Part shown: positions 1 through 3,458 of the stretch, one piece after another
Position numbering within the stretch: the first letter of the stretch is position 1
Layout: every line of letters begins with the position of its first letter
Sequence record: FJ483839.1
Length of the DNA: 3,458 nt
Source of the DNA: Escherichia phage BZ13
Reading direction: 5' to 3' (one strand)
Program-made: the position numbers and the translations under genes
Notes under the pieces: generated by a model
Databases searched by the model: none
Seen by the model: only the letters and a program-made list of their open reading frames with translations
Told to the model about the DNA's origin: nothing

Positions 1-128
1 GGGTGGGACCCCTTTCGGGGTCCTGCTCAACTTCCTGTCGAGCTAATGCCATTTTTTTAATGTCTTTAGCGAGACGCTACCATGCCGTTAGGTTTAGATG
101 ACGGTATATTCCATATACCGGAGGATCT
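1..128 (+). promoter_or_regulatory. 5' untranslated leader of the ssRNA phage genome (replication and translation-control region)
   Basis: Window starts GGGTGGGACCCCTTTCGGGGTCC..., which matches my recollection of the conserved 5' end of MS2/GA-type phage RNAs. No convincing gene starts before the maturation ATG at 129. A CTTCCT element at 31-36 could pair with the maturation gene Shine-Dalgarno. Confidence 0.85.
5..24 (+). promoter_or_regulatory. 5'-terminal stem-loop
   Basis: Seen directly: GGACCCC (6-12) is the exact reverse complement of GGGGTCC (17-23), with a 4-nt loop TTTC (13-16) and a possible G5-U24 wobble. A stable GC-rich hairpin at the extreme 5' end is characteristic of this phage family. 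Confidence 0.75.
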
Positions 129-1301
129 ATGTTTCCGAAGTCAAATATCGACAGAAATTACAAGGTTAAACTTATTTCTTACGACAAGAAGGGGAATCTT
201 GTTTCCGACGACTCTTTTGAGCAAGTCGAAAACTATCTCTTTCAAAACCGTTCGAATACGTATAAACCTGGATATATTCGTCGCGACTTTCGAAGACCAA
301 CTAACTTTTGGAACGGCTATCGCTGTTTCAATCAGCCAGTTGGTACCTTCACTCGGAAACTCTCTGATGGTGGGAGACAAGTTGCTGATTATGGCATTGT
401 GAACCCTAATAAGTTCACTGCCAACAGTCAGCACTTGGGGGACAACATGGTAATTTACCCTGGTCCCTTCTCTATAAATATTGATCAGCGTGCTTCTGTC
501 GAAGTCCTCAATAAGCTTTCACAGTCGAACCTCAATATTGGGGTTGCGATTGCTGAGGCTAAGATGACTGCTTCATTACTCGCTAAGCAATCTATAGCTC
601 TCATCAGAGCCTACACTGCTGCAAAGCGCGGTAATTGGCGAGAGGTGTTTTCTCAACTCCTCATCTCCGAACACCGTTTCAGAGCTCCTGCTAAGGATCT
701 CGGAGGTCGATGGCTCGAACTGCAGTACGGTTGGTTACCCCTTATGAGTGATTTGAAAGCTGCATATGATTTGCTCACGCAAACCAAACTGCCTGCTTTC
801 ATGCCCTTGAGGGTTACCCGCACCGTTGGCGGAACGCACAATTATAAAGTGCGCAACGTCGAATCTGCAGGGGATACTTGGTCCTATAGCGATCGTTTGT
901 CGGTGAATTACCGAATATGGTATTTCATTTCCGACCCGCGACTCGCATGGGCTAGTTCCCTTGGGCTTCTTAACCCTTTGGAAATCTACTGGGAAAAGAC
1001 GCCCTGGTCGTTCGTTGTTGACTGGTTCTTACCTGTCGGTAATCTTATAGAAGCCATGAGTAATCCTCTTGGCCTCGACATTATTTCCGGCACGAAGACC
1101 TGGCAACTTGAATCAAAACTTAACGCGACGCTTCCGGCTCCGGGTTGGTCTGGAACTGCAAAGTTGACTGCATATGCGAAAGCGTATGACAGATCGACTT
1201 TCTATTCCTTCCCCACCCCGTTGCCGTACGTGAAATCTCCACTTAGTGGGCTTCACCTAGCGAATGCGTTAGCCTTAATCAACCAACGCCTGAAAAGGTA
1301 A
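129..1301 (+). CDS. mat: Maturation (A) protein, 390 aa: pilus-binding and RNA-binding virion protein
   Basis: 390-aa ORF with GGAGG (120-124) upstream of the ATG at 129. The translation has blocks I recognise from the MS2 A protein: RGNWR, GRWLELQ(Y/F)[29 protein letters not shown], and a C-terminal ALALI-QRL. Position (first gene) and length fit the family. Confidence 0.93.
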
Positions 1302-1317
1302 TTACGGAGTTAGCCAT

Positions 1318-1710
1318 ATGGCAACTTTACGCAGTTTCGTACTCGTCGATAATGGCGGTACGGGGAATGTTACTGTCGTTCCTGTTAGCAATGCCAACGG
1401 CGTCGCTGAGTGGCTTTCTAATAACTCACGCAGTCAAGCTTATCGCGTGACTGCCAGTTATCGTGCGTCAGGCGCGGACAAGCGCAAATACACCATTAAA
1501 CTTGAAGTACCGAAAATCGTTACTCAAGTTGTAAATGGAGTTGAGCTGCCTGTTTCCGCATGGAAGGCTTACGCCTCTATCGACCTGACCATCCCTATCT
1601 TTGCTGCAACCGATGATGTGACCGTTATTTCCAAGTCACTCGCTGGCCTGTTCAAAGTTGGGGACCCTATCGCCGACGCTATCTCTTCTCAGAGTGGCTT
1701 CTACGCGTAA
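1318..1710 (+). CDS. cp: Coat (capsid) protein, 130 aa including the initiator Met
   Basis: ORF preceded by GGAG at 1306-1309, 8 nt before the ATG at 1318. Protein begins MATLRSFVLVDNGGTGNVTVVP... and contains NGVAEWLSNNSRSQAY and LTIPIFA, which matches my recollection of GA-type coat protein and is clearly homologous to MS2 coat (FVLVDNGGTG, NGVAEW, SRSQAY, ELTIPIF). Stop TAA at 1708-1710. Confidence 0.95.
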   Translation: MATLRSFVLVDNGGTGNVTVVPVSNANGVAEWLSNNSRSQAYRVTASYRASGADKRKYTIKLEVPKIVTQVVNGVELPVSAWKAYASIDLTIPIFAATDDVTVISKSLAGLFKVGDPIADAISSQSGFYA

Positions 1711-1901
1711 TGGGTCTGAAAGCAAAACATAAGGAAAACCTATGTTCCGATTCACAGAGATCGAAAAGACTCTATGTATGGATCGCACTCGCGATTGTGC
1801 TGTCCGATTTCACGTCTATCTTCAGTCATTGGATTTGGGGTCTTCTGATCCTCATTCTCCGGACTTTGATGGACTTGCCTACCTTCGTGATGAATGTTTA
1901 A
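1710..1901 (+). CDS. lys: Lysis protein (L-type single-gene lysis protein), 63 aa
   Basis: ORF in a third frame whose ATG (1710-1712) overlaps the coat stop TAA (1708-1710) as TAATG, and which runs 160 nt into the replicase gene. Basic N-terminus (K, H, R rich) followed by a hydrophobic stretch LYVWIALAIVLSDFTSIFSHWIWGLLILIL. The AIVLSDF segment resembles MS2 L (AIFLSKF) and carries the conserved Leu-Ser dipeptide (codons at 1800-1805). Confidence 0.85.
   Translation: MGLKAKHKENLCSDSQRSKRLYVWIALAIVLSDFTSIFSHWIWGLLILILRTLMDLPTFVMNV
1726..1746 (+). promoter_or_regulatory. Coat-protein operator hairpin (translational operator of the replicase gene)
   Basis: Seen directly: AACAUA-A-GG-AAAA-CC-UAUGUU. 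Lower stem 1726-1731 pairs with 1741-1746, A1732 is unpaired (bulge), GG 1733-1734 pairs with CC 1739-1740, loop AAAA 1735-1738. The replicase ATG (1742-1744) lies in the 3' arm. Same architecture as the MS2 operator (ACAUG-A-GG-AUUA-CC-CAUGU). Confidence 0.9.
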
Positions 1902-3340
1902 CTAAACATCCCTCACTCGGAGACAGTAATTCGGACGCACGCCGTAAGGAATTGGCATATGCCAAACTTATGGATAGTGATCAAAGATGCAAAATCCAAA
2001 ACAGTAACGGATACGACTACTCTCATATCGAGAGTGGCGTACTGAGTGGTATACTCAAGACTGCTCAGGCCCTTGTGGCAAACTTGCTTACGGGTTTTGA
2101 ATCTCACTTCCTGAACGATTGTTCGTTCTCCAACGGAGCCTCACAAGGGTTCAAGTTGCGGGATGCAGCGCCGTTTAAGAAGATCGCTGGGCAAGCAACC
2201 GTTACAGCTCCTGCCTATGACATTGCCGTGGCCGCCGTTAAAACGTGCGCACCGTGGTATGCTTATATGCAGGAAACGTATGGCGATGAAACCAAATGGT
2301 TTCGTCGGGTGTACGGCAACGGTTTGTTTTCTGTTCCGAAGAACAATAAAATAGATCGGGCTGCCTGTAAGGAGCCTGATATGAATATGTACCTTCAGAA
2401 AGGGGCGGGATCTTTTATAAGAAAACGCCTTCGCTCCGTTGGTATAGATCTTAATGATCAAACGCGCAACCAGGAATTAGCCCGACTTGGCAGCATTGAT
2501 GGGTCGCTCGCTACTATTGATCTTAGTAGCGCTAGTGACTCCATCTCTGACCGTCTCGTCTGGGATTTACTTCCACCGCACGTCTATTCATACCTCGCTC
2601 GTATTCGCTCGTCTTTCACTATGATTGACGGGCGCTTACACAAGTGGGGTCTATTTTCTACCATGGGTAACGGCTTTACATTCGAACTCGAGTCCATGAT
2701 CTTTTGGGCCCTGAGTAAGAGCGTTATGCTGTCCATGGGTGTTACTGGCTCATTAGGCGTCTACGGTGACGATATAATCGTTCCTGTTGAATGTGCCCCG
2801 ACCCTCCTTAAGGTATTATCCGCTGTGAACTTTCTTCCGAATCAGAAGAAGACGTTTACGACGGGTTACTTTCGTGAGAGTTGCGGTGCTCATTTCTTTA
2901 AAGGCGCCGACATGAAACCTTTTTACTGCAAGCGGCCAATGGAAACCCTTCCCGATGTCATGTTGCTCTGCAACAGGATAAGGGGTTGGCAGACCGTTGG
3001 TGGAATGTCAGATCCGCGGCTCTTTCCGATTTGGAAGGAGTTTGCTGATATGATTCCGCCGAAGTTTAAGGGTGGATGTAACCTGGATCGCGATACTTAC
3101 CTCGTTTCACCTGATAAACCTGGTGTCACACTGGTTCGTATTGCTAAGGTACGCTCTGGTTTTAACCACGCGTTCCCGTACGGCTATGAAAACGGCCGTT
3201 ACGTCCATTGGCTACATATGGGATCGGGAGAAGTTCTCGAGACCATATCCTCCGCCAGGTTTAGGTGCAAACCTAACTCGGAATGGAGAACACAGATCCC
3301 TCTATTTCCTCAGGAATTAGAGGCCTGCGTTCTCTCCTGA
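1742..3340 (+). CDS. rep: RNA-directed RNA polymerase (replicase beta subunit), 532 aa
   Basis: Longest ORF, starting in the operator hairpin. Contains VPKNNKIDRAACKEPDMNMYLQKG, which matches my recollection of MS2 replicase, plus RdRp motifs: IDLSSASDSIS (motif A-like), STMGNGFTFELES (motif B-like), and YGDD at nt 2762-2773 (codons 341-344) as catalytic motif C. Ends with a tandem stop TGA-TAG (3338-3343). Confidence 0.96.
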   Translation: MFRFTEIEKTLCMDRTRDCAVRFHVYLQSLDLGSSDPHSPDFDGLAYLRDECLTKHPSLGDSNSDARRKELAYAKLMDSDQRCKIQNSNGYDYSHIESGVLSGILKTAQALVANLLTGFESHFLNDCSFSNGASQGFKLRDAAPFKKIAGQATVTAPAYDIAVAAVKTCAPWYAYMQETYGDETKWFRRVYGNGLFSVPKNNKIDRAACKEPDMNMYLQKGAGSFIRKRLRSVGIDLNDQTRNQELARLGSIDGSLATIDLSSASDSISDRLVWDLLPPHVYSYLARIRSSFTMIDGRLHKWGLFSTMGNGFTFELESMIFWALSKSVMLSMGVTGSLGVYGDDIIVPVECAPTLLKVLSAVNFLPNQKKTFTTGYFRESCGAHFFKGADMKPFYCKRPMETLPDVMLLCNRIRGWQTVGGMSDPRLFPIWKEFADMIPPKFKGGCNLDRDTYLVSPDKPGVTLVRIAKVRSGFNHAFPYGYENGRYVHWLHMGSGEVLETISSARFRCKPNSEWRTQIPLFPQELEACVLS

Positions 3341-3458
3341 TAGTATCAGGACCTCCCCGGACGGGGTGGGTGTGACCGAAAGGCCACTATGGAGGTGAAC
3401 CCTCCACCGCCCAAAAGGCGGTTCTCGGTGACTAGTTTGCTTGGCTAGTCACCACCCA
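3341..3458 (+). promoter_or_regulatory. 3' untranslated region with replicase-recognition structures and 3'-terminal CCCA
   Basis: No ORF after the replicase stop. GC-rich, self-complementary segments are visible (CCCCGGACGGGG at 3355-3366; GTGACCGAAAGGCCAC at 3372-3387 with a GAAA loop). The window ends ...CACCACCCA, as expected for this phage family. Confidence 0.85.
3429..3451 (+). promoter_or_regulatory. 3'-terminal stem-loop immediately before the terminal ACCACCCA
   Basis: Seen directly: TGACTAG (3429-3435) is the reverse complement of CTAGTCA (3445-3451), with a 9-nt loop TTTGCTTGG (3436-3444). Confidence 0.7.

Follow-up and report, generated by a model that had tools for sequence, protein, structure and literature searches.

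The 5' cloverleaf of leviviruses is said, following Groeneveld in 1995, to control translation of the maturation gene. GA (X03869 / NC_001426), the prototype of group II, has a lysis start located on the coat stop codon, an annotated coat-binding stem-loop and a 3' untranslated region (UTR) ending in ACCACCCA. The levivirus cloverleaf consists of a 5' hairpin followed by an upstream sequence that pairs with the Shine-Dalgarno sequence and thereby closes the arms W, S and E, and the role of this upstream complementary sequence has been described (PMC4615214). Strain DL20 of Escherichia phage BZ13 serves as a group II reference, e.g. in the mapping of wastewater reads, where it was the dominant GII strain (PMC6963950). 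The DNA analysed here (the window, 3458 nt) is the record of this strain.

By homology, DL20 would be expected to work like GA. Its maturation gene would be translated only from nascent RNA, because the 5' cloverleaf would pair the upstream sequence with the Shine-Dalgarno sequence, and the coat gene would be translated from an open central ribosome site. Translation of the lysis gene would begin on the coat stop codon, whereas coat dimers bound to the operator hairpin over the replicase AUG would turn replicase translation off. Both strands would be initiated at the 3' sequence ...CCC(A).

Gene content and identity of the genome

Four open reading frames in Emesvirus order and with GA sizes were found in the window, and all four products scored above the cut-offs of the Pfam families PF03863, PF01819, PF11125 and PF03431, which are Fiersviridae families. 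The following features were assigned:

129-1301, + strand: maturation (A) protein gene (390 aa; PF03863, E = 5e-62; 98.5% amino acid identity to GA)
1318-1710, + strand: coat protein gene (130 aa; PF01819, E = 6e-38; amino acid identity 96.9% to GA and 61.5% to MS2)
1710-1901, + strand: lysis protein gene (63 aa; PF11125, E = 3e-7; 95.2% amino acid identity to GA)
1742-3340, + strand: replicase beta-subunit gene (532 aa; PF03431, E = 7e-220; 97.7% amino acid identity to GA)
1725-1745, + strand: coat-protein operator hairpin AAACAUAAGGAAAACCUAUGU, including the replicase start codon (Rfam RF02359, 18.1 bits, E = 0.5, below the gathering score)
120-125, + strand: Shine-Dalgarno sequence GGAGGA of the maturation gene (read from the sequence; the GA ribosome-binding site is annotated at the equivalent position)
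3341-3458, + strand: 3' UTR of group II type, 96.6% identical to GA by alignment, with a terminal hairpin at 3427-3453 (inverted repeat)

The lysis start codon overlaps the coat stop (TAATG, junction confirmed), the 3' part of the lysis gene overlaps the replicase gene, and the replicase YGDD motif lies at nt 2762-2773. The annotated coat-binding stem-loop of GA is at the position equivalent to the operator hairpin, in a bin (1701-1800) that is 99% identical between the two genomes. The genome begins with GGGUGG at 1-6 and ends with the signature ACCACCCA at 3451-3458. Gene order, the small overlapping lysis gene, the GGG.../...CCCA termini and the terminal hairpins are those of Fiersviridae and of the genus Emesvirus, whose plus-strand genomes measure ~3.4–3.6 kb and pass through no DNA stage.

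The maturation protein is an exact match to ACT66725.1, which belongs to an NCBI record of 3458 nt. The preceding accessions were assigned to DL10 (ACT66717-20, FJ483837) and T72 (ACT66721-24, FJ483838), so that FJ483839 is the next record; it is listed as strain DL20 in PMC3499819, where the shortest group II genome length is likewise 3458 nt. Judged by this match, the accession order and the published strain tables, the genome is the deposited BZ13 strain DL20, a GA-like group II member of Emesvirus japonicum, and neither a new nor a divergent isolate. Identity to GA is 94.7% both over nt 79-3458 and over nt 85-3458, and KU1 reaches 84% over the latter interval; the closest relatives reach 95–96% over nt 85-3458, with the nearest independent assembly at ~96% over the body. 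Nucleotide and protein identity across the four genes, the GA protein lengths and the group II 3' UTR agree with Emesvirus japonicum, and the exception is the 5' leader upstream of ACCAUG, which is not of group II type. Identity to Emesvirus zinderi (group I) does not extend across the genome, as the match is limited to nt 1-84, and amino acid identity to MS2 is 41.7% for maturation, 30.7% for lysis and 51.0% for replicase protein. No second breakpoint was seen in 100-nt bins, and the body is 94–96% GA type throughout. The genome body is that of a typical F-specific GA-like coliphage over its entire length, and only the leader is anomalous. The genome as such adds nothing new, since it belongs to a deposited GA-like coliphage, among the best-understood virus types.

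An earlier sequence-only reading had taken the window for the cDNA of an entire GA-like ssRNA phage genome with a group II coat protein, to be given up if its proteins lacked similarity to those of Fiersviridae or its termini proved truncated or artificial. The gene order, the Pfam matches to all four families and the identity values, including those of the coat protein, bear this reading out, and the choice that it had left between a known and a divergent isolate is settled by the exact protein match in favour of a known record. Its statement that both termini are present holds for the 3' end, which is authentic group II sequence; for the 5' end it is correct only formally, as the first 78–84 nt are of group I type and the leader is probably foreign. 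The RNA phage was also correctly described as being neither chromosomal nor prophage DNA and as having no host context, consistent with the lack of any match among 5,426 complete E. coli genomes.

The leader and its crossover

The 5' end was divided as follows:

1-78, + strand: group I (MS2/JS-type) leader segment, foreign to the group II genome (identity and informative sites)
79-84, + strand: crossover interval, hexamer ACCATG common to both leader groups (last group I site at nt 78, first group II site at nt 85)
1-28, + strand: 5'-terminal hairpin, 12-bp stem 1-12/17-28 with loop UUUC (predicted fold and inverted repeat)
31-35, + strand: upstream complementary sequence CUUCC, capable of pairing with the Shine-Dalgarno sequence and paired with 120-124 in the predicted 135-nt fold
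36-76, + strand: W arm of the MS2-type cloverleaf (predicted folds and alignment)
82-120, + strand: S and E arm region, derived from group II (competing hairpins 82-90/99-107 and 102-109/113-120)

Nucleotides 1-84 are 100% identical (84/84) to the MS2-like isolate DL52 (JQ966307) and 97.6% identical to MS2 (V00642), the sole difference being 2 nt in a T-run. All 35 informative sites up to nt 78 are of group I type and all from nt 85 onwards are of group II type; identity to group I falls from 100% to the inter-group level of ~50% within 6 nt. The comparison covered about nine independent group II leaders, the only ones available, and nt 1-78 are 24–43% identical to these nine (30–43% to the sister genomes, which are 95–96% identical in the body). 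The group II leader is carried by KU1, GA, DL10 and six independent Logan (read-archive) assemblies (SRR30876066, ERR2217812, SRR17509909, ERR13717228, SRR9703302 and SRR24706721), which include the closest relatives. The MS2-type leader on DL20 is an anomaly. The first ~35 nt of the GA record are themselves unlike every other group II leader.

At the junction, ...GAGACGCUACCAUG is joined to CCGUUAGGUUU, while a group II leader would read GGGUAGCGCCCCUUUCGGGGCGC... The shared ACCATG is the longest string common to group I and group II leaders and places the crossover between structural modules. The junction 21-mer GAGACGCTACCATGCCGTTAG was absent from the contig collections IMG/VR and JGI metagenomes, and the MS2-type junction was found in 0/6 Logan group II contigs that include a leader. 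The records of DL10 and T72, which come from the same laboratory, lack 5' ends, and that of T72 starts at the equivalent of nt 82, inside the crossover interval.

These results agree with the earlier observation that the first ~80 nt are nearly identical to the MS2 leader, and the search for a breakpoint towards the maturation gene, which that reading had suggested, located one. The 5' GGG does lie in a terminal hairpin, and the GGGTGG at 1-6 recurs at 3452-3457 in exact reverse complement (CCACCC), as had been pointed out; as nt 1-78/84 are of group I type, however, this complementarity stems from a probably foreign leader.

The complement of the 5' hairpin forms the 3' end of the minus strand, and a homologous hairpin, in which the stem covaries (GCGCCCC/GGGGCGC), is present in group II phages. 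In predicted folds of DL20, the 5' hairpin, the upstream sequence and the W arm, whose U7 loop run is otherwise known only from DL52, are intact. In the base helix of the S arm, the authentic UCACC/GGUGA is changed to CUACC/GAUGA, with two mismatches and one wobble in five pairs. This helix has 5/5 pairs in 8/10 other group II sequences, in KU1 with covariation, and one mismatch each in GA and DL10. The chimeric leader is predicted to be 13.6 kcal/mol less stable than the authentic one (z = -4.3 vs -8.0). The helix masking the Shine-Dalgarno sequence is present in the 135-nt fold of DL20, yet in longer contexts it lies 1.8–6.1 kcal/mol above the predicted minimum at every length tested, and the pairing probability of CUUCC with the Shine-Dalgarno sequence is predicted to drop to ≤0.01 once at least 20 nt of downstream sequence are added. 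The corresponding predicted cost is 0 for MS2 and ranges from 0 to 2.6 kcal/mol for ERR2217812 (0 at 3/4 lengths) and KU1 (0 at 2/4 lengths, 0.1 at one and 2.6 at one). Within the conserved 5' cloverleaf, the crossover interrupts one arm at its base, and the masking of the maturation ribosome site is predicted to be weakened.

Origin of the leader

We infer that the heterologous leader is probably a laboratory chimera generated by RT-PCR, cloning or assembly and not the phage's own, since an MS2-type leader is found in no independently sequenced GA-like phage. It would have been added in a laboratory that sequenced group I and group II strains in parallel, either by template switching of reverse transcriptase or PCR where templates were mixed, with an MS2-type 5' primer and a group II reverse primer selecting the product, or by assignment of a 5' fragment to the wrong strain. 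Beyond the group II leaders of the independent relatives compared and the junction missing from contig collections, this origin is supported by the DL10 and T72 records without 5' ends, with the T72 start inside the crossover interval, by the cut S-arm helix, and by the predicted loss of stability and costly masking pairing. The complete identity to DL52, which was sequenced in the same laboratory, points in the same direction but is weak evidence when taken alone, because the group I leader is so conserved. Against an artefact stands the statement of the 2012 paper that sequences were derived from three clones (PMC3499819). A 6-nt microhomology junction between arms would be expected equally from copy-choice by the phage replicase. 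The MS2-type CUUCC is predicted to be still able to pair with the GA-type GGAGG.

It is possible, but rather unlikely, that DL20 is a natural recombinant of groups I and II, which would have arisen in co-infected F+ E. coli when the replicase switched templates at the shared ACCAUG, leaving a group II body with the 5' hairpin, upstream complementary sequence and W arm of group I that was viable enough to be isolated. The clean breakpoint in the longest shared string, between structural modules, would fit such an event, as would the termini, which are still GGG.../...CCCA as the replicase requires, and the pairing of CUUCC with GGAGG in the short predicted fold. A module swap is conceivable because leaders of both groups have the same cloverleaf architecture (predicted folds; PMC4615214). 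Natural co-infection is plausible, since DL54, a JS-like strain of group I, was recovered from the bay that also yielded DL20. The depositing laboratory reports a three-clone consensus and, for its other strains, gives arguments against contamination (PMC3499819). However, 0/9 other group II leaders show the group I leader, even among relatives that are 95–96% identical in the body, the junction is missing from both public contig collections, and the donor leader is identical to that of a strain which the same laboratory was working with. The helix at the base of the S arm is disrupted, and the one that masks the Shine-Dalgarno sequence is predicted to fall outside the minimum at every length tested in longer contexts. 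The authors' recombination software was moreover run on a set including DL20, and the JS strains were named the first natural levivirus recombinants with DL20 unmentioned (PMC3499819).

That a GA sublineage normally carries the MS2-type leader, be it by common descent or by convergence, is highly improbable. Some conservation between groups does exist in the loop of the 5' hairpin and in part of the upstream sequence (e.g. CCCCUUUCGGGG and CUUCCU in KU1), but identity to group I collapses within 6 nt while the body stays 94–96% GA type, sister genomes have leaders only 30–43% identical over nt 1-78, and vertical descent cannot explain a leader with 84/84 positions identical to that of a phage with protein identities of 42–62%. 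The informative-site pattern effectively refutes this reading. The probability that the sequence represents chromosomal, prophage or plasmid DNA or a designed construct is close to nil: nothing favours it beyond the sequence being given as DNA, whereas it has no match in the 5,426 complete E. coli genomes, four Fiersviridae genes fill the whole window between RNA-phage termini, vector or flanking sequence is absent, and the maturation protein exactly matches a phage record of the same length.

Comparison with described phages

Because the first ~80 nt of DL20 are of group I type, reads or primers of MS2-like phages can be mis-assigned to this reference, and the record will mislead studies of terminal complementarity or of the structure of 5' UTRs in which it is included. 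If the sequence were a true recombinant, it would represent the first recombination between genogroups of F-specific RNA coliphages and would add to the rare documented cases in which two Emesvirus species recombined in nature. It would imply that a GA-type replicase and GA-type control of the maturation gene can cope with a minus-strand 3' end of MS2 type and with a hybrid cloverleaf, and would provide a natural experiment on the modularity of the 5' cloverleaf and the minus-strand initiation site.

GA agrees with DL20 in its four genes and their lengths, in starting lysis on the coat stop codon, in the operator hairpin and in the 3' UTR, and its proteins are 95–98.5% identical, but the first 78 nt are unrelated (34% identity) and the DL20 genome is 8 nt shorter. 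The closest bodies are those of the group II assemblies ERR2217812, whose coat and replicase are 99% identical to DL20 at the amino acid level, SRR30876066, SRR17509909 and SRR9703302 (95–96% nucleotide identity over nt 85-3458). These four have the extra T in UAUAUUCCAUAUA, as does DL20, but all of them carry the group II leader ...GCGCCCCUUUCGGGGCGCUGCUUUCAUCCUUGAAGGCGCUAGGAAUGUUUUGCAUAAGCGACUCAUUUCUGCAGUCUUUUC upstream of ACCAUG in place of the MS2-type one. Conversely, MS2 and DL52 (group I; DL52 'JS-like') share the 5' hairpin, the upstream complementary sequence and the W arm with DL20 and differ from it from nt 85 on, up to the 3' UTR, which in DL20 is of group II type. The JS strains DL52 and DL54 are mosaic Emesvirus genomes from the same laboratory and the same set of environmental isolates as DL20 (PMC3499819). 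Their divergent stretch lies inside the replicase gene, within group I, and occurs in two isolates; in DL20, by contrast, a single record undescribed by the authors, it is the non-coding leader that is swapped between groups I and II.

Identity and gene content of the window

Four ORFs on the plus strand, identified by ORF calling, occupy nearly the whole 3458-nt window.

Features of the window (coordinates, strand, description)
1-28, +, 5′ terminal hairpin of 12 bp, within which the window begins with GGGUGG
129-1301, +, maturation gene, 390 aa, PF03863 above the curated cut-off
1318-1710, +, coat gene, 130 aa, PF01819 above the curated cut-off
1710-1901, +, lysis gene, 63 aa, PF11125 above the curated cut-off; start codon and coat stop codon share bases (TAATG)
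1725-1745, +, operator hairpin over the replicase AUG, aligning to the Rfam MS2 operator model below the gathering threshold
1742-3340, +, replicase gene, 532 aa, PF03431 above the curated cut-off; YGDD motif at nt 2762-2773
3427-3453, +, 3′ terminal hairpin of 9 bp, followed by the signature ACCACCCA at the end

Nucleotides 3452-3457 are the exact reverse complement of nucleotides 1-6, and nothing similar to the window was found in 5,426 complete E. coli genomes. The ORFs, Pfam matches, hairpins and E. coli search thus confirm in every detail the sequence-only reading, which had described an RNA phage with four genes and both, mutually complementary, termini.

In megablast searches of a phage collection, the window showed 94.7% identity to GA, 94.3% to BZ13 strain DL10 and ~85% to KU1 and T72, with all four alignments beginning at window nt 79-82. 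Its maturation protein matches exactly ACT66725.1 ('assembly/maturation protein [Escherichia phage BZ13]'), which is encoded on an NCBI record of 3458 nt; an exact search of an assembly index with the coat protein retrieved no record. ACT66717-20 belong to DL10 (FJ483837) and ACT66721-24 to T72 (FJ483838). The record that follows these, FJ483839, is listed as strain DL20, obtained from a clam in Narragansett Bay, in a study that puts the shortest group II genomes at 3458 nt (PMC3499819). Given the protein match, the accession order and this listing, the window is a deposited, already known genome, not a new isolate. Of the two possibilities previously left side by side, a known GA-like phage or a divergent one, the former therefore holds, the phage being DL20. 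By function and membership, the window is a group II Emesvirus (Emesvirus japonicum): all defining features of this species that could be tested were found, the leader type excepted. Membership in Emesvirus zinderi was rejected, because the match to that species is confined to the non-coding first 84 nt.

A group I leader on a group II genome

Nucleotides 1-84, which align to no group II leader, match the leader of DL52 (JQ966307), a JS-like group I isolate sequenced in the depositing laboratory, at 100% identity, that of MS2 at 97.6% and those of fr, M12 and others at 94-97%. Sites were considered informative if two group I leaders agreed, six group II leaders agreed and the groups differed. 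At 35/35 such sites up to nt 78 the window agrees with group I, and at every one from nt 85 onward it agrees with group II, which places the crossover inside the shared hexamer ACCATG (79-84). A breakpoint between leader and maturation gene, raised earlier as something to look for, is thus present. At the junction, ...UUAGCGAGACGCUACCAUG (group I side) is joined to CCGUUAGGUUUAGAUGACGG (group II side), the spanning 30-mer being TTAGCGAGACGCTACCATGCCGTTAGGTTT; an authentic group II leader, for comparison, reads GGGUAGCGCCCCUUUCGGGGCGCUGC...UCUUUUCACCAUGCCG. The minus-strand 3′ end implied by the window leader is of the MS2 type (...GGGGUCCCACCC(A)), and the 3′ UTR is of the group II type. The body of the window resembles the GA clade evenly across 100-nt bins, and no further breakpoints were detected in it. 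The FJ483839 record is therefore a group I/II mosaic. An ORF starting at the hexamer ATG (82-402, +, 106 aa, in a different frame from the maturation gene) was dismissed as a gene, since this reading frame extends over only 28-106 codons in the other group II genomes.

The apical loop of the W arm, one of the arms of the leader cloverleaf, contains a U7 run at nt 52-58 in both the window and DL52 that is otherwise absent among the aligned group I leaders (U5 in MS2, DL1, M12 and fr; UUAUUU in FrSaffron). The run may be a natural marker of the JS lineage or specific to a single cloned fragment. A leader match in IMG/VR was plain MS2 with U5, and a more distant Emesvirus-like contig had an unrelated leader. 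At 90% identity, the replicases of DL52 (1763-3400) and of DL54, also JS-like, are singletons in a collection of 5.8 billion protein clusters, unlike the MS2-type and GA-type replicases, whose clusters have dozens of members each; the nearest relative is found on a Logan contig (84% identity) that lacks the leader. The JS lineage is very rare or under-sampled. The GA-like 3′-terminal 23 nt of DL52 were considered as primer-derived, an explanation rejected because the two arms of the terminal hairpin, 5′ and 3′, show covariation.

Independent group II genomes were gathered by tracing proteins of the maturation-protein cluster to public assemblies. Leader sequence (100-138 nt) is preserved in six Logan contigs, all derived from unrelated sequencing runs; four match the window body at 95-96% identity, with ERR2217812 being closest. 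All six, as well as KU1, GA and DL10, carry a group II leader upstream of ACCAUG. The junction 21-mer had zero matches in IMG/VR and JGI metagenome contigs, and protein-guided scans of the same collections yielded no new group II leaders, retrieving only GA itself, one 5′-truncated contig and one contig beginning with a SISPA primer. The apparent 5′ ends of two public contigs are non-viral: L010 (1-20) and L040 (1-17) start with library adaptor or primer sequence, in one case Nextera CAGATGTGTATAAGAGACAG and in the other a random-amplification primer, GTTTCCCAGTCACGATA.

The two other group II records of the depositing laboratory, T72 (FJ483838) and DL10 (FJ483837), lack their 5′ ends, though titled 'complete genome'. 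T72 begins with ATGCCGTTAGG, a start that corresponds to window nt 82 and so falls within the crossover interval, and the first ~54 nt of the leader are absent from DL10; in both cases the start looks as if set by a primer. An independent T72-like assembly (SRR12978838, 96% identical to T72) also begins exactly at ACCATGCCG. This agreement may be a coincidence, or may reflect a coverage drop or a stop of reverse transcriptase where the structured leader has its base; template switching would be likely at such a site as well. In the GA record (X03869), the first ~35 nt (GGTGGTTAGGAATTTAGGGGGGGTTCCCTCACCC) differ from KU1 and the six independent group II assemblies (GGGTAGCGCCCCTTTCGGGGCGCTGCTTTCATCC), and the conserved 5′ hairpin does not form there. 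This 1986 reference probably has 5′-end errors.

Leader structure and origin of the mosaic

Translation of the maturation gene is controlled by a cloverleaf, conserved in MS2 and KU1, that comprises a 5′ hairpin, an upstream complementary sequence (UCS) paired with the Shine-Dalgarno (SD) sequence, and the arms W, S and E (PMC4615214). Using ViennaRNA, it was obtained as the minimum-energy fold for MS2, DL52, KU1 and ERR2217812. The window leader is predicted to combine an intact MS2-type 5′ hairpin, UCS and W arm with a GA-type E arm and SD. The crossover breaks the base helix of the S arm (CUACC/GAUGA, two mismatches and a wobble). Five Watson-Crick pairs are found at this position in 8/10 other group II sequences (UCACC/GGUGA), among them KU1, where two compensatory changes give UCAUC/GAUGA; GA and DL10 each contain a single mismatch. 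The predicted energy of the window leader is -50.9 kcal/mol (z = -4.3), with a centroid differing from the minimum-energy structure, and that of ERR2217812 is -64.5 kcal/mol (z = -8.0), with centroid and minimum being the same. In the window, the UCS-SD helix is predicted at a length of 135 nt, falling to a probability of ≤0.01 when the folded sequence contains at least 20 downstream nucleotides, and forcing it costs 1.8-6.1 kcal/mol at 4/4 lengths. The corresponding cost is 0 at 4/4 lengths for MS2, 0 at 3/4 for ERR2217812, and 0 at 2/4 for KU1, whose other two lengths give 0.1 and 2.6. A 'restored'-leader control fluctuates as well, and the predicted folds are taken to support an artefact without deciding the matter.

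We infer that the chimeric leader of DL20 probably arose in the laboratory, because each of the independent group II genomes carries a leader of its own type, the donor leader is identical to that of a strain handled alongside DL20, the breakpoint coincides with the start of the T72 sequence from the same laboratory, and the hybrid cloverleaf looks unoptimised. Template switching by reverse transcriptase or during PCR on a mixed template could have generated it, and with an MS2-type 5′-terminal primer and a group II reverse primer only such chimeras would amplify; alternatively, a 5′ fragment may have been misassigned. That DL20 is instead a natural group I/II recombinant is less likely but plausible: the crossover falls in a microhomology located between structural modules, group I and group II leaders have homologous architectures, CUUCC is still able to pair with GGAGG, the JS-like DL54 was isolated in the same bay, and the depositing authors reported three-clone consensus sequences. 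None of the papers found in literature searches mentions that the DL20 leader is chimeric. The lasting value of the finding lies in caution in using the DL20 reference record, together with a modest chance that DL20 represents the first inter-genogroup recombinant.

Conservation within group II and the operator

Compared with the KU1/T72 clade, the window is sharply mosaic: nt 1301-1500, 1801-2000, 2101-2200 and 2301-2400 show 93-100% identity, whereas neighbouring blocks drop to 70-85%. The conserved blocks span the 5′ part of the coat gene, the region where lysis and replicase genes overlap, and portions of the replicase core, and could reflect constraint from overlapping genes and RNA structure or recombination inside group II. 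The score of the operator hairpin under the gathering threshold is expected, since it is the GA variant of the MS2 hairpin; GA itself has an annotated coat-binding stem-loop at the position equivalent to window nt 1725-1745.

Follow-up and report, generated by a model that had tools for sequence, protein, structure and literature searches.

The sequence analyzed here, referred to as the window, is a stretch of 3,458 nt that constitutes the complete genome of an F-specific single-stranded RNA coliphage of group II (Emesvirus japonicum), GA-type. The list of its open reading frames (ORFs) contains four genes in the levivirus order of maturation, coat, lysis, and replicase:

129-1301, plus strand: maturation gene (ORF list; Pfam Phage_mat-A)
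1318..1710, plus strand: coat gene, 130 aa, upstream ORF of the putative coupled pair (ORF list; Pfam Levi_coat, 130.4 bits)
1710..1901, plus strand: lysis gene, 63 aa, predicted single-gene lysis protein of the MS2 L type (ORF list; Pfam PF11125)
1742..3340, plus strand: replicase beta-subunit gene (ORF list; Pfam RNA_replicase_B, 731.5 bits)

All four ORFs passed the gathering score of their Pfam family (Phage_mat-A, Levi_coat, Phage_MS2_lysis, and RNA_replicase_B). From position 1742 onward, the replicase gene overlaps the final 160 nt of the lysis gene in a different frame. We compared the window with GenBank phage records by megablast. Over positions 79 to 3458, it was 94.7% identical to GA (X03869 / NC_001426), 94.3% identical to BZ13 strain DL10, 85.6% identical to BZ13 strain T72, and 84.9% identical to KU1, all of which belong to Emesvirus japonicum (genogroup II). 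The window is collinear with GA, with the four ORFs at equivalent positions, and the coat gene is annotated at the equivalent position in the GA, DL10, T72, and KU1 records.

Over its first 84 nt, the window resembles MS2 and not GA, a difference from GA that has no bearing on the coat-lysis junction. Positions 1 to 84 were 100% identical to nt 1 to 84 of JQ966307 (group I-JS strain DL52), and the 5' end was 97.6% identical to nt 1 to 82 of MS2. GA and KU1 showed no similarity to this end of the window before the shared ACCATG at positions 79 to 84. Judged from these alignments, the genome consists of a group II body preceded by a leader of group I, and the two meet in a microhomology of 6 nt (ACCATG). 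This end may have arisen by natural recombination, or it may be a chimera produced during PCR or assembly. DL52, DL10, DL20, and T72 were sequenced by one laboratory (PMC3499819). The chimeric leader was predicted to fold stably (z = -5.0).

Where the coat gene ends and the lysis gene begins, positions 1700 to 1720 of the window read TCTACGCGTAATGGGTCTGAA. The following elements lie in and around this segment:

1662..1717, plus strand: predicted irregular hairpin, comprising the final 47 nt of the coat gene and the initial 8 nt of the lysis gene
1692..1697, plus strand: GAGUGG, the sole Shine-Dalgarno (SD)-like element upstream of the lysis AUG (weak, 12-nt spacing, within a hairpin stem)
1708..1712, plus strand: UAAUG junction, with the coat stop UAA at 1708-1710, the lysis AUG at 1710-1712, and A1710 common to both
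1726..1746, plus strand: predicted replicase operator hairpin (coat-protein binding site), in which 1726-1731 pairs with 1741-1746

The stop-start geometry is a -1 overlap of the coat TAA and the lysis ATG. This overlap was the starting point of the sequence-only reading made before our analysis, and comparison with the sequence and the ORF list showed it to be real in every detail. The ATG at 1710 is the earliest ATG, GTG, or TTG in its frame past the preceding stop codon, whose last base is 1616. After it, the frame has no further codon of this kind until a GTG at codon 30, within the hydrophobic segment of the protein. A start there would lose half of the product, so no other start preserves the lysis protein.

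The significance of the TAATG at the junction lies in its position and conservation, not in its frequency. It falls exactly on the coat stop and opens the PF11125-matching ORF, and the same junction is present in GA and DL10. The window and these two genomes share the sequence CGCGTAATGGGTC and have no 18-nt insertion of the kind found in other relatives (see below). Statistical enrichment of TAATG was considered and rejected, as both strands of the window together contain nine copies compared to 6.3 +/- 2.5 expected from shuffles.

The novelty that had been implied for the overlap did not hold up. In the 1986 GenBank record of GA, the coat gene is placed at 1325..1717 and the lysis gene at 1717..1908, with one base common to both. 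In addition, the -1 overlap is among the commonest coupled geometries in prokaryotes, according to PMC10666635. The UAAUG overlap is an already known, ordinary feature, annotated since 1986, and the GA junction is an experimental model. The GA record (X03869) labels the lysis gene 'aa 1-64', while 1717..1908 amounts to 63 residues plus the stop, a minor annotation slip.

The ORF that begins at 1710 matched PF11125 (Phage_MS2_lysis) with a score of 30.6 bits (cut-off, 25; E = 3.3e-07) over residues 6 to 53. Its product is identical to the GA lysis protein at 60 of 63 residues and to that of DL10 at 61 of 63. A homology search, which returned one cluster, gave 94% identity to the BZ13 lysis protein P0001. 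The L protein of MS2 has a basic N-terminal part, a hydrophobic C-terminal part, and a conserved Leu-Ser dipeptide. Judged by eye, the product encoded in the window has a basic N-terminus, a hydrophobic segment, and a Leu-Ser dipeptide (VLSDF), reading MGLKAKHKENLCSDSQRSKR... and then LYVWIALAIVLSDFTSIFSHWIWGLLILIL. These comparisons indicate that the 63-aa product is probably an MS2 L-type lysis protein, and lysis is also the annotated role of its near-identical counterparts in GA and BZ13. The ORF also occupies a position typical of the lysis gene in enterobacterial leviviruses (PMC3561173).

The sequence-only reading had found no good SD sequence upstream of the lysis start, only a weak GAGTGG about 12 nt away, and our calculations agree. 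The best duplex of GAGTGG with the 3' tail of 16S rRNA was predicted at -3.2 kcal/mol. Elsewhere in the window, the predicted SD pairing was -9.5 kcal/mol for the maturation gene, -6.1 kcal/mol for the coat gene, and -6.2 kcal/mol for the replicase gene, with spacers of 3 to 7 nt. GAGUGG was itself predicted to be paired, in the stem at 1691 to 1698. The search against the 16S 3' tail found no strong upstream rRNA complementarity of the tether type, -3.2 kcal/mol being the best value. On these computational grounds, the lysis start appears to be without a functional SD sequence.

We then folded the RNA around the junction. For the segment from 1655 to 1725, the minimum free energy and centroid structures coincided (-24.9 kcal/mol; z = -2.2), and a longer context gave the same fold. 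In the outer stem of the 1662 to 1717 hairpin, 1662-1667 pairs with 1712-1717, so that the G of the lysis AUG is predicted to be paired, and the UAAU lies within an internal loop. An inner hairpin was predicted at 1678 to 1698, with its loop at 1687 to 1690. Its counterpart in GA (GA 1683-1707) is annotated as 'pot. stem loop structure; pot. function in lysis gene control'. Opening the region from -18 to +12 around the start was predicted to cost 17.5 to 19 kcal/mol for the lysis gene, compared to 8 to 12.5 kcal/mol for the other three genes. The question had been raised of whether the lysis ATG is structurally masked. The predicted fold pairs its G, and the opening cost is about twice that of the other starts; the A and U of the start codon were predicted to be mostly unpaired. 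No compensatory base changes for the 1662 to 1717 hairpin were found in a MAFFT alignment of five group II genomes, in which the 18-nt insertion is placed differently. Because these five sequences offer no compensatory changes, the hairpin stays a thermodynamic prediction.

One base of the outer stem, G1663, is specific to the window strain. GA, DL10, KU1, and T72 have an A at this position, and the change replaces a coat Asn by Asp. G1663 adds a predicted G1663-C1716 pair to the stem adjoining the lysis AUG, and this extra G-C pair in the modeled closing stem could alter the efficiency of coupling. Downstream of the junction, the operator hairpin contains the replicase AUG (1742) and is located inside the lysis ORF, 16 nt past the lysis AUG. 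It corresponds to GA 1733-1753, annotated as 'pot. binding site coat protein', and is invariant in all five group II genomes.

The same junction has been the subject of published experiments in GA. GA belongs to the same species as the window and shares with it the UAAUG, the 63-aa lysis ORF, the stem-loop upstream, and the operator hairpin downstream, with base-for-base identity from 1690 to 1754. It differs from the window at five positions within the final 70 nt of the coat gene (G1663, C1674, C1677, and U1689, plus T1644 farther upstream) and at three residues of the lysis protein. Of these substitutions, U1689 (A in GA), located in the hairpin loop, is the sole one that falls within 30 nt upstream of the start. 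According to the portion of PMC9955659 that summarizes Inokuchi et al. (2000, EMBO J 19:3788), the GA lysis gene has no SD and is read strictly by ribosomes that have translated the coat gene, and deletion and substitution analysis never yielded independent lysis expression. In lacZ reporters derived from GA, changing the upstream AUG to AUU abolished downstream reading (PMC9955659; Inokuchi et al. 2023, PLoS One). With the junction altered to AUGA, replacement of its AUG by AUA likewise abolished downstream reading, indicating that the start triplet is required, and stop-start distances from -1 to +4 nt were about equally effective (PMC9955659). GA had been picked as a 'pure' model of reinitiation because it has essentially no SD (PMC9955659). 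The main proposal of the sequence-only reading was that ribosomes finishing at the coat UAA reinitiate locally to make the lysis protein. The GA experiments support it: the reporters demonstrated dependence on translation of the upstream ORF and a need for the AUG, and PMC9955659 argues that the downstream ORF is read by the very ribosome, or its 30S subunit, that terminated. The sequence of GA is the same as that of the window across the junction. The weak SD pairing and the roughly doubled opening cost that we calculated agree with the published coat dependence in GA. By analogy, we infer that the GA reporter results would transfer to the window strain.

Other coupled systems share some of these properties. 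MS2 and fr, both of group I, resemble the window in that their lysis proteins belong to the PF11125 family, the lysis ORF spans the gap between the coat and replicase genes in another frame, and expression depends on the coat gene. The contrast that had been drawn with the geometry of MS2 is borne out. MS2 begins L 50 nt before its coat stop, and fr begins it at a UUG 38 nt before the stop (PMC12548453), giving overlaps of 50 and 38 nt compared to a single base in the window. In these two phages, lysis translation is coat dependent, and a scanning model of reinitiation has been proposed for it (Berkhout et al. 1987; Adhin and van Duin 1990, both as reported in PMC12548453). Ribosomes must reach a start located behind the stop, or the start must be unmasked, whereas the window has a one-base overlap. 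The same geometry as in the window, with the same dependence of the downstream gene on the upstream gene, is found in prokaryotic -1 (UAAUG) and -4 (AUGA) coupling, as in trpB-trpA (PMC12548453; PMC10666635). Many cellular coupled pairs have an SD inside the upstream gene, whereas the window has essentially none. Termination-reinitiation is also known from eukaryotic viruses such as calicivirus and influenza B. The UAAUG reinitiation described for hypovirus CHV1 and structure-dependent cases in PMC2699510 and PMC11921876 involves the same pentanucleotide and the same re-use of the terminating ribosome. These viruses, however, employ another translation apparatus and upstream RNA tethering elements, whereas pairing with the 16S tail in the window reaches only the weak value given above.

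The junction is not uniform among the relatives of the window. KU1, T72, and IMG/VR contigs L005, L006, and L008 contain an 18-nt insertion exactly between TAA and TG. Compared to the window, these KU1-type sequences have GGCGUAGUUCUUCAGCAU inserted between UAA and UG, and their lysis start is a UUG, 17 nt past the coat stop. They have the same gene order, operator hairpin, and homologous start position as the window, and the same lysis protein except for its first residues. In the predicted KU1-type fold, every base of the start is paired, and the insertion supplies part of the closing stem, which is longer. In the insertion variants L002 (1675-1745) and L004 (1585-1655), compared with positions 1664 to 1717 of the window, the predicted partner of the 3' half of the insertion (UUCAGCAU) is the coat sequence GGUUGCUGA. 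GA-type genomes have UAUCGCUGA at the coat codons facing the insertion, and their coat protein has Ile where the insertion variants have Val. In the modeled structures, the insertion and the Ile/Val substitution in the coat appear to go together, lengthening the stem over the lysis start.

We also scanned a metagenome collection with the 15-base pattern CAGAGNGGNTTCTACGC. Among the matches listed, 119 of 120 were chance matches with no similarity to the window, and the sole relative listed was L031 (OGVH01001890.1, positions 370-400). The conservation of UAAUG at the population level is based on 10 sequences. L031 is a group II relative, 86% identical to the window, with a KU1-type 18-nt insertion. 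Its insertion ends in CAGTAATGGGTC, and its lysis start is AUG rather than UUG. This AUG overlaps a second TAA in the coat frame, 18 nt past the real coat stop. By its sequence, L031 resembles an evolutionary step linking the GA-type junction to the KU1 type. All three variants of the junction have retained a start codon, AUG or UUG, at the homologous position, and its retention across the 18-nt insertion fits a reinitiation process that tolerates short downstream distances.

A more distant arrangement was seen in three environmental leviviruses from IMG/VR (L009, L010, and L011), whose coat protein is 56% identical to that of the window. Megablast of these three against GenBank phage records gave no match. 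In L011 (1649-1876), and also in L009 and L010, a 70-aa ORF opens with an ATG located 12 nt past the coat TAA. This ORF encodes an L-like hydrophobic segment with a Leu-Ser motif (LLAISLSKY) and is preceded by AGGAG, 1 nt before the ATG. The three genomes thereby show a further stop-start geometry (+12) for a gene that is probably a lysis gene of the same kind.

We consider it highly probable (about 0.9) that the lysis gene of the window lacks its own functional ribosome binding site and is translated by termination-reinitiation from the coat UAA to the overlapping AUG. According to this model, a ribosome translating the coat gene would melt the hairpin at the 3' end of that gene and halt on the UAA at 1708 to 1710. 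After release of the peptide, a fraction, as we infer, of the post-termination ribosomes would take initiator tRNA on the AUG at 1710 to 1712. The P site would shift 5 nt forward, into a new reading frame, and the 63-aa lysis protein would be produced. Free ribosomes would be shut out of the lysis start because it offers no usable SD and is folded when no ribosome passes. The output of lysis protein would be a small, fixed fraction of coat output, and lysis would therefore be delayed until much coat has been made. It seems reasonable to expect that the timing of lysis is tied to coat production. The route by which the post-termination ribosome arrives at the AUG, release and rebinding or scanning, is disputed. 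Inokuchi et al. (Kaji and Inokuchi group) favor release driven by RRF followed by rebinding (PMC9955659). Conversely, PMC7538156 reads the 2000 paper as coupling without dependence on recycling and finds that coupling in E. coli does not depend critically on recycling.

The coat ribosomes could instead do no more than open the 1662 to 1717 hairpin, leaving a fresh 30S subunit from the cytoplasm to initiate at 1710. Unfolding of this kind is the classical proposal for the MS2 lysis hairpin. The predicted pairing of the G of the AUG and the high opening cost would suit it, the GA record assigns the stem-loop a potential role in controlling lysis gene expression, and the model is considered plausible for MS2 with its -50 nt spacing (PMC12548453). 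At a -1 overlap, however, the geometry implies that the ribosome that opens the hairpin would occupy the start and block a second ribosome, and there is no usable SD for the recruitment of a free 30S. Moreover, none of the deletions or substitutions in GA gave coat-independent expression (PMC9955659). Removal of a mask should release expression, and since this did not occur in GA, masking alone is unlikely. We regard unfolding without reinitiation as improbable at this junction.

Even less credit can be given to independent initiation, in which free ribosomes would start at a low level on the SD-poor site via GAGUGG, S1, or standby binding, and the overlap would reflect genome compaction only. 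Many bacterial genes do start without a strong SD, GAGUGG forms a weak duplex with the 16S tail, and two of the three bases of the start codon were predicted to be mostly unpaired. Yet the GA reporters were silent downstream if the upstream ORF was untranslated (PMC9955659, Fig. 2), a spacing of 12 nt is past the usual functional range, and GAGUGG is buried inside a stem. It is scarcely credible that the overlap is a coincidence and that the 63 codons are silent or belong to something other than the lysis gene. TAATG is not over-represented in the window, and short ORFs arise by chance; this ORF, however, passes the gathering score of Phage_MS2_lysis, is 94 to 97% identical to the annotated GA and BZ13 lysis proteins, and displays the L-type layout of a basic N-terminus, a hydrophobic segment, and Leu-Ser. 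The start is also kept at the homologous position across the 18-nt insertion in KU1, T72, and L031, and the ORF lies where enterobacterial leviviruses usually have their lysis gene (PMC3561173).

Within the preferred reading of termination-reinitiation, the hairpin might have a further part, which we mention as an unlikely refinement. Beyond passively masking the start, the 1662 to 1717 structure, together with the weak GAGUGG, might refold behind the ribosome that has just terminated, or around it, and so retain it at the junction. G1663 would then tune the fraction of ribosomes that reinitiate and, hence, the timing of lysis. Bearing on this idea, the closing stem is kept, and is even longer, in the predicted folds of the KU1-type insertion variants. 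If true, a retaining hairpin would be a bacterial counterpart of the ribosome-retaining structures at eukaryotic viral reinitiation sites.

For more than 20 years, the GA junction has served as a clean system for studying the fate of the ribosome after termination, because its downstream ORF has no SD. The junction of the window adds nothing new to this picture; it indicates that a validated regulatory device is recoverable from sequence alone. Under termination-reinitiation from the coat UAA, it would be a textbook-grade case of dosage control in a 3.5-kb RNA phage, with the toxic lysis protein produced solely as a side product of making coat.

Follow-up and report, generated by a model that had tools for sequence, protein, structure and literature searches.

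The junction between the coat and replicase genes of Escherichia phage BZ13 (FJ483839.1) raises a simple question: does the 63-codon open reading frame (ORF) that begins there and runs into the replicase gene encode a lysis protein, and if so by what means would it be expressed and act, or is it merely one of the long overlapping ORFs that arise by chance? The original prediction, made from the sequence alone, had taken it for an L-type single-gene lysis protein (Sgl). The whole stretch of DNA that was analysed (hereafter, the window) is 3458 nt long and, judging from its sequence, is the complete genome of a group II F-specific ssRNA coliphage of the GA/JP34/BZ13 type (Emesvirus japonicum), with the canonical levivirus gene order on the + strand (Table 1). 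Megablast searches of annotated phage records found the window to be 94.7% identical to GA (X03869 / NC_001426) across 98% of its length, 94.3% identical to BZ13 strain DL10, 85.6% to BZ13 strain T72, and 84.9% to KU1, and all four of these phages belong to E. japonicum, the serological group II F-specific RNA coliphages. The alignments with GA, DL10, and KU1 start only at approximately window position 79–82, and since they are absent for positions 1–78, the 5′ untranslated leader appears to be more divergent or indel-rich than other parts of the genome.

Table 1. Features of the window that bear on the lysis gene, with the basis for each.
Feature	Position	Strand	Basis or remark
Maturation gene	129–1301	+	ORF listing
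Coat gene	1318–1710	+	ORF and homology to GA coat; upstream ORF that would bring ribosomes to the L start
Replicase gene	1742–3340	+	ORF listing
Lysis gene (L / sgl)	1710–1901	+	63 codons plus stop; frame unlike coat and replicase; position in GA, P34702, PF11125
UAAUG junction (coat stop UAA and L start AUG with common A)	1708–1712	+	Read from the sequence; putative termination-reinitiation site
Predicted hairpin at the L start	1662–1717	+	Fold of 1660–1720
Replicase translational operator hairpin (coat-protein binding site), holding the replicase AUG at 1742	1726–1746	+	Predicted fold and GA annotation
L domain 1, basic polar N-terminus (residues 1–20, net positive)	1710–1769	+	Composition
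L domain 2, hydrophobic LYVWIALAIV before Leu-Ser	1770–1799	+	Composition
Leu-Ser dipeptide L31-S32, L-like motif	1800–1805	+	Alignment
L C-terminal part (residues 33–63) with second hydrophobic stretch WIWGLLILIL	1806–1898	+	Hydropathy, predicted model
Dual-coding zone (replicase codons 1–53 / L codons 11–63)	1742–1901	+	Synonymous-variation and divergence counts

The ORF opens with an ATG at 1710–1712, closes with a stop codon at 1899–1901, and encodes a product of 63 aa, MGLKAKHKENLCSDSQRSKRLYVWIALAIVLSDFTSIFSHWIWGLLILILRTLMDLPTFVMNV. Its first nucleotide, the A at 1710, is common to the TAA of the coat gene and the ATG of L (TAATG), giving a 1-nt overlap between the two. The start coordinates of coat, L, and replicase fall in three different frames, as had been claimed, and the overlap with the first 160 nt of the replicase gene can be read directly from the coordinates. 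The architecture of the product likewise proved to be as first described. The N-terminal third, called highly basic, contains 6 K/R and 1 H versus 2 D/E in residues 1–20, with a hydrophobic fraction of 0.30. The hydrophobic segment of roughly 30 residues corresponds to residues 21–50, which are 80% hydrophobic, and within it the ten residues directly before the Leu-Ser (LS) dipeptide are hydrophobic without exception. Membrane character was judged by Kyte-Doolittle hydropathy, where the 19-residue mean peaks at 1.77 (residues 21–39) and 1.73 (residues 42–60), level with the 1.74 of the transmembrane region of MS2 L. The LS dipeptide does sit in a context resembling that of MS2 L, as LAIVLSDF of the window aligns with LAIFLSKF of MS2. 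Finally, a single-sequence AlphaFold2 model gave one continuous helix over residues 4–62 (mean pLDDT of 79, highest in residues 21–60), which agrees with a membrane helix but carries little weight, because hydrophobic peptides commonly model as helices.

The lysis gene of GA/JP34/BZ13-type phages is in fact already known, and has been annotated since the GA record X03869, where positions 1717–1908, labelled ‘put. lysis protein’, correspond to window 1710–1901 after a 7-nt offset. Lysis coding sequences are annotated at the matching place in DL10 (1664–1855), T72 (1645–1839), and KU1 (1735–1929) as well. The exact 63-aa product is on deposit as the lysis protein of phage JP34 (UniProt P34702, LYS_BPJP3) and as ACT66727.1 (BZ13) and BAE54354.1, with no residue differing from the window. 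Group II lysis proteins share 95–98% identity with the window product; that of GA (P07233) is 95% identical, has the same position, length, UAAUG, and frame relations, and differs in three residues (Q16E, I49Y, and R51Q). Alignment with MS2 L by BLASTP gave 43% identity over 51 aa. The product also matches the Pfam family Phage_MS2_lysis (PF11125) at 30.6 bits (E = 3.3e-7), above the curated gathering cutoff of 25 bits, with residues 6–53 on profile positions 2–46 of 54; the database representative of its 90% cluster bears the same family, and the match to phrog_8450 has an E value of 1.8e-32. A further Pfam match, to TraY, fell below the cutoff (E = 0.15) and was dismissed as noise.

Searches of wider scope agree with this picture. 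Six-frame tblastn against 50,697 phage records matched 288 of them, and among the matches listed each lies on an annotated lysis gene in an MS2/fr-type or group II record. A word-indexed search of 5.8 billion proteins returned a single cluster, consisting of group II L proteins, and found no distant relatives; the wider relationships of L were drawn from Pfam, tblastn, and manual inspection of ORFs. The latter included AVE017 (NC_073941), a third Emesvirus species whose RefSeq record carries no lysis CDS. An ORF at 1523–1945 of that genome spans the coat-replicase junction in a third frame, unlike those of coat and replicase, and ends ...FAVSAICLSKYINQ...; its L-like C-terminus (...FAVSAICLSKYINQYLANLL...) aligns with MS2 and group II L, LS included. 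In a seven-sequence alignment of group II L, MS2 L, and the AVE017 ORF, the invariant residues include C12, V23, A28, I29, L31, and S32, and V23, A28, I29, and L31-S32 are invariant across the three Emesvirus species. Annotated position in relatives, the exact deposited match, a Pfam score above cutoff, and architecture all support the assignment of 1710–1901 as the lysis (L / sgl) gene, homologous to MS2 L, and nothing was found that contradicts it.

It is nevertheless worth asking what the length of the ORF contributes, since the original prediction held that so long an ORF, overlapping an essential gene, is evidence of function by itself. That argument fails. When replicase codons were shuffled, 52% of the shuffled replicases contained, in an alternative + frame, an ORF that starts with ATG and encodes at least 63 aa, and the median longest ORF was 64 aa. 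The window itself has three other alternate-frame ORFs of at least 63 aa on the + strand (82–402, 2163–2354, and 3072–3320), all of them broken in relatives. The frequency of such chance ORFs speaks for a reading in which 1710–1901 is non-functional and owes its conservation to RNA constraints at the coat-replicase junction (the operator hairpin, the ribosome-binding site of replicase, and long-range pairings) together with constraint on the replicase protein, and it is against this reading that the comparative data have to be weighed.

What separates the L frame from its controls is its persistence. The three + strand control ORFs have internal stops in T72 and KU1, with 82–402 broken in four of four relatives, and each of four minus-strand control ORFs is disrupted in at least one relative; altogether, none of the seven controls survives in every relative, and for most of them the cause is an internal stop in T72/KU1. 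The L frame, on the other hand, is intact in five of five group II genomes and is also open in MS2 and AVE017, so that the interrupting stops by which the prediction might have fallen were not encountered in these homologous genomes. Conservation of the overlapping frame, which the original prediction invoked, is not visible in one sequence; once measured across genomes, it does back the lysis-gene conclusion. As for the first of these controls, the 106-aa ORF at 82–402 (+) starts upstream of the maturation gene, has its ATG in this genome only, and contains one to three stops in GA, DL10, T72, and KU1, and is therefore very likely spurious.

Constraint on the replicase codons that overlap L points in the same direction. 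Synonymous third-position variation in replicase codons 1–53 is strongly suppressed, occurring in 3 of 47 eligible codons versus 164 of 391 elsewhere (Fisher p = 3e-7), and is the lowest among all 53-codon windows of the replicase gene. The L overlap is also the genome’s least divergent 160-nt stretch relative to KU1/T72: 160-nt windows starting at 1718–1731 show 2 differences from that sub-lineage, and the overlap 2–3, as compared to a median of 50, and between the window and KU1 there are no differences among the 160 positions of 1742–1901, where 25.6 would be expected. Few sites in the overlap vary at all. One of them, 1861 (R51/Q51 in L and synonymous at P40 of replicase), is occupied by G in KU1 and the window but by A in the other three genomes (GA, DL10, and T72), a pattern at odds with whole-genome relatedness, which places the window with GA and DL10, and therefore suggestive of homoplasy or recombination. 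Another is 1854–1855, one of the few spots of the dual-coding zone that tolerate change, where an adjacent double substitution in GA (AT>TA) alters both proteins (H38L in replicase and I49Y in L).

Not all of this conservation can be credited to the L protein. The operator hairpin and the replicase Shine-Dalgarno (SD) sequence and AUG lie inside L codons 6–13, and low divergence runs ~80 nt beyond the L stop codon (1718–1980), with synonymous variation in replicase codons 54–106 (18%) also under the average. Both of these observations lend some weight to the non-functional reading, and the latter implies that RNA-level constraints share in the conservation of 1718–1980. Part of the nucleotide conservation there must come from RNA elements such as the operator hairpin and the replicase start. 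Low divergence also recurs in the 5′ part of the coat gene (1320–1499) and in replicase at 2100–2219, and in all three regions the constraints beyond L coding are probably those of RNA structure. RNA constraint does not, however, account for the protein-level evidence: a frame of 63–75 codons is open in three species at 32–40% protein identity, with LS invariant and the hydrophobic layout kept, and its product matches PF11125 above cutoff. Moreover, the KU1 protein, identical over residues 6–63, is lytic when expressed alone, and GA lysis-lacZ fusions have been shown to be translated from the equivalent AUG (PMC9955659). By analogy with the published expression of Sgl-KU1, the chance-ORF reading is effectively refuted, and its remaining probability is negligible. 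The identity of 1710–1901 as the group II lysis gene, its homology, architecture, and cross-genome conservation, and the dual-coding constraint upon it are all shown by the present analysis.

The manner in which L is translated can be approached through its start site. SD-like elements precede the starts of the maturation (GGAGG), coat (GGAG), and replicase (TAAGGA) genes by 3–8 nt, and no SD-like 4-mer was found in the 20 nt that precede the L AUG. The L start is furthermore predicted to be sequestered in a hairpin. Folding of 1660–1720 gave −22.8 kcal/mol (z = −2.52, with one of 200 shuffles as stable), in a structure where GGACCC at 1662–1667 is paired with the G of the L AUG plus the GGUCU after it, and whose inner stem-loop (1675–1701) coincides with a GA feature annotated as ‘pot. 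function in lysis gene control’ (1683–1707). When 1660–1760 is folded in one piece the z-score is an unremarkable −1.49, and only sub-hairpins stand out. The window, GA, and DL10 have one and the same sequence from the 3′ end of the coat gene to the replicase AUG, UAAUG included, and in GA this junction has been dissected experimentally. The GA lysis gene lacks an SD sequence and is read strictly by coat-finishing ribosomes that re-bind at the AUG of UAAUG (Inokuchi et al., PMC9955659). Removal of coat translation or mutation of that AUG abolished expression of the lysis gene, and deletion analysis uncovered no element permitting independent initiation (PMC9955659).

By analogy with GA, L of the window is thus almost certainly expressed through termination-reinitiation at UAAUG, a mode of expression that can be proposed here with high confidence. 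The fraction of ribosomes terminating on coat would be the sole translators of L: with no SD sequence and with its AUG in a predicted hairpin, L would be translated only by some of the ribosomes that have just finished coat. Synthesis of L would as a result be low and tied to that of coat, and lysis would be delayed. The KU1/T72 lineage has a different arrangement, with an 18-nt insertion after the coat stop codon and a lysis start of UUG, 18 nt downstream; this implies a coupling geometry unlike the UAAUG of the window, GA, and DL10. In T72 (1620–1650) and KU1 (1710–1740), the coat stop codon sits in the loop of a perfect hairpin formed by CUACGCC-UAA-GGCGUAG. The spacing in KU1/T72 indicates that the strict 1-nt overlap is dispensable in group II, and it could be taken to favour direct ribosome entry at AUG 1710, independent of coat translation. 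For the window, such entry is very unlikely, given the missing SD-like sequence in the 20 nt upstream, the burial of the start in the predicted hairpin, and the loss of downstream expression when coat translation is removed from the identical junction of GA, in which no independent element was found (PMC9955659). Coupling to coat at UAAUG accordingly remains the preferred reading for L, and it leads to the question of how the product might act.

The LS motif of L-like Sgls was reportedly defined by Chamakura in 2017. The family definition applied here was taken from later papers that summarise that work (e.g. PMC10229422, PMC10614894), and the role of the motif in L-like Sgls has been described (PMC10229422). 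The window product has the positively charged N-terminus of variable length that characterizes domain 1, the hydrophobic stretch before LS that forms domain 2, and LS at the C-terminal end of the latter as domain 3, and its gene occupies the expected place, spanning the boundary of coat and replicase in an alternative frame. For MS2 L, it has been shown that the C-terminal hydrophobic part is enough for lysis and that the protein inserts into membranes (PMC10688784, PMC10229422), where it oligomerises through its transmembrane domain (PMC10688784). On this model, L of the window would have a short, basic N-terminus in the cytoplasm and, after it, a helical hydrophobic region with the conserved Leu-Ser, would insert into the inner membrane, and would probably oligomerise via its hydrophobic domain.

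The closest experimental evidence for lytic activity comes from Sgl-KU1 (AAF67675.1), whose residues 7–64 are identical to residues 6–63 of the window product, so that the whole hydrophobic, LS, and C-terminal part is shared. KU1 differs in the 18-nt insertion between coat stop and lysis start, the UUG start, one extra residue, and L3Q. Sgl-KU1 was lethal to E. coli in Dub-seq screens, and a screen for its multicopy suppressors yielded 36 genes, which form a complex pattern of envelope homeostasis, as with MS2 L, and include no single target gene (PMC10229422). It lyses E. coli while incorporation of 3H-mDAP continues, and the blebs that form are distributed, small, unstable, and not septal, which makes it a type II (L-like) Sgl (PMC10614894). 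Lytic activity and a type II phenotype can be carried over to the window product by homology with this near-identical protein, in which case L would provoke envelope lesions and autolysis with net peptidoglycan synthesis unstopped.

Type I Sgls act quite differently. Qbeta A2, phiX174 E, Sgl-M, and Sgl-PP7 inhibit MurA, MraY, or MurJ, upon which peptidoglycan synthesis stops abruptly and septal blebs appear. Sgl of the Pseudomonas phage PP7 is instructive in this regard, as it resembles L of the window in being small, with a basic N-terminus, a hydrophobic domain, a Leu-Ser, and a gene at the coat-replicase junction, and yet has no detectable sequence similarity and is a type I inhibitor of MurJ (PMC10229422, PMC10614894). 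Architecture alone, then, does not fix mechanism, and an L-like layout with an LS motif is no guarantee of an L-like mode of lysis (PMC10229422, PMC10614894). It is conceivable on these grounds that L of the window is likewise a ‘protein antibiotic’ that blocks a single enzyme in the supply of lipid II, such as MurJ, but this is very improbable. Unlike PP7 Sgl, the window product is truly homologous in sequence to MS2 L, and Sgl-KU1, identical in residues 6–63, keeps up 3H-mDAP incorporation until lysis with non-septal blebs (PMC10614894) and has the complex, MS2 L-like suppressor profile of 36 genes noted above, lacking a single target gene (PMC10229422). The phenotype of this near-identical protein is the opposite of type I, and L of the window is for that reason not classed as such. 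As a whole, the best explanation of the locus, and one that we hold to be very highly probable, is a group II L/sgl gene that is coupled to coat at UAAUG and encodes a membrane-acting product of type II.

MS2 L (75 aa) shares the general plan of the window product, with a basic N-terminus, a hydrophobic domain, LS, and a C-terminal tail, and it too is read in a third frame over the replicase start and is translationally coupled to coat. The two differ at their N-termini. MS2 L starts 50 nt inside the coat gene, whereas group II L starts exactly at the coat stop codon, and alignment shows that group II L lacks the 16 N-terminal residues by which domain 1 of MS2 L is longer, in the region that binds DnaJ in MS2. 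This DnaJ-binding N-terminal domain is dispensable in MS2 L (PMC10688784, PMC10229422). The remainder of domain 1 in group II may owe its sequence to RNA. The operator folds as ((((((.((....)))))))) with a bulged A, in the shape of the MS2 operator, and corresponds to the ‘pot. binding site coat protein’ annotated in GA at 1733–1753. Together with the replicase SD sequence and AUG, it encodes KHKENLC of L (codons 6–13), which aligns with KHEDYPC of MS2. The likeness of domain 1 between groups I and II may therefore be driven by RNA and not selected in the protein; in other words, the cross-group similarity may be a by-product of RNA conservation. Adler et al. have pointed out that DnaJ may be dispensable for other L-like Sgls (PMC10229422). 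Given the 16 missing residues and the operator-encoded KHKENLC, group II L, without much of the DnaJ-binding domain 1 of MS2 and with the rest perhaps shaped by RNA, could be a ‘minimal’ L made by nature, with a lytic action that does not depend on DnaJ, an idea that we put forward tentatively and consider somewhat less probable than its opposite.

The lysis-gene reading of 1710–1901 is real, correctly interpreted, and ordinary, in the sense that it was already known: the coupling of the GA lysis gene has been published, as has the lytic activity of a protein nearly identical to L, the exact protein is in UniProt, and the window adds nothing new on what L-type Sgls target in the cell envelope. 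It does demonstrate that an embedded single-gene lysis ORF is recognisable by a tool-free reading of its architecture alone, where the arguments that hold are the architecture and the Leu-Ser context, and the one that fails is ORF length. Should group II L indeed be a DnaJ-independent ‘minimal’ L, the conservation of 1718–1900 (no differences from KU1 in 160 nt, at a genome divergence of 16%) would represent a triple constraint of L, replicase, and regulatory RNA, and group II L would be better suited than MS2 L to the search for the target of L.

Follow-up and report, generated by a model that had tools for sequence, protein, structure and literature searches.

A putative GA-type replicase operator and its coat protein in a genome of Escherichia phage BZ13

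Introduction

In FJ483839.1, a sequence record of Escherichia phage BZ13, the start codon of the replicase gene can be drawn in the 3' arm of a small hairpin. The question raised by this locus is whether the hairpin is the element through which the coat protein would shut off replicase synthesis and, if so, whether hairpin and coat protein together have the binding specificity of phage GA or that of phage MS2. A first-pass annotation of the DNA had argued for the former, and the whole stretch of 3,458 nt (here called the window) has now been analyzed computationally with this claim in mind.

The reading favored here, with a probability of roughly 0.95, is that positions 1726-1746 would constitute the operator that controls replicase translation in a GA-like levivirus of group II, bound by the coat protein and combining a GA-type loop with a coat protein that carries Ser87. 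The structure of the hairpin, its position, its identity to the GA sequence, the covariation among its relatives and the residues of the coat protein come from the analysis itself; binding, repression and specificity are carried over from the biochemistry of GA and MS2. An operator of this sequence is already known, since it is the same as the GA operator described in 1986 and 1991, and in this respect there is nothing new. Beyond annotation, then, the result carries little weight: a replicase control element has been identified, and it belongs to what appears to be a standard GA pair.

Genome organization

The window reads as a complete group II levivirus genome. In a megablast comparison with phage records, positions 79-3458 are 94.7% identical to phage GA (X03869 / NC_001426); the corresponding values are 94.3% for BZ13 strain DL10 and ~85% for T72 and KU1, all of these being members of Emesvirus japonicum, the former group II, while MS2 gives only patchy matches. 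The open reading frames follow the canonical levivirus order of maturation, coat, lysis and replicase, with coat, lysis and replicase on the + strand. The maturation gene occupies 129-1301. The coat gene (1318-1710), whose product would be the hairpin-binding repressor, encodes a protein with Ser at the position of MS2 Asn87. The lysis gene (1710-1901) is a 63-aa ORF homologous to the GA lysis CDS at 1717-1908, and the replicase gene (1742-3340), which encodes the RdRp beta subunit and would be the regulated gene, is a 532-aa ORF homologous to the GA replicase CDS at 1749-3347.

The coat stop and the lysis start overlap as UAAUG at 1708-1712, as they do in GA and DL10, an arrangement that suggests coupling of coat and lysis by termination and reinitiation. 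In KU1 and T72 the lysis gene starts 18 nt past the coat stop, and there is an insertion in the intergenic region. A lysis-control stem-loop is marked in the GA record; its counterpart in the window lies at 1676-1700.

A weak hairpin over the replicase start codon

Positions 1726-1746 (+ strand) read AACAUAAGGAAAACCUAUGUU. Their designation as a putative replicase translational operator hairpin and coat-protein binding site draws on the fold, the identity to GA, the annotation of X03869 and covariation. The minimum free-energy (MFE) structure of the 21-mer, ((((((.((....)))))))), has a lower stem formed by 1726-1731 with 1741-1746, an upper stem formed by 1733-1734 with 1739-1740, and a tetraloop, AAAA, at 1735-1738. 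When A1742 of the replicase ATG is numbered +1, loop bases A1735-A1738 are -7 to -4, and A-4 and the purine at -7 are the conserved recognition bases. The replicase AUG lies in the 3' arm, where A1742, U1743 and G1744 are paired with U1730, A1729 and C1728, respectively. Judged by sequence and placement, the probable Shine-Dalgarno (SD) element of the replicase gene is AAGGA (1731-1735), which lies 6 nt ahead of the AUG within the 5' arm and loop and corresponds in position to GAGGA in MS2. The first-pass annotation had described a hairpin over the ATG at 1742 with loop AAAA at -7 to -4, and its coordinates and bases proved exact.

As a structure, the hairpin is thermodynamically weak. The 21-mer folds at -4.2 kcal/mol (z = -2.4), and 5 of 200 shuffled sequences are equally stable; its stability is modestly above chance and by itself would not make the hairpin stand out. 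The hairpin is nonetheless robust to context. It is the MFE structure of 1715-1760 (-7.5 kcal/mol, z = -2.2), the segment whose folding had been proposed as a check; it is kept when flanking sequence of 10 to 500 nt is included, its core pairs having probabilities of 0.94-1.00; and it is retained in the MFE fold of all 3458 nt, a scale at which the support consists of the MFE fold, the pair probabilities covering flanks up to 500 nt. No alternative, more stable structure that captures the ATG was found in contexts ranging from 21 nt to the full genome. The main support for the hairpin is its position, conservation and covariation, and the full binding motif occurs in this genome at this site only, by the scan of the + strand given below.

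The position of the unpaired stem base is less well defined than had been claimed. In the MFE structure as drawn, A1732 (-10) is unpaired. The alternative register is isoenergetic: pairing of A-11 with U-1, which leaves A-10 out, and pairing of A-10 with U-1, which leaves A-11 out, both come to -4.2 kcal/mol and have nearly equal probabilities (0.51 vs 0.48). At 1731-1732, then, one of the two adenines is unpaired while the other pairs with U1741. The earlier assignment of a bulged A to -10 (1732) holds in that there is one unpaired A and -10 is an allowed place for it, but the place is not unique, being degenerate between -10 and -11. This degeneracy is a known peculiarity of GA. The unpaired A can slide between the two positions in GA-type hairpins because -11:-1 is an A:U pair, while MS2, AVE017, L013 and L015 (the last three being relatives considered below) have G:C there and a single register. 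Since the MS2 G-11:C-1 pair aligns with A-11:U-1, the register with A-10 out is the one homologous to MS2.

In its overall design the hairpin has the features of an operator of the MS2/GA class. The 3' arm contains the AUG, and the 5' arm and loop contain the SD; of the 4 loop nucleotides, -4 is A and -7 is a purine; there is a single unpaired purine in the stem, 2 bp below the loop; and the structure is kept in its genomic context and shows compensatory changes in relatives. Within that class it falls in the GA-type subtype, since both -5 and -6 are A, the sequence equals that of the GA reference operator, and an A:U pair at -11:-1 gives the unpaired A two alternative positions. The MS2-type (group I) subtype calls for a pyrimidine at -5 (AUUA) together with a coat protein that has Asn87; the loop here is AAAA and the coat has Ser87.

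The Rfam model for this element might seem to argue otherwise. Against RF02359 (Bacteriophage MS2 operator hairpin), window positions 1725-1745 score 18.1 bits (E = 0.5), aligning with model positions 16-36 only and falling below the gathering score of 40 bits. The GA reference scores the same 18.1 bits, and MS2 scores 61.3 bits; the model includes 17 nt of unstructured upstream flank that are specific to MS2. Because GA falls equally short and the flank is MS2-specific, the shortfall reflects the model rather than the element, and the sub-threshold score was rejected as an argument against operator membership. GA-type and other Emesvirus operators score 18-20 bits in this model (for example, that of L001 at 1732-1752), and routine Rfam annotation would miss them.

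A proposed mechanism of repression

The mechanism proposed for this element follows that of the GA and MS2 operators. The 21-nt hairpin would enclose both the SD (AAGGA) and the AUG of the replicase gene. As coat protein accumulates, a coat dimer would bind the hairpin late in infection, presumably by recognizing A-4, the purine at -7 and the unpaired adenine of the stem. Binding would stabilize the hairpin, block access of the ribosome and so shut off replicase synthesis. The same complex of coat protein and hairpin is probably also a high-affinity site for nucleation of capsid assembly and for packaging.

This last step leads to another reading, in which the hairpin serves mainly as an initiation signal for capsid assembly and packaging and repression is secondary. 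In a scan for the published binding-site architecture (a loop R-N-N-A, a 2-bp upper stem, an unpaired purine and a lower stem), the operator hairpin was the only site on the + strand, with 0.09 sites per genome expected by chance for a 6-bp lower stem; a hairpin that is the sole place in the genome to match the full motif is what a packaging signal might look like. It is also established that the MS2 TR is the highest-affinity packaging signal (PMC4751978, among others). A packaging role is, however, compatible with repression rather than exclusive of it, and the SD and AUG are enclosed exactly as in MS2, a feature for which a pure packaging signal has no need. We therefore regard a primarily packaging function as unlikely and retain translational repression of the replicase as the principal role of the hairpin.

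A second structural element may lie immediately upstream. GAAAGC (1718-1723, + strand), just 5' of the operator, is predicted in the whole-genome MFE fold to pair with GCUUUC (1413-1418), which lies within the coat codons for Trp-Leu-Ser. A duplex search that returns the established pairing of MS2, at about 1427-1434 with 1738-1744, also finds sequences that are different yet complementary in KU1, T72, AVE017, L014 and L015; complementarity maintained by different sequences across lineages suggests covariation of a long-range pairing. We infer that the pairing of 1413-1418 with 1718-1723 may be of the Min Jou type, which would couple replicase translation to that of the coat gene.

Identity to the GA operator and the specificity of the coat protein

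Comparison with published operators places the hairpin beside that of GA. All 21 nt are identical to GA (X03869 1733-1753), KU1, DL10 and T72, and the sequence is also 100% identical in five GA-like contigs from metagenomes and IMG/VR. The X03869 record annotates 1733-1753 as "pot. stem loop structure; pot. binding site coat protein". Since the loop of the GA reference is likewise AAAA, the operator is GA-like, as the first-pass annotation had supposed, and its statement that MS2 has AUUA in the same place was borne out.

The coat protein encoded at 1318-1710 belongs with this operator. Its identity is 97% with the X03869 coat of GA (4 differences) and 60% with the MS2 coat. Of its 129 residues, two depart from the crystallized GA capsid protein, 1GAV: an N to D and an E to D replacement, both in the region of the C-terminal helix. 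When MS2 YLNME is aligned with YASID of the window, Ser stands at the position of MS2 Asn87, and MS2 Glu89 is replaced by Asp; both substitutions are found in all group II coats. Residues V29, T45, S47, R49, K57, T59, K61, E63 and Y85, which contact RNA in MS2 complexes, are the same in the window coat as in the aligned MS2 coat. At 13 of the 14 contact positions tabulated, including Ser87, the window coat matches X03869; the sole exception, Thr59 (Ala in X03869), matches 1GAV.

How these residues would bear on specificity is indicated by older biochemistry. Lim, Spingola and Peabody are said to have mapped, in 1994, the discrimination between MS2 and GA at -5 to residue 87. Gott, Wilhelm and Uhlenbeck reportedly found in 1991 that binding by GA coat depends on A-4, on a purine at -7 and on an unpaired purine, is indifferent to the position of the bulge, and shows no strong preference for a pyrimidine at -5. 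The order of preference of MS2/R17 coat at -5 is C > U >> purines, with purine variants still bound. In the mechanism proposed above, Ser in place of MS2 Asn87 would correspond to the loss of the pyrimidine preference at -5 with which published work has linked it.

The first-pass annotation had gone further and held that MS2 coat requires a pyrimidine at -5. A preference stands, but "requires" is too strong, since complexes with a purine at this position exist and binding to U(-5)G has been seen. The PDB entries tabulated in PMC10610835 include crystallized complexes of MS2 coat in which -5 is A or G (2C50, 2C51) as well as MS2 N87S complexes (2B2G, 1ZSE). In vivo, MS2 coat still binds U(-5)G, and there is marked crosstalk between MS2 and GA coats (bioRxiv 10.1101/168625); GA coat for its part binds the MS2-wt, U(-5)C and U(-5)G sites and acts as a translational regulator (bioRxiv 10.1101/174888). 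A sequence search of the PDB found no complex of GA coat with RNA, and the structural basis of recognition in GA is therefore inferred from MS2 mutants; literature searches on Asn87 or N87S in the context of GA returned a PDB table only. For both the relaxed specificity of GA at -5 and its tolerance of two bulge positions, the structural account still comes from MS2 mutant structures.

Could the coat protein nevertheless have MS2-like specificity, so that an operator with A-5 would be sub-optimal or mismatched? The protein is not identical to GA coat, having the 2 differences from 1GAV and the 4 from the X03869 coat noted above. The differences from 1GAV, however, lie off the RNA-binding beta-sheet, in the C-terminal helix region, and the contact positions agree with X03869, Ser87 included, apart from a Thr59 that is present in 1GAV. 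An MS2-like specificity is accordingly very improbable. Because the operator is identical to that of GA, the coat is 97% identical to GA coat, and Ser87 is present, coat and operator are internally consistent, and the claim of a GA-type specificity and a matched pair is upheld: the evidence supports the view that the pair in this BZ13 genome would be the standard GA pair.

Covariation among Emesvirus operators

Evidence that the stem itself is maintained comes from relatives. An alignment of nine Emesvirus operators, representing seven distinct sequences, has 89% of cells paired and double changes at 3 pairs; shifted registers collapse, and the covariation score was reached by 0 of 500 shuffles. 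The first and last bases of the loop are invariant in the 9 relatives. At -11:-1, the replacement of G:C by A:U is a compensatory change, which supports the stem, and it arose at least twice; there is also a G:U change at -13:+2.

The hairpin sequence is coding in a second frame as well, since the operator lies over lysis codons 6-13 (K H K E N L C S). That the stem-loop is a mere by-product of this overlap (lysis codons 6-13, replicase codons 1-2) with no function at the RNA level is hardly credible: some conservation is expected anyway, because the 21 nt lie within the lysis ORF and overlap the replicase start, and the hairpin is weak at -4.2 kcal/mol, but against this stand the recurrent compensatory changes at -11:-1 together with the G:U change at -13:+2, conservation of the hairpin in AVE017, which has no annotated lysis gene over it, and also in KU1 and T72, in which the lysis gene begins at another place, and the coat binding that Gott and coworkers are reported to have published for GA in 1991.

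Uncultured lineages and a possible matching of coat and operator

Four uncultured Emesvirus relatives, AVE017 (NC_073941) and the metagenomic contigs L013, L014 and L015, have the same hairpin design over the replicase AUG and a coat protein with Ser87. Their coats are 62-72% identical to that of the window overall (62% for L015 and about 70% for AVE017, L013 and L014). The loop is AAAA in AVE017, L014 and L015, and AAUA in L013. The -11:-1 switch recurs inside the AVE017 group, with A:U in L014 and G:C in AVE017 and L013.

Across these lineages, Ser87 co-occurs with A-6 in four (the GA group, the AVE017 group, L015 and L013) and with A-5 in the same lineages except L013; Asn87 co-occurs with AUUA in MS2 and FrBlood. 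This pattern is consistent with a matching of coat and operator, and it is suggestive only, because independent events are few and L013, in which Ser87 goes with AAUA, shows that the association is not strict. The co-occurrence of Ser87 with A-5 may reflect only one or two evolutionary events. It is a tentative and rather doubtful idea that the widespread combination of Ser87 with AAAA is possibly ancestral in Emesvirus, that Asn87 with AUUA is a derived and tightened form, and that residue 87 and positions -5/-6 co-evolve, possibly insulating the repressors of co-infecting phages from one another; the co-occurrence behind it spans 4-5 lineages, with kinship ignored and one exception (L013). 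The natural combinations Ser87/AAAA, Ser87/AAUA and Asn87/AUUA could be used to test co-evolution of coat and operator.

A more distant, Emesvirus-like contig, L017 (Ga0255252_1001044), has a coat protein that is 55% identical to that of the window, with Ile85 and Asp87. Its operator-like hairpin, at 1683-1699, has a G-U/A-C upper stem and the loop AUAA, a different combination of coat and operator.

An MS2-like 5' leader

The first 84 nt of the window set it apart from GA. Identity of positions 1-84 is 100% to the 5' leader of the MS2 isolate DL52 (JQ966307), 97.6% to reference MS2 and only about 37% to GA. The switch comes after a shared ACCATG at 79-84, and from 85 to the 3' end the sequence is GA-like. 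Because 1-84 match the leader of an MS2 isolate and the rest is GA-like, the record has the appearance of a group I/group II chimera, in which a 5' end of group I type precedes a body of group II type. The chimeric leader is still predicted to fold stably, at -53.3 kcal/mol (z = -5.0).

The leader could have come from natural recombination between groups I and II, from RACE / RT-PCR or another laboratory artefact, or from a construct. Chimeric assembly through a k-mer join was considered and is unlikely, since the two sequences share only ACCATG at the junction. A search of IMG/VR for the MS2/GA junction gave no match, and look-ups with the exact maturation and coat protein sequences returned no entry. 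If the MS2-type leader is real, it would matter more than the operator, as it would represent a recombinant between the groups, with a replicase of group II that has to copy from a group I terminus.

A probably spurious 106-aa ORF on the + strand at 82-402 begins at the ATG within the junction ACCATG, in a different frame from the maturation gene.

Comparison with known operators

Among the better known operators outside Emesvirus, the loop has 3 nt and a different bulge spacing in Q-beta, 6 nt in PP7 and 5 nt in PRR1. What the hairpin of the window has in common with these three is the principle only, namely repression of translation by a coat dimer through a small hairpin at the replicase start (PMC3561173). 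Their coat proteins are distant relatives; that of PRR1 (2vf9) matches the window coat with E = 1.5e-5.

The likeness to the TR hairpin of MS2/R17 is much closer. Both have a 4-nt loop with A-4 and A-7, a 2-bp upper stem, an unpaired A-10 and the AUG in the 3' arm, and 17 of the 21 bases are identical. The four that differ from MS2 are -11 (G to A), -6 (U to A), -5 (U to A) and -1 (C to U), so that the AUUA loop, G-11:C-1 pair and single bulge register of MS2 stand against AAAA and A-11:U-1 in the window.

With the operator of GA (group II, Emesvirus japonicum), finally, the window shares all 21 nt, the position of the AUG, the loop and the ambiguity between A-10 and A-11. The two operators show no difference; the genome around them has diverged by ~5%, and its first 84 nt are MS2-like.
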